Positions 1-64,000 of a stretch of 64,000 bases of DNA are shown here, in pieces. The position numbers and the translations under genes were made by a program. The stretch is from Candidatus Methanomethylophilaceae archaeon (GTDB lineage: Archaea > Thermoplasmatota > Thermoplasmata > Methanomassiliicoccales > Methanomethylophilaceae). The notes beneath the pieces were generated by a model that was not told where the DNA came from, ran no database searches, and was given only the letters and a program-made list of their open reading frames with translations. Each line of letters starts with the position of its first letter. Within the stretch, counting starts at the first letter, position 1. The stretch is from contig JBMNHS010000001.1 of assembly GCA_050950505.1 (NCBI GenBank), forward strand, positions 384,001 through 448,000, given 5' to 3'.

Positions 1-918
1 CATGCCGTCCCGGTCCGACTCGTCGCGCAGATCCGTGATGCCTTCGATATCTTTGTTTCTGACACGGTCGGCGATGCGTTCGATAAGAACGGCTTTGTTG
101 ACCTGATACGGCAACTCGTCGACGACGATGCGGGATTTCCCGTTTTCCATCTCTTCTATGTGAGTTTTGGCCCTGACTCTGAGCCGTCCCCTTCCGGTTC
201 TGTAGGCTTCCCTTATTCCGGACAGGCCGTGAATCACACCGCCGGTGGGGAAGTCGGGGCCGGTGACGATTTCGTTGAGATCGTCGTTGGTGGCTTCCGG
301 GTTGTCTATGAAGTAAATGATTGCGTTACATACTTCCGTGAGATTGTGGGGGGCCATCTTTGTGGCCATTCCCACTGCGATTCCGTCGGAACCGTTGACC
401 AGAAGGTTGGGGAACTTCGACGGCAGAACCGAGGGCTCTTTCAAAGAACCGTCATAGTTGTCGACGAAATCCACGGTTTCCTTATCGATGTCCGCAAGCA
501 TGTCCGCGGAGAGTTTGGCGAGTTTCGCTTCGGTGTAACGCATCGCGGCGGCGGGATCCCCGTCCATGGAACCGAAGTTTCCCTGACCGTCCACCAAAGG
601 ATATCTCAGTGAGAAGTCCTGTGCCATCCTTACCATCGAATCATAAGCGGAGGTGTCTCCGTGAGGATGGTATTTGGCCAACACTTCACCCACCACTTTG
701 GCGGATTTGCTGTATGAACGGTTGTGGTGCATGCCCATGTCGTGCATGGCGTAGAGTATCTTGCGGTGAACGGGTTTGAATCCGTCACGGGCGTCGGGAA
801 GGGCACGTCCGACGATGACGCTCATCGAATAATCGATGTAGGAGCGTTTCATCTCTTTTTCAATCGTCTGGTTCAATATTTTTCCGTCTGCCGTTTCTTC
901 AATGTAATTCTCAGTCAT
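1..918 (-). CDS. gyrA: DNA gyrase subunit A (5' part; runs off the window start)
   Basis: Manual translation from ATG at 918: MTENYIEE...[28 protein letters not shown]...KYHPHGD...[18 protein letters not shown] (catalytic Tyr motif). Starts 4 nt after the gyrB stop. Absent from the ORF track because it is truncated. Confidence 0.97.
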
Positions 919-922
919 GTTA

Positions 923-2839
<1,917 letters not shown>

Positions 2840-2883
2840 TCATCTGATTCCGATGCTCACTATGCTTCCCTATGCATCACCCC

Positions 2884-2918
2884 TATATATACACGCGTGT
2901 AGCGCGCACGCGCGCGCG
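2884..2918. promoter_or_regulatory. gyrBA TATA box and adjoining alternating purine-pyrimidine tract
   Basis: TATATATA at 2884-2891, about 57 nt upstream of the gyrB ATG, followed on + by CACGCGTGTA GCGCGCACGCGCGCGCG. Lies in the divergent gyrB/thiC intergenic region. Confidence 0.6.
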
Positions 2919-2987
2919 AGAAAACCCATTTTTCCGGCGTCGGGAACAGTAAAATAAAGATAGACGGATTTGCGGGACGGGTATTCT

Positions 2988-4280
2988 ATGAGCACCATAA
3001 TGGAACAGGCGCGCAGAGGCGGTTGCAAAGAGCTCGTGCGCAAAATTGCCGAAAAGGAAAGGGTCAGTGAAGAGTTCGTCCGAAACGGGATAGCATCGGG
3101 ACGCATCGTCGTTCCCCTCAATCCCGTGCACAATCCGGAACCCTGCGCCATCGGAGAAGGCCTCAGCGTCAAGGTCAACGTGAATCTGGGCACTTCGAGG
3201 GACATCGCCGACATCGATGCAGAATTGGAAAAGTTGGAAGTTTCCCTGAAATACGGTGCCGATTCCGTTATGGATCTCAGCACCGGCGGGGACATAGACA
3301 CCATCAGAACCCGTTTGCTGAAAGAATGCCCCGTGATCATGGGTTCCGTGCCCATCTATCAGACCGGTCTCACGGCGGCGAGAAACAACGCCGTCGTGGA
3401 CATGAGCGAGGACGATATTTTCAACGGAATCGAAAAACACGCGAAAGACGGAATGGACTTCATGACCGTTCACTGCGGCATTACCAAAGAGTCCGTGAAA
3501 TGGCTTAAACGGGCCGACAGACTGATGGACGTGGTTTCCAGAGGCGGTTCCTTCCTTACCGCTTGGATTCTCCACAACGAAGAAGAGAACCCGCTTTACA
3601 GGAATTACGATTATCTTTTGGAAATGGCCCGGAAGCATGAATTCACCCTTTCCCTGGGCGACGGGTTCAGACCCGGCTGCATTTCGGATGCCACCGACCA
3701 GGCTCAGATATCAGAACTTATGACACTGGGTCATCTTGTAAAAAGGGCAAGGGAAGCCGGCGTTCAATCCATGGTGGAGGGACCGGGACACGTTCCCCTC
3801 GGACAGGTTCCCATGAACGTCGAACTTGAAAAACGACTGTGCGACGGCGCTCCGTTTTATGTCCTGGGGCCTTTGGTCACGGACATTGCGCCGGGATACG
3901 ACCATCTGGTGGGAGCGATCGGCGGAGCCGTCGCCGCCCAGGCGGGAGCAGATTTCCTTTGTTATCTTACCCCGGCGGAACATCTGTCCCTTCCCGACGC
4001 CGATGACGTGCGGGAAGGAGTGATCGCGTCAAAGATTGCGGCGCATATCGGAGATCTCGCAAGAGGAAAAGACCGTGAAATGGACGATGCCATGGCAAAG
4101 GCCCGCAAGAGATTGGATTGGGACACCATGTTCGAAGTCTGCTTGGATCCCGACAAGGCCCGGGAATATCGGGCAAGAGGGTGCACAGAGCACGAAGACG
4201 GCTGTTCGATGTGCGGGGATGTCTGCGCGGTCAAGATTGTCAACAAATATCTGACCAAAAACACCGACCTAATCAAATGA
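2988..4280 (+). CDS. thiC: Phosphomethylpyrimidine synthase ThiC (ThiC/BzaAB/BzaF family radical SAM enzyme)
   Basis: KVNVNLGTS, MDLSTGG, VSRGGS, SLGDGFRPG, EGPGHVP, GPLVTDIAPGYDH, TPAEHL and C-terminal CSMCGDVC Fe-S motif. Start ATG 2988 preferred over TTG 2970. Confidence 0.9.
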   Translation: MSTIMEQARRGGCKELVRKIAEKERVSEEFVRNGIASGRIVVPLNPVHNPEPCAIGEGLSVKVNVNLGTSRDIADIDAELEKLEVSLKYGADSVMDLSTGGDIDTIRTRLLKECPVIMGSVPIYQTGLTAARNNAVVDMSEDDIFNGIEKHAKDGMDFMTVHCGITKESVKWLKRADRLMDVVSRGGSFLTAWILHNEEENPLYRNYDYLLEMARKHEFTLSLGDGFRPGCISDATDQAQISELMTLGHLVKRAREAGVQSMVEGPGHVPLGQVPMNVELEKRLCDGAPFYVLGPLVTDIAPGYDHLVGAIGGAVAAQAGADFLCYLTPAEHLSLPDADDVREGVIASKIAAHIGDLARGKDREMDDAMAKARKRLDWDTMFEVCLDPDKAREYRARGCTEHEDGCSMCGDVCAVKIVNKYLTKNTDLIK

Positions 4281-5053
4281 AAATCCATCCGCTGAACGGA
4301 ACCCAGACTGACGGCAAGAAGACCGGATTCTGGGATGTTTTCGCTGAAACGTATACCTCCGAACCCCAGGGGAACATGCCTGAAAAAATCGTGGAATGGT
4401 TGTGCGAAACAGACATTCTGGGTTATGACACCGAAGTGTTGGAGATAGGCAGCGGTCCCGGAACCTATTCGTTCCCATTGGCCGCCGTTTCGAAAAAGGT
4501 CACCTGTCTTGATTCCTCGGCCGGAATGCTGAAAAGACTGAAAGACAGAATGGATTCCGAAGGGGTGACCAACCTGGAAACCGTGAACGGGGATTGGGAT
4601 TCTTTCGATTCCGGCAGGAAATGGGACGTGGTTGCGGCAACTCTGTGTTCCTTTCTCGGCACCCCGGATTCCTTGGATAAAATGGATTCCCTGGCCGTGA
4701 AACATTGCGTAATGGTCTCCTGGATAAGAAATCACAATGACGATCTTCAGGACGAAATATGGGCCGAATTGGGCAAAGAATACAGTTTTTCCGAAAGAAC
4801 CACAGACCGAATTACAGAGATTCTGGAATCCACGGGAAGAACTTTCGAAAACAGGGAGTTTGAAGACCGTATCCGCACGAGAATCCCGGTGGCGGAAGCC
4901 GTGAAGAGGAACGCGTCAACGTTTTCCGTGTTCGGACTTGAAGACAAAGCCGGAAAGATTGCGGAACGAATCATAAAGGAACGGTCAACGGACGGCATTT
5001 ACGCCCTTGACGTGACGAACGCGTTGCGTGTGACCGTTTGGAATCCCGTTTAA
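4277..5053 (+). CDS. Class I SAM-dependent methyltransferase
   Basis: VLEIGSGPG motif I and VTCLDSSAGML motif II. ATG overlaps the thiC stop (ATGA at 4277-4280). Confidence 0.88.
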   Translation: MKIHPLNGTQTDGKKTGFWDVFAETYTSEPQGNMPEKIVEWLCETDILGYDTEVLEIGSGPGTYSFPLAAVSKKVTCLDSSAGMLKRLKDRMDSEGVTNLETVNGDWDSFDSGRKWDVVAATLCSFLGTPDSLDKMDSLAVKHCVMVSWIRNHNDDLQDEIWAELGKEYSFSERTTDRITEILESTGRTFENREFEDRIRTRIPVAEAVKRNASTFSVFGLEDKAGKIAERIIKERSTDGIYALDVTNALRVTVWNPV

Positions 5054-5060
5054 AAGTGAA

Positions 5061-5135
5061 TGGAGCCACTGGAGGGAATCGAACCCCCGACCAACGGTTT
5101 ACGAAACCGTCGCTCTACCGCTGAGCCACAGTGGC
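5061..5135 (-). tRNA. tRNA-Thr(CGT), CCA encoded, no intron
   Basis: Reverse complement GCCACTGTGGCTCAGCGGTAGAGCGACGGTTTCGTAAACCGTTGGTCGGGGGTTCGATTCCCTCCAGTGGCTCCA: 7-bp acceptor stem, anticodon stem ACGGT/ACCGT with loop TTCGTAA, GTTCGATT T-loop. TTTAAA box about 25 nt upstream. Confidence 0.97.
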
Positions 5136-5186
5136 ATATGGAGCACGAATAGACTACAGCTTTTAAATGTTTACACGGATTTCGCG

Positions 5187-5993
5187 TCACCGGAATCTCG
5201 GGAACATGCTCTTGAAATACAACGCGTCCTTGGTGGTTTCCGGGGATTCGCATATGAATGTGCAGTCTCCGCCGTAACCGTTCATGATGTCGGCGAGCAG
5301 CTGCATGTCAGGTTCTTTGTGATTCAACGTCAAATGCTTCTTTTCGCCTTTGTCGCCGTAGTCAATGCCGCTTATGTGAAAGTGCGCTATGTCACCGCAC
5401 AGGGAAAGAAACTGATTCGTAAGATTTTTCATGTCTTCCTCGGTTTTCAACGCACCCACGCCCCTGGCGTGCACGTGTGCCACGTCGAGGACCGGACGGA
5501 CTCCGTCGACTTCTTCCATAATTTCGCTTATTTCGTCCAACGTCCCGAACTGACCCTGTTTTCCCATGGTTTCCACGCCGAGGATAACGTCGTCAATCCC
5601 TTCGTTGTCCATGTTGTCCCTGCAGATTGTGAGTCCTTCGATGACGGAATCCAACGCCTCTTTGGGTTTTTTGCCGTAAGTGGCGGCATGAATGACGATT
5701 ATGTAAGCTCCCATGAGATGGGCGGTCCGGGCCGTGTCCATGACCCATTCCACACTTCTTTTCCGGGTTTCCGGCTTGTCGGAATTGAAACTGATGTAAT
5801 ACGGGGCGTGACAAGAAAGTCTGATATCGAGTTCTTTCGCTTTTTCACCTATCTTCAAGGCGCGTTCCTCCGCCATCTTCGCTCCCCTTACCAAACCCAC
5901 TTCCAACGCGTCAAGGCCGATGGATCTGGTATATTCCAAAGCGCCGAAGGCATCCTTGCCTTCGGAAGGATATCCCGCCGGTCCGAATCTCAT
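5187..5993 (-). CDS. nfo: Endonuclease IV-like AP endonuclease (archaeal type, TIM barrel)
   Basis: RFGPAG N-terminus, HAPYYISFNS, VIHAA, GVETMGK..QFGTLDE, LDVAHVHAR, HFHISGI, EKKH, ICESP metal ligands. Confidence 0.88.
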   Translation of the reverse strand: MRFGPAGYPSEGKDAFGALEYTRSIGLDALEVGLVRGAKMAEERALKIGEKAKELDIRLSCHAPYYISFNSDKPETRKRSVEWVMDTARTAHLMGAYIIVIHAATYGKKPKEALDSVIEGLTICRDNMDNEGIDDVILGVETMGKQGQFGTLDEISEIMEEVDGVRPVLDVAHVHARGVGALKTEEDMKNLTNQFLSLCGDIAHFHISGIDYGDKGEKKHLTLNHKEPDMQLLADIMNGYGGDCTFICESPETTKDALYFKSMFPRFR

Positions 5994-6109
5994 GAGACCT
6001 GGACGGAAGTATTGCTATTTCAGTATTGTCAAACCTTCCGTCGATATCTGGCTCTTAACAATGCTTCATCACGGCAAAGGATTACTATCCGTAAAGCATC
6101 GGAACTTGC

Positions 6110-6907
6110 GTGCAAATTGAATTGGATGTGGCGCTGGATCCCACATTGGGATGCGGACAGGCCCACCGGTGGAAAAAAGAAGACGGCGTCTGGAAAGGCG
6201 TCATCGGCAATAACGTGATAACATTGACCCAGACCGAAAACGGTTTCGAGTTTGAAGGTTGTGACAGGAACCTTCTTCTCGATTATTTCAGACACGGAGA
6301 CGATTTGTCTTCAATAATAAATGAAATTTCCGGAAAGGATGATTTCGTCGCAGATCTGGCTCTTAAATGCCCCGGTCTCAGGATACTGAAACAGGACCCC
6401 TGGGAATGCACCGCCACGTATATTCTTGCCACCAACGCAAACGTGAAGAGAATCGGGAAGATGGTGGAATCGGTCTGCAGCACTTTCGGCACGGATCTCG
6501 GAGAAGCTTATTCCTTCCCTTCGCCGGGTCAGATTCTAGACAAATCCGATTGCATCGAAGACTGCAGGTTGGGATACAGGACGGAAAGATTCCTGGGATT
6601 CGCAAGAATGGTGGACGAAGGGGAATTCAATCTGAAAGAACTCATGAAGGCCGATTACGGGGAATGCGTGACCGAATTGAAGAAGGTGCCCGGCGTCGGT
6701 CCGAAAGTCGCCGATTGCACCGCATTGTTTGCTTTCGGGCATCTTGAGTCGTTTCCGGTGGACGTCCGGATTTCAAAAATAATGAAGGAAGTTTACGGTG
6801 TCGAAGGCAACAACGAAAAGATTGCCGAAGCCGGACGGAGAATGTTCGGAAGGTACGCCGGATACGCTCAGGAACTTCTCTATCATTCCGGCGAGATTCC
6901 CTCTTGA
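6110..6907 (+). CDS. ogg: 8-oxoguanine DNA glycosylase (OGG1 family, HhH-GPD)
   Basis: TLGCGQAHRW, GLRILKQDPWE, HhH VPGVGPKVADC, FPVD, YAGYAQELLY. Confidence 0.9.
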   Translation: MQIELDVALDPTLGCGQAHRWKKEDGVWKGVIGNNVITLTQTENGFEFEGCDRNLLLDYFRHGDDLSSIINEISGKDDFVADLALKCPGLRILKQDPWECTATYILATNANVKRIGKMVESVCSTFGTDLGEAYSFPSPGQILDKSDCIEDCRLGYRTERFLGFARMVDEGEFNLKELMKADYGECVTELKKVPGVGPKVADCTALFAFGHLESFPVDVRISKIMKEVYGVEGNNEKIAEAGRRMFGRYAGYAQELLYHSGEIPS

Positions 6908-7284
6908 ACGGCAATGTCGGGCAGAGCGCATCTCGGAGGATTGTATCCCGTGTATTCCTTGTAAATTTCGGCAAGCATGCCGCTGTTTTTGACGACAGCA
7001 CACAGTCTGCAGACTTCGGTTGCGAAATCCGCGTCCTCCAACGCCAACCGTCCGGAAGAAATTTTAATCTCGTCGGTGAAAACTTCGTAAAATTCACTGT
7101 TCTGAATTATTTCGTTCTCTCCTCTCTTCTTTTTGAGATACTGTGAAATCGCGGCATCGGTCACTTCAAATTTCCTTGCGACGTCTGCCTGTTTCATACC
7201 GTATGTCGTCACAAGTTCTTTTGCGATCTCCCTCCGTATCGCGGGAAGAACGTACCAAACCACAATCTCACAGGGAACTTTCAT
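6883..7284 (-). CDS. Archaeal HTH transcriptional regulator (COG2522-like)
   Basis: MKVPCE...LPAIRREIAKEL...MKQADVARKFEVTDAAISQYLKKKRG HTH and C-terminal CRLC. Start at MKVPC preferred. Confidence 0.85.
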   Translation of the reverse strand: MKVPCEIVVWYVLPAIRREIAKELVTTYGMKQADVARKFEVTDAAISQYLKKKRGENEIIQNSEFYEVFTDEIKISSGRLALEDADFATEVCRLCAVVKNSGMLAEIYKEYTGYNPPRCALPDIAVQEGISPE

Positions 7285-7312
7285 AGAAATTAACAATAGT
7301 TCATTCTATATA

Positions 7313-10300
7313 TCATTTACGAGAAATAGCGCCGGGATTCGACTTCAGATAAAACTCAACGGCGTCCCAATCCTCCTCGGGTTCGGAAGAAGAGTCTTTT
7401 CCTATCTGGACTCCCAGAGACCGTGCGACTGTATTAAGATATCTGAACGCCCTGTCGGAACCTTCGAAGTCTTCGATTTTGGAACCGGCGTAGGACAGTC
7501 TGCCTTTGAAGTGCCCGATTATCTCGGTTCCTTTTATGATTACCGGGCCGCTCTGTCCGGATTCTTTTCTTATCCACGGTCGGATGAACACGTGAAGGTT
7601 GTCCTGTGAATTCAATATGAAGGTATTGCCGTGAATTCTCGGTTTGTTTCCCACATCCTCGGCAAGCATCCACATTACCGTCGGATCGTCCTTCAGGAAA
7701 AATCCTTTCTTGAGGAATCCTTCCTTCTCCAGCATGGCCAAAACCGAACGTATTTCGGACATTCTTACCGGCATGAATCTGGAAAGGTCTTCCGCCGACG
7801 ATATTCCGAAATCCCGGAAATGGTACCTGAAGACTTCCTTCAGCGCCTCTTCCTTCGATATGTTCGGCAACGGAACCTCAACATAATAAGAATCCTGATC
7901 CTGGCACACCACGGTTAAATCCGACAGTTCGTTGAGAATCTCATTCGTTCGGAGTTCCGAAAACGGTGACATGGAGATAATTTCTTTCTTTGACACAGGG
8001 GCAAAATCCCTGATGAGAGCAAGTAAAAGACAGTCGTCTTCGCTCAGAGGTTCGGCTTTGGCGGCTCTGTATATCTGTGCGAACTCCCTTGTGGTGTATC
8101 CCACGTACGAAGGGAAAAGTTTGGCCTTTACGAGGTAACCTCTTTCTTCCTGTTTCCTCACGGTGGTTTTGTCCAGCACGCGTGAGTATATTTCCTGGTC
8201 CCCGCGGATGTATCCTCTGGATTCCACGGCGTTCATGACGGTGGGATACCTGTCGTTTCCGCCCACCCGCTGCTTGGAGAACATGTAACTGAGATATTCC
8301 CTGTCGTCCATGAGATATTCCGCAAAATCCCCTTTTGCGTAGAATCCGTTGACGAATCTGTATCCCGCCTCTTCCAGCGCCGTGACGTGTTCCTCGGGCA
8401 GATCCGCCGCGTCCTTTTCCATCACTTCGCGGATGCGCACGATGTCCGTGTCTTTCATCCTGTAATACCCCATGACGCCGTCTATGGCTTTCAGGGCGGC
8501 CGGAAGAAGATCCGGAGAATTGAGATCGAAGGCGCGGATTTCGATGCATCCGGACATTTCCCACATTTCCAGAGCGCCCATGAGGACGGAGCCTCTGATC
8601 AGAGGGTACATCCACCTTTCCCCGTATCTTGCCGACAGTTCCGCCCATTTGGAGGATATGTCGGGGTCCCAGGGTGTGCAAAGACGTATTTCGGCTTCGT
8701 GTCCCTTTATATCTTCCAAATCGGGTATTTCGTCTTCGAAAACATACATGGGAGTCTGAGAATCGCCGACGATTATTTCTGCGGCGTTTATTTCTTCCAT
8801 GAGTCTTTTGGCGTCTTCGGGGGCGACGCCCAACATGAATCTCAATGCCTGTATCGGAACCGGACCGTAAGCCCTCACGGTCTTTTCCGCGAATCCCAGC
8901 AACGGATCCGGTCCCGGGTCTTCCGGACGGTATGCTTCGTACACGTTTTCGGAAACCCAGTTTTCCCGGTCGCTGAAAGAACGCACGACTTTCAGAGAAC
9001 GGTCCAATCTGTACAACGAGGCTTTCATGGCATCTTTGTCCGCTTCCATGACGTTCACAAGTTGGCGGAGAGTCGCATTGCCCATGTTTTCGATTGTTCT
9101 CAGCACGGCTTCGTCGTAGGGTTCGGTTTCGTCGAATCGCATGGCGGCGAAACCCGCGGCATCCTTCGCCAAAGCGAATCTTACCCTTCCCCGCATGAAT
9201 CTTCCGAGCAACAGTCTTCCGTCAAGACGCATCTCATCCCATTCTCTGATGTCGAAGTTCCCGACCCTGCTGTATACATCGATGGGGCTTCCCGCCGAAC
9301 CGTAGAATTCAAAAAATTCCTCTATGGTCCGGAATCTGCGGCCTTTGGTGGCACGGTAGTCTTCCACGGTTTCGAAACTGTACACGTTCTCTTTGCCGGC
9401 ACGGAGTCTCATCCTGTCGTCTTTGAGCATGTACTGATCGTCTTCGGCAATCAGGAACCGTCCTTTGACCACGTCGCCGCAGCCCACCAAAGACTCAAGA
9501 GAAGCTTTGGCTTCCTCTTCCGTCAGGGACAGGGCGAAGGCAACTTCCCTAAGGGTCGCGGGGGCGTAACATTCCAGATGGCGCAGGATTATTCTGTCCA
9601 TGGCCGTATTTTTGTCTGCTTCGGGAATGTCCGCCACGGAGTACAGCCATCTTCCTTTGCCGGCGACGGCGGTCCGGGAAACCAGGTACATGGATTCCAT
9701 TTTCCGCATCGAACGGTAAACCATGTCTTCGCTGAGTTCCAGCCTGTTGGATATGTCTTTGATCGGTGTGTTCGCGCCGATTTCGTCAAACACTTTGGCA
9801 TCCGCTTCGTTCAGTTCCCTTTCCTTGGCGGTGGCCGCGGCATAGTAAAGGATTTCCTCCGTCGCCATCACGTAGGGGTCGTCCATGAACACGGAACCCA
9901 GTTTTCCTTCCTCGAAAAGTTCCTTGATCCAACCGTCCACGGTTTTCCTGTCTTCGTCGGAATAAGCGTAAATGTTTCTGCCTCTCTCGCGGAGGGCCTG
10001 AAGGGGGCCGGTCCTCAGAAGCATGGGCACTATATCGTTTTTGGACTGCACCCGTCCGATTTTTTCCCTGAAATAAGGTATGACGCTGTCCTCTTCGAAC
10101 TCAAAATCCTTAACCGCGTCCCCCAAGGCGCGGTACAGGACTTTGCGGTGAAGTTCCCGCAGCAGGGCCGAGCGGTCTTCCATGAGGACGATGTCCGAGA
10201 ATGAGGATATGATTGCGCTGTGGGCGAAAGGCGACGGGGTTCCGGTGTACGGGATGACTTTGACGTTCATCTTCCCTTCTTCGATAAGATTCAGAACGTA

Positions 10301-12691
10301 TTCCGCGTTGCGGATGTCCATGTCGTCTTCCATGATTTCCCTGTACGTTTCTTCGATCACGGGCATGTTTTCCATATTACCCAGTTCTTCCAGGAGATAA
10401 GAGGATCTTATCTGCTGTCTGTTGACCGAAATGGGGCGTCCCATGTAATTTCTCAGAATCATGAAACTGCGGGATGCGGTGTGCCTGAACCTGAGTTTGA
10501 ATATTTCCGAGTCCTTGATGGCTTTCCTCAGAATCTGTTCCAACTCTCTGGATTTCAGCATTCCCTTGATTTTGGACAAATCTGTTTTCCGGGACGTCCC
10601 GATCATAAAATTGTCATCGGAAACGGTGACCGAGACGTTGGTTCCGAGTATGTTCGTAAGTCTGTAAGCGTAACCTCTCGACAGGGCGTCGTTCACCCTT
10701 CTGCCGAAGGGATAATGAAACACCAGTCTCTGGTTGCCGGTGGGGTCGATGTACTCTTCGATAGCAAGATTGTCCGAATCCGGTATGAATCCCGTGACGG
10801 CAATCTGTTCCCTGAAATAGGATACGATGCTTCTTGCGGATCCCTCGTCGATGTCAAGATCCACAATCATGTCTTCGATGAGCTCTCCCGTCTTCCGGTT
10901 CATGTTTTCAGACATTTCTTTCCGGAACGACGCTATGTCCATGGACAGGTCGAAAGAACGGGGGAGCATCTCTCCCGCCCAGGACGGAACCGTGGGTTTC
11001 CTTCCGGTGGCTTCCTTCACGTAAGCGGTCATTCCTTTGGATCTCACGAATTCGTAGGAACGGCCGCCGAGAACGAATACGTCCCTCGGAGACAACCGTT
11101 CCACGAATTTCTCGGAGAGTTCGCCCGCCATGGTTCCGTGGCCGGTTATGACACGGTAATTGGCTTCTTCGGGAATGGTGCCCAGATTCATGTAGTAAAT
11201 CATTCTGGCGCCTTTTCTTCTGCCGAACTGGTTTTCTTCCTCGTCATACCATATTCTGGAATAGACGCCTTCGAACTCGTCCCTGCTTCCCAGATATTTG
11301 ATGACGCCCATGAATTCCTCTTTCGGGAGGTTTCTGTAACAGTAGGAACCTTTCACGAGATCGTAGGCTTTGTCCGCCTCCCATCGGTTGTCTAGACTCA
11401 TTCCCACGATTGTCTGAGAAAGTACGTCGAGACTGTTTTCCGGTATTCCCACCCGGTCGATGTCCCCGCGGTGCGCCGCGCGGCACATCACCGCACATTC
11501 CACCAGATCGTCGGGATCGAACACCAACAGACGTCCCTTTGCGACCTGTCCGAAACTGTGACCGCTTCTGCCTATCCTCTGAAGGCCTTTGGCAACAGAC
11601 TTCGGAGATCCTATCTGGCACACCAGATCCACGGAGCCTATGTCGATGCCCAATTCCAGGGACGTCGATGAGACCACGCATTTTATTTCTCCTCTTTTCA
11701 GACGTTCTTCCACGTCCAGACGGGTTTCCCTGCCCAGGGAGCTGTGATGTACCTCGATGTTCTCCAAACCCCGTTCTTTCAGTTTGTAAACGACGCTTTC
11801 CGCACCGGAACGGGTGTTGGTGAAAACCAAAGTCGTCTCATGTTCGTCGATCATCCCCTTCAGTTGATCGTACATCATCGAATTGACCATGTCCGACGAC
11901 AGCGCCGTCATGTCCGTTGCGGGACATATTACTTTCAGATCCAGTTCTTTCTTGGAATCCGACTCCACTATCGTCACGTCCCGCACGGATCCGTCGGGAT
12001 TGTTTCCGACGAGATAGCCTGCGATGGCGTCCATGGGTGCGAGGGTTGCCGACAGACCGATGCGGGTGAAGTCGGTCTCGCACCAATCCCTGAGACGCTC
12101 CAGCGTCAGGGAAAGGAAGGCCCCTCTCTTGGAATCGCATATATCGTGAATTTCGTCCAGAATCACCCATTCCACCTGTTGGAATTTCTCCTTGAATTTA
12201 GGGGAAGACATTATCAGAGCCAGGGATTCGGGGGTGGTGATCAGAATATGGGGAGGGCGTCTTGCCATCCTCTGTCTTTCGTTCTGGGGGGTGTCCCCGG
12301 ATCTCACCGCCACCCTTATTCCGGGAACCTCCATTCCCGTTTTTTCGGCAACTTCCTCCATTTCTATGAGAGGTTCGGTGAGGTTTCTGTTGACATCGTT
12401 GGCCAAAGCCTTGAGCGGGGAGATGTAAACGCAATATATTCTCTCTTCGAGTTTGCCTTCGGAAGCATATTTCGTAAGTTCGTTGATGATGCTGGTGAAA
12501 GCCGTGAGAGTCTTTCCCGAACCGGTGGGGGAAGACACCAAAACGTTTTTTCTGTCGTGAATTAAAGGTATGGCTTTTGCCTGAGGTTCGGTAAGACCGT
12601 CGAACCTTTCCCCGAACCATTTCGAAATCAGGGGTTCCATAACTCCCAGGACTTCTTCCTTGGTATATTCTCTGTCAGACCTCTCTATCAT
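7313..12691 (-). CDS. lhr: Long-form Lhr ATP-dependent SF2 helicase (1792 aa) with large C-terminal extension
   Basis: SPTGSGKT, ISPLKALAND, TTPESL, DEIH, GLSAT, FTNTR, HHSS, SLELGIDIG, QRIGRSGH, GTIP, VPSWAGE. About 900 further residues with winged-helix-like segments. Confidence 0.93.
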   Translation of the reverse strand: MIERSDREYTKEEVLGVMEPLISKWFGERFDGLTEPQAKAIPLIHDRKNVLVSSPTGSGKTLTAFTSIINELTKYASEGKLEERIYCVYISPLKALANDVNRNLTEPLIEMEEVAEKTGMEVPGIRVAVRSGDTPQNERQRMARRPPHILITTPESLALIMSSPKFKEKFQQVEWVILDEIHDICDSKRGAFLSLTLERLRDWCETDFTRIGLSATLAPMDAIAGYLVGNNPDGSVRDVTIVESDSKKELDLKVICPATDMTALSSDMVNSMMYDQLKGMIDEHETTLVFTNTRSGAESVVYKLKERGLENIEVHHSSLGRETRLDVEERLKRGEIKCVVSSTSLELGIDIGSVDLVCQIGSPKSVAKGLQRIGRSGHSFGQVAKGRLLVFDPDDLVECAVMCRAAHRGDIDRVGIPENSLDVLSQTIVGMSLDNRWEADKAYDLVKGSYCYRNLPKEEFMGVIKYLGSRDEFEGVYSRIWYDEEENQFGRRKGARMIYYMNLGTIPEEANYRVITGHGTMAGELSEKFVERLSPRDVFVLGGRSYEFVRSKGMTAYVKEATGRKPTVPSWAGEMLPRSFDLSMDIASFRKEMSENMNRKTGELIEDMIVDLDIDEGSARSIVSYFREQIAVTGFIPDSDNLAIEEYIDPTGNQRLVFHYPFGRRVNDALSRGYAYRLTNILGTNVSVTVSDDNFMIGTSRKTDLSKIKGMLKSRELEQILRKAIKDSEIFKLRFRHTASRSFMILRNYMGRPISVNRQQIRSSYLLEELGNMENMPVIEETYREIMEDDMDIRNAEYVLNLIEEGKMNVKVIPYTGTPSPFAHSAIISSFSDIVLMEDRSALLRELHRKVLYRALGDAVKDFEFEEDSVIPYFREKIGRVQSKNDIVPMLLRTGPLQALRERGRNIYAYSDEDRKTVDGWIKELFEEGKLGSVFMDDPYVMATEEILYYAAATAKERELNEADAKVFDEIGANTPIKDISNRLELSEDMVYRSMRKMESMYLVSRTAVAGKGRWLYSVADIPEADKNTAMDRIILRHLECYAPATLREVAFALSLTEEEAKASLESLVGCGDVVKGRFLIAEDDQYMLKDDRMRLRAGKENVYSFETVEDYRATKGRRFRTIEEFFEFYGSAGSPIDVYSRVGNFDIREWDEMRLDGRLLLGRFMRGRVRFALAKDAAGFAAMRFDETEPYDEAVLRTIENMGNATLRQLVNVMEADKDAMKASLYRLDRSLKVVRSFSDRENWVSENVYEAYRPEDPGPDPLLGFAEKTVRAYGPVPIQALRFMLGVAPEDAKRLMEEINAAEIIVGDSQTPMYVFEDEIPDLEDIKGHEAEIRLCTPWDPDISSKWAELSARYGERWMYPLIRGSVLMGALEMWEMSGCIEIRAFDLNSPDLLPAALKAIDGVMGYYRMKDTDIVRIREVMEKDAADLPEEHVTALEEAGYRFVNGFYAKGDFAEYLMDDREYLSYMFSKQRVGGNDRYPTVMNAVESRGYIRGDQEIYSRVLDKTTVRKQEERGYLVKAKLFPSYVGYTTREFAQIYRAAKAEPLSEDDCLLLALIRDFAPVSKKEIISMSPFSELRTNEILNELSDLTVVCQDQDSYYVEVPLPNISKEEALKEVFRYHFRDFGISSAEDLSRFMPVRMSEIRSVLAMLEKEGFLKKGFFLKDDPTVMWMLAEDVGNKPRIHGNTFILNSQDNLHVFIRPWIRKESGQSGPVIIKGTEIIGHFKGRLSYAGSKIEDFEGSDRAFRYLNTVARSLGVQIGKDSSSEPEEDWDAVEFYLKSNPGAISRK

Positions 12692-12899
12692 CGGAATCCT
12701 ATCCCGAACACTTAGTGTTACAGGTATTTATTATTCGTCATTCAACGTCCCGTGCGCAAGGAGGGATATTTCCCTCCGCTGCAAACGGAAATGTATGGAA
12801 TTTAGCTTGAGAGACCGTATATATTTTCGGGTCTGCGGGGTATTGCGCCGCGATGTCCTAAAAAGAAAGATTATAACTGCGACGGTTGATTGCATCCGC

Positions 12900-13772
12900 A
12901 TGAAAAACCGTACCGCCGTAATGTTCATCGCGGCTTTTTTCATTATTTCCGGGGGATTGGCCTATGTCGTGGATGAAGCGGAGGCTGCACCAGGCACGGT
13001 TGTCATCACCGGTGAACTTTATGACGGGGATACTCCCATCAAAAATGCCGAAGTTTTCATAAAATGGAATATCAACGATGAACTTAAGGATACATGGTAC
13101 GGATCCGGAGTCAAGACGAATTCCGCGGGAAAATTTACGGTAACGCTGTCTTTGGACACCGCCTTGTCCGAAATCCAGGGAAGTCCTCTGCAGGTGATGT
13201 GCATAACAAAAAACTTCGTGAGAATCTCTCAGGTTATCAATGATAAAAACATCGAAGGAGAGATTGAGGATTTCAATGTAGATTTGGGCAGAGTCGATGA
13301 ATTTCCGGTGAAATATATGGAAACCGAATCCATCACCGTGGATGTTTTTGTGATGCACGGCAACGTAGGAATCAGTGATGCCAGAGTTTCCGTAAAGAGC
13401 GTTGGCGAAACCGGAACGGGCAGCGTGAAGGTTGAAACCACCGATGAAAACGGCCGTTGTAAATTTGAATTGAAAGTCGGGGAATACTCAATAACGGTGG
13501 AAAGAGGAGGTTTCGAGGATTGGGTGTCCGCGGAACCGCTTGTACTTGGGAAGGAAGCCCAAGTACCTAAGAACATCGAGTTGGTGATTTCCCCCGTGAA
13601 AACTTATTGGGGATTCGATTTGCCCCACCTGTTCACCGTAATGGGAGTGTTCACAGCGCTGGTTATGACTTCCCTTGTGTTCCTCTACATGCTGTGGATT
13701 AACAAACACCCCGGTCCCACCAGAGTCATCGACGACAGCCAGGATTTTGACTACGAGGACGACGAAGACTGA
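12900..13772 (+). CDS. Secreted/membrane-anchored protein with beta-sandwich (carboxypeptidase-regulatory-like) domains
   Basis: Signal peptide MKNRTAVMFIAAFFIISGGLAY, TTDENGRCKFELKVGEYSITVERGGF motif, C-terminal TM helix and acidic tail. Confidence 0.75.
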   Translation: MKNRTAVMFIAAFFIISGGLAYVVDEAEAAPGTVVITGELYDGDTPIKNAEVFIKWNINDELKDTWYGSGVKTNSAGKFTVTLSLDTALSEIQGSPLQVMCITKNFVRISQVINDKNIEGEIEDFNVDLGRVDEFPVKYMETESITVDVFVMHGNVGISDARVSVKSVGETGTGSVKVETTDENGRCKFELKVGEYSITVERGGFEDWVSAEPLVLGKEAQVPKNIELVISPVKTYWGFDLPHLFTVMGVFTALVMTSLVFLYMLWINKHPGPTRVIDDSQDFDYEDDED

Positions 13773-13774
13773 AC

Positions 13775-14332
13775 TTACCGTTTGATGTTCCGACGCACTT
13801 CTTCGTAAAGGTTTCCGCCTTTGGTGTCTATTGCCACGGTGAGAGGTCCGAAGTTGTTCGCATTGAACTTCCATATGGCTTCGGCCATTCCCAGATCCTT
13901 CCAGTAAGCGCCGGTGCTTTCCCCCAGCCCTTCGGCCAGAGACACCGCGGTGCCGCCCACGGCCGCAAGGTAAACGCAACCGTGTTTCTTCATGGCTTCA
14001 GCGACTTCGGAAGACATCCCGCCTTTGCCGATGATTGCTTTTATGCGGAATTTTTCAATCATTTCCGGCGTCAGGGAGTCCATTCTCGCGCTGGTGGTGG
14101 GTCCCGCGGCGACGGGAATCCATTTCCCGTTGGATTCGATCATGATGGGTCCGCAGTGATAAAGAACGGAATCGTAAATTTCTTCGGGAACTTCCTCGCC
14201 GGCACGGATCATTTTGAGAGCCCTTACGTGCATCTCGTCCCGTCCGGTGATTACCGGACCGTCAATGTGAACGGTGTCGCCTATCGTCAGAGAACGTACG
14301 GTGGCTTCGTCAAGAGGCGATTTGAGTTTCAG
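13775..14332 (-). CDS. fumB: Class I fumarate hydratase / tartrate dehydratase beta subunit
   Basis: YHCGP, AAGPTTSARM, IGKGGM, FGPLTVAIDTKG. Homologous N-terminus (LKSPLDEATVRSLTIGDTVHIDGPVITGRD) extends upstream of the ORF-track start to a CTG at 14332. Confidence 0.85.
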   Translation of the reverse strand: MKLKSPLDEATVRSLTIGDTVHIDGPVITGRDEMHVRALKMIRAGEEVPEEIYDSVLYHCGPIMIESNGKWIPVAAGPTTSARMDSLTPEMIEKFRIKAIIGKGGMSSEVAEAMKKHGCVYLAAVGGTAVSLAEGLGESTGAYWKDLGMAEAIWKFNANNFGPLTVAIDTKGGNLYEEVRRNIKR

Positions 14333-15198
14333 AAAAATCCCCCCTGGGAATACTTCACTTCATGACCGTATATTCTTGCGGAGGCCCTGCGGACCGCCCA
14401 GCATCCTATGTTGACCGCGACCGGCAGGCTTGCGGTATGACAGGCGGCTTTCTTCGCCCTGACTCCCAACACCGTGGTTTTTCCCCCGAGTCCCATGGGC
14501 CCGAGGCCGCTGGAATTCAGTTTCACGAAGATTTCCTCTTCCAGTTCGTTGAGAACGGAATCCGGGTTTTCCTCGCCGATTGGCATGAGCAAAGCCTCTT
14601 TCGCCAAAAGAATGGATTTGTCGGCGGTTCCTCCGATTCCCACACCGACGACGCCGGGGGGACAGGGTTTTCCTTCCGCGTCAAGAACGGCGTCGATCAC
14701 GGCTTTGATTATTCCTTCTTTTCCGTCCGAAGGGTTCAGCATGATCAGTTTGGTCATGTTTTCGGAACCGGCGCCTTTCGGCATCACCGTGATTTCCGTG
14801 AATTCGTCATCGGTGGGGCAGAAATGCACCACGGGCATGCCTTCGCCGAGATTGTCTCCGTAGTTCTCGCGGGTGATGGGATCCACGGTGTTCGGTCTCA
14901 AAGGAATTTCTTTCGTCGCCCTTGCCACGCCTTTTTTTATGTCATCGATTATCGTGGAATCGAATTTTCCCCTAACGTGAAACACGGGGATGCCCGTGTC
15001 CTGACACATGGGTCTGGACAAAAACTCGGATTTGCGGACGTTGTCCATTATTGCCCCGAGCTGCGAATAAGCGGTGGGATCGGATTCCCATGCCGCTGCG
15101 GCCTCCAACGCCCAGCCCACGTCCGTGGGCAGTTTGGTGTTGGACGCCCTGAGTAAATTGAAAACCACATCCTCAACGGGTTCCGGCAGTTTTATCAT
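14329..15198 (-). CDS. fumA: Class I fumarate hydratase / tartrate dehydratase alpha subunit
   Basis: RPMCQDTG, LRPNTV, PKGAGSEN, PCPP..VGVGIGG, GPMGLGG, CHTASLPVAVNIGCW. Confidence 0.88.
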   Translation of the reverse strand: MIKLPEPVEDVVFNLLRASNTKLPTDVGWALEAAAAWESDPTAYSQLGAIMDNVRKSEFLSRPMCQDTGIPVFHVRGKFDSTIIDDIKKGVARATKEIPLRPNTVDPITRENYGDNLGEGMPVVHFCPTDDEFTEITVMPKGAGSENMTKLIMLNPSDGKEGIIKAVIDAVLDAEGKPCPPGVVGVGIGGTADKSILLAKEALLMPIGEENPDSVLNELEEEIFVKLNSSGLGPMGLGGKTTVLGVRAKKAACHTASLPVAVNIGCWAVRRASARIYGHEVKYSQGGFF

Positions 15199-15231
15199 GA
15201 AACCTGCATTGCCGAAGTACTGAATAAAGGT

Positions 15232-16260
15232 TTACGGCACGTAATGAAGGATGCCGTCTATATCCACAACCTTTATCTGGCTTCCCACTTCCACGTCTTT
15301 CGGGACCCGCATGTCCAATGTTTCGTAATTCAGGGGATTGAGAACCTGCACTTCCGGCGGATCCCCGCTTATCACCGTGGCATCCATGAGTTCGTCCTCG
15401 GTACGGTAGACTTTGAGTTGGGGCATGTCCGGACGGGGGACGTATTTGTCCCTGAAACTTTTCAAAGATATCAGACGCCCTCCCCCGGGAAGGATTCTTT
15501 TCAGTCTGTAATACCCGTTTTTGTATTCCACCACGTCCCCTTCCTTGAATTTGGGGAGACGCACCAGATACGTCACGCGGTACATGTTCTGTCCGTCGGG
15601 TTTTCTCCCCACCAGTTTGAAAGACTCCTTGGTGTCCCCACAGTACTGGTCGGAAATCATTTTTGCCAATATTTTTCCGAGAGCCAGGGTGGATATGTAG
15701 AAATCCACTCCGCCGTGTATGTCCACGGTTTTTGAAATGAAACACTGGCGGTTGGATTTGGCGTGGAAATCAATGTATTTGTTCACTCTCCGTTTCACGT
15801 TTTTCAAAACGTCGTCGTCCAGCGTCCGTTCCTCCGAACGGATTTGCAGTATGGATTCATAATAACTGCCCTGAACCCTGGAACATCTTTTGCAAACGGT
15901 GTTCTTGATTCTTACGACGGTGTCGCATTCCGATATCACGGGAGTGCCTCTCACGGAGAGTTCCGTTCTGACATGGACTTTGTGGGTTTTCTCGTCCTGG
16001 GGTTTGGATTGGGTGGCGATCGACAATACTCTGCAGTCGTTGAGAACGTACATCTGATCCACGGCGGCGTCCTCTATGGTTCTCCGTTTCTCGTCGGGAA
16101 CCCATCTTCCGCCCACGTAGAATTCCTTGCAGACGGCGCAGACTTCCAAATCCACGTGATCCGGCAACGAGGTGAATTCACGGCCGTCGAGGTAACATTC
16201 GACACAGAGACCGTCCACGGGATTTTCCACGTCGGTGCCGCATCTTACGCAGAATCTCAT
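15232..16260 (-). CDS. nmd3: NMD3-family ribosome biogenesis protein
   Basis: MRFCVRCG..GLCVEC, CAVC, VCKRCSR..GSYYESILQIR, GGVDFY, RVTYLVRLP. ATG overlaps the DUF424 stop. Confidence 0.9.
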   Translation of the reverse strand: MRFCVRCGTDVENPVDGLCVECYLDGREFTSLPDHVDLEVCAVCKEFYVGGRWVPDEKRRTIEDAAVDQMYVLNDCRVLSIATQSKPQDEKTHKVHVRTELSVRGTPVISECDTVVRIKNTVCKRCSRVQGSYYESILQIRSEERTLDDDVLKNVKRRVNKYIDFHAKSNRQCFISKTVDIHGGVDFYISTLALGKILAKMISDQYCGDTKESFKLVGRKPDGQNMYRVTYLVRLPKFKEGDVVEYKNGYYRLKRILPGGGRLISLKSFRDKYVPRPDMPQLKVYRTEDELMDATVISGDPPEVQVLNPLNYETLDMRVPKDVEVGSQIKVVDIDGILHYVP

Positions 16261-16550
16261 ATCAGAATCACCTGTGCGTGTTTGACGCCGGCCACAACGA
16301 TTACGTTTTCCGGCGATACGAATCCTTCCTCGATGCCGACGGCGACGGCTTTCTCGCCGAAAAGGTTCATCATGGTCACCGAACCCATCCGAATGGCCAG
16401 GGTTTCCTCGGTCATGGGTTCGGTGCCGTAGAAGTTTTCGGAGAATGTTATTTTTACGTCTCCTTCCGAGAGGATTTCTCCCGCCAATTCCTCGTCGCAG
16501 GCCGCAAGCAGCCAATCGTCACCGCGTCTGTGCAATCTGGCTCTTATCAT
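16257..16550 (-). CDS. DUF424 family protein
   Basis: LLAACDEELAG, FYG, NLFGEKAV, VAGVKHAQ. Confidence 0.9.
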   Translation of the reverse strand: MIRARLHRRGDDWLLAACDEELAGEILSEGDVKITFSENFYGTEPMTEETLAIRMGSVTMMNLFGEKAVAVGIEEGFVSPENVIVVAGVKHAQVILI

Positions 16551-16551
16551 T

Positions 16552-18651
16552 TCAGGTCCTCTTGTAAACGCCGAAGGAGTGTTCGTAAATATCCCCGGCT
16601 TTGTAAATCTGCTTGATGACTTTCTTCACTTCGTCTTCCGGGATGCCTTCTTCGGCGGCGTGTTTGATTATTTCTTCGACGGAGATGCCTTCACTGGACT
16701 GGAACAGGGTTATGATTTCCTTGATCACTTTGACGCTGTCACGGTCTTTCTTGGTGATTCCCGTTGCCATTATGTCTATGTCCCACTGCCCTCCGTCGGG
16801 GGCGGCGATTCTGCCCAGGTAGTATTCGACCATGTCCACCGCGCGGTTGGCGTCGGCGTCGGTGACCACGTTGCTCAGTCTCATTCTCGCGGAGGCTTCG
16901 GACAGTCTGACGTACCCTTCCAACTGCCTTGCGGTGATGGGGACGGAGGCGTTCTCGCCCTCTCCCATTTTCCTTATGTCGAGATAACTGTTCTCGATGA
17001 TGTTCGCGGCATCCTCGGTCATTACGGGAACTATCCGTTTGGAATATGCGACGTATTTTCTCAACGTTTCTATGTCATAGTAAGGTTTGATGTTGTCCGT
17101 GTCTTCCAGAATTTTGGAAACGTCGACTCCTTCTATTTTTTCGTCGGTTTTCACCGCACGGACCTGTCCGCGGCGGTGGGCCTTCAGAATATGGCTGGTG
17201 ATGTCCTTGTCCCGGTTCCTGTTGGGTTTGTCCGTCAGTACGAAAATCATGTCGAAACGGGACATCAGCGCCGGGGGAAGATCGATTTGATTGGTTATGG
17301 TGTCCGTATCCTCGAATCTCCCGTATTTCGGGTTTGCCGCCGCAAGCATGGAGCATCTGCACTGCAGCGTGGCGGTTATTCCCGCCTTGGCGACGGATAT
17401 CTTCTGAGATTCCATGGCTTCATGAAGGGACGACCGGTCCTGATTCGTCATCTTGTCCAATTCGTCTATGCAGGCCAATCCCTTGTCCGCCAGAACCAAA
17501 GCTCCGGCTTCCAGCGTCCATCTTCCGTCCCCGAAGTCGTCTTTGACCGCGGCGGCGGTGAGTCCGGCCGCACTGGCGGATTTTCCCGATGTGTATATCC
17601 CTCTGGGCGCCAGGCTTCCCATGTATCTCAAAAGCTGTGATTTGGCCACACCCGGGTCTCCGATCAACAGAATGTGCATGTCCCCTCTTATCGAAGTGCC
17701 GTCGTCCATTTCCTTGTGGCTTCCGCCGAACAGTTGCAGGGCCAAGGCCTGTTTCACTTCCTCCATGCCGTAAATCGTCGGGGATATGGAAGCGGTTATC
17801 TTTTGGTAAAGCTCCGGGTCCCTGGACATTTCGAGAATCTTTTTCTCGTCCTCTTCGGTTATCTGAATGTCATCGTACTCATGCTGTTCGAACTCTATGG
17901 ACATCACGTCCATGTAAATGTCGAAAACCGTGGATTTGTCCCGTTCCTGTTTTTCCGCCGAACGGATGATACCGTTCATGGTCACCCTGTTTCCCGCGGT
18001 GACCGCTCCCGAAATGTCGTCTTCCAGGAATCCCGACAGTCTTTCCGGCTGAGCCCCTCCCCTGAGGCCTTCGGGACTTTCCTGAACCTCTATCTTCTGG
18101 GTGTCGATGTACATCGAGCTTTTGTCATCGAGAATGAATCTGGTGGATTGTTTGTTGCAGCTTCCGTCCGGATTGCTGCACATGATGGGTTCGTTTAGAA
18201 TCATCCCCTTTTGGGGAACCCACTGTTCCGCACCGCATCTGGCGCAGGTGAACAGGGCGTAAACCATCCTCGGCCTCACGGTGGTCACTTTCCTTACCAA
18301 TCCGTCCACGGCTATGAGGGTGCCCAGATGTTTCGATCTTATCCTTCTTATGTCCACGTTGGCGTCCCTGGGCAGTTTGATTAATCTCAGATTGATCTGT
18401 TCCTTTCCGTCCCAGGCGGGAGGCATGAGCGCACGCACCCTGTCCTTTCCCAGTCTTATGCATCTGTCCGGGTTGTTAAGCACGAACAACGCAAAATCCG
18501 GATCGTAAGCGTCGATGTCGGAATACTTCACGTTCATCGATTTCACGTCGGGATATCCCGCCGCTATGCCGGAAATCATGTTTCTGTAATATTCCGATGC
18601 TAAGATTTCATCCCATGCGGTCTGTATGTCCCCGTCCTGATAGTTTGCCAT
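16552..18651 (-). CDS. mcm: Replicative helicase MCM
   Basis: C4 zinc finger, QESPE, GDPGVAKSQ (Walker A), GLTAAAVKD, IDELDKM, AAANP, SRFD, TARQLE. No intein. Confidence 0.98.
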   Translation of the reverse strand: MANYQDGDIQTAWDEILASEYYRNMISGIAAGYPDVKSMNVKYSDIDAYDPDFALFVLNNPDRCIRLGKDRVRALMPPAWDGKEQINLRLIKLPRDANVDIRRIRSKHLGTLIAVDGLVRKVTTVRPRMVYALFTCARCGAEQWVPQKGMILNEPIMCSNPDGSCNKQSTRFILDDKSSMYIDTQKIEVQESPEGLRGGAQPERLSGFLEDDISGAVTAGNRVTMNGIIRSAEKQERDKSTVFDIYMDVMSIEFEQHEYDDIQITEEDEKKILEMSRDPELYQKITASISPTIYGMEEVKQALALQLFGGSHKEMDDGTSIRGDMHILLIGDPGVAKSQLLRYMGSLAPRGIYTSGKSASAAGLTAAAVKDDFGDGRWTLEAGALVLADKGLACIDELDKMTNQDRSSLHEAMESQKISVAKAGITATLQCRCSMLAAANPKYGRFEDTDTITNQIDLPPALMSRFDMIFVLTDKPNRNRDKDITSHILKAHRRGQVRAVKTDEKIEGVDVSKILEDTDNIKPYYDIETLRKYVAYSKRIVPVMTEDAANIIENSYLDIRKMGEGENASVPITARQLEGYVRLSEASARMRLSNVVTDADANRAVDMVEYYLGRIAAPDGGQWDIDIMATGITKKDRDSVKVIKEIITLFQSSEGISVEEIIKHAAEEGIPEDEVKKVIKQIYKAGDIYEHSFGVYKRT

Positions 18652-18652
18652 T

Positions 18653-18892
18653 TCATGCCCCCGTGATGTCCGATGAACGGCAGTCTTCGTCCGCCCACCA
18701 AATCCAACCGCCTCTTTCCGGCGATACTTTGCCTTTGATCAATCCTCTTTTCCTCAGTTTTGTGAATGTTTTTGCCAGTTCGTCCGGACAGTTCTCATGA
18801 AACACTTCCTCCAATCTGTCCGCGGCCTCCGAAGTCGTTACCGTATCGTCCTTCAGGGCCTTCCATACCGCACGCACAGTCTCCTCGTTCAC
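18653..18892 (-). CDS. Small winged-helix-like protein, first gene of the mcm operon
   Basis: 79 aa, helix plus LRKRGLIKG..GGWIWW wing pattern. Stop is 1 nt before the mcm ATG. Confidence 0.7.
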   Translation of the reverse strand: MNEETVRAVWKALKDDTVTTSEAADRLEEVFHENCPDELAKTFTKLRKRGLIKGKVSPERGGWIWWADEDCRSSDITGA

Positions 18893-18972
18893 GTTACTCT
18901 ATAAATGTAGGTTGCATAAAATCTCTGCCGTGACCTTTGTGCCGTAATGTGCATGGGATTCGGAATTGTGTT

Positions 18973-19482
18973 TCAGGCCGTGACGAGATTCTTGAGATTC
19001 TCCGGATTTTCGAGGGTTTCTTTGACCCAATCGCGTATCCTGAGGCTCATCGCCCACATTTCTTCGGCCAGTTCCCTGTCGTCGGTGGCGGTGAAATCCT
19101 CCGGGGTTCCCATGTCGGCCAAGATTTGTTTTCCTTTCCATATGGTTTTTGACGCGTATTCGTCAAAAACGGATTTATGGAGATATATCACGTAATCGTA
19201 ATCGTAATCTTCCAGGAGATATTCGCTTTCGAACCCTTTCGATCTGTGGCGTCTGATGTCTTCCCCCCGTTCATACATCGTGATGATGAGATCGCAGTCC
19301 ACGGTATCCGGTTCGGGACCTCCGCTGAACGCCTGATATATTTTCGGATAAAACTTGTTCACGTAGTATTCGGCCACCTGCGACTGCAGATTGTTTTTTT
19401 CATCCACGAACATCAACGAGATTCTGTTTTTGTCCCGGAGGGGTCTGCCTTCTTTGACAATTTTTCTTTTTCCGAGCGCCAT
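18973..19482 (-). CDS. LMW-PTP/ArsC-fold protein with degenerate active site
   Basis: FVDEKNNLQSQVAE aligns with FVCxxNxxRSQMAE. Also has SGG, HRSK and DYVI motifs. Confidence 0.75.
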   Translation of the reverse strand: MALGKRKIVKEGRPLRDKNRISLMFVDEKNNLQSQVAEYYVNKFYPKIYQAFSGGPEPDTVDCDLIITMYERGEDIRRHRSKGFESEYLLEDYDYDYVIYLHKSVFDEYASKTIWKGKQILADMGTPEDFTATDDRELAEEMWAMSLRIRDWVKETLENPENLKNLVTA

Positions 19483-19561
19483 GTCCCTACCTTAAGTGGA
19501 ATTGAGATAAATCCTTTCGGTAATCGGAAAGGATGTTAAACGGTACCATGTATAACGTACC

Positions 19562-19620
19562 GCCACGGTGATGAACGTTTTCGGGCTGTTTCTTGATGAT
19601 AGACGGGCGAGCTGAGTGGC
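19562..19620 (+). ncRNA. Box C/D 2'-O-methylation guide sRNA
   Basis: Terminal stem GCCAC/GTGGC, C box GTGATGA (19568-74), D' CTGT (19586-89), C' TGATGA (19594-99), D box CTGA (19612-15), guides of 11 and 12 nt. TTAAA about 25 nt upstream. Confidence 0.88.
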
Positions 19621-19659
19621 ATCCTTATCAATAGATGTAAATAAGCTTCCAGGGATTCC

Positions 19660-20958
19660 GTGATTATGTGCGCAGTTCTCCAGGTGGCTCTCGACATTAT
19701 GCAAATCAGCCGCATGCTGCCGATAGCCAGAGATGCCGTGGAAGGCGGAGCCGACTGGATAGAAGCAGGTACGCCTCTGATCAAAAGCGGAGGCGCGGAT
19801 GCCATAAGATTGCTCAGAAAGGAGTTTCCCGACAGGAAAATCGTCGCGGACATGAAAACCATGGACGTGGGTGCGTTCGAAGTTGAAATCGCGTCCAAAG
19901 CCGGCGCCGACATAGTCACCGTGATGGGATTGGCGGATGATTCCACAATTTCCGAAGCCGTGGCCGCCGGAAGAAAGTACGGCACGGAAATCATGATTGA
20001 CATGATCAACGTCCCCGACAAAGTAAAACGATCCGAAGAAGTTTCCGAACTGGGGGTTTCATACATTTGTCTTCACATGGGAATCGATACCCAGATGAGG
20101 GGGGAGGCCCCTCCTCTGAAGATTCTTGAAGAAGTCGTCAAGAACGTGGAGATACCCGTGGCGGTCGCGGGAGGCATAACCGCGGAAACCGCCGGCGATT
20201 ACGTCAAATCCGGAGCTTCCGTCATAATAGTCGGCGGAGGAATCCTGAAGTCCAAGGATATCGTGTCCTCGGCGGCGGCCGTGAAGAAATCCATGGAAGG
20301 CATCGAAGTGGAAACGGCGTTGGCCAAGAAATACACCGAGGACGAACTGTTCGAAGCTTTCTCAAGGGTCTCCACCTGCAACATTTCCGACGCATATCAC
20401 AAAAAAGGAATAATTCTGGGTCTGACCCCGTACATCAAAGACGGCGAAAAAATGGTGGGACGGGCTCTGACCGTTCAGACCGCCAACGGAGATTGGGCCA
20501 AACCCGTGGAAGCCATCGACAGAGCGTCTCCCGGCGACGTAATAGTCATCGACGTCGGAGGGGGATGGATGGCGGTCTGGGGAGAATTGGCCGCAACGTC
20601 GGCCATGGTCGCGGGATGCGCCGGAGTGGTCATCGACGGGAACATACGGGATATAGACGACATCAGGAAGATGGGATTCCCCGCCTTCGCGAGGAACGCC
20701 GTTCCCTGCGCGGGAGAACCGAAAGGGTACGGAGGAATCGGAATCGAAATCAGCGTTGGCGGACAATGGGTCCGCACCGGGGACTGGATTATCGGCGACG
20801 AAAGCGGTCTCATTGTGGTTCCCAAGGAGGACGCGGTGGAAATCGCAAACCGTGCCTTGGACATCCACGAGAACGAAAACCGCACAAGGGAAGAAATCCA
20901 GAAGGGTTCCTCTCTTTCGAAGGTCAACGAGATTTCCAAATGGGAACCCGTTAAGTGA
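19660..20958 (+). CDS. hxlA: 3-hexulose-6-phosphate synthase fused to an RraA/MenG-like domain
   Basis: LQVALD, IEAGTPLIK, ADMKTMDVG, HMGID, AVAGG. C-terminal STCNISDA, AVWGELA, IDGNIRD, GDWIIGDESG. Confidence 0.9.
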   Translation: MIMCAVLQVALDIMQISRMLPIARDAVEGGADWIEAGTPLIKSGGADAIRLLRKEFPDRKIVADMKTMDVGAFEVEIASKAGADIVTVMGLADDSTISEAVAAGRKYGTEIMIDMINVPDKVKRSEEVSELGVSYICLHMGIDTQMRGEAPPLKILEEVVKNVEIPVAVAGGITAETAGDYVKSGASVIIVGGGILKSKDIVSSAAAVKKSMEGIEVETALAKKYTEDELFEAFSRVSTCNISDAYHKKGIILGLTPYIKDGEKMVGRALTVQTANGDWAKPVEAIDRASPGDVIVIDVGGGWMAVWGELAATSAMVAGCAGVVIDGNIRDIDDIRKMGFPAFARNAVPCAGEPKGYGGIGIEISVGGQWVRTGDWIIGDESGLIVVPKEDAVEIANRALDIHENENRTREEIQKGSSLSKVNEISKWEPVK

Positions 20959-20959
20959 T

Positions 20960-21868
20960 TCAGTACCTGTAATCGTAATTCTTCACGTATCTTCCGTATT
21001 CGGCCGCCATGTCCGAAAGGCGCTTGATTCTGTCCTTGGTGTCGGGGTGGGTGCTGAACAGAGTTTTGGTCAGAGACTTCTTCCTTCCTTCGGGATTGGA
21101 AATCCATACCGGGCCGTAAGCGGGATTGTTGTAATTGTTTCTCGGACTGCTGCAGCCCTGTTCGATTTTGATCAACGCGTTCGCCAGCGCATCGGGTTTC
21201 CTGGTAAGTCTTGCGGCAGACTCGTCCGCGAGATATTCCCGGTTGCGGGATATTCCCAGTTGTACCAGCAACGCGGCGAAAGGCAAAATCATGTAACCGA
21301 CCACGGCGACGAGGCTCACCAGAGGATTTCGGTTATCATCGTTGCTGAACATCGTCGCGTACATCGCGAACCGTGCCAGATAGGCGATGATGGCGGATAC
21401 CGAAGCGGCGACGGACATGACAAATATGTCCCTGTTTTTGACATGGGATATTTCGTGGGCGATGACGCCTTCCAATTCCTCGTCGTTGAGCATGTCCAAC
21501 AATCCTCTCGTCGCCACCACGGCGGCATCGCTGGGGCCTCTTCCCGTGGCGAAGGCGTTTGGCATGTAATCATTGGTGATGCCGACTTCCGGCATCGGGA
21601 TGTTGGCCATCATGGATACGTTGCGGACGATTCTGTACAGACGGGGTTCTTCGGCTTCGGTAACCAGTTTTACCCGGTTGGACCTCAGCGCCTGCTTCTT
21701 TGAAAACAGGGTTGAGGATATTATCATCATGACGGCAAGTACAGTCATGAATGCCAGTCCCAAAACCGGACTGTTGAAAGAGTAACCTATGATCCATCCC
21801 ACCGCCGCAAGCAACGTGGTGAGAACCGTGAACATCAAAACCGTTCTGAGACGCCATTTCCAATTCAT
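20960..21868 (-). CDS. htpX: Zinc metalloprotease HtpX (M48)
   Basis: PNAFATGR, HEISH, SRNREYLAD, LFSTHP, TM helices. Confidence 0.95.
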   Translation of the reverse strand: MNWKWRLRTVLMFTVLTTLLAAVGWIIGYSFNSPVLGLAFMTVLAVMMIISSTLFSKKQALRSNRVKLVTEAEEPRLYRIVRNVSMMANIPMPEVGITNDYMPNAFATGRGPSDAAVVATRGLLDMLNDEELEGVIAHEISHVKNRDIFVMSVAASVSAIIAYLARFAMYATMFSNDDNRNPLVSLVAVVGYMILPFAALLVQLGISRNREYLADESAARLTRKPDALANALIKIEQGCSSPRNNYNNPAYGPVWISNPEGRKKSLTKTLFSTHPDTKDRIKRLSDMAAEYGRYVKNYDYRY

Positions 21869-22644
21869 TCCGCGTCCGCCTCCCTGAGTCCCAATCTGAA
21901 ATCCAATTTATCACCGACAACGAATTCTTTGACGCCTTCCAGAGACAGAATCTCCCTTAGTCTCAGCGCACCTTTCGGTCCGGTGCAGTGATTTAGGTAC
22001 AGATCCTGACATTCGGCGTCCCTTAGAACTTCCGCGGTCATGTATGATATATCTTTCGGAACTTTCTCCAGGTGAAGGCCTCCTATCAGAGTCCTTGGAT
22101 ATTCTCCGAATTTTTCTTTAACCGATTCGATAACCGCTTCCGCGCCGCAGTGACAGCATCCGCACAGCAGAATCGGGCGTTTCCCGCCCGCCAACACCAT
22201 AAAAATCTCCGAACCGCCGTCAGCGTCAAAGGGAGGGGTGAGAAACAGATGTTTGCTCAGTTGCGTCCAACCCCCGACGTCATGTCTCTCGCATTTCGAT
22301 TCGGTGTTTTTGCTCAGGACGATTCCGTCTTTGGAAAATCTTCCTTTCTTTCCCCAGGCCTCGGCCGGGGCGTAAACCGGAATGGATTCCTCGCGTTCGG
22401 ACAACAGGTATCCCAAAGCTCCGGCGTGAGATCTGTGACCGTGGGATATCACGGCGCGGGTGACGGAATTCACGTCTATCTCAAGATGTTCCGTATTGTG
22501 CTTGAGATAACGTCCCCTCATCCCGGTTCCGAACAACGTGCGTTCCCCGTCGACTTCCACCAACAGGGAAAGTCCTTTGGCTCCTATGTAAGGGGTGCCG
22601 GGCTGGGAACCTTCGTTGTAGACACAGAGCACACTTGCCTTCAT
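21865..22644 (-). CDS. MBL-fold metallohydrolase (COG1237-like)
   Basis: GLSLLVE, ISHGHRSH, GCCHCG, IGGLHL, NHCTG. Start at MKASV preferred. Confidence 0.82.
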   Translation of the reverse strand: MKASVLCVYNEGSQPGTPYIGAKGLSLLVEVDGERTLFGTGMRGRYLKHNTEHLEIDVNSVTRAVISHGHRSHAGALGYLLSEREESIPVYAPAEAWGKKGRFSKDGIVLSKNTESKCERHDVGGWTQLSKHLFLTPPFDADGGSEIFMVLAGGKRPILLCGCCHCGAEAVIESVKEKFGEYPRTLIGGLHLEKVPKDISYMTAEVLRDAECQDLYLNHCTGPKGALRLREILSLEGVKEFVVGDKLDFRLGLREADAE

Positions 22645-22805
22645 GTCCGAGGGTAATCCTCTGCTGTTCAAATAACTTATCAGGAACATAAACGGAGGGA
22701 ACGATTCGTTACAACCGTTGTACGTTCTTCAAACGGTATTCGAGCGCACCGAATTCTTTTTGAGATTTTCATGAGGCGGTTTATTCGATCGAATTCGTTC
22801 TTTAA

Positions 22806-23645
22806 TCAGGAACGGTACATTTCATTCGGAATGTCTTCGCAGATTCTGTAAACGTTTTCAATCGTCATTTCACCGTTGACCAGCATCGCTTTGATTCTCT
22901 TGGGAACCGTGTTCACGGACATTCTTGCGCCGGGTTTTTCCGGATCGTCGTAATAATCGGTTTCCAGCATGAACCTGTCGGAACCCTTTCCGATCGCTTC
23001 ACGGATGTAGTTTCTGGATGCGGGAATCGACGGCATCACTCCGTAATTCTCCTCTTCGGTGACGAAGGGCGGGGAGGAATGTTTGATTACCTTGTTTACG
23101 TCCAATCCCGCTTTCTTGGCTATTTCGGACAGAGACAGATTGGTTTCCGTGGTTCCGGCCTCACTGTGTATGATGACCGGACAGTCATTCTCTTTTGCTA
23201 CGGACATTCCGGCTTCCAAAATATCGTTTGACGCGTCCCAGATTTCTTCCGGCACGGGAAAATGGGGTCTTCCGATTTCTCCCATGGCCTGCGCTTTTCC
23301 TTCGGCGACGGCGTTTCCGGCGATTTCCATGCCTTCGATCATTATTTCAACGGCATCGTTCAAACCGTATTTTTCGGCTAAACCCAACAGCAGAATCGGA
23401 TACGGTCCGACGGCAACGTTGATTTTCATATCCGTATGTTCTTTCACAAGGGAAGCCATTCTGTAAGTGATTTCAAAAGAATCGAGAAAATCTTTGGAAG
23501 AATCGATCTGAACCTCTTTGTACGGAAGCGTCACAAGAGTGAATCCGGTGCCTCCGGCGGCCCGGAACTCACGGATGGCGTCGATGTTCCGTCCCGAGGG
23601 TGCCATATGGATATGATTGTCGTATATCGGAATGTTTTCCGCCAT
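22806..23645 (-). CDS. TatD-family hydrolase (archaeal)
   Basis: DNHIH, GEIGRPHF, IIHSE, IKH, MLETDY.DDP..PG. Confidence 0.9.
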   Translation of the reverse strand: MAENIPIYDNHIHMAPSGRNIDAIREFRAAGGTGFTLVTLPYKEVQIDSSKDFLDSFEITYRMASLVKEHTDMKINVAVGPYPILLLGLAEKYGLNDAVEIMIEGMEIAGNAVAEGKAQAMGEIGRPHFPVPEEIWDASNDILEAGMSVAKENDCPVIIHSEAGTTETNLSLSEIAKKAGLDVNKVIKHSSPPFVTEEENYGVMPSIPASRNYIREAIGKGSDRFMLETDYYDDPEKPGARMSVNTVPKRIKAMLVNGEMTIENVYRICEDIPNEMYRS

Positions 23646-23699
23646 AGGTCTCCTTAGCCGCGGACAAATAATTATACATTCCCCGCACTAAGACGGTGT

Positions 23700-24923
23700 A
23701 TGGACAGGGACTCCCGGTTTCTCCTGAAATGCGTCAGGAAATATTACATGGAAAACTCTCCGACGTTGCCGGACCGTTTTACCCGCAGGGAGTTCGGATT
23801 CATGCATTTCGGGAAGAATATGATGCAGAGGCACATGTCCTTCCCCAACAACAACGAACTGTGGAGATTCCTGGCCTCGAACGTTCCCGCCCATTGTTAT
23901 TATTCGACGGCATACTACAGGCATCCTGACGCCCCCACCATGGAAGAGAAGGAATGGCTGGGAGCGGAGCTTATTTTCGATTTGGACGCCGATCATCTCG
24001 AGGGTGCGGAGAAAATGACCTATCCCGAGATGCTGCGGCACATCAGGACGGAAATGATCAAGTTGTGCGATTCCTATCTTTTCGGGGATTTGGGATTCGA
24101 TTATGACGATGTGCACATAACCTTCTCCGGAGGACGGGGGTATCACGCCCACGTGATGATGGATGACGTTCTTACGTTGGGTTCCCACGAGAGAAGGGAA
24201 ATCGTGGATTATGTGATGGGTTCGGGTTTGGACACAGATTGGGTTTTCCCATTCAGACGGGTACCCATTTCGACTTTCGGCACCGGTGCCGGCAAAAGGG
24301 CGAACATCGCGAAGGATCGGGAGATTCCCTCCGAGAATTCCGGAGGATGGAAGAAGAGGATGAGGGACGGATTGAAAACCGTGGTTGACGATTTCTGCGA
24401 AATGGATTCAAAAACCCTCCGTCTGGCATATCCTTCTCTGAAGACCAGTCAATACAAAACCGTGGAGAACGTTCAGAACGACGTCAGAAAATCCCGAAAA
24501 ATACTTTTCGAGAAAAACAACATGGCCACCATGGGACGGACTTCCCAGGAAATGCTGATTCGGGTGATGGACAAGGATGTGCGTCCCCGGATAAGCGGGG
24601 ACGTGGATGCCCCCGTTACCGCGGACATCAAGAGACTGATACGTTTGCCTCATTCCATTCACGGAAAAGGCGGTCTCAAAGTCATTCCTCTTTCAAGGGA
24701 CGAACTGACGGATTTCGAACCTTTGGAGATGGCCGTGCCCAAAGAATATTCCGACGATCCGGTGGAAATCACTTTGAGAGAACCGGTGAATTTGAAAATA
24801 AAAGACGAACGTTTCGTTCTCGAAGGGGAAACGGAAGTACCGGAATACGCCGCGGTGTTTCTCATCGGACGGAGATACGCGTCTCTGGGACACAGTTCCG
24901 AAATGAAGGACAGGTTATTCTGA
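23700..24923 (+). CDS. priS: DNA primase small (catalytic) subunit
   Basis: RREFGF, YYSTAYY, LIFDLDAD, FSGGRGYH, DAPVTADIKRLIRLPHS. Confidence 0.96.
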   Translation: MDRDSRFLLKCVRKYYMENSPTLPDRFTRREFGFMHFGKNMMQRHMSFPNNNELWRFLASNVPAHCYYSTAYYRHPDAPTMEEKEWLGAELIFDLDADHLEGAEKMTYPEMLRHIRTEMIKLCDSYLFGDLGFDYDDVHITFSGGRGYHAHVMMDDVLTLGSHERREIVDYVMGSGLDTDWVFPFRRVPISTFGTGAGKRANIAKDREIPSENSGGWKKRMRDGLKTVVDDFCEMDSKTLRLAYPSLKTSQYKTVENVQNDVRKSRKILFEKNNMATMGRTSQEMLIRVMDKDVRPRISGDVDAPVTADIKRLIRLPHSIHGKGGLKVIPLSRDELTDFEPLEMAVPKEYSDDPVEITLREPVNLKIKDERFVLEGETEVPEYAAVFLIGRRYASLGHSSEMKDRLF

Positions 24924-25742
24924 AAAGCAGCAGCACATTTCTTCACGGAATATTTCGTATCCTTCGGACTTTGCCCAAAGTTCGGTTTCCAAGGACATGT
25001 TGGCAATCTTTCTCACTCCTTCTTTTATTGCCCGTTTCTCAAGAGTCCTCATTCTCCGGTCGCGCATGCATCCCAACGTAACCGTGAATCCCATGTCAAT
25101 CAGAAACCTTACCGCGTCCACGACTCCGTCTTCGGTCAAATCGTTGTTTTCATAAGGGGTTCCTTCCGTGGGAACCAGAGCCAGCAAAACGATGTTTTTG
25201 ATTCCTTTCTCTTTGACCAAACCTGCGCTTTCTTTCAGATCTGCGTCTGAAAGTCCCACGGTCAGATGGGGCATTACGTCGCATCCCGCGGACAACGCCG
25301 CGTTCAACGTATCCCTATAGACTTCCGGACCTTTCAGTTTGAAAACATCTTTTATGATTTTCGGATCCTGATGAACATCGACGGACAGACAGACTCCGTT
25401 CATTCCGGAAAACAGAACAATATCATCCTCTGTCATGATTCCGGGGTGAAGGTTGACTTTCAGGCCTGAATCGGATATCTTGCGGATTGTCGGCAAATAA
25501 CCGCGCAACGGAACCTTGCCGTCTTTGTCGCAGCCTCCGCTTATCAGAATGCCGTTCCCGGAGGGACGGAGATCTGCCGCGATATTCAGTAAATCGTCCG
25601 GACTGCGGACAGACAACATCCCCTCAAGATATTTGCCTTGACAATGAGAACAGTTCAACCGGCATTTCCCGCCGGTGACGGAAATACTGAGAAACTTTTT
25701 TCCGAGAGAACATGAAGTCAGTTTATCCTTGGGAATACCCAT
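24915..25742 (-). CDS. Radical SAM protein, LipS1-like (COG1856)
   Basis: ISVTG..CRLNCSHC, ISGG, LGCMR and C-terminal CCC. Confidence 0.8.
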   Translation of the reverse strand: MGIPKDKLTSCSLGKKFLSISVTGGKCRLNCSHCQGKYLEGMLSVRSPDDLLNIAADLRPSGNGILISGGCDKDGKVPLRGYLPTIRKISDSGLKVNLHPGIMTEDDIVLFSGMNGVCLSVDVHQDPKIIKDVFKLKGPEVYRDTLNAALSAGCDVMPHLTVGLSDADLKESAGLVKEKGIKNIVLLALVPTEGTPYENNDLTEDGVVDAVRFLIDMGFTVTLGCMRDRRMRTLEKRAIKEGVRKIANMSLETELWAKSEGYEIFREEMCCCFSE

Positions 25743-25795
25743 ATATTACCTAAAGCTTTATTAGTTAAATATAATTCACGAGATTGGTAATCATT

Positions 25796-26023
25796 ATGAA
25801 AGCATTCCTTATAAAAGGCGATTACGCTGACAGGAGACAGGGAAGACAGCCTTTTTCAGTTGAGATGGCCGCCGCCGATAAAGCCGCCGTTGAAGAAAAA
25901 GCCCTTTCCACCCTGGGAAGCCAGCACAAACTCAAAAGATGGGAAATCAACATCTCCGAAATCACGGAGATGAAACCCGAAGACGTGACCGACCCTGTTG
26001 TAAAATACCAGATCGGTGAGTGA
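25796..26023 (+). CDS. rpl18a: 50S ribosomal protein L18Ae/LX
   Basis: LGSQHKLKR..INISEI. Classic rpl18a-pfdA-ftsY synteny. Confidence 0.9.
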   Translation: MKAFLIKGDYADRRQGRQPFSVEMAAADKAAVEEKALSTLGSQHKLKRWEINISEITEMKPEDVTDPVVKYQIGE

Positions 26024-26444
26024 GATGGAAGAGAGGGACCTACGTCAGGCAATGCTTGTCCTTGAGTCCTACAAGGAACAGATGGATGCGTTGGGTCAGC
26101 AGATGGCAATGCTGCAGACCTCTTTGGAAGAATCCGTCAGGGCAAGAGAAACCCTCAAAGCGTTCAAGGACGCCGAAGAGGGTGATGAGATCCTTGTACC
26201 CGTAGGTGCTTCGGTATTCGTCACCGCCAAGGTTACCGACAAGAGAGAAGCCCTTGTCGGCATAGGCAACAAGATTTCCGTGGGCAAGGAACTTCCGGAG
26301 GCGGAAGAATTCATGAGCACGGTGGTCATCGAACTTCAGGAATCCCTGAAGAGAATCAGCAATACGTATTCGGAAATACAGACTGCGGCGAACAACCTCG
26401 CGGCGGCCGTGAATGCCGAATACGAATCAAGGCAGAATATCTGA
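26016..26444 (+). CDS. pfdA: Prefoldin alpha subunit
   Basis: Coiled coils flanking EILVPVGASVFV..LVGIG. ATG 26025 is an alternative start. Confidence 0.92.
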   Translation: MSEMEERDLRQAMLVLESYKEQMDALGQQMAMLQTSLEESVRARETLKAFKDAEEGDEILVPVGASVFVTAKVTDKREALVGIGNKISVGKELPEAEEFMSTVVIELQESLKRISNTYSEIQTAANNLAAAVNAEYESRQNI

Positions 26445-26448
26445 ATCC

Positions 26449-27522
26449 ATGTTCAACGGTCTCAAAGGCAAACTGAAGGGATTTTTCAAAAGGACTCCCA
26501 AAGACCTAGAAGAAACGGTCTACGGGGACGAAGAGAAACCTGAAGAGACCGATGCCGTAGAGGATGTTGAAATTTCGGAACCCGAACCTGAGAAGAAGCC
26601 CAAACTCTCACGTCGTGAAAGGATAAAGGCGGAAAAGGCTCAGAAGAAAGAAACCGAAGATCTTTTGGACGGGGACTTCGGAAAAAGAATCAAGGACAAG
26701 GATTTGGAATCCGTCCTCGACGAATTGGAAATCATACTTTTGGAAGCGGATGTTGCTTTATCCGTTGCCGATGAAATAAAAGAAGGGGTTTGGAAAAACC
26801 TTACCGGTAGAAAATACAGCAGAAAATACCGTTTGGACGAAATCGTCGAAATGGCCGTACGGGATGCCGTTCACGAAGTTCTTAAAATCAATTCCTTCGA
26901 TTTTGATGAATGGATACAGGATATCGAGAAACCTGTCGTGGTTATGTTCGTCGGCATAAACGGAACCGGCAAAACAACGGCCATAGCCAAAATGGCCAAC
27001 CGTCTGCAGAATGACGGCAAGACGGTTGTGATGGCGGCCTGTGACACGTTCAGAGCCGGCGCAATCGAACAACTGTCCGTGCATGCCGAACGTCTGGGCA
27101 CCAAAATCGTTAAACACGGTCAGGACGCGGATCCTGCGGCCGTTGCGTATGACGCGATAGAACATGCCAAGTCAAGAAGAAGAGATGTGGTTCTCATCGA
27201 TACCGCGGGTCGGATGCAGACGAACAACAACTTAATCGAAGAAATGAAAAAGATATCGAGAATCGCCAAACCCGATCTGAAGATATTCGTCGGTGATTCT
27301 CTCGCGGGCAACGATGCCGTGGAACAGGCGAAGGTGTTCGATGCCGCCATAGGCGTGGATGCCATCATTCTGACCAAAATAGACACCGACGCCAAAGGCG
27401 GTGCTGCGTTGTCCATCGCACATACCATCGGCAAACCGATTGCCTTCGTGTGTGACGGTCAGGAATACAAAGACATCCAGAAATTCAACGCACAATGGAT
27501 GTTGGACCGTCTGTTTGATTGA
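26449..27522 (+). CDS. ftsY: Signal recognition particle receptor FtsY
   Basis: GINGTGKTT, DTFRAGAIEQL, DTAGR, TKIDTDAKGG, acidic N-terminus. Confidence 0.97.
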   Translation: MFNGLKGKLKGFFKRTPKDLEETVYGDEEKPEETDAVEDVEISEPEPEKKPKLSRRERIKAEKAQKKETEDLLDGDFGKRIKDKDLESVLDELEIILLEADVALSVADEIKEGVWKNLTGRKYSRKYRLDEIVEMAVRDAVHEVLKINSFDFDEWIQDIEKPVVVMFVGINGTGKTTAIAKMANRLQNDGKTVVMAACDTFRAGAIEQLSVHAERLGTKIVKHGQDADPAAVAYDAIEHAKSRRRDVVLIDTAGRMQTNNNLIEEMKKISRIAKPDLKIFVGDSLAGNDAVEQAKVFDAAIGVDAIILTKIDTDAKGGAALSIAHTIGKPIAFVCDGQEYKDIQKFNAQWMLDRLFD

Positions 27523-27907
27523 ATGTGCTTCAATGACAGATTTTTACTTCATAGCCACCGGCTCACGTACAGATGTGAATTCTGAACGTTTGAAACTTTG
27601 TCGTATCTTTGATTGACGTTTAGATTGAAGAGGATCTTCCGCATTTGACATTGATTCGTTAAACGCGTTCCTTGCATAAAACATTAAAATGACACGGAAG
27701 CTCTTCCTATGGTCAAAATCATACAGTCTACCATCAAGATAACTGGACGTTTGAAGATTATGAATTGTAAAACTACAGATTAATTTCTGACTATCGGCGT
27801 CAACTCAGGTGCCGCATATTCGATTATTTGTAATAAAACGAATGACAATTATCAGAATTAACTCTCAATAATTTTTAAGAATAAAATGGGAATGAAAAGA
27901 GTTTGTT

Positions 27908-27945
27908 GTCACGGACACAGTCGCAAAAGCGATTATGCCCGTGAC
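27908..27945 (-). terminator. Stem-loop downstream of the surface-protein gene
   Basis: GTCACGGACACAGTCGC-AAAA-GCGATTATGCCCGTGAC: 17-position imperfect stem, followed on the minus strand by T-rich runs. Confidence 0.55.
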
Positions 27946-27977
27946 TTAAGCTAACACTGAAGCTTCGTTTCGAAACT

Positions 27978-30900
27978 TCAGTTCCTCCTGTTCAGGATTA
28001 CGAACATGGCGACTACGATTACAATAATCGAAGCCAGCGCTATGCCGATTAGCGGCATGTAGTTAGGGCTTCCCTCACCGGATTCGGCAGATTCTCCCAG
28101 GATGTAGTAGGAACAGTGAGTCAAGGTGAAGACAGCATATCCGTCATCGTCAACAACGATTTCCTGTCCCTGATCCTCCAGCTCGTTCGATTCTTCGTTG
28201 AAGAAGAACAGCGAGATTACTGTGCCGCTTGCGAACTTGTCTCCGACGTAATATTTTACGGAAGCTTCCATCGGCAGGGTTCCGCTTGCGCTGAAATCAA
28301 GCACCAGGGGATTCTCAATCTTGGATGCCTTCAGTGCCTCTGTCATTTCTTCGACGTCTTCCTTCACAGATACCTTGGGCTTGAAGGTTCCCGCGTCCGC
28401 TTTGTAATCGCCGCTGAACGACCAGGAGTACAATACCTTGTCGTCATCGTCAACCACGTCGATGACCAGAACCTTCTCTCCAATATTTTCAAAGACTGTG
28501 TTTCCGATTACGAAGTCATCGATTTCATCATCGAGCCTGATTACAGGGTTCTCGTTGGTTTCGATTATATCTTCGATATCATCGTCGGTCGGGGGTTCTT
28601 CAAATACCTTCAGCTTCCAAACGGCCGTGATTGTCAGGTCGTTCGCGGGCATCTTGACAGGAATCGCCGTATCCCATCTGACAAAATCGTAACCGGCTCT
28701 GGTCGGATTGGCAGGTGCCGTTATTTCCGTGTCATAATCCGCGATTATGGGATTGACAGTGGAACCGTCACCAGTATCGAAGGTTATGGTGTATTCCTCA
28801 ATTTCCCATATGGCGTACAGAGTGAAATCTTCGTTGAAAACTGTGTCTTCATCAAATACGAACTTCACAACAGGTTCTCCGGCGAGGTTCTTGGTCCACC
28901 CCATGAAGGCGTATCCCGTCAAGACGGGATCAGTAGGAGCTTCCGCCGGGGTGTTGTAATCTCCCGAAATCGAATCGATTTCAGAACCGTCACCGGTATC
29001 GAAGGTTATGGTGTATTTGATTGCGGTGTAAGTCACCGAGAACGTCACTTCGCCCTCGACGGTATATTTTCCGTCGGTGTCGATGGTTCCCGCAGTGGCC
29101 GAAAGTTTGGAAGTGTGTCCGGTCTTCGGATCTGCGGTTACCGTGAGGACGGTGCCGTATGCAATCTGGTCACCGGTGTCAATGGGGGTTTCTCCCTTCT
29201 TCACCGTTATTCCTTCACCGAAGTTTATGGTGTATTCGATTGGGTCCATCTTGGCGAAATAGGAAGTACCGGCCGTCGGTTCTGTGTCCGTGGTCACCGG
29301 TACGGTGAACTCGATGGATGCGAACCAACCTTTGAAGGTGTATCCGTCCTCAGAAGGATCCGTCGGTAATACAACCTTGTCCCCGGAATCCACCGTAGTC
29401 ACAATGTATGTTTGACCGTTGACAATCCAAGTAATGGTGTATGAAGACACCTTAAAACTCAGACCGCCTCCGAAGTCGATTTCAGCATTCTTGTAGAAAA
29501 CCTTCGCGGTATATCCGGCAGTGACGGTTTCCCCGTTCTGCAGGAATGCCTCAGGGGATTCGATTTCACCAAGAAGTACTACGACCAGGGCCGACAACAG
29601 TTTATCATCATTGAGTTTGAAAGGACCGTTTTCATCAATGTTCAATGTGCTGTCAAGACTCACGATTTCAGTCAGTGCGTTGACCAAACCAGATGCCGCA
29701 TTAAAGACATCAAGGGGATCTACGGTATCGGCGAACTCCACCGCTATGTTAACTTTGCCGTCATCGTCAATCTTCAGAGTAACGACAATGCCCTCATAGT
29801 TGGTGTTCAACGCGTCTATCTCGGTTTTCAGTGCATCAATCAGTGTTTCCATGGTTCCGATTGCAGTGAAACTCAGACCGCCTCCGAAGTCGATTTCAGC
29901 ATTCTTGTAGAAAACCTTCGCGGTATATCCGGCAGTGACGGTTTCCCCGTTCTGCAGGAATGCCTCAGGGGATTCGATTTCACCAAGAAGTACTACGACC
30001 AGGGCCGACAACAGTTTATCATCATTGAGTTTGAAAGGACCGTTTTCATCAATGTTCAATGTGCTGTCAAGACTCACGATTTCAGTCAGTGCGTTGACCA
30101 AACCAGATGCCGCATTAAAGACAGGGATTCGATTTCACCAAGAAGTACTACGACCAGGGCCGACAACAGTTTATCATCATTGAGTTTGAAAGGACCGTTT
30201 TCATCAATGTTCAATGTGCTGTCAAGACTCACGATTTCAGTCAGTGCGTCGACCAAACCAGATGCCGCATTAAAGACATCAAGGGGATCTACGGTATCGG
30301 CGAACTCCACCGCTATGTTAACTTTGCCGTCATCGTCAATCTTCAGAGTAACGACAATGCCCTCATAGTTGGTGTTCAACGCGTCTATCTCGGTTTTCAG
30401 TGCATCAATCAGTGTTTCCATGGTTCCGATTGCAGTGAAACTCAGACCGCCTCCGAAGTCGATTTCAGCATTCTTGTAGAAAACCTTCGCGGTATATCCG
30501 GCAGTGACGGTTTCCCCGTTCTGCAGGAATGCCTCAGGGGATTCGATTTCACCAAGAAGTACTACGACCAGGGCCGACAACAGTTTATCATCATTGAGTT
30601 TGAAAGGACCGTTTTCATCAATGTTCAATGTGCTGTCAAGACTCACGATTTCAGTCAGTGCGTTGACCAAACCAGATGCCGCATTAAAGACATCAAGGGG
30701 ATCTACGGTATCGGCGAACTCCACCGCTATGTTAACTTTGCCGTCATCGTCAATCTTCAGAGTAACGACAATGCCCTCATAGCCGGTGTTCAACGCGTCT
30801 ATCTCGGTTTTCAGTGCATCAATCAGTGTTTCCATGGTTCCGATTGCAGTGAAACTCAGACCGCCTCCGAAGTCGATTTCAGCATTCTTGTAGAAAACCT

Positions 30901-31366
30901 TCGCGGTATATCCGGCAGTGACGGTTTCCCCGTTCTGCAGGAATGCCTCAGGGGATTCGATTTCACCAAGAAGTACTACGACCAGGGCCGACAACAGTTT
31001 ATCATCATTGAGTTTGAAAGGACCGTTTTCATCAATGTTCAATGTGCTGTCAAGACTCACGATTTCAGTCAGTGCGTTGACCAAACCAGATGCCGCATTA
31101 AAGACATCAAGGGGATCTACGGTATCGGCGAACTCCACCGCTATGTTAACTTTGCCGTCATCGTCAATCTTCAGAGTAACGACAATGCCCTCATAGTTGG
31201 TGTTCAACGCGTCTATCCCTGTCTGGAAATCTGTTATGAAACCCTCTATTGTGCCTGTCTCGGGATCATCCGCATAGGCCGTGTCCGTACTTACGGCCAC
31301 GGCTCCTAATGCGAATACCGAGACTATTATGAAAGTCAGAAATTTCATCTGAGATTTGATATTCAT
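27978..31366 (-). pseudogene. Large surface adhesin-like protein (138-aa tandem repeats, InlB-B/Listeria-Bacteroides repeats, C-terminal anchor), split by a frameshift at about 30123
   Basis: ORFs 30086-31423 and 27978-30101 share the same repeat. Signal peptide MNIKSQMKFLTFIIVSVFALGAV, YTITFDTGDGS..PT..GY.F.GW repeats, C-terminal TM followed by RRN. Confidence 0.8.
29455..31217. repeat. Near-perfect 414-bp tandem repeat array (about 4.3 units, one irregular junction)
   Basis: Marker AAACTCAGACCGCCTCCG at 29455, 29869, 30438 and 30852 (spacings 414, 569, 414). Confidence 0.95.
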
Positions 31367-31988
31367 AGAATGAAGACCATCATATCTTATTATAAAACTT
31401 GTCAAATTTGTATAAATACACAATATGCAATTGTGAGACAGCGTTATACAATTTCAATTTTCTGTGACTTGTTATAAAAATAAGCAAAGTATATAATCAA
31501 CTTTAGCAGTCCGATTCGATTTTTTACCCCGTCATTTCTTATATTATAGTATCTCCGACAGCTTTCAAATCCTTTAATTTTACGAAACACTCACATTTTC
31601 ATAAATTAAGGCAATAATTGTATTTTATTACGATTTTTATATGAATTATGTAATGAAATCGTACATAATATTCAAATTATCGATTCGCACGTTTTCTTAC
31701 CTGATAGATTAACACAAAATCCTGACAATAATAAAGAATAAACGTTCTTCCGCCAAGTGTATTTTTAACGGTTTTGTAAAAATAATATTTGTTTGTCTCT
31801 ACACAATACTGATTTTCGTTTCATATTTTGATTTTCTGCAACCGAGACAGAATCCCGTTCATGTCTCCGTTGCACACAAACACAGAACGCATCATCGACT
31901 GAACCTTTTCTTCCGGTCAATCTTCCCAATATCTCTGACAATGATATCCGTAAGTCCGGTCGTCGGTTAATCGTGAATCCTGTTTCGC

Positions 31989-33209
31989 TTATACGCAGAG
32001 TCTGTGAAACAGAGTCGCGAAAACTTTCGCATCCGTGATTATGTTGTCCACTTCCACGTACTCGTTGGGAGCGTGAAGAGTCCCTCCTCCGGTTTCCCAA
32101 ACATATGCGTCATATCCCGCCCTTCTGAAGAAATTCGCGCATGTGGCGCCTCCCACCCCCACCGGCACGGGTTCCGTGCCGGTGACGTATTTCACCGAAT
32201 CCCTCAGCGCCGAATACGTCTCACTGTTCACGGAAGATTCCTTTCCGGAGATATGTCTCTGAACTTCTTTGACGGAAACGATGGTTCCGAACTTCTTTTC
32301 AATCTCGGAAGAAACGTTCTTGGCGACGGTTACGACGTCATCCATGTCATATTCGGGAATGAGACGTATATCGATGGAAAATTCGTAGTATCCGGGCACG
32401 GTGTTGACGTTTTCGACATGATTCACACTCTTGGTCGGAGCGAAGGTGGACTTCGGCGGCAGGAACTTGGGATCTTCGGCTGAAAACAATCTCTCAAACT
32501 CTTTCTCCAGTTCCACCATGAGATGGGATCCCGCCCTGAACGCGTTCACCCCTTTGTCGGGGGTGGACCCGTGGGTGGATTTGCCGACAATCTCAAAATT
32601 CAGCCAAATGAGATTCTTCTCGGCAATTTCTATGTATTTTCCTTCCGGACTTCCCCAATCGGGAACAATGAAAACGTCATCTTCGGAAAAGTATCCGTTT
32701 TTGATCAAATAGTCAATGCCGAGTTTGCTTGTGTTCTCCTCATCGGCCACCATGGCGAGTCCGATGGATTTTCCGGTGAGAGAATCTTTATCGATGAATC
32801 TGGAAGCGAACATGGATGAGATTATCGCCTGTCCGTTGTCTTCCGTGCCCCTTCCGTATATTCTTCCGTCCTGCACCCTCGGCTCGAAAGGATGGGAATC
32901 CCAATCGTTCAGGTTGCCGGCGGGAACGGTGTCCATATGGGACACTATCCAAACCGTTCCTTTCTCTTTGCCTTCTTTCCTTGCCAATATGTTGGATCTT
33001 GTAACGGAAGGATCGGTATCGTCGGGAAGATCTATTCTTTCGACGGAATCAAAACCGGACAGTCTCTGCATAAGGTGATCGGCGCGTCTGCTTTCCCCCA
33101 AACCCCCGAATATCGGGGACAGTGCGGGAATTTTGATCATGTCGCACATTTCGGTTATGATGTCGTCACGAGACTCTTCGATCTTTCTGAGAACGGCATC
33201 CGGGTTCAT
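31989..33209 (-). CDS. M20 family metallohydrolase (DapE/ArgE-like)
   Basis: SHMDTVP, YGRGTEDN, ADEE, GKSTHGSTP, LHAPNEY. Confidence 0.92.
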   Translation of the reverse strand: MNPDAVLRKIEESRDDIITEMCDMIKIPALSPIFGGLGESRRADHLMQRLSGFDSVERIDLPDDTDPSVTRSNILARKEGKEKGTVWIVSHMDTVPAGNLNDWDSHPFEPRVQDGRIYGRGTEDNGQAIISSMFASRFIDKDSLTGKSIGLAMVADEENTSKLGIDYLIKNGYFSEDDVFIVPDWGSPEGKYIEIAEKNLIWLNFEIVGKSTHGSTPDKGVNAFRAGSHLMVELEKEFERLFSAEDPKFLPPKSTFAPTKSVNHVENVNTVPGYYEFSIDIRLIPEYDMDDVVTVAKNVSSEIEKKFGTIVSVKEVQRHISGKESSVNSETYSALRDSVKYVTGTEPVPVGVGGATCANFFRRAGYDAYVWETGGGTLHAPNEYVEVDNIITDAKVFATLFHRLCV

Positions 33210-33816
33210 GATGTGCAATCGGGGAGAATGTTGATATTACTTTCTTAATTGTGGAGTGCAATCGATGTTTTCAGAAAATATGTTGATGACAAAAATATTG
33301 CTTATGTTATCATAGTAATAATCATAACTCAGCAGTTTTTACTATAAATTGTATAAATGGCAAACCCTTCTGTTATTCATATGGGCAATAACGTGTAATA
33401 ACCGGTGATAGTCCCATATCGGCATTATCACCGTGCGTCATCCATCTACTTTATTGTCTTGCAAACCTTTTAGTTTATTTTTGGCGGATTTTGCACTCGT
33501 ATTTCAATTTCGTATCCATCCCCAAATATTCCGCAATATTTTTGGGATTGTGACCAATATACACAACAATACACCATCAGAAACATATTTTGCATTAAGA
33601 TACGGGTCGTAAAATCTAAACGGGTAACCTTTTGGTGCCGCCAATTTGATTGCGTTTTTAACAGGTAGTAAATTTTTGTCAATCTGTCAATAACTTCTGA
33701 ATTTATTCCGTCTGCCATCCCATCATCTGAGATAAATTACTTCAATATCAGTCCGGGTTTTGAATATTGGTTCTTTTAAAAAACATTTATTCAAAACAAT
33801 CACGGGGATGTGCTCC

Positions 33817-33847
33817 AATCAAAAGGGGGCATAGCCCCCTTTTGATT
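33817..33847 (-). terminator. Perfect 14-bp hairpin, intrinsic-terminator-like, downstream of the thiolase gene
   Basis: AATCAAAAGGGGGC-ATA-GCCCCCTTTTGATT, with an adjacent T8 run on the minus strand. Confidence 0.7.
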
Positions 33848-33880
33848 AAGAAAAAAAAGGTTTGAAATAATGATTGAAAC

Positions 33881-35059
33881 TCACTCACGGCGCACGATCA
33901 TCGTGACAGCGTTCCCGCCGCCGAGACAGAGCGTTCCGAGACCCACTTCTTTGTTCCTGTCTTCCAGGGCGTGGAGAAGAGTGGTCATGACTCTGGCACC
34001 GGAACATCCGATTGGGTGTCCGATCGCGATTGCACCGCCGTTCACGTTGAATTTCTCATCGGGAACGTTGAGTTCCTTCTGCACTGCGCAGGACGCGGTC
34101 GCAAAAGCCTCGTTGTGCTCGAAGAGATCGATGTCGTCGATGGTCATTCCGGCTTTGTCCAACACACTTCTGGTTGTGTGGATCGGAGCCTCCATGATCA
34201 GTTCGGGAAGCACTCCGGTTTCTCCGTAAGCGATGATGGATGCTATGGGTTTGTGACCGTTCTCTTCCGCCCATTTCCTTGATGTTACGATCAACGCCGA
34301 CGCACCGTCACTTAACTGTGAAGAGTTTCCGGCAGTGACAATACCGTCTTTTTTGAAGGCAGGTTTCAGACCCGCAAGGGATTCCATGGTGGTATCCGGC
34401 CTGACTCCTTCGTCTTCGCTGACAACGGTGTCTCCCTTTCTCGATTTGACCGTGACGGGAACGATTTCCTTGTCGAATTTCCCGTTTTTCTGAGCTTCGG
34501 CGGCTTTCAGATTGCTGTTGTATGCCATACTGTCGGCGTCTTCACGGGTCACGTTGAAACGTTCGGCAACGATTTCTCCGGTGACTCCCATGTGCTGATT
34601 GTTGAAAATATCCCAGAGACCGTCATGAACCATTGCGTCCACGGCGGTTTTGTCTCCCATTCTGTGACCCCATCTGGCGTCCATGAGATAGTAAGGAACG
34701 GCACTCATGTTTTCCATTCCGCCGACAGCCAGGACTTCATACTGTTCGGCTTTGATCGCGTCCGCCGCAAGCATGGCGGATTTCAGTCCGGATCCGCACA
34801 CCGCGTTGACGGTGAAGGAACCGATTTCCACCGGAAGACCCGCGGCGACGGCGGACTGCCTTGCCGGATTCTGTCCCAGACCCGCGCTCAGAACGTTGCC
34901 CATGATACATTCCTGAACGTCTTCGGGAGCCAGACCTGCTCTGGAAACCGCTTCTTTGATTACTATTCCGCCCAAATCCGTGGCTCTTACGCTTGCCAAA
35001 GATTTTCCGTATTTGCCCACAGGGGTCCTTACCGCGCTTAGAATTACTGCCTCTTGCAT
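33881..35059 (-). CDS. Acetyl-CoA C-acetyltransferase (bacterial-type thiolase)
   Basis: AVRTPVG, GQNPARQ, NAVCGSG, NEAFA, GHPIGCSG, LCLGGG. Start at MQEAV. Confidence 0.93.
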   Translation of the reverse strand: MQEAVILSAVRTPVGKYGKSLASVRATDLGGIVIKEAVSRAGLAPEDVQECIMGNVLSAGLGQNPARQSAVAAGLPVEIGSFTVNAVCGSGLKSAMLAADAIKAEQYEVLAVGGMENMSAVPYYLMDARWGHRMGDKTAVDAMVHDGLWDIFNNQHMGVTGEIVAERFNVTREDADSMAYNSNLKAAEAQKNGKFDKEIVPVTVKSRKGDTVVSEDEGVRPDTTMESLAGLKPAFKKDGIVTAGNSSQLSDGASALIVTSRKWAEENGHKPIASIIAYGETGVLPELIMEAPIHTTRSVLDKAGMTIDDIDLFEHNEAFATASCAVQKELNVPDEKFNVNGGAIAIGHPIGCSGARVMTTLLHALEDRNKEVGLGTLCLGGGNAVTMIVRRE

Positions 35060-35120
35060 AATGATGGCCTCATTGAATTTGATGCTAGTGTTTATTTTCG
35101 ATATATAACATTGTCGGCAT

Positions 35121-36437
35121 TCATATACGGCTATTGACGAAAGACAACGGCTGTTCCTCATTCATTCTTTTGAGAGGTTTTGAGAGATGTCTTCTGGCCG
35201 ACGGCGGGGGTTCGTACCATCCCGGCAGGATCCATCTTATGTTTTCTTTGTAAATCGCTTCGGAAGATGTTGTTTTGCAATCCCTGCATCTGTATCCTTT
35301 ATTCTTGCCGACGGATTCCATTCTCCTGCCGCACACTTCACAAAGGGGATTTGAAATTTTTTCAAGTTCTTTTGTTAATGAGACAACATTCAACTTTTCC
35401 ACATTCAATGTACGTGGAGTTTCCCTCAGTTCCCCGATGACTTCCACACGGTCCCCCGGCGAAAGCCAGGTTATTGCGTTTCTGAATGTTTTGGCCGGTT
35501 CGTACACCGTGCAGTCGACGTTTCCGAAAGACGTTTCAACAACAAAAATAAGATGTCCTCCGGAAATTTTTTCGATTTTCACCACTTTTCCTTCAATTTG
35601 ATAAGAACTCAAAGGAATCAAAGAATCGAATTTTCTTAAAACATGGTCGTCAGAACCCTGATTGGTTTGAAAAATAACATGTCGGTCCACGGTTTCGGTT
35701 TTGACCAAATCCGCCGCTTTGAAAAGATCTGCGTAACTGTCTCCCCTTATTCCGTACAGAACGGGACAGGGGGTTCCGGGAAAAATACAGGGTTTTTGTG
35801 TTTCTTCCTCCCAGTTGTTGAAAGTTGATGTTACTTTTTTGTTCATCTCTTTAACGGAATATCTGTCGAATTCTCTTTCGGTACCCCAATTCTCTTTTTT
35901 CCTGTAAGCTATGTATTCGTATGTTCTGTCCCGGGGCCGGCAGGCCATGGCGCAGGCCGCACCGATCAATCCCCTTCCGTTTCCGAATTCATGATATTCC
36001 GCACCGATTTCATTCAAAATATCAAGAACTTCCTGTTTTTCCACGATTTGTCTCACACCTTTCCAATAAAGGAAAGGGGATGGTTTTTTTCTTGAAACAA
36101 TAACACCGGTATCGGATTCGGGACATCTGTTATTTTTGATTATGGGAAGCAATTCTTCCATCAGTTCCGATTCATCCATAAAAATTTTTTTTGATTTGAG
36201 ATAAGAATAAATTTTTTTACCGTTGATTTCCCCTATTTCTTTTTTGACACCGTAACCTTTTCCGAATTTCATAAAAAGTGAACCGTTTCCTCTGGTTTTC
36301 CACGGCACGGCAGGATTGAGACGGATCAGTCTGGGATAACCTATCAGATCGAGATTGATTTTATCTATCACTTCGGTCGCAAGATAAGTCGTGCACAGAC
36401 CTTTGTTGGAATCCGTATCGTCAAAAGAAACATACAC
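35121..36437 (-). CDS. tiaS: tRNA(Ile2) agmatinylcytidine synthase
   Basis: DDTDS..GLCTTY, RLNPAVPWKTRGNG, GRGLIGA, PVLYGIRG, TNQGSD, OB fold, Zn ribbon, RRHLSKP. Confidence 0.96.
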   Translation of the reverse strand: MYVSFDDTDSNKGLCTTYLATEVIDKINLDLIGYPRLIRLNPAVPWKTRGNGSLFMKFGKGYGVKKEIGEINGKKIYSYLKSKKIFMDESELMEELLPIIKNNRCPESDTGVIVSRKKPSPFLYWKGVRQIVEKQEVLDILNEIGAEYHEFGNGRGLIGAACAMACRPRDRTYEYIAYRKKENWGTEREFDRYSVKEMNKKVTSTFNNWEEETQKPCIFPGTPCPVLYGIRGDSYADLFKAADLVKTETVDRHVIFQTNQGSDDHVLRKFDSLIPLSSYQIEGKVVKIEKISGGHLIFVVETSFGNVDCTVYEPAKTFRNAITWLSPGDRVEVIGELRETPRTLNVEKLNVVSLTKELEKISNPLCEVCGRRMESVGKNKGYRCRDCKTTSSEAIYKENIRWILPGWYEPPPSARRHLSKPLKRMNEEQPLSFVNSRI

Positions 36438-36454
36438 GGCAGGATGCAGTGCGT

Positions 36455-36766
36455 TTATCCATTAAAGGGATATTCCAAAATAATCATTTTTTCAACAAAA
36501 ATAATCGTTCCGTCCTCGGAAAGATTTCCTCTCACGGAATAAGATTTCAGATCTTCCGGACATTCTTTGAAAAAACATTTTTCATATGTTCCGTCAGAAG
36601 TTTCAATAAAGAACGTGAAACCGTTTTTTGTCTCTTTGACATCGAATACAATGCCTTTGATATCATCGTCATGAATTTCATCTTTTTCCGATGTCCAGAA
36701 TAAAATAAAAATAAGAATGACAGAAACGGATATTATGAAATATTTATCTTTAAAAATTGACATCAA
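36455..36766 (-). CDS. Small membrane-anchored hypothetical protein (OB-fold-like)
   Basis: N-terminal TM helix, then a beta-rich IKGIVFDVK..VRGNLS segment. Lies 17 nt upstream of tiaS. Confidence 0.6.
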   Translation of the reverse strand: MMSIFKDKYFIISVSVILIFILFWTSEKDEIHDDDIKGIVFDVKETKNGFTFFIETSDGTYEKCFFKECPEDLKSYSVRGNLSEDGTIIFVEKMIILEYPFNG

Positions 36767-36815
36767 TCGTAATACTTATTGAGTTTAAATCAAAGAAGAG
36801 GCTACAGTTAATCTA

Positions 36816-36846
36816 AACCCCCCCACCCCTTCATTTCCACTGGAGA
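36816..36846 (-). promoter_or_regulatory. Origin recognition box (ORB) with G-string, upstream of cdc6
   Basis: Reverse complement TCTCCAGTGGAAATGAAGGGGTGGGGGGGTT matches the archaeal ORB consensus TCCAGTGGAAA..GGGG. Confidence 0.88.
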
Positions 36847-37091
36847 ATTATTCTGATGTTCCGTTGTGGATCAACTCAATAATCCGATTATGTAGAGAAC
36901 GCCGACAAAGGCTATAATTCCTAAAACACACGCACCTATGATATACACTGCTTTTTTCATAATATGCAATTCCTTTAAGGATATGAAGAATATTTAATTA
37001 TAAAACAATTCATCAAAGTACAGCAATATACATCTCGTTGTTTTCAGTTGAAAACTATTATATGTATGAAACATCTTCATGAGAAATTGCG

Positions 37092-38336
37092 GTGTTTCCT
37101 TTGAATGACAGAGAATCGATTTTCAAGAAATATATGGACAAAAGAGTTCCGTTGATCAAGAATAAGAAAATTCTTCAATCATCATACATACCGGAACAGT
37201 TACCGCACAGAGAAGAACAGATTAATGACATTGTTGAAATTGTCGCTCCGTCTTTAGTCAAAGACAAACCTTCGAATATTCTGATAATAGGAAAAACGGG
37301 AACCGGAAAAACCGCAGTTGTGAAATACATCGGAAAAGAATTGAAAAAAGCCGATGAAGACGAAGAGAACTGTTGTTTTGTTTACATAAATTGTGAGGTT
37401 GTCGATACTCCTTACGGTATTCTTTACAACATTGCAAATCAGATTATAAAGGATGAAACGAAAAGCATTCCTTTCACCGGTTGGAGTCTTGACAGAGTTT
37501 TCGGCGAATTGACAAAATATATCGAAGAAGAAAAAAAGATTTACATCGTAGTGTTGGATGAGATAGACCGTTCATTCCAGAAAAACGGAGATGATATTTT
37601 CTACTTCCTGACTACAATCAATGAAGTTTTGGAAAAATCAAAAGTTTCCATAATAGGTATAAGCAACAATCCGAAATTCACTGATTTTTTAGATCCGAAA
37701 ATCAAGAGCAGATTGGGAGAAGAGAAAATTATATTTCCTCCTTACAACACCATTCAGTTGGAAGATATTCTGAGAGACAGATCTTTGGAAGCGTTTACCG
37801 AAGGAACATTGTCTGAAGGAGTCATATCTTACTGCGCCGCATTATCGGCACAGGATATGGGAGACGCGAGAAGAGCTTTGGATCTTCTCAGAATCGCGGC
37901 CGACATAGCCGAAAGAAACAATGATAAAATTGTCACCGAAGCTCATGTCAAATACGCAAAAAATAAAATTGAACTCGATGCGGTTTCTGAAGTTGTAAGA
38001 ACTCTTACTCCTCAATCAAAAATAGTTCTGATGAGTATTGTCATAAATACTGAAAATGAAAATCCTGTTATGAATACCGGTGATGTTTTTACAACTTACA
38101 AACACATTTCGGAAATAATGGAAACTTCGGTGTTGACTCAGAGAAGAGTTGCGGGATTGATTTCCGAACTGGATATGTTGGGTATAATTCACGCGCGGGT
38201 GAAATCTTTCGGCCGTGCCGGAAGAACGAGAGAGATTGAACTCAACACTAAAGATGTAATCGATTTATTGAAATCCGATACTCTTTTCAAGAAACTCAAC
38301 AACTACAAAAATATTAAACAAACGACTTTGATGTGA
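37092..38336 (+). CDS. cdc6: Orc1/Cdc6 replication initiator
   Basis: LPHREEQI, GKTGTGKT, YINC, VLDEID, GDARRALDLLR, ELDMLGII..SFGRAGRT winged helix. Confidence 0.97.
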   Translation: MFPLNDRESIFKKYMDKRVPLIKNKKILQSSYIPEQLPHREEQINDIVEIVAPSLVKDKPSNILIIGKTGTGKTAVVKYIGKELKKADEDEENCCFVYINCEVVDTPYGILYNIANQIIKDETKSIPFTGWSLDRVFGELTKYIEEEKKIYIVVLDEIDRSFQKNGDDIFYFLTTINEVLEKSKVSIIGISNNPKFTDFLDPKIKSRLGEEKIIFPPYNTIQLEDILRDRSLEAFTEGTLSEGVISYCAALSAQDMGDARRALDLLRIAADIAERNNDKIVTEAHVKYAKNKIELDAVSEVVRTLTPQSKIVLMSIVINTENENPVMNTGDVFTTYKHISEIMETSVLTQRRVAGLISELDMLGIIHARVKSFGRAGRTREIELNTKDVIDLLKSDTLFKKLNNYKNIKQTTLM

Positions 38337-38479
38337 AAATAATCTCCAGTGGAAATGAAGGGGTGAGATGTAATCGATTTATTGAAATCCGATACTCTTT
38401 TCAAGAAACTCAACAACTACAAAAATATTAAACAAACGACTTTGATGTGAAAATAATCTCCAGTGGAAATGAAGGGGTG
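38252..38479 (+). repeat. Perfect 114-bp tandem duplication (cdc6 3' end plus ORB)
   Basis: AGATGTAATCG...GAAATGAAGGGGTG at 38252-38365 and 38366-38479. Confidence 0.95.
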
Positions 38480-38486
38480 GGGGGTT
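38457..38486 (+). promoter_or_regulatory. ORB with G-string downstream of cdc6 (a second copy at 38343-38365 lacks the final G-run)
   Basis: TCTCCAGTGGAAATGAAGGGGTGGGGGGTT, an inverted repeat of 36816-36846. Confidence 0.88.
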
Positions 38487-38489
38487 ATT

Positions 38490-39287
38490 TCATTTTCTTT
38501 TAACATAATGCAACGTAGAGAGTGCAAACGAAGAAAATATTGACACAATCAATGTGAAAGTAAAAACACCCAGATTCAATATACTGTTCGGTGCGAACTT
38601 TTTGACGGATTCTCCGTTTCCGTTTATGATCATTTTCACGGAACCCAACCAAGGAATTTCAAACACCGGAACAGAATCCACATTCCTGTATTCGACCAGT
38701 TTGTTATTATGTTGATTGTTCTGATCGACAACATCGCTGCCGTCACCCATGGTGATGTACCCTTCCGTTCCTATTTTCATTTCTTTCAGAATCTTCTCAA
38801 TGGGAATCAGTATTTTTTTGTCACTGTTCTCTTTTTCAATGTGAAAATCCATCATGATTTTTTCTTTGTCGTCACCTTCATTGAGATAAACCGAAGGATA
38901 ATTTTTCAAATCCGGAATTCTCGCAAATTTTTTTTCTTCATCCAAATCGATTTCAATTTTCATCAAAACCCTATGAATGATTTTTTCATTGCCGGAGGTG
39001 TTGTAAATTATTACACTGCCGTAATCTCCGAAGGTTTTGAAACCCGTGAAATAACCTTCGAGATACGTACGGATTTCTACCCGGTTTTTGTTTCTCACCA
39101 AAACCATGTCCCCGGTGTCCAGGGAACCTATCTGTGATTTTTTCTGATCTTTTTGCATACTTTGGGAAACAATCACCGAAAAAGGAGGATCGTGCCCGGA
39201 ATATGCCATCAATCCTATAAATCCCGCAACAAAGAAAGAAGCGACCAAAAACATCGAAATGATGGTCATTTTGTTTTCTCTCTTCAT
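38490..39287 (-). CDS. Signal peptidase I (S26, archaeal Sec11-like)
   Basis: N-terminal TM, VIVSQSM (catalytic Ser), DTGDMV, IIHR, YITMGD, EIPWLG, C-terminal TM. Confidence 0.85.
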   Translation of the reverse strand: MKRENKMTIISMFLVASFFVAGFIGLMAYSGHDPPFSVIVSQSMQKDQKKSQIGSLDTGDMVLVRNKNRVEIRTYLEGYFTGFKTFGDYGSVIIYNTSGNEKIIHRVLMKIEIDLDEEKKFARIPDLKNYPSVYLNEGDDKEKIMMDFHIEKENSDKKILIPIEKILKEMKIGTEGYITMGDGSDVVDQNNQHNNKLVEYRNVDSVPVFEIPWLGSVKMIINGNGESVKKFAPNSILNLGVFTFTLIVSIFSSFALSTLHYVKRK

Positions 39288-39389
39288 CGGATGTGTGTAT
39301 TGGCACTGTCGATATTTATGTGTTGATTAAATAATCATTTTTTTAACTTTTCAATACATATATATTGTTAAGATTGACTTCTGATTTTT

Positions 39390-39836
39390 ATGGACAGACC
39401 TTCTGCCGATGAATATTTTATGAATATGGCACAACTTGTCGCAACCAGATCTACCTGTGTAAGGCGGCAGGTGGGTGCGGTCATCGTCAAAGATAAGCGT
39501 GTTCTTTCTACCGGTTACAACGGGGCCCCGAAAGGTTCCAAACACTGTGATGAACTCGGTTGCATCAGAGTGAAACTGAATGTTCCTTCAGGAACCCGTC
39601 ATGAACTGTGCAGAGGCGTGCACGCCGAACAGAATGCGGTCATTCAGGCGGCTTATTTCGGAGTGAGCGTAAAAGATTCAACGATTTACACAACCACGTA
39701 TCCCTGTTCCATGTGTGCCAAACTTCTGATTAACGCGGGTATCAGGGAAATTGTGTATTATGAAGGGTATCCGGACGATTTGTCCAAAGATCTTTTACTC
39801 GAATCGGATATAATTGTCCGTAAATTTCCTGAATAA
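39390..39836 (+). CDS. dCMP deaminase family protein
   Basis: [29 protein letters not shown]. Confidence 0.93.
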
Positions 39837-39921
39837 GTTTATTTGTGGTATATTTAAAAAGGGACAATTACCATTAAGTATACTCTTGTTTATAACACAA
39901 AAAAAGGTCGGGGAGTTTAAT

Positions 39922-40254
39922 TTGAGCCGAACTGAGATACTTACACAAATCAAAGCTGCGGAAAAAGCCGCCGACGATAAAGTCGAGGCAGCGCAGATCA
40001 AGAGCAGAGAGGACATTTCCAATGCTCGAAGAGAGGCTGTGAATAGGATTCAGGAGGAGGAGGCCAACAAACGCGCTTCCGTTGACGCCGCCATCGCAGC
40101 CAAGAAAAAGGAGTTGGCCGTCAAACGTGAAAGTTTCCTTGAAAAAGGACGGGACGAAGCCGGCAGACTCGAGGAATCGTCTTCTGAGAAAAAGAAAGAG
40201 GTCAGGAAATTCCTGAACGAAGAATTTGAGAGGCCGATAGATGTTACTTCCTGA
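39922..40254 (+). CDS. atpH: A-type ATP synthase subunit H
   Basis: TTG start after a GGGGAG SD. EILTQIKAAEKAA coiled coil. First gene of the operon. Confidence 0.85.
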   Translation: MSRTEILTQIKAAEKAADDKVEAAQIKSREDISNARREAVNRIQEEEANKRASVDAAIAAKKKELAVKRESFLEKGRDEAGRLEESSSEKKKEVRKFLNEEFERPIDVTS

Positions 40255-42328
40255 ATCGATGAGCAGGGTTGTCATCGCCGGTACAAAAACCAACATTGAC
40301 AGGGCCACGGAGGTACTGTACGATGTGGAGGCGATACACCTCATCGATCACACTGTTGAAGCAGACGAAGGTTATTCTATTGGGTCTCCCCGTGAATATT
40401 CATCAAAGGCATCCGAAAGATTGCTGAAGGTAAGATCTCTGATCAAGGAATTGGGAATCACGAAGAAAACACCCCATTCCGTAATTTCGGAGGAAGAAAC
40501 CAAATCCCTCTTGGATTCCGGCGAAGTGGAATCCGTGGAAAAAACGGTAGTGACCGCAATCGACAAACGGAACGACCTCAAACAGAAAATCGATGAAACA
40601 AACTCCTTGAAAAACGAACTTGAACTTTTACAACTTCTTCCGATTGATTTGGAACTTTACAATAATTATCAAACTATCACTTCTTTTGTCGGGACCGTGA
40701 AAACAAATCCCGCCGAAGCTTTGAAAGATCTGGAAACTGAAATTTTCTTCGCGGAAATCAAAAAATCGGATCCATTGGTCGCTGTGTTCGTGAGGAACGA
40801 AGACAGGGATGCGGCATCCCTCATTCTGTCCGAATTGAACTTCAAAGAAATCGTGGTGGATTCCAACGCCGCGGGCAAACCCGGCGATGTTTTTGCCGAA
40901 ACCGAAGCGGAACTGTTGAAATTACAGTCCGAACTGGAGGCCGCCGAAGAAGAAATCGGGGAACTGAGAGAAAAATTCGTTTCTTTCCTTTACGCGGCCG
41001 AAGAAGATCTGTCCATCACGGTGGAAAAGGGAGAAATACCCCTGAGAATCGCCAACAGTGAATATTCTTTCATTGTCGACGCTTGGATACCCACCAGAAA
41101 CGTGGACACCGTAAGCGAAAGACTTCAGCAGGAAACCGACGGCAAACTGCACGTCGAATTTTTGGAGACCCGGGGACGCACCCAAGCGGAATCCGATGCT
41201 GTGGAAGAACGCTTCCGCGAACCCCCGTCAAAACTGGACAACGGCCCTTACACGGCCGAATTCGAATACGCATTGAAATTGGTCAACGTTCCGAAATACA
41301 GAGAAGTGGATCCTTCCCTCCTCATCGGAATATTCTTGCCGATGTTCTTCGGGTTCATGGTGGGCGATGTCGGATACGCCATCCCCTTCATAATTCTCGG
41401 AGGATACGGACTTAACGCCAAGAGCAAAGAGTGGCGCGCAATAGGCCGCGTTCTGTTCTTCGGCGGAATCTGGGCATTCCTCTTCGGACTTTTGTTCTAC
41501 GGTGAATGTCTGGGTATGCATTTCGCGGGACATCATTCCGACACGAGCATAACTTGGGAACACCTTCTCGGATTCGAGGCGGGCGCCCTTGATGTGTTCA
41601 AGTCGGTAATGTACAACGCCGTCCATGACGGCGTGGAACACGTGGGTGTGGGCAAGCTTGTGGAAATTCCCATGCTTTTGAAACTCTCCGTGTACATCGG
41701 TGTGGTGCACCTGTTCATAGGATACTGCTGTAAATTCTACAACCTGTACGTAGCGCACGGGTTCAAGAAGGCGTTCCTCGATCAGGGCGGATGGCTGTTT
41801 GCTTTCGTGGGCATGGTAATGCTCTGTTACGCATTGGCATTCTCGCTGTTCAGCGACGATCTCGGCACCACGTTGATGGAAGAGTACAAAATCCCGTTGA
41901 TGGTAGGTGTGGCCCTCCTGGTCTTTGGATTGATATTCACGGTCAGGAAAGAAGGTGTGATGAGTATTATGGAGCTTCCGGGAATCGTGGGCAACATTTT
42001 GTCATACACACGTCTCGCGGCCATAGGAATGTCAAAAGCCGGAATGGCAATGGCGTTCAACTATATCTCATTCACAATGATCTTTATGGGACTCGGCGGC
42101 GGAATCCTCGGCGGTATAGTAGGATTCCTGGTCTTCCTGGTCTTCCATCTCCTGATATTCTTCTTGGCGATACTTTCGGCGGGACTGCACTCCCTCAGGT
42201 TGCAGTTCGTCGAACTTATGTCCAAGTTCTTTGTCGGAGGCGGAGAGGAGTTCGCTCCCCTCAAGGTCGTTCGCGAAAAAACCTTTTACTCAAACGCGGT
42301 TAATAATCAACCTGAAACAGAGGTATGA
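40241..42328 (+). CDS. atpI: A-type ATP synthase subunit I (a)
   Basis: PKYREVDP, FFGFMVGDVGY, LSYTRL, HSLRLQFVE. Confidence 0.96.
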   Translation: MLLPESMSRVVIAGTKTNIDRATEVLYDVEAIHLIDHTVEADEGYSIGSPREYSSKASERLLKVRSLIKELGITKKTPHSVISEEETKSLLDSGEVESVEKTVVTAIDKRNDLKQKIDETNSLKNELELLQLLPIDLELYNNYQTITSFVGTVKTNPAEALKDLETEIFFAEIKKSDPLVAVFVRNEDRDAASLILSELNFKEIVVDSNAAGKPGDVFAETEAELLKLQSELEAAEEEIGELREKFVSFLYAAEEDLSITVEKGEIPLRIANSEYSFIVDAWIPTRNVDTVSERLQQETDGKLHVEFLETRGRTQAESDAVEERFREPPSKLDNGPYTAEFEYALKLVNVPKYREVDPSLLIGIFLPMFFGFMVGDVGYAIPFIILGGYGLNAKSKEWRAIGRVLFFGGIWAFLFGLLFYGECLGMHFAGHHSDTSITWEHLLGFEAGALDVFKSVMYNAVHDGVEHVGVGKLVEIPMLLKLSVYIGVVHLFIGYCCKFYNLYVAHGFKKAFLDQGGWLFAFVGMVMLCYALAFSLFSDDLGTTLMEEYKIPLMVGVALLVFGLIFTVRKEGVMSIMELPGIVGNILSYTRLAAIGMSKAGMAMAFNYISFTMIFMGLGGGILGGIVGFLVFLVFHLLIFFLAILSAGLHSLRLQFVELMSKFFVGGGEEFAPLKVVREKTFYSNAVNNQPETEV

Positions 42329-42330
42329 AA

Positions 42331-42558
42331 ATGGCAGAAGTAACCATAGGTAATGGATTGGTAGCAATCGGAGCAGGAATAGCAGTAGGACTTACCGGAC
42401 TCGGATCCGGTATAGCCGAAAGAGACATCGGTGCCGCAGCAGTCGGCGCAATCACGGAAGACGCAAGCCTTTTCGGAATGGGAATGGTTTACATGGTTCT
42501 TCCTGAGACTATCGTCATCTTCGGATTGGTCATAGCTATTGTTGCCATAATGTTGTAA
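42331..42558 (+). CDS. atpK: A-type ATP synthase subunit K (c), single hairpin
   Basis: GIAE..IGAAAVG, LPETIVIFG. ATG 42325 is an alternative start. Confidence 0.95.
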   Translation: MAEVTIGNGLVAIGAGIAVGLTGLGSGIAERDIGAAAVGAITEDASLFGMGMVYMVLPETIVIFGLVIAIVAIML

Positions 42559-42575
42559 AGCCAGAGGCTCATCTC

Positions 42576-43133
42576 ATGGCATTGGAAAACGTCACGAAGG
42601 ATATTCAGGCCGTCGCTGACGCAAAGGTCAAATCCGTACAGGATGAGACCAAGGCGGAAATCGACAGGATTTTCGCCGATGCGGAGGCCACAATATCCGA
42701 CATGAAAGATAGAGAGGATAAGAAGCTCGAGAGCGAACTTGAGCGTCTCGACCGTCAGGTCACTTCCAGCGCGGAGCTGGAAAGCAAGAACCTGATATTG
42801 GCGAAAAAGAAGGAAATCCTTGCCCGTATGTTCGACGAAGTTCTTACGGAGCTTGAGAATTCCGACAGAAAAGCCAAATCGAAACGTTACAAATCGCTGA
42901 TCGAAGAAGCCGGTAAACTTATTCCTGACGCCGTTGCGGTGATCTCGGACAAAGACGACTTCTCTGCGGAGGAGCTCGGAGTCGGAGCCGTCGAAAAGGA
43001 CAGCAGGATTGTTGCCGGACTTATCCTTAGGAGCAAGGATGGAAGCACCGAGGTCGATCTTCAGTACAAAACACTGCTGAACGACATCTGGGACAGCAAT
43101 CTGAAGGCTCTTTCGGATATATTGTTCGGGTGA
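42576..43133 (+). CDS. atpE: A-type ATP synthase subunit E
   Basis: MALENV, SSAELE, GLIL..DG, LF terminus, operon position. Confidence 0.92.
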   Translation: MALENVTKDIQAVADAKVKSVQDETKAEIDRIFADAEATISDMKDREDKKLESELERLDRQVTSSAELESKNLILAKKKEILARMFDEVLTELENSDRKAKSKRYKSLIEEAGKLIPDAVAVISDKDDFSAEELGVGAVEKDSRIVAGLILRSKDGSTEVDLQYKTLLNDIWDSNLKALSDILFG

Positions 43134-44197
43134 ACACGATGTTCGGGAGAAAAAGGAAAAAGCGCGGGAATTATCCTTACACGGTAACAAGGGTCAAAGC
43201 AAAAAAGTCCCTTCTCATAAAAGAGGAGGAGTACAACAAGCTGCTTATGATGTCCCTTCCCGAGATTTCCAGATATATGAGCGAGAGCGGATATCAGAAA
43301 GAGATGTCCGAACTCGCCAGCAGAATGGAAGGCATCGATCTTGTCGAGTACGCCGCCTATCTGAACATGTCCAGGGTTTTCAAGGAAATTCTGGACGCGT
43401 CCGACGGCGACCTCCGCACGATGATCTCCGCATATCTGGACAAGTGGAACGTGTGGAATGTGAAAGTCATCCTCCGCGGAAAATCATTCGGATTGGATGA
43501 CAAAAGCATCCGTGAGGATCTCGTCCCCGCGGGAAGCCTGAAGGAGGCGCAGCTGGAGAAGCTTTTGGCGTTGCCGATGATTGAGGAAATACTGACCGAA
43601 TACGGCAGAATGGACTCAATTGCCATACCTGAGGACATTGTGACCTCATACAGCGACACCGGAAGTCTGTCCAGGATTGAGGACTTCCTTGACAAATTCA
43701 GATATTCAAGGCTTCTCGAATCCATAATCCCGGACTCTAAACCGACAGCGGCGCTGCTGGATTATGTAAGACACGACATTGATGTCGTGAATTTCTCCAC
43801 AATCATGAAGCTTAAGGCGGAAGGAATACACGGAGAACAGGTCATGCAGTACATCATCCCCAACGGAAAGCAGCTGGACAGGAAGAAATCGCTTAATTTG
43901 GCCAACATCGACTCCATGACCGCGGTGGCCGGAGAAATAGCACAGTTGGATTTCTATGAGAACATCAAGGATATCTTGGAATCTCCGGATGTCTCCGTCC
44001 GCGCCATCGAAAGCGCGCTGAAAAAATATGAAATGGGACTCGCGAAAGAATTCTCGCACATGAACCCCTTATCGGTAGCCCCCGTGGTGGACTTCATGAT
44101 AAACAAGGAAACGGAAGTTTTCAACATACTCGCGATAGCGAGGGGACGTCAGAGCGGGATTCCCCCTGAAACAATCAAAGAACTGCTGGTGATCTGA
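43130..44197 (+). CDS. atpC: A-type ATP synthase subunit C
   Basis: NYPYTVTRVKAKKS, NVKVILRGK, PLSVAPV..KETEV.N. Confidence 0.94.
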   Translation: MNTMFGRKRKKRGNYPYTVTRVKAKKSLLIKEEEYNKLLMMSLPEISRYMSESGYQKEMSELASRMEGIDLVEYAAYLNMSRVFKEILDASDGDLRTMISAYLDKWNVWNVKVILRGKSFGLDDKSIREDLVPAGSLKEAQLEKLLALPMIEEILTEYGRMDSIAIPEDIVTSYSDTGSLSRIEDFLDKFRYSRLLESIIPDSKPTAALLDYVRHDIDVVNFSTIMKLKAEGIHGEQVMQYIIPNGKQLDRKKSLNLANIDSMTAVAGEIAQLDFYENIKDILESPDVSVRAIESALKKYEMGLAKEFSHMNPLSVAPVVDFMINKETEVFNILAIARGRQSGIPPETIKELLVI

Positions 44198-44505
44198 TGG
44201 AAATAGCTGTTATCGGAAACGAGGAGTTCGTGCTTGGGTTCCGCCTTGCGGGACTGAGGAAGGTCTTTATCGCGGGTGAATCCGACTATGAAGACAAAAT
44301 GCTGGAAGCAATGAGCGATTCTGAAATAGGTATTTTGGCCGTCGACGCCAAAGACCTTTCATACCTGTCCCGTAACGTCAGGACAAGGGTATTGGATTCG
44401 ATTCAACCGGTCATTGTGCCGGTCGGAGGCGATGAAAGCGACCTCCGTGAAAGAGTAAAAAGAGTAATTGGCGTTGATTTATACAAAACAGAGGATGAAG
44501 AATGA
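44197..44505 (+). CDS. atpF: A-type ATP synthase subunit F
   Basis: [24 protein letters not shown]. Confidence 0.95.
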
Positions 44506-46238
44506 CCGCTGAACAAGGTGTAATTTACAGGGTTGCCGGACCGGTCGTGACCGCCATCGGGATCTCGCCCAGGATGTACGACGTCGTGCATGTTGGTAAC
44601 GAGCAGCTGATGGGAGAGGTCATCAAGATCGTAGGCGACAAGACAATCATCCAGGTCTACGAAGAGACCTCCGGAGTCAAACCCGGAGAGCCGGTGACAA
44701 ACACCGGGGAGCCTCTTGTCGTTGAGCTGGGACCCGGACTTCTGACTTCCGTTTACGACGGAATCCAGAGACCTTTGCCGGTTCTCAGGGACATGATGGG
44801 GGACTTCATCTTCCGAGGTGCAACCGCGCCCGGACTGGACAGGGAAGCTGATTGGGTATTCGTGCCCGTGGCAAAAGCAGGGGATGAAATCTCCGCCGGC
44901 CAGACTTTGGGTACGGTTCAGGAAGGACCGATGGAACACAGGATTATGGTCCCTCCGACAATCGAAAAAGGAAAAATAGAGAAAATAGCAGCCGAAGGAA
45001 CTTACAAGGTTGACGACGTCATCGCAGTCATCGACGGCGAAGAAATCACAATGGTCCAGAAGTGGCCGGTGCGTAACGCCCGCCCGGTGGCCGAAAAGCT
45101 GTTCCCCGACGTGCCTCTTATCACGGGTCTGAGAGTTCTGGACACGATGTTCCCCGTCGCCAAGGGCGGCGCGGCGGCCATTCCCGGAGCTTTCGGTACC
45201 GGAAAGACCGTCACTCAGCAGTCTCTCGCAAAGTTCTCCGATGCGGACATCGTCGTCTACATCGGATGCGGAGAGCGCGGAAACGAAATGACCGAAGTTC
45301 TGACCGAGTTCCCCGAGCTTACCGATCCGAGGACCGGAGAATCTCTCATGAAGAGAACCGTCCTCATCGCGAACACTTCAAACATGCCCGTTGCGGCGAG
45401 AGAAGCGTCTGTCTACACAGGCATGACCATCGCCGAATACTTCAGGGACATGGGTTACGACGTTGCTCTTATGGCGGACTCCACCTCCAGGTGGGCCGAG
45501 GCCATGAGGGAAATTTCATCCAGGCTTGAAGAAATGCCCGGAGAAGAGGGATATCCCGCATACCTTGCCGGACGTCTCTCCGAATTCTACGAGCGTGCCT
45601 GCCGCGCCAGGAACTTCAACGATACCGAAGGATCCGTCACGGTCATCGGTGCGGTTTCCCCCGCCGGAGGAGACCTGTCCGAACCCGTTACGCAGAACAC
45701 CCTGCGCATTGTGCGTGTGTTCTGGGCGCTGGACACCAGCCTGAGGGAGAGAAGACACTTCCCCACAATCAACTGGCTCACTTCGTACACCATGTACGGA
45801 AACGATTTGGGAGGATGGTTCTCCGACAATGTTCACGACGATTTCATCGACAACAGGGTCTGGGCCATGCAGATTCTCCAGAGAGAATCCGAACTTCAGG
45901 AAATCGTTCAGATGGTGGGTTCCGACTCTCTGCCCGAAGAGCAGAAGATGACTCTCGAAATCGCCAGAATGATCCGTGAAATCTTCCTTCAGCAGAACGC
46001 ATATCACGACGTTGACTGCTTCTGTCCTCTGGAGAGACAGTACGTCATGCTCAGTCTGATCAGAAAATACTCCGAACTGGCCGAGAAAGCGATTACCGCA
46101 GGCGTTGCCGTGGACAGAATCGCATACCTGCCCGTCAGGACCAGATTCAACCAGTCGAAGTACGAAGCCAACATCGACGAGGAACTCAAAGCCGTGTCTT
46201 CCGACATGGATGTTCAGTTCAAGGAACTGGGGGTGTGA
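44502..46238 (+). CDS. atpA: A-type ATP synthase subunit A
   Basis: [35 protein letters not shown]. No intein. Confidence 0.98.
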
Positions 46239-46242
46239 TAAT

Positions 46243-47622
46243 ATGGCAAAAGTAACCAAAGAGTACAAAACGATCTCCCAGATTGCGGGACCTTTGATTT
46301 TCGTAAAGAACACGGAACCCGTGGGCTACGAAGAGATGGTTTCCGTCAGACTTGCCGACGGAAGCTTCAGAAGAGGACAGGTCCTCGATTCTTCCGAAGA
46401 TACAGTTGTCGTTCAGCTGTTCGAGGGAACCACCGGTGTGGATCTTTCCGCCTCCGTCCGTTTCCTCGGCGATTCAATGAAGATGCCCGTTTCCAAAGAC
46501 ATGCTCGGAAGAGTTCTGTCCGGTGCGGGTGAGCCCATCGACGGCGGTGCCCCGATAATTCCCGAAAAGGAACTTGACATCGAAGGTGCGGCCATCAACC
46601 CCTGGGCAAGAGACAACCCTTCGGACTTCATCGAAACCGGAATTTCAACCATCGACGGCATGAACACCCTCGTCAGGGGACAGAAACTCCCCATATTCTC
46701 CGCCGCGGGTCTGCCCCACAACGACATCGCCCTGCAGATTGCAAGACAGGCGAAAGTCACCGGAGAGGACGAAGAGTTCGCCGTGGTGTTCATCGCAATG
46801 GGTATCACCAACGAAGAAAGACAGACTTTCATGCACGAGTTCGAAAGAACCGGCGCACTTGAAAGAGCCGTGGTTTTCCTCAACCTTGCGGACGACCCCG
46901 CCGTCGAACGTATCGTCACTCCACGTCTGGGTCTTACCACCGCGGAATATTTGGCATTCGAGCTTGACATGCAGGTCCTGGTCATCATGACCGACATGAC
47001 CAACTACTGTGAGGCTCTCCGTCAGGTTTCCGCCGCAAGGGAAGAAGTGCCCGGAAGACGCGGATACCCCGGTTACATGTACACCAACCTCGCCATGCTC
47101 TATGAGCGTGCGGGAAGAATCAAGGGAAAGAAAGGTTCAATCACACAGATTCCGATTCTTTCGATGCCCGGTGACGATATAACTCACCCGATTCCGGATC
47201 TTTCCGGATACATCACGGAAGGTCAGATTGTTCTTTCGAGGGAACTCCACCGCAACGGTATTTACCCCCCGGTTAACGTTTCCTCTTCACTGAGCCGTCT
47301 CATGAACGCAGGTATCGGCGGAGACAAGACCAGGAACGATCACAAAGCAGTCTCGGATCAGCTTTACGCCGCATACGCGGAAGGTAAAGATTTGAGGGGA
47401 CTTGTGGCCATCGTGGGTAAGGACTCGCTGTCCGAAAAGGACAGAAAGTACCTGGACTTTGCGGACCTCTTCGAGGACCGTGTGGTGCGTCAGGGACATG
47501 AAGAGGATCGCTCCATCGTGGAAACTCTCAACATCTCATGGGAAATCCTCGCCGAACTGGACGAAGACCAGCTCACGAGAATCGACCGTAAGTACATCGA
47601 GACCTACCTTCCCAAGAAGTGA
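46243..47622 (+). CDS. atpB: A-type ATP synthase subunit B
   Basis: [45 protein letters not shown]. Confidence 0.98.
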
Positions 47623-47627
47623 TTCAG

Positions 47628-48269
47628 ATGTCCGTCCACGAGATAACCCCGAACCGCTCGACCCTCTTGGAACTCAAGAGGAAGATCAAGATGACCGAAG
47701 GAGGTCACAACGTCCTGAAAATGAAGAGGGACGGTCTGATCATCGAGTTCTTCAACACTCTGGAGAAGGCCCGCGAAATGCGTGCCGGGGTGTCGTCGGA
47801 TTATGAGGTGGCCATCAGCAAAGTGGCCATCGCGAGGGCGGTTGAGGGCGACATTTCCGTGAAGAGCGCGGCATACGCGCTCAAAGCGGATCACAACGTC
47901 ACCGTGGGAAGCACAAACATCATGGGAATGAGAGTTCCGAAGGTGGAAGCCTCGGGCTCCATGCACACCGATTTAACCAAGAAAGGTTACGGTGTGATTT
48001 CCACTTCCGCTTACATTGAGGAAGCGTCGATGGCTTTCGAAAAGCTGCTGGACACCCTCATCAGGGCCGCCGAAGTGGAAACCACCATGAAAAAGCTTCT
48101 CGATGAGATTGAGAAAACCAAGAGAAGGGTAAACGCCCTCGAATTCAAGATTATCCCCGACCTCAAGGAAGCCGAGAGGTTCGTAAGGTTCAGTCTTGAA
48201 GAGATGGAGAGGGAAAACGTAACCCGCCTCAAGCATCAGAAAAAGAAGAGCGAGGCCGCGGAGGAGTAA
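47628..48269 (+). CDS. atpD: A-type ATP synthase subunit D
   Basis: PNRSTL, LKMKRDGL, EIEKTKRRVNALE, LEEMERE..RLK. Confidence 0.96.
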   Translation: MSVHEITPNRSTLLELKRKIKMTEGGHNVLKMKRDGLIIEFFNTLEKAREMRAGVSSDYEVAISKVAIARAVEGDISVKSAAYALKADHNVTVGSTNIMGMRVPKVEASGSMHTDLTKKGYGVISTSAYIEEASMAFEKLLDTLIRAAEVETTMKKLLDEIEKTKRRVNALEFKIIPDLKEAERFVRFSLEEMERENVTRLKHQKKKSEAAEE

Positions 48270-48418
48270 TGACTCTCGAGGACCGCTGGGAGGATATAAA
48301 ACAGGACCCTAAGAGATTGGGGCGCCTGTTTAAAATCGTCTGGATAGCGGCTTACTCGATGCTGATCCTCGGCGTAATCGTGATACTTTACTATCTGATG
48401 GTGACTCATCTGTTCTAA
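48269..48418 (+). CDS. 49-aa single-TM protein coupled to atpD (not in the ORF track)
   Basis: TAATG overlap and GGAGGAG SD. MTLEDRWEDIKQDPKRLGRLFKIVWIAAYSMLILGVIVILYYLMVTHLF*. T-rich terminator-like run follows at about 48436-48458. Confidence 0.75.
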   Translation: MTLEDRWEDIKQDPKRLGRLFKIVWIAAYSMLILGVIVILYYLMVTHLF

Positions 48419-48518
48419 ACCCTTTACAAAACCAACTTTTTATTCCATTTTTCTCTTTGACGGATGGCGGATTCCCATTACCGATCGAAAAATTTCAAAA
48501 ACTCGGCCTTCATTGCTT

Positions 48519-48848
48519 TTACGCAGAAGCTTTCTTCTTGTGTTTCGTTGACATCTCCAATCCTATTATTCCGAATATTATCAGAAACACGAAGAACATT
48601 CTTTCCAACGTGACCGGTTCGGAAAACAGGAATATTCCCACGGCAACCGTCCCCACGGCCCCCATTCCCACCCATACGGAATAGGCGACCCCCGTGGGTA
48701 TGTTTGCTCCCATGCCTCTTTCCAAAAACCACACGCTTATGAACATTATACCGAAGGTCGGCACCGTCCAGTACCATATGGTGAAACATTCGGACAGGTA
48801 CATTGTGGTTGCCCACAATGTTTCGAACATGCCGCCGATCACAATCAT
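48519..48848 (-). CDS. SMR family transporter (Gdx/SugE-like), second subunit
   Basis: GGMFETLWA, IPTGVAYSVWVGMG, GIIGL. The real start may lie a few codons upstream. Confidence 0.88.
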   Translation of the reverse strand: MIVIGGMFETLWATTMYLSECFTIWYWTVPTFGIMFISVWFLERGMGANIPTGVAYSVWVGMGAVGTVAVGIFLFSEPVTLERMFFVFLIIFGIIGLEMSTKHKKKASA

Positions 48849-48875
48849 GATCCAAGCCTTCTTGATGTTCTCCGT

Positions 48876-49205
48876 TTATATCCCCCCGAAGAACTGCAGC
48901 CCAACGGCACCGGCGATTATGACGAACACGAACAGGATTTGCACCCGTTCGATGGCTTCGTCGTATACCAGATATCCCGCTATCAGCGCTCCTATCGCCC
49001 CTATTCCGGTCCACACGGCGTAAGCCGTTCCCAAGGGGATGCCGGACATGGACAATCCCAAAAAATACGGGCTGAGCATCATGAAGAACACGGTGGTCAG
49101 CGTCCAACCTTTGTGTTTGAAAGAATTTGTCTTCTTGAGAGTTATAACCCAGATGGGTTCGAGCACACCCCCCAGAATAAGCCAGAACCAGGCAAGAGTA
49201 TCCAT
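48876..49205 (-). CDS. SMR family transporter (Gdx/SugE-like)
   Basis: AWFWLILGGVLEPIW, IPLGTAYAVWTGIG, GAVGL. Confidence 0.9.
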   Translation of the reverse strand: MDTLAWFWLILGGVLEPIWVITLKKTNSFKHKGWTLTTVFFMMLSPYFLGLSMSGIPLGTAYAVWTGIGAIGALIAGYLVYDEAIERVQILFVFVIIAGAVGLQFFGGI

Positions 49206-49209
49206 TAAA

Positions 49210-50643
49210 TCAATCCATGAAGCTTTTCATGATGACATCGCCGGTTCCCAGATGCACTATGGGCATTATCGCGGGGTCGGGATGGAAGTTGTGCATTTTC
49301 TGATATTCCGTCTGACTCTGCCAGGCGGAAGCGTTTATGATTTTCACACCGTTGTATTCCGAGCATCCCGCGCCGTGGATGTGTCCCGTGACGTATATGT
49401 CCGGAACTTCCTCTATCGCAAGGTAATCCTTTCTTTCGGGAGCCAAAGCGTTCCTTTGGCCGTATATCGGCGCCATGTGGCGGCGTTTGAGCATCTCCTT
49501 CATGATTCCCAGGGGTTCCTCATAACTCAAACCCTGAACGTTGGAGACCCAGTCATCTATTCCTTTGCCGTGGTAAGTGAGAATCGAACGTCCTTCCACT
49601 TTGAGGGACACGGGATTTCCGGCCAGGATGATGTTCGAATCGAAGGTTTTCGTGAACATGTCTCCCAAGGCCGGTTGCGGTTCCGCCAAACGTACGGCGT
49701 CGTGGTTTCCCGGTTGTATTATGATTTTGAGATGGTCCGGCAGTCCCTTCAGGTGATCCGCCAAAGATTCGTACTGCTTGTAAATGTTCTCGATTTCCAG
49801 TTCTTTTTCCTGTCCCGGGAAGATTCCGATGCCGTCGACCACGTCTCCGGGCAAAACCAGGTAATCCAAATCCGCGTTGTACGCATTGGTCCTCATCCAA
49901 TCAATCATTTTCTGCCAACGGTCTTCCAGGAAGGTGATGCTTCCCACGTGAACGTCGGAAAGGAAAGCAATCGAAGCCACGGAATCCGAAGGTTCCCATT
50001 TGTTGGTTCTGGGAACGTCGGGGAAGAACACCTCTTCGGCAATCAGCAAATCCTTTCTGCCGTTCGGTCTGCCCACAATTCCGATGACTTCGTCGGTGAC
50101 GTAGGATTCGTTCACCAAAGGCGAATCTTTGGAAATGAATACTTTGCAGTTGCCGTCCGCATCTTCGACGCTGAGAATCTTGTGCCCGTTTTTGGTCGTG
50201 TTCACTTCGTAAATCATTCCTATGATTCTCACGTCACGGTCCAGTTTCATCGCCCTCTCAATCGGAATTCCCACGCCGAAATCGCTTCTTCTCGCGATTA
50301 CTCTGCTGAGGATGTCGAACCGGCTTTTGAAATAATTCGCAAAGTCCGTTATCTCCCCTTCGCAGGTGGAATTTCCGGTGATGTCCGTTCCTTCGACGAT
50401 TTCGATATCGGTATGGCGTTTGTTTTTGCGGGATTCCGTCACCGTCGATTTGAAAATCGGAGCGTCTCCCTGCAGACAGTCTTCCAAATCCTTCCTGGCA
50501 ATGAACATTTTGTCCGAAGCCAGGGCGGAAAGTGTGGTGTTGGTGAAGGAAATCGGATCCGAACTCGTAAGGATGTACTCAAGAGCGTCGGGACTGAGCA
50601 ATACCCCCAGTCTTGTGGCGATGTCGAGTACGTCGGATCTCAT
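49210..50643 (-). CDS. polB: DNA polymerase D small (exonuclease) subunit DP1
   Basis: YFKSRF, OB fold, SDVHVGS, GDVVDGIGIFPGQ, PGNHD, YHG, RRHMAP, TGHIH. Confidence 0.95.
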   Translation of the reverse strand: MRSDVLDIATRLGVLLSPDALEYILTSSDPISFTNTTLSALASDKMFIARKDLEDCLQGDAPIFKSTVTESRKNKRHTDIEIVEGTDITGNSTCEGEITDFANYFKSRFDILSRVIARRSDFGVGIPIERAMKLDRDVRIIGMIYEVNTTKNGHKILSVEDADGNCKVFISKDSPLVNESYVTDEVIGIVGRPNGRKDLLIAEEVFFPDVPRTNKWEPSDSVASIAFLSDVHVGSITFLEDRWQKMIDWMRTNAYNADLDYLVLPGDVVDGIGIFPGQEKELEIENIYKQYESLADHLKGLPDHLKIIIQPGNHDAVRLAEPQPALGDMFTKTFDSNIILAGNPVSLKVEGRSILTYHGKGIDDWVSNVQGLSYEEPLGIMKEMLKRRHMAPIYGQRNALAPERKDYLAIEEVPDIYVTGHIHGAGCSEYNGVKIINASAWQSQTEYQKMHNFHPDPAIMPIVHLGTGDVIMKSFMD

Positions 50644-50720
50644 ACCTTCACCATATTCGCCCTGCTATACAAATAATTTGATTCAATGAGGGTTATATAC
50701 GCAGAACAGTTTTCGATATT

Positions 50721-51110
50721 ATGGTCAATGTAAGAATATCCTGCCCCGTCAATCCCAGTGAATCCGATGAGCTGGTACTTGAAGCGGTTCTCAGGATATT
50801 CCCGGACGCGTCCCTGTCCCGTACCGATGAAGGGTACGAGGGGGTTGCCGACGACATCGGGAATCTTTCTTTGCTGATAAGGCAACAAAGGATTCTGGAT
50901 GCCGCCCGGTCCGTCGTGTTCGGAGGTATGTGCGGAGACACGACCGAATTCACCCTCAACAAACAGGCCGCCTCCGTCGGCAAAGTATCTTTCTGTCCGG
51001 AAGATACGGTTCTCGGAGCAATCAAAGTGTGCCTGAACTGTGAGGATTTGGAAGATTTCATCGATATTATGCTTCCCCGCACCGTTGACGGTCAGGAGGT
51101 CATACCGTGA
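50721..51110 (+). CDS. Archaeal RNA-binding-domain protein (DUF54/COG1931-like)
   Basis: PVNPSE..VLEAVLRIFP, QQRILDAAR, LNKQAASVG. Confidence 0.82.
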   Translation: MVNVRISCPVNPSESDELVLEAVLRIFPDASLSRTDEGYEGVADDIGNLSLLIRQQRILDAARSVVFGGMCGDTTEFTLNKQAASVGKVSFCPEDTVLGAIKVCLNCEDLEDFIDIMLPRTVDGQEVIP

Positions 51111-51865
51111 TCGGAGTTTCATGCACAGGATTCAGCGCCCGCCCCTTGGAAGAAATATTGGAAGAAGTTTCTCATGAGTTTACCCATTGGGAGATTGTTT
51201 CCGAAGCGGAACACAGCATAGGACACATCTGGGAGAGGCTGAAGAACGCCATGGGATGTTACGACCTGACTTATTCCTTGCACACTCCGATAAGCGATGC
51301 GAACATCGCCTCTCTGTCCGACAGAATGAGGGAATCTTCCGTTTTGGAAATGATCGCCAATGTGGAATTGGCTTCGGCACTCGGCATCGGAACAATCACG
51401 GTGCATCCGGGTTTGGAATCCATGAGCGTACCCGGAATGAAAGAGAAATCCATGGAAAACGCCAAACGTTCTTTGAGAATTCTGGATCGGACGGCAACGG
51501 AATACGGAGTCACCCTCGCCATAGAAAACATGCCGAGATTTCCGCCGATGTTGGGCAAAACCGCGGAAGAGCTGAAAGAACTCATTGACGGTACCGGCCT
51601 GAGTATATGTTTCGATGTGGGTCACGCCCATACAAACAATCAGATCGAAGAAATGATTTCCACGTTCAAGGACAGAATGGCGAACATTCACGTTCATGAC
51701 AACAACGGGGAATCCGACGAACATCTTACCGTCGGCGACGGTACCGTGGATTTCCCCGGCACAATGAGATCTCTTGAGGGATACGAAGGAAAATACGTCA
51801 TAGAATCCAAATCTCTCGCGTCCGCCGTCGAGTCCAAGAGAAGATTGTCCATACTTTTGGAATGA
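51107..51865 (+). CDS. Sugar phosphate isomerase/epimerase (AP-endonuclease-2 TIM barrel) family
   Basis: HTPISDANIAS, VHPG, IENMP, FDVGHAH, HVHDNNG..DEHL..GDGT. Confidence 0.88.
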   Translation: MIGVSCTGFSARPLEEILEEVSHEFTHWEIVSEAEHSIGHIWERLKNAMGCYDLTYSLHTPISDANIASLSDRMRESSVLEMIANVELASALGIGTITVHPGLESMSVPGMKEKSMENAKRSLRILDRTATEYGVTLAIENMPRFPPMLGKTAEELKELIDGTGLSICFDVGHAHTNNQIEEMISTFKDRMANIHVHDNNGESDEHLTVGDGTVDFPGTMRSLEGYEGKYVIESKSLASAVESKRRLSILLE

Positions 51866-51936
51866 AACCATTCAATCTCGGAACGGAATCGATCTTACAG
51901 CCAATCCAAAGATTTTTCCAATAAACCGGGTGTTTT

Positions 51937-53037
51937 TCACTCCAAACCCTTGGGATAAGGAGGGCGGTTCTTGAAATCCTTGAGGAATCCCCACATTTTG
52001 ACCGCCAGCACAACGGTTGCCAGAACTCCGACGGCCAGTATCGCAAGTGTGCCGATGCCGAGAACAGCCTCGCTTCCGCCCAGCCAGGTGTAGGCTGAAA
52101 CGTAGTCGTTCACGAAATGCAACAGTATCGCCGCGTACAATCCGTATTCCACGAAAAGATAACCTGCCGCCAAACCGAATATGAAAGCGGGTATGACCTT
52201 TGCCATGCCCCATCCCGCTTCATGTCCGTAACCGAATACCAAAGCGGCGATTACGATAAGTCCCATGGACAGTTTGTCGACACCGAAACCTCCCAAAGGA
52301 TATTTCCAGAAATCCGTTTTTCCTTTTGCCAAGGCCATCAGAAGCAAGGGTACGCCTATTATCAGAACTCTGGTGATCAATTCTTCCCAGACGCTTGCAT
52401 CGGCCAGAACGAACATCAGTGCCAGTTGGTCCATATCCATGTCCGGAACGGTGAAATCCACTCCGAAGAAAAGTATGGCTGCATAAAGAACGACAATCTG
52501 AAGGAACATGGTGGCGGGCCACAAGAGTCCGATCCAATATATGCCGGTCTTTTCGATTTTTAAAGATTCTTCATTCTTTTGTTTGCGGTTTTTGAAGTAA
52601 AGGTATGTTTCATGGACGAGTTTGATGAAACACAACGTCAGAACGGCCACCAGAAACAGCCAGTACAGCTGCAGCAACGTCTCCGATATGACCGTAAAAG
52701 TGTACGGATACGGAATCAGTATCAGTATTCCGTACATTTTGTCCGAAAGAAACAGGAAAATGTCCGAGGCGTGGACATACAGAGCAACGGCGTCCACAAT
52801 CAAAAACAAGGATGTGAGGATTGCGGCAATAATTCCGAAAATACGGGTAAACGAGAAACTTTTGATCTGCGGCGGTGCGGTGACATGAAACGGTCTGCCG
52901 CAGCTTCCGCAATGTCCGGCATTCCCGTATCGGTAAGAGTTGCATGAAAAACAATCCAGCAATTTGCCGCATTTTCCGCAGTACATGTAACCCGCATTGC
53001 GGTATTCTTCACAATGTGGACAATCCGCTCGGTTCAT
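51937..53037 (-). CDS. CPBP (CAAX/Abi) intramembrane metalloprotease with N-terminal zinc ribbons
   Basis: CPHC, CGKC, CFSC, CGSC, then WEELITR, FGYGH, LLHFVND. ATGA overlap with the upstream gene. Confidence 0.88.
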   Translation of the reverse strand: MNRADCPHCEEYRNAGYMYCGKCGKLLDCFSCNSYRYGNAGHCGSCGRPFHVTAPPQIKSFSFTRIFGIIAAILTSLFLIVDAVALYVHASDIFLFLSDKMYGILILIPYPYTFTVISETLLQLYWLFLVAVLTLCFIKLVHETYLYFKNRKQKNEESLKIEKTGIYWIGLLWPATMFLQIVVLYAAILFFGVDFTVPDMDMDQLALMFVLADASVWEELITRVLIIGVPLLLMALAKGKTDFWKYPLGGFGVDKLSMGLIVIAALVFGYGHEAGWGMAKVIPAFIFGLAAGYLFVEYGLYAAILLHFVNDYVSAYTWLGGSEAVLGIGTLAILAVGVLATVVLAVKMWGFLKDFKNRPPYPKGLE

Positions 53038-53639
53038 GAAATCATTCCGAGAATATTTCTGACCCGTTCGCAATCGATTACCGCAAGTATTTTTTCTTCC
53101 CTTTCCGAAAGTTCCGTCAGACGCAGGGAGATGTATCTTTCCCTTATGTTGATCATTTCCCGGAATCCTTTCTTGCGGTTCACAAAATCATCCCATTCTT
53201 CCGAGAATTTTTCGGGAGAACTCATGTCGAATTTCTTCTTCATTCCTTTTTTGGCCATTCTGTGTTCGTTGACCCATTCCAAAGAACTCACGGTTTCGCA
53301 GTATATCTCCGTGTATTGCCGGTCCGGCATGTCCAAGGGAATCAATTCCTTGGAATCTTTGTCGCAAAGGTCCACAATCGCACACCATGCGGGCGCGGGT
53401 ACGGTGACTTCCCCGAAACTGGAAAGTCTGTGGGCGAACACGAGATCCATTTCGCTCGGTTCGTAATCGTCAACGATGGATTCTCTGTGACGCACCCCTT
53501 CTATTTCTTCGGGACTCAGGGAAACGGCGTATCTGTCGTAATTTCCGTAAATTCCGTTGATGCGGTCGGCGTATGAAGAAAGTCCTCTGACAACGGGAAG
53601 AATGTCCAGTTCGGCCTTTCCCAGCGTGAGGGAAATCAT
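53034..53639 (-). CDS. Hypothetical protein
   Basis: 201-aa ORF with ATGA overlaps at both ends. FGEV..P.P and LDM..E.Y motifs. Confidence 0.75.
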   Translation of the reverse strand: MISLTLGKAELDILPVVRGLSSYADRINGIYGNYDRYAVSLSPEEIEGVRHRESIVDDYEPSEMDLVFAHRLSSFGEVTVPAPAWCAIVDLCDKDSKELIPLDMPDRQYTEIYCETVSSLEWVNEHRMAKKGMKKKFDMSSPEKFSEEWDDFVNRKKGFREMINIRERYISLRLTELSEREEKILAVIDCERVRNILGMIS

Positions 53640-54583
53640 TTTCTGCTGCTCCTGGAAAGCACCAACTCCGTAAGCTCTTCGCTTTCGTCTATTCTTTTCA
53701 GTTCATCCACGGATATGACCGCGGTGGTTTTGATGGAATCCCGGTTCTTTGCCTGTTTGACGATGACCACCGAAGGTTTGCCGGCGAGATGGGACACTTC
53801 CGAGGTAATCGCCGCTCTTTGAACGAGTTTCTCTTCGTCTTCCCCCGTGCCGGTGAGGATTAGGACTTCCTTTACCCTCGACAGGGCATCGAAAGGACTC
53901 TTCATTACGGGCGTTATGCTGAATCCGATATCAATAAGTCTGTTGAGCACGACGGAATCCGTTCTTTCCTTTCCGCTCACTTCGTATTTTTCAGAGGTGG
54001 ATTCCGGGGTGTACTCGAAAGGATTCAAAGGTACGATGATCTGTGTGTTGAGAAATTCCTCTATCCTCAGAGCCGCGTCTATCATGGCCCCCATTCCGGT
54101 TTCGTACATCTGGATGGTTCTTCTCGAAACACCTGCAATCTGCGCAAGGGATCCTAGGCTGATATGATTGGTTTCCCGGGCCTTCCTGAGGAGGTCACTG
54201 TCGAGTTTCACGTACATCCCGCCGGGTGCGGCGAATATCAGCGGAGGGACTTCCTCTATGGTGTGATCCGCCAGAGTTTCGTTGGAAATTATGGGTATGT
54301 TGAATCTTGAATACACTATTCCGGGTTCCAAAGCTCCGGAACTGGAACGTTCCCCTATGAGAATGGGACTTGCGGACAAAGCATCGGCAAGAACCTTCAT
54401 TTCTTCCGCATTGTCTTTCGAAAAAGCGTCCACGTTGCTGAGGATTTTGATGATGAGCAGACTGTCGTCCCTGCGGGCGACGATGTCGAAGCAGATACTT
54501 CGCAGATTGAGACTTGATGACACATCGTAACCTGCCTTGGTGAGAGTGGCACGTGTGGTTTCAATAAGCTCGGCTCTGCTCAT
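53636..54583 (-). CDS. Archaeal HTH transcriptional regulator (COG1395-like)
   Basis: CFDIVARR, KILSNVDA, AAPGGMYV, SLGSLAQIAGVSRRTIQMYE HTH, SPFDA. Confidence 0.9.
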   Translation of the reverse strand: MSRAELIETTRATLTKAGYDVSSSLNLRSICFDIVARRDDSLLIIKILSNVDAFSKDNAEEMKVLADALSASPILIGERSSSGALEPGIVYSRFNIPIISNETLADHTIEEVPPLIFAAPGGMYVKLDSDLLRKARETNHISLGSLAQIAGVSRRTIQMYETGMGAMIDAALRIEEFLNTQIIVPLNPFEYTPESTSEKYEVSGKERTDSVVLNRLIDIGFSITPVMKSPFDALSRVKEVLILTGTGEDEEKLVQRAAITSEVSHLAGKPSVVIVKQAKNRDSIKTTAVISVDELKRIDESEELTELVLSRSSRK

Positions 54584-54635
54584 GGTATTAAAGTGGTTGT
54601 TCTTCTATAAAATACAGTCTTTATTTCTTGTTGTC

Positions 54636-54707
54636 TGCCGAAACAGGGGGTTGACCGGCCGTATGGCCGGTCTTGGAGGTCGGAGGTAACGGACCTCGTT
54701 TCAGGCA
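54636..54707. ncRNA. Candidate structured RNA (three-way junction) in the hsp20 3' region
   Basis: Outer stem TGCC-GAAAC/GTTTC-A-GGCA encloses hairpins GACCGGCC-GTAT-GGCCGGTC and GAGGTC-N10-GACCTC. Confidence 0.5.
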
Positions 54708-54713
54708 ATCTCC

Positions 54714-55208
54714 TTATTCGATTTCGATGCGTCTGGCGGATTTTTCCTTGTCCAGGGACTTGAAGCATATCTCCAAAATCCCGTTGTTGTACTCGGCTTC
54801 AGCGCCGTCGGTATCGATTTCGCAGGGCAATGCCACAATTTTTTTGTATTTTTTCTCGGGGGTATCCACCGAGATGGAAACGGAGTCTGCGGTGGCATCG
54901 ATCACGATGTCTTCCTTCTTCGCTCCCGGAAGTTCGGCGACCACTCTCACCAATCCGTCTTCGACGGTTGTGTCGGTGAAGGGTTCCCTTGCGGTTTCCC
55001 CCACGGGGAGACCCACGGTTGCCGAAGGGTTTCCGAATTCTTTCACGTGGGCCACTCCGTCGGGACCCCGGTACAATGTGTACCCGTAAGTCTTGACGTC
55101 GGGACCGCTGGTTCTCATGAAATTGTCGAACATTTCATCCATTCTGCGGTTGAAATCTTCGAATTCCCTGAACAGTCTGTTCCATGTGTCCTTTGTCATT
55201 TTCATCAC
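54714..55208 (-). CDS. hsp20: Small heat-shock protein Hsp20 (archaeal)
   Basis: [42 protein letters not shown] tail. Confidence 0.94.
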
Positions 55209-57382
55209 TCCTTGTTTTTATCGCCGTATTCTTTCAGTTTCTTTGAAACGGCCGGACCGAATTTCTCGGTCGCCTTTTCAAAATCTTCCATTGTGACTTT
55301 GCACGCATCCAGTTCTTCCTGTGTCGGATCGCCTTCGGCGACAAGGCGTCTGACGGAAGTCATCACCGCTTCGTTGGTGATGGCGGATATGTCCGCACCG
55401 GTGCATCCTTCGGTCATTTCGGCGAGTTTCTTCAAATCCACGTTTTCATCAAGAGGCTTGCCTCTGGTGTGTATCTTGAAGATTTCCTCCCTGGACTCTT
55501 TGTCCGGAGGTCCCACCATCATGCTCTTGTCGAACCTTCCGGGTCTGAGCAGCGCGGGGTCGATCATGTCCGGACGGTTGGTGGCGGCTATTATCACCAC
55601 GTCATTCAGCACCTCGAGACCGTCCATCTCCGTAAGAAGCTGGGACACCACCCTTTCGGTGACGTTGCTGTCACAGCTTCCGCTTCCCCTGTTGGGGGCA
55701 ATGGAGTCTATCTCGTCCATGAAAATCACACAGGGGGCGGCCTGTCTGGCTTTCCTGAAGGTTTCCCTTACGGCTTTCTCCGATTCACCCACCCACTTGT
55801 TGAGGAACTCCGGTCCTTTCACGGATATGAAGTTCGCTTCGGATTCCGTCGCGACGGCTTTCGCGAGGAGGGTCTTACCGGTTCCCGGAGGGCCGTACAG
55901 CAGGATTCCCTTCGGAGGTTTGGCCCCCATGTGCTCAAAGACTTTGGAATACTTCAGAGGCCATTCCACGGCTTCTTTCAGTTCGTCTTTCACGGATTGC
56001 AGGGCTCCGATGTCATCCCACTTTATGTTGGGCCTTTCAATCAGCACTTCCCTCATGGTCGAGGGCTGCATGTCCTTGAATCCTTCGCGGAAATCGTCCA
56101 TCGTGATTGTGATGGTGTTCAGCACGGACAGGGGGACTTCATCGCTGTCGGTGTCTATGTCGGGAAGGACTCTTCTGAGCGCCGCCATGGCGGCTTCCTT
56201 GGTAAGGGCGGACAGATCCGCGCCCGAGTACCCATGAGTTTTGTCGGCTATGGTTTCCAGTTTTACGGATTCGTCGATGGGCATTCCGCGGGTATGGATT
56301 TCGAGAATGTCGAAACGTCCGTTTCTGTCGGGAATGCCTATTTCGATTTCTCTGTCGAATCTTCCCGGCCTTCTTAGGGCCTCGTCTATGGAGTTGGGTC
56401 TGTTGGTAGCGCCGATCACAACGACTTTGCCTCTGGACTTTATGCCGTCCATCAACGCCAGCAACTGAGCCACGACCCTTCTTTCCGTTTCTCCGGTGAC
56501 TTCGTCCCTCTTGGGGGCGATGGAGTCAATTTCGTCGATGAAGATGATGCTCGGAGCATTTTCTTCGGCTTCCGTGAAGATGTCTCTGAGTTTTTCCTCG
56601 GATTCTCCGTAGTACTTGCTCATGATCTCCGGTCCGCCGACGTATATGAAATTGCTGCTGGTTTCTCCGGCCACGGCTTTGGCCAGCATGGTTTTTCCGG
56701 TACCGGGAGGTCCGTGCAGCAACACACCCATGGGAGCTTCGATGCCGAGCCTGTCGAAGAGTTCGGGGTGTTTCAGCGGAAGTTCCACCATTTCCCTGAT
56801 TTTGCTGACGGCATCGTCAAGTCCCCCGATGTCGTCGTAGGACACCTGGGGGATTTCGCCTGCGGCCACATCCGCGGGCTTGTCACTGATGTTCACATTC
56901 GTGGATGATGTCAATATGACGGCTTCGCTGGAAGGTGCGTATGACGTGACGATGAACTCCATTTTGTTGCCCATCACGTTCAGTGACACAGCGTCTCCCT
57001 TCGAGAATGCGCGTCCTTCGAAGATCTGTTTGAAATATTCGTCCCCGCCCTGCAGCCTCAGCTGATCGGTGGGAGCAAAAGTGATTTTGGTCGCCGGTTT
57101 GGCGTTGACTTTGTGTACTGCCACCCTTTCGTCAATGGATGTGCCTGCATTCCATCTGGTGTTGCCGTCAACTCTGATAACGCCTCTGTTGGCATCCTCG
57201 GGACCTCCTCTGAGGACCTTTGCGACGGTGTTCTTCTCGCCGGTGATTTTCACGATGTCCCCGACTTTGATGTCCATCACGTCCATCAGTTCGGGGTCCA
57301 GGCGGACGATTCCTCTGCCCGCCTCTCCTGATTTCAATTCGGCGACCTTTATCGCTTTGTCGCCTATGTTTTTCGATGTCAT
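55205..57382 (-). CDS. cdc48: CDC48/VAT AAA+ ATPase
   Basis: N-domain plus two AAA modules (GPPGTGKT x2, [28 protein letters not shown]). Confidence 0.96.
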
Positions 57383-57681
57383 CTGTTTTCACCTCTCTGT
57401 GTTCGATATTCAACTGTTTGGGATGTCATGTTCGTAAAAACGGATATGAGATTCTGCAGCAGTTTTCTGCTCGAACTTCTACGATATATTAGTTTGTACT
57501 TCTATATAAATGTTTGTTTTCTTTATAAAGAGTTTTTATCCTCCCGCATTCGGTCAACCCATCAAAAAATCGCTGTCTCGCAATTGAAAGTGCGGACGGT
57601 ACTGCCGATAAACATCACAAAGCGGCAGAGATTATCCGTGATAAAACATGCTTAAATACGGTCCTCGCGTTGTTCAAGGAT

Positions 57682-58308
57682 ATGTGTCCGAATACGGACC
57701 GGAACGGTTTCGGTTCCGAAGTTACGGTTTCGGAAGACGCAGGGATACGGGGAAATCCGAACATAAACGAAGGATTGTCTCCGATTGTCAACGGCCCAAC
57801 ATCAAAAAACAAAGCGACGGTTCAATTTACCTTGGTTGAAAGCGTTTCCTGTTCCATTTTATCGGACGAAGAGGATTCAGGCATCGTATACACCATAGGC
57901 TACGAAGGTCTGACCGTGGAAGAACTCATTGAAAAATTGAAATGTCACAGGATCCGGCAACTGATTGACGTAAGGGAAAGATCCGCAAGCCGGAAAAAAG
58001 GTTTTTCAAAAATTCCCCTGAGACAACGTTTGGAAGAAGAAGGGATAGCATACGTTCACATGAGAACGCTGGGCGCACCCCCGGAAATAAGGCACGAATA
58101 CAAAAAAGGCGGATCCGAAAAAATTTTTTTCGAAATATATGAGAAACATCTGAACGAAAAAGTTTCCGGAGAAATAACCGCAATGGAAAAACACGTTTCT
58201 GAGAGAACATCGGTTCTGATGTGCTTTGAACGTTCGTATCTCCGCTGTCACAGAAAAATACTGGCAGACAAACTAAAAGATATGAGATACAGAGTAAAAC
58301 ATCTTTGA
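57682..58308 (+). CDS. DUF488 family protein (start uncertain)
   Basis: VYTIGYEG, LIDVR, SRKKGFSK, YVH..LG, LMCFE..CHR. The domain begins near 57883. TTG 57832 is an alternative start. Confidence 0.82.
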   Translation: MCPNTDRNGFGSEVTVSEDAGIRGNPNINEGLSPIVNGPTSKNKATVQFTLVESVSCSILSDEEDSGIVYTIGYEGLTVEELIEKLKCHRIRQLIDVRERSASRKKGFSKIPLRQRLEEEGIAYVHMRTLGAPPEIRHEYKKGGSEKIFFEIYEKHLNEKVSGEITAMEKHVSERTSVLMCFERSYLRCHRKILADKLKDMRYRVKHL

Positions 58309-58495
58309 AAGCGATTGAATTCGACAACAGGGGAGTATCCGGTGACGGAGTCTGTTTTCGATATCTGTTATGGATACACTATGTTTTTTTTAATTTAGTT
58401 AAAGAAACTGTAACCCTTCAACACTGAATTTATAATGTATATTATTATACATCAATGTACCTAAATATATATACAATGAATATAATGATACTATT

Positions 58496-59815
58496 ATGTC
58501 GTTACCCAAAGACATCCGCACATGTCTCGGTGTCGAGGAGATTCCGAGAAAATGGTACAACTTGGCGGCAGACCTTCCCAAACCGGTATCGCCTCCTTTG
58601 AATCCCAAAACGAAGGAGCCCGTCAATCCGGAAGATCTGGCTTCTCTGTTCTGCAAAGACATAATCAAACAGGAGATGTCGACCGAACGGTATATCGACA
58701 TTCCGGAAGAGGTCAGAGACAGTCTTGTCCATCTCCTCCGTCCTTCGGTGCTGCAAAGAGCATACAGGTTGGAAAAGCATCTCAAAACACCCGCGAAGAT
58801 TTACTTCAAAAGAGAGGACATGAGTCCGTTGGGCAGTCACAAAGGAAACACTGCCGTGGCTCAGGCTTATTACAACGCGGAGGCGGGAGTTCACACTCTA
58901 ACCACGGAAACCGGTGCGGGACAGTGGGGAACGGCGTTGGCGGCTTCCTGCAACATGTTCGGCATCAAAGCCACGGTGTTCATGGTCCGCGGAAGTTACG
59001 ATCACAAGCCTTCTAGAAAAACAATCACCGAACTTTACGGAGGCACGATTTATCCTTCACCCTCGGTCCACACCGAATACGGAAGGGAATATCTGAAAAA
59101 ACATCCGGATTCCGTCGGTTCTCTGGGAATAGCGATTTCCGAAGCCTGTGAACTGGCTTACCAAGATCCCGGAACCTGTTACGCCTTGGGGAGCGTGCTG
59201 AACCACGTCATGCTGCATCAGACCGTCATAGGTCAGGAAACCATGGAACAGATGAAAAAAGCGGAGATCGAACCCGACGTGATGATAGGATGCGTCGGAG
59301 GTGGTTCGAACTTCGCAGGTTTCACCTTCCCGATGATTGCCGAGAAGATAAAAGGAAAAACGGAATGCGAATTCCTTGCCGTCGAGTCGAAAGCCGCCCC
59401 CAGCATAACCCAGGGAGAATACAGATACGATCTGGGAGACACGGGAGGATTCACGCCTTTGCTGATGATGCATACCGTGGGTCACGATTACATCCCGCCG
59501 TCGGTTCACGCCGGAGGTCTGAGATATCACGGAATGTCTCCTCTGGTGTCCGCGGCCGCCGAACAGGGATTGGTCAAAGCCGTAGCCTACGATCAGTTGG
59601 AAACCTTCGAAGCCGGAGACATGTTCGCCAGCGTCGAAGGGATAATTCCGGCTCCCGAATCCAACCATGCCATAAAAGCCGCGATAGACGAAGCTCTGAA
59701 TTGCCGCAGGACCGGAGAAGAGAAGACTATAGTGTTCTGTCTTTCCGGACACGGATTCCTGGATTTGAACGGTTATTCCGAATACCTCAGCGGAAGCATG
59801 GTTCCCTCGGTCTGA
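58496..59815 (+). CDS. trpB2: TrpB2-type tryptophan synthase beta-like PLP enzyme
   Basis: IPRKWYN, GSHKGNTA, TTETGAGQWG, GSVLNHV, HAGGLRYHG, PAPESNHA, LSGHG. Confidence 0.93.
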   Translation: MSLPKDIRTCLGVEEIPRKWYNLAADLPKPVSPPLNPKTKEPVNPEDLASLFCKDIIKQEMSTERYIDIPEEVRDSLVHLLRPSVLQRAYRLEKHLKTPAKIYFKREDMSPLGSHKGNTAVAQAYYNAEAGVHTLTTETGAGQWGTALAASCNMFGIKATVFMVRGSYDHKPSRKTITELYGGTIYPSPSVHTEYGREYLKKHPDSVGSLGIAISEACELAYQDPGTCYALGSVLNHVMLHQTVIGQETMEQMKKAEIEPDVMIGCVGGGSNFAGFTFPMIAEKIKGKTECEFLAVESKAAPSITQGEYRYDLGDTGGFTPLLMMHTVGHDYIPPSVHAGGLRYHGMSPLVSAAAEQGLVKAVAYDQLETFEAGDMFASVEGIIPAPESNHAIKAAIDEALNCRRTGEEKTIVFCLSGHGFLDLNGYSEYLSGSMVPSV

Positions 59816-59884
59816 TTGAACGTCCAAACCTCTTTCCCTCTTTTTTCAGATATCAATAAATAGAAACTCAAAGTACAAAGGTAC

Positions 59885-60928
59885 ATGCCCGGCGAACTTA
59901 AGGGAGACACCGTCACGGTGACGGATCAGAAAGAAGCAAGCCAGCTGTACAGCCGGGGCAATTACGGTTATCCCATGAAAGGGGGAGGTTCGGAACTGGA
60001 TCTTTCCGAGGCTCTTTATCTGGTCGAAAGCGACCGTCTTCAGGTCGTCCGGAACGGTAAAAATATTTCCTTTGACGAACTTTTCAGGGAAGCATCGAAA
60101 ATCACTGACGCCTTTGACGTGAAGTATCAGGTTTACAGGGACATGAGATCCCGGGGGTTCGTCGTGAAAACCCGAACCGATGCTTTCGACATGGCGGTTT
60201 ATCCCAGAGGCAAAACCGTCAGCAACTCCCGTCCACAGTTTATGGTTCACGCCGTGTCGGAGAGAATGGAATTGGATATCGGAGGTTTCTCTTCCGAGAT
60301 TCTGAAAATAAAAGATCAGGGTTACGAAATCCTTTACGGAGTGGGGGACGAGGAAGGGGACGTGACGTATTACAGAATGTCCGTCAGACATCCTGAAGGT
60401 TCCGTGTTTTTCGACAAACCCGAAAAAGCCGCCGAGGGCGTGCTGATCGGCGACAGAGTTTTCGTGTCCGAGGAAGAAGACAAAAAGATTCTGAAAAACG
60501 CCGGATATTTCGGCAAAGACGCAGGGGAAATGTACCAACTGTCCCTGATAGAGAGCAGATATCTTCTCGAAAAAGGGCTGTTGGATGTTTTTGACAAACA
60601 CGGAAACAGACTTTCCGCGGAAAGCATGTGGCCTTCCGGCGAAGACGAGGATTTATCCCTTAGGACTTCGGCGTACTTCGATTTGAGATCCAGAGGTCTC
60701 GTGGTGAGAACCGGATTCAAATACGGGACCCATTTCAGAGTTTACGAAGGATCTCCCGACGATTCCCACGCCAAATATCTGGTACATGCGGTATCCGCTT
60801 CCGACGTTGCTACCTGGCCGGAGATTTCACGGACGGTGAGGCTGTCCGGGGGAGTCAAGAAAAGCATTCTGTTCTGCAGAATAGGCGACAGAACGGAATA
60901 TTATGAGTTTAAGTGGTTTAGACCCTGA
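59885..60928 (+). CDS. endA: tRNA-splicing endonuclease (two-unit alpha2 type)
   Basis: Duplicated LSEALYL/LSLIESRYL units, RTGFKYGTHFRVY..HAKY, VKK catalytic Y/H/K. Confidence 0.93.
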   Translation: MPGELKGDTVTVTDQKEASQLYSRGNYGYPMKGGGSELDLSEALYLVESDRLQVVRNGKNISFDELFREASKITDAFDVKYQVYRDMRSRGFVVKTRTDAFDMAVYPRGKTVSNSRPQFMVHAVSERMELDIGGFSSEILKIKDQGYEILYGVGDEEGDVTYYRMSVRHPEGSVFFDKPEKAAEGVLIGDRVFVSEEEDKKILKNAGYFGKDAGEMYQLSLIESRYLLEKGLLDVFDKHGNRLSAESMWPSGEDEDLSLRTSAYFDLRSRGLVVRTGFKYGTHFRVYEGSPDDSHAKYLVHAVSASDVATWPEISRTVRLSGGVKKSILFCRIGDRTEYYEFKWFRP

Positions 60929-60941
60929 ACCTTCGGTTCAG
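60925..60941. terminator. Hairpin spanning the convergent endA and tfb stop codons
   Basis: CTGAACC-TTC-GGTTCAG. Both TGA stops lie in the stem. Confidence 0.45.
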
Positions 60942-61870
60942 AGCTGGATGTCGATTCCGAGTTTGTCGGTGAGTTCCTTGTACCTGTTTCTGATGGTAAC
61001 TTCGGTGACTCCCGCGACTTCGGCCACTTCACGCTGGGTCCTGCGTTCGTTGCACAGAATCGATGAAATGTATATCGCCGCGGCGGCAACGCCGGTGGGT
61101 CCTCTTCCGGACGTGAGTTCCTTCTCGGAAGCGTCCTTTAGAATTTCCGCGGCTTTGGTCTGAACTTCACCGCTGAGCTTAAGTTCGGAGCAGAATCTCT
61201 GCACGTAATCCTGAGGTTTGGTGGGCATAAGTTTCAGTTTGAGCTCACGGGTCATGAACCTGTATGTTCTTCCGATTTCTTTACGTCCAACGTGACTTGC
61301 GCTCGCGACTTCGTCCAAAGTTCTGGGAACCCCACATTTTCTGCAGGCGGCGTACAGCGAAGCCGCCACAACGCCTTCGATGGAACGTCCTCTGATCAGG
61401 TTCTTGTTCACGGCCTTTCTGTAAATCATGGCCGCGGTTTCCCTTACGTTTCTGGGAAGTCCCATGGCGGAAGCCATTCTGTCCAATTCGGACAACGCGA
61501 AGGCAAGGTTGCGTTCGGTGGCGTTGGACACACGGATTCTTCTTTGCCATTTCCTCAGTCTGTAAAGTTGGGCGCGGTTTCTGGTGGGGATGCTTTTACC
61601 GTAGCTGTCTTTGTTTTTCCAGGAAATTTCGGTCGAGAGACCTTTGTCGTGTATGGTGTAGGTCATCGGAGCACCGGTGCGTGCTCTCTTTTCTCCCTGT
61701 TCGACATCGAAGGCTCTCCATTCGGGGCCCTGGTCGATGAATTGGTCATCCAATATCAGGCCGCAGTCCTCACACATGAGTTCTCCGCGTTCATAGTCGC
61801 GGACGAGGTGACGGCTGCCGCATTCAGTGCACACTTCAATTTCTTCGGTGCCTTCTCTTGTTTTTGACAT
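60938..61870 (-). CDS. tfb: Transcription initiation factor IIB
   Basis: Zn ribbon [26 protein letters not shown], two cyclin repeats, [12 protein letters not shown]. Confidence 0.98.
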
Positions 61871-62099
61871 CTTTGTTCGCCTCTTGGATGTATAGTTTTT
61901 CTCCGATTGCGATGGCGCGTGAACCGTCAGTTTTCACGGAAACATAGGGTTCGTCCACCGGACCGAATATACGGACTATTGTGCCGATCTTGCGTTTACC
62001 TGCGTCAAGTACATGATCCCCCATCCTCGGAGACTCGGAAGCAATGATTACTGCTTTACCATCAGAAGTCAATTCTGACACGGTTCCCAAAAAATTCAT
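61836..62099 (-). CDS. gar1: H/ACA RNP component Gar1
   Basis: [23 protein letters not shown]. Conserved gar1-tfb synteny. Confidence 0.88.
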
Positions 62100-62400
62100 G
62101 TATCATCGTCTCGGTAAGGTAGTCAGCCACTAATAGGATACAATTAAACATAACTTATATTTAAAAGATTGGGTTTATTTATTATCTATGTGCTGTGTAT
62201 CCGCTTATTTTTGAAACTTACATCATTAAATAAATATCGTCTGTTTTCAAGTGGCGGGATGCAGTGTTTGGGTCATTGACATGTATTCGAAACATGTGTA
62301 AATTATATACGAATACGTGAAAACTTTAATAAGGACAATGTCTATCGGAGCCTAATTGGATGCGCTACACTGGCGAATCCCAAAAAAATGGAGGTAAAAC

Positions 62401-62709
62401 ATGAATTGGGACATAATGTCATTCCTGACCATCGTTGTATTCGTATTTGCATTGGTATTGATGATCGCGGGAATATTCTCTGCCTACTTCGGCAGCGGTA
62501 AGAGCAGAACCTATGGTTTGATTATGCTGGTGACCGGTCTCGTTGTTTTCGCAATATGGGCATATCTCGTAGGGTGGAGCAACATTGAGATTTTCACGGA
62601 TGTTCACGTTGTTGACGTAATCGTTGATGCGGTCATCAATTTCCTGGCAATACTGATCGGTGCCTTGGTTGCAATAGGCATATTCCTTGTTGCAGTTCTC
62701 AAGAGCTGA
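62401..62709 (+). CDS. Small three-TM membrane protein
   Basis: Strong GGAGGT SD, AGIFSAYFGSGKSR..G motif, own promoter and terminator. Confidence 0.85.
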   Translation: MNWDIMSFLTIVVFVFALVLMIAGIFSAYFGSGKSRTYGLIMLVTGLVVFAIWAYLVGWSNIEIFTDVHVVDVIVDAVINFLAILIGALVAIGIFLVAVLKS

Positions 62710-62742
62710 ACGTCAGGAACGGACAGTTGTTCCAAATCCCTT

Positions 62743-62763
62743 ACCCACCTTCGGTGGGTTTTT
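62743..62763 (+). terminator. Hairpin plus oligo-T terminator
   Basis: ACCCACC-TTC-GGTGGGT followed by TTTT. Confidence 0.6.
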
Positions 62764-62790
62764 ATCCTTTTATCAAATATTGCGGTCTAT

Positions 62791-63264
62791 ATGCCCAGAG
62801 TATCCATAATCCTCGGCAGCAAAAGCGACCTGCCGGTGGCGGAGAAAGCCACCGCGGTTCTGAAAGATCTTTCGATATCTTACGGAATCACCGTTGCATC
62901 CGCCCACAGGACTCCCGAACGAGTCAAAGATCTTGTTGAAAATTCAGATGCGGACGTGTTCATCGCCATCGCGGGACTGTCCGCGGCATTGCCCGGAGTC
63001 GTTGCTTCTTTCACGGTCAAGCCGGTGATCGGAGTTCCCGTCAGCGGCAAGCTGAATATCGATTCACTCTTATCCGTGGTGCAGATGCCCGGGGGCATAC
63101 CCGTGGCCGCCGTGGGATTGGACCGGGGCGACAACGCCGCCATTCTGGCCGCGGAGATCCTGGCTGTGACCGACGACTCGTTGAAAACCGCTTTGATCGA
63201 ACACAGGGAAAAACAGGCGAAAAACGTTCTGAAGGACTCCGAGGAGGTTTTGTTCAATGTTTGA
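62791..63264 (+). CDS. purE: N5-CAIR mutase PurE
   Basis: [39 protein letters not shown]. Confidence 0.96.
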
Positions 63265-64000
63265 TCCCGTCAAATTCATTGACGAATCCATCGAATCAAT
63301 CAAAAAACAGACCAATGGAAAAGCGATTATCGCATGTTCCGGCGGAGTGGACAGCTCCGTCGCCGCCGTGTTGGCCGGAAAGGCATTGGGTGACAATCTT
63401 CTCGCGGTGTTCGTAGACACGGGACTGATGAGGAAGAACGAACCGGAAGAAGTGGAGGCGATGTTCAGAGACTCGGGCATAGAACTCAGAACCGTCGATG
63501 CTTCCGAAGAATATTTTCAAGCTCTGAAAGGCGTTACAGATCCCGAAAAGAAAAGAAAAACAATCGGCGAGAAATTCATCCGTATTTTTGAAAGGGAAGC
63601 CAAGGACTTCGGAGCGAAATATCTGGTGCAGGGAACCATCGCCCCCGATTGGATAGAATCCGGAGCCGACGGAAACGTCAAGATAAAATCACATCACAAT
63701 GTCGGCGGACTCCCCGAAGACATGGACATGGTTCTCGTTGAACCTCTCAGGAATCTGTACAAAGACGAAGTCAGACAGGTCGCAAGGGAATTGGGAATCC
63801 AATCTTCGGAAAGACAACCCTTCCCCGGGCCGGGATTGGCGGTACGCTGTCTGGCGGACATAACCCCGGAAAACATACGCATCGTGCGGGAAGCCTGCCA
63901 TATTGTGGAAGACGAAGTGATGAAAGCCTCCGAGGGAGAAAACATGGTTCTTCCGTGGCAGTATTTTGCCGTATTGTTGCCTTCCCGTTCCGTGGGGGTA
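63257..64000 (+). CDS. guaAB: GMP synthase subunit B (ATP-pyrophosphatase domain; runs off the window end)
   Basis: Manual translation: [68 protein letters not shown]. Confidence 0.95.

Follow-up and report, generated by a model that had tools for sequence, protein, structure and literature searches.

At the Halobacterium bop promoter, an alternating purine-pyrimidine 'RY box' with supercoiling sensitivity and a non-B structure was reportedly described by Yang, Kim, Molinari and DasSarma in 1996; it is said to be ~11 bp long, to lie at or just 3' of the TATA region and to be linked to stimulation by supercoiling. In bacteria, the transcription of gyrA and gyrB is, according to what Menzel and Gellert reportedly found, stimulated by relaxation, and the determinant is the -10/discriminator region of the sigma-70 promoter, acting via open-complex formation. 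To our knowledge, natural, conserved and gene-specific examples of Z-DNA are scarce in prokaryotes, and clear natural functions are lacking. A role of the discriminator in relaxation-stimulated bacterial gyrase transcription is described in PMC8422995. Z-DNA-forming sequences, also called flipons, are represented in two papers by engineered (CG)n plasmid inserts and by elements near eukaryotic start sites (PMC3024258, PMC11293857). Archaeal gyrase is of bacterial origin according to the literature, and two further papers report that novobiocin induces gyrase genes in haloarchaea (PMC9348778, PMC3184054), so that relaxation-induced gyrase expression exists in archaea; the supercoiling balance in archaea with an acquired bacterial gyrase is presented in PMC9348778 as an open question. 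A survey of 827 archaeal genomes reported bulk enrichment of Z-prone sequence only, with gyrase and topoisomerase unmentioned (preprint 10.64898/2025.12.30.697008), and our full-text literature search returned no paper in which the promoter of an archaeal gyrase carries a Z-prone tract. For promoter data on Methanomassiliicoccales, the ten best-ranked results contained nothing relevant.

We analyzed a window of 64,000 nucleotides (the whole stretch of DNA, from a Candidatus Methanomethylophilaceae archaeon) in which such a tract adjoins the putative promoter of the gyrBA operon. Judged by its sequence, it is a good candidate for an element that senses the twisting of DNA through DNA shape.

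The gyrBA promoter and its alternating tract

The gyrBA operon and the thiC gene are transcribed divergently, and the tract lies between them. The features of the region, in window coordinates, were assigned as follows:

1 to 987, minus strand: 5' part of gyrA, directly 3' of gyrB, the gene being cut by the window edge (Pfam DNA_topoisoIV, E 1e-117)
923 to 2827, minus strand: gyrB, 634 amino acids (Pfam HATPase_c, DNA_gyraseB, Toprim and DNA_gyraseB_C)
2841 to 2855, minus strand: small hairpin in the presumed 5' leader, formed by CAUC, a 7-nt loop and GAUG (RNAalifold)
2865 to 2874, minus strand: CATAGGGAAG, a conserved element 10-19 nt 3' of the TATA box that recurs in relatives
2884 to 2891, minus strand: TATATATA, the putative gyrBA TATA box and first 8 nt of the 18-nt run, 64 nt 5' of the gyrB ATG (also assigned from its conservation in relatives)
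2892 to 2901, no strand: proximal alternating block CACGCGTGTA, with the BRE position at about 2892-2898, within the palindrome TACACGCGTGTA (from the sequence)
2902 to 2918, no strand: distal alternating block GCGCGCACGCGCGCGCG, rich in G+C and with its phase reversed relative to the proximal one (rank 1 in the Z-energy scan)
2950 to 2959, plus strand: TAAAATAAAG, the putative thiC TATA box, ~30-38 nt 5' of the ATG (a T/A-rich element kept in thiC-bearing relatives)
2988 to 4280, plus strand: thiC, 430 amino acids, the divergent neighbor of gyrBA (Pfam ThiC_Rad_SAM, E 1e-191)

In the reading direction of gyrB, the distal GC block is followed by the proximal block, TATATATA, GGGG, CATAGGGAAG, the small hairpin, GGAG and finally the ATG. 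The CATAGGGAAG element recurs as CATAGGGA, CATAGG or CATAC at the majority of loci within the genus and also in further genera, and it is probably the region just 5' of the start site. For the leader hairpin, RNAalifold predicted a 7-bp consensus stem from 13 distinct sequences of the genus, with two pairs varying on both sides (C-G/U-A and A-U/U-A/G-C/C-G), and GGAG at 2836-2839 follows directly 3' of it. Searching positions 2500-3300 on both strands at E values up to 10 gave no Rfam match, the TPP riboswitch included. The tract is probably not transcribed, because it lies 5' of both putative TATA boxes. None of four public RNA runs, all of them assembled contigs, covers 2688-3057.

Positions 2884-2918 consist of TATATATACACGCGTGTA (2884-2901), a strict pyrimidine/purine run of 18 nt, followed by GCGCGCACGCGCGCGCG (2902-2918), a strict run of 17 nt, with a single phase slip between them at the purine-purine step A2901-G2902. 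The stretch TACACGCGTGTA at 2890-2901 is a perfect 12-bp palindrome, and the distal block carries G or C at 16/17 positions. Strict runs elsewhere in the window reach 14 nt at most. A first-pass annotation of this DNA had described a near-unbroken 35-nt purine-pyrimidine alternation with a palindrome inside it and no comparable tract in the window, and these counts confirmed all three observations. Its further statement that the tract opens with the putative gyrBA TATA box and spans the BRE position holds at the level of sequence, positions 2892-2898 being directly 5' of the putative TATA box on the gyrB strand.

When the assembly was scanned (1.33 Mb in 2 contigs; 1,326,829 bases), 10 strict runs of at least 17 nt were found, against ~3 expected from the alternation frequency of the genome. 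The tract alternates at 33/34 steps and is the best 35-nt window genome-wide; the next-best windows are an AT-only tract (31 steps) and a CA repeat (30 steps), and long CA and TA repeats are present at other genome sites. A Z-DNA energy scan of the whole genome, Z-Hunt-like and with dinucleotide energies checked against Table 1 of PMC3024258, ranked the 2902-2918 block first, and the GCGCGCACGCGCGCGC block showed the least negative critical superhelical density in the genome; the other top sites were mostly short and intragenic. The genome-wide ranking of Z propensity suggested by the annotation has therefore been run, with the tract as the top Z-prone site. Taking CG/CA-type alternation of at least 8 bp, the SIBZ minimum, as the mark of a Z-DNA-forming sequence, the tract qualifies with its strict runs of 18 and 17 nt. 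The words CGCG and GCGC occur in the genome at observed/expected ratios of 0.82 and 0.79, which indicates no striking avoidance.

The putative gyrB promoter is a TATA-type core promoter with an alternating stretch that adjoins and includes TATATATA. The canonical BRE consensus is purine/A-rich, and the gyrB site does not conform to it: the site reads CACGCGTG, and the 30 nt 5' of its TATA box have a G+C content of 77%. In 80 TATA-anchored promoters of the genome, the sequence 5' of the box is AT-rich, with 35-45% G+C and a weak preference for A, so the tract is no general promoter feature. This archaeal genome has one TFB gene and encodes topoisomerase VI; the upstream regions of its topA and topoisomerase VI genes carry no such tract.

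Conservation and assignment to gyrB

We searched for gyrB in 40 relatives and subsequently in 150 family genomes; with this genome included, 147/151 gave a match. Upstream DNA was read for the gyrB matches that contained the N-terminus (24 loci and 115 regions), three loci being too short or cut; eight genomes were left out since their gyrB matches were N-terminally cut or not among the matches listed, and the final set comprised 136 genomes of the family, each with 120 nt or more of sequence 5' of gyrB. The tract was measured as the number of alternating steps, out of 30, in the best 31-nt window within 200 nt 5' of gyrB. At least 25/30 steps alternated in 122/136 genomes, at least 26 in 108 and at least 28 in 72. 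As a null, the same measure was applied to 1125 called genes of this genome, of which nine reached at least 25, gyrB and thiC among them. Z-propensity lay above the 99th percentile of this 1125-gene null in 127/136 family genomes.

The tract is present in 13/18 sampled genera, in relatives whose gyrB identity falls as low as 65%. By genus, tract-bearing over sampled genomes were 15/15 in g1, 1/1 in g2, 15/15 in g3, 8/8 in g4, 9/11 in g6, 2/2 in g7, 16/20 in g8, 3/3 in g9, 7/7 in g21, 6/6 in g22, 1/2 in g23, 38/38 in g24 and 1/1 in g26; the tract was missing from the single genomes of g10, g19, g20 and g25 (each 0/1) and from g27 (0/3). Genomes of g6, g8 and g23 that fall short of the threshold mostly retain a 10-16-nt CG block beside the TATA box. 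The gyrB sequences that diverge most (61-63% identity) are those of g10, g19, g20 and g27, genera that share an AT-rich, near-palindromic promoter word, TTAGTATTTATACTAA. At six gyrB loci from three other families of the order, no tract was found, and the AT-rich promoter elements seen there are related to TTAGTATTTATACTAA without being the same. In genera g10, g19, g20, g25 and g27 and in the order's other families, gyrB is regulated without such a tract. The proposal of the annotation that alternation would be kept despite changes of letter consequently stood in the 122 tract-bearing genomes of the family and failed in these five genera and at the six loci of the three other families.

Outside the family, alternation of this extent was rare at gyrB. 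In a wider sample of 76 loci with a full 400-nt flank, three Methanomethylophilaceae/Methanogranum loci were high (28, 27 and 24), and among the remaining 73, from bacteria and other archaea, one reached 24 and the rest at most 22. The annotation had also raised the possibility that equally long RY tracts are common at random loci. This was not the case in five complete genomes from five other genera, where strict runs of at least 20 nt occur at 2-3 places each; the gyrB upstream region is among these places in 5/5, and the other runs adjoin unrelated genes (a STAND-like NTPase, a VapE-like gene and MatE/MetRS). The longest strict run among tract bearers ranges from 10 to 48 nt and measures 10-15 nt in 21/122. 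For comparison, 30 topA loci from relatives and this genome were collected, one of them cut at a contig end; no long tract was present in the 29 readable upstream regions, which alternated at 17-25/30 steps.

Judged from its placement, the tract belongs to gyrB. In tract bearers it always touches the gyrB TATA box on its upstream side, between the divergent promoters, and the neighboring gene lies about 120 to 260 nt away, depending on the locus. At 90/122 tract-bearing loci thiC lies divergently within 300 nt, and at 32 it was not detected there; the tract is kept at one locus where thiC is further away (L016) and at another where feoAB is the neighbor (L022). Among the tract-lacking lineages, thiC was found within 300 nt in 0/6 genomes of g10, g19, g20 and g27 and at 0/6 loci of the other families. 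The tract and a close divergent neighbor may have been gained together; such a joint gain was probably one evolutionary event, and the association therefore gives no statistical argument.

Z-DNA energetics and alternative readings

In a single-run equilibrium B-Z model of the surrounding 5 kb, which used the energies of Table 1 of PMC3024258 and takes no account of competing melting, proteins or ionic conditions, the block at 2902-2918 was predicted to turn Z between sigma -0.035 (probability 0.32) and -0.04 (0.93), and it was the sole site in the 5 kb with a Z probability above 0.05. At moderate sigma (~-0.04) the distal block alone flips in the model; the Z region reaches 2889 at sigma -0.055 and 2885 at -0.06, thereby covering the BRE position and entering the TATA box. 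A sigma of about -0.055 to -0.06 lies beyond the mean unconstrained superhelicity commonly given for bacteria, so that a flip on the BRE/TATA side would need transcription-driven supercoiling. Phase slips, in addition, cost energy in Z-DNA.

We considered that the tract may be under selection as a Z-DNA-forming cis-element in the core promoter of gyrBA and may reduce gyrase transcription in over-supercoiled DNA; on the evidence of the sequences we hold this to be quite plausible, though short of probable. Strong negative supercoiling between gyrBA and its divergent neighbor would turn the distal block at 2902-2918 to Z first, and under greater stress the Z form would extend across the proximal block as far as the BRE position and the TATA edge. 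High stress of this kind would be expected transiently between divergent transcription units. The flip would absorb ~3-6 superhelical turns, about three of them in the distal block at moderate stress, and a B-Z junction at the place where TFB and TBP bind would make gyrase transcription drop. On relaxed DNA the tract would be ordinary B-DNA and the strong TATA box would fire. Absorption by the distal block and the junction at the TFB/TBP place would both lower gyrase transcription, which is the sign that homeostasis needs. We infer that the tract flips in vivo, that the flip acts on TFB/TBP and that regulation has this sign, and three points weaken the Z-switch reading: phase slips are frequent, relatives carry blocks of 10-16 nt, and the BRE/TATA side flips late in the model.

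Whether a sequence or a property is conserved was examined in an alignment of 119 distinct tract-bearing sequences anchored on the TATA box. The best-conserved element was the A/T 8-mer at the TATA position, with 0.8-1.2 bit at 7/8 positions; 5' of the TATA box the information amounted to 0.2-0.66 bit per position. The strongest signal within the tract was (CG)3 in phase with the TATA box at positions -1 to -6, in ~60-68% of the sequences, and the three positions nearest the box (-1 to -3) had 87-90% G+C. Both between and within genera, the tract varies in block length, in how many phase slips it has, in its A/T-containing interruptions and in its spacers. Phase slips are common, many relatives have two blocks in opposite phase, and some have blocks of 10-16 nt only. 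Within the tract (-26 to -1), 829/1009 mixed A/T-G/C steps alternated (82%, vs 50% and 52% in the flanks), as did 1542/1598 G/C-G/C steps (96%, vs 59% and 43%), counts that overstate independence because the genomes are related to each other and the loci (90% of all) were chosen by alternation. When each genus was represented by a single sequence, 100/126 mixed steps alternated. This pattern supports selection acting on alternation itself, and the conserved property would then be CG/CA-type alternation, i.e., the capacity to leave the B form. An excess of transitions over transversions was not significant in 17 nearest-neighbor pairs (29:20 in the tract vs 105:122 in the flanks, p = 0.12).

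The alternative that fares best is a B-form CG-repeat site for a sequence-specific protein next to the TATA box, either a gyrBA repressor or activator or an unusually strong contact of the single TFB, with alternation as a by-product of CGCG words. Between close pairs the tract shows 0.11 differences per site, a rate as low as that of the core promoter, compared with 0.48 further upstream, and is therefore under constraint; a protein site would show the same, and slow change alone cannot tell structure from a protein site. The tract also overlaps the BRE/TATA region, where archaeal repressor operators usually lie, the frequent (CG)3 beside the TATA box has the look of a preferred word, and CG repeats are self-complementary like the sites of dimers. 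The low information content of the alignment is hard to reconcile with such a site, and so are block lengths of 10 to 48 nt with spacers (AT, TACA, TACATA, TAACATAAT and AAATTATTA) that vary freely, since this variation ill fits a dimer of fixed geometry. CG is, moreover, often swapped for CA/TG with alternation retained. No second promoter in the genome has a comparable site and hence there is no regulon; short intergenic CG tracts of the genome flank an FAD-linked oxidase, P5C reductase and a NADH-oxidoreductase 20-kDa-type subunit, and neither a second conserved tract locus nor a regulon was found in this genome and the five complete relatives. An alternative TFB with its own BRE was rejected, because the genome has a single TFB gene. 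Taken together, we consider a protein site unlikely, yet worth keeping in mind.

A second possibility is a stiff, hard-to-melt GC block that acts without any B-Z flip, by setting the direction of the symmetric TATATATA, stopping upstream melting or antisense initiation, excluding chromatin proteins or insulating gyrBA from its divergent neighbor. A palindromic TATA box needs upstream asymmetry for direction, the tract is always 5' of that box and between two divergent promoters, and the three TATA-adjacent positions are the G+C-rich ones noted above. GC-richness alone, however, needs no alternation, and the high alternation of both G/C-G/C and mixed steps would go unexplained; other divergent promoter pairs of the genome also lack such a block. 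We judge this explanation rather improbable.

The palindromic parts could instead extrude as a cruciform under negative supercoiling and be active in that form rather than as Z-DNA. The perfect palindrome TACACGCGTGTA and a nearly self-complementary GC block would suit this, but the stems would have 4-6 bp only, and the predicted fold (-10.1 kcal/mol) was compared with a mean of -7.6 kcal/mol in dinucleotide-preserving shuffles (z -1.34), 18/200 of which were as good. Cruciform extrusion was rejected on this ground, hairpin stability not exceeding that of the shuffles. PMC11293857 likewise treats CG alternation as a classic Z former and AT alternation as the likelier to extrude as a hairpin, and we regard a cruciform as very improbable. 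A neutral CG/CA microsatellite produced by slippage and without function, for which two-base length differences between close relatives (pair L063/L161) and the CA and TA repeats elsewhere in the genome might speak, is scarcely credible in view of a tract that keeps its position beside the gyrB TATA box across 13 of the 18 genera and down to the lowest gyrB identities among them, while the DNA further upstream has diverged between close pairs.

A protein partner of the Z form was also considered. A 58-amino acid winged-helix protein of this genome (G000:C1:966486-966659) matches the Pfam z-alpha model at 23.4 bits against a cut-off of 21, and the protein was found in 8/41 related genomes, two of them in family f7, where no gyrB upstream region was read. 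It was not found in 13/15 other genomes of the genus, all of them tract-bearing, and a Z-alpha-like protein as a required partner was rejected on account of this sparse distribution, which bears no relation to the tract.

Returning to the proposed Z-DNA-forming cis-element, a fuller version of it may be put forward with more reserve. The gyrase operon of most Methanomethylophilaceae might carry a protein-free supercoiling gauge. This gauge would be a B-Z switch that works in two stages and is joined in phase with the TATA box, buffering moderate negative supercoiling and blocking TFB/TBP at high levels. In the sampled lineages this gauge would occur only beside a close divergent neighbor (thiC, or feoAB at one locus), and it would have replaced an older AT-rich palindromic promoter. 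If this version held, Z-DNA would be a naturally selected sensor for topological homeostasis in prokaryotes; we offer it as a speculative but coherent possibility.

Comparison with described systems

If the reading of the tract as a Z-DNA-forming cis-element is right, gyrase would be under homeostatic control without a regulator protein: a regulator consisting of DNA shape alone would act on the enzyme that sets DNA shape. The element is concrete and short, it comes with natural variants in more than 100 genomes that differ in length and in the presence of phase slips, and the lineages without the tract are built-in controls.

Both the bop promoter and the gyrB promoter are archaeal and of the TATA type, with an alternating stretch at the core promoter. 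The gyrB tract differs from the bop element in being 27-35 bp long and GC-rich, in lying 5' of the TATA box at the place of the BRE, and in its family-level conservation on gyrase genes; the sign expected for it is repression by supercoiling. With bacterial gyrA and gyrB it would share the proposed logic, a homeostatic loop in which expression rises on relaxation, whereas the promoter here is an archaeal TBP/TFB promoter and the candidate determinant is a Z-prone tract 5' of the TATA box.

The tract belongs to the same CG/CA class as flipons and would have the same driver, negative supercoiling behind or between transcribing polymerases; the same energetics are predicted to put its onset near sigma -0.04. 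For archaea, PMC11293857 proposes that promoter Z-DNA captured by TFE could help re-initiation, an activating role whose sign is opposite to the repression proposed here; activation by tract Z-DNA via TFE is conceivable at gyrB as well. Supercoiling-sensitive promoter tracts such as that of bop, eukaryotic flipons, engineered CG inserts and homeostatic gyrase control in bacteria were already known. What is new is their combination, a natural and family-conserved tract fused to the putative TATA box of an archaeal gyrase operon.

Elements between the gyrB TATA box and the gyrB and thiC coding regions

Two further elements were located on the gyrB side of the alternating tract, at the following window positions:
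2865-2874, minus strand: CATAGGGAAG word, 10-19 nt downstream of the gyrB TATA box
2841-2855, minus strand: small hairpin in the presumed gyrB 5' leader, immediately 5' of GGAG (gyrB upstream loci L001-L015)

The CATAGGGAAG word was kept in many genera, where it occurs as CATAGG/CATAC, and in the source genome a second copy of this type, GCATAG, was found 5 nt beyond the first; the word probably marks a promoter-proximal or initiator region. The stem of the leader hairpin comprises 4 bp in the source genome and reaches as many as 7 bp among relatives, and when the 13 distinct sequences of the genus were compared, changes on both sides were observed at two stem positions. The hairpin may regulate gyrase translation or mRNA stability.

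On the divergent side (window 2919-2990), thiC has no TPP riboswitch: an Rfam search gave no match. Because the putative thiC TATA box lies only ~30-38 nt from the ATG, the thiC mRNA would have little or no leader.

gyrB promoters lacking the alternating tract

The gyrB loci without the tract, both within Methanomethylophilaceae (L024, L165-L169) and in other families of the order (L025-L030), carried a different promoter that was likewise conserved. Here the TATA box is embedded in an AT-rich near-palindrome, TTAGTATTTATACTAA or a related form, and the promoter word is followed by a conserved leader of ~110-130 nt containing GGATGGATGGGAG-like words. This promoter and leader look like a separate, older gyrase control region in the order.

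Alternating tracts at other loci

Other alternating tracts were found in the source genome, outside the window, and in one relative (G095):
Source contig C1, 60643-60667: CA-type repeat, 25 nt; a DEAD/DEAH-box helicase gene (60731-62293) follows ~65 nt downstream
Source contig C1, 480539-480563: AT-type tract, 25 nt, immediately upstream of a DDE transposase-like ORF (480572-481321)
G095, C1, 702092-702115 (locus L182): CG-type tract, 24 nt

The CA-type repeat is the genome's second long GC-containing alternating tract in a promoter-like position. In the relative, the tract lies downstream of a TATA-like box and before the start of the methionyl-tRNA synthetase gene; the arrangement at gyrB is different.

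TFB and a z-alpha-like protein

Two protein genes were also recorded:
Window 60965-61513, minus strand: the genome's only TFB gene, a single 331-aa frame carrying two TFIIB cyclin repeats
Source contig C1, 966486-966659, outside the window on the minus strand (1465-1641 of locus L185): 58-aa winged-helix protein with a Pfam z-alpha match

For the winged-helix protein, z-alpha was the top Pfam match (23.4 bits against a cut-off of 21). The protein was detected in 8 of 41 related genomes, and z-alpha matches were found in none of the 14 control genomes. Compared by eye with the human Z-alpha motif, the protein has the wing tryptophan and the KKEI of helix 3 and lacks the asparagine and tyrosine that contact Z-DNA.
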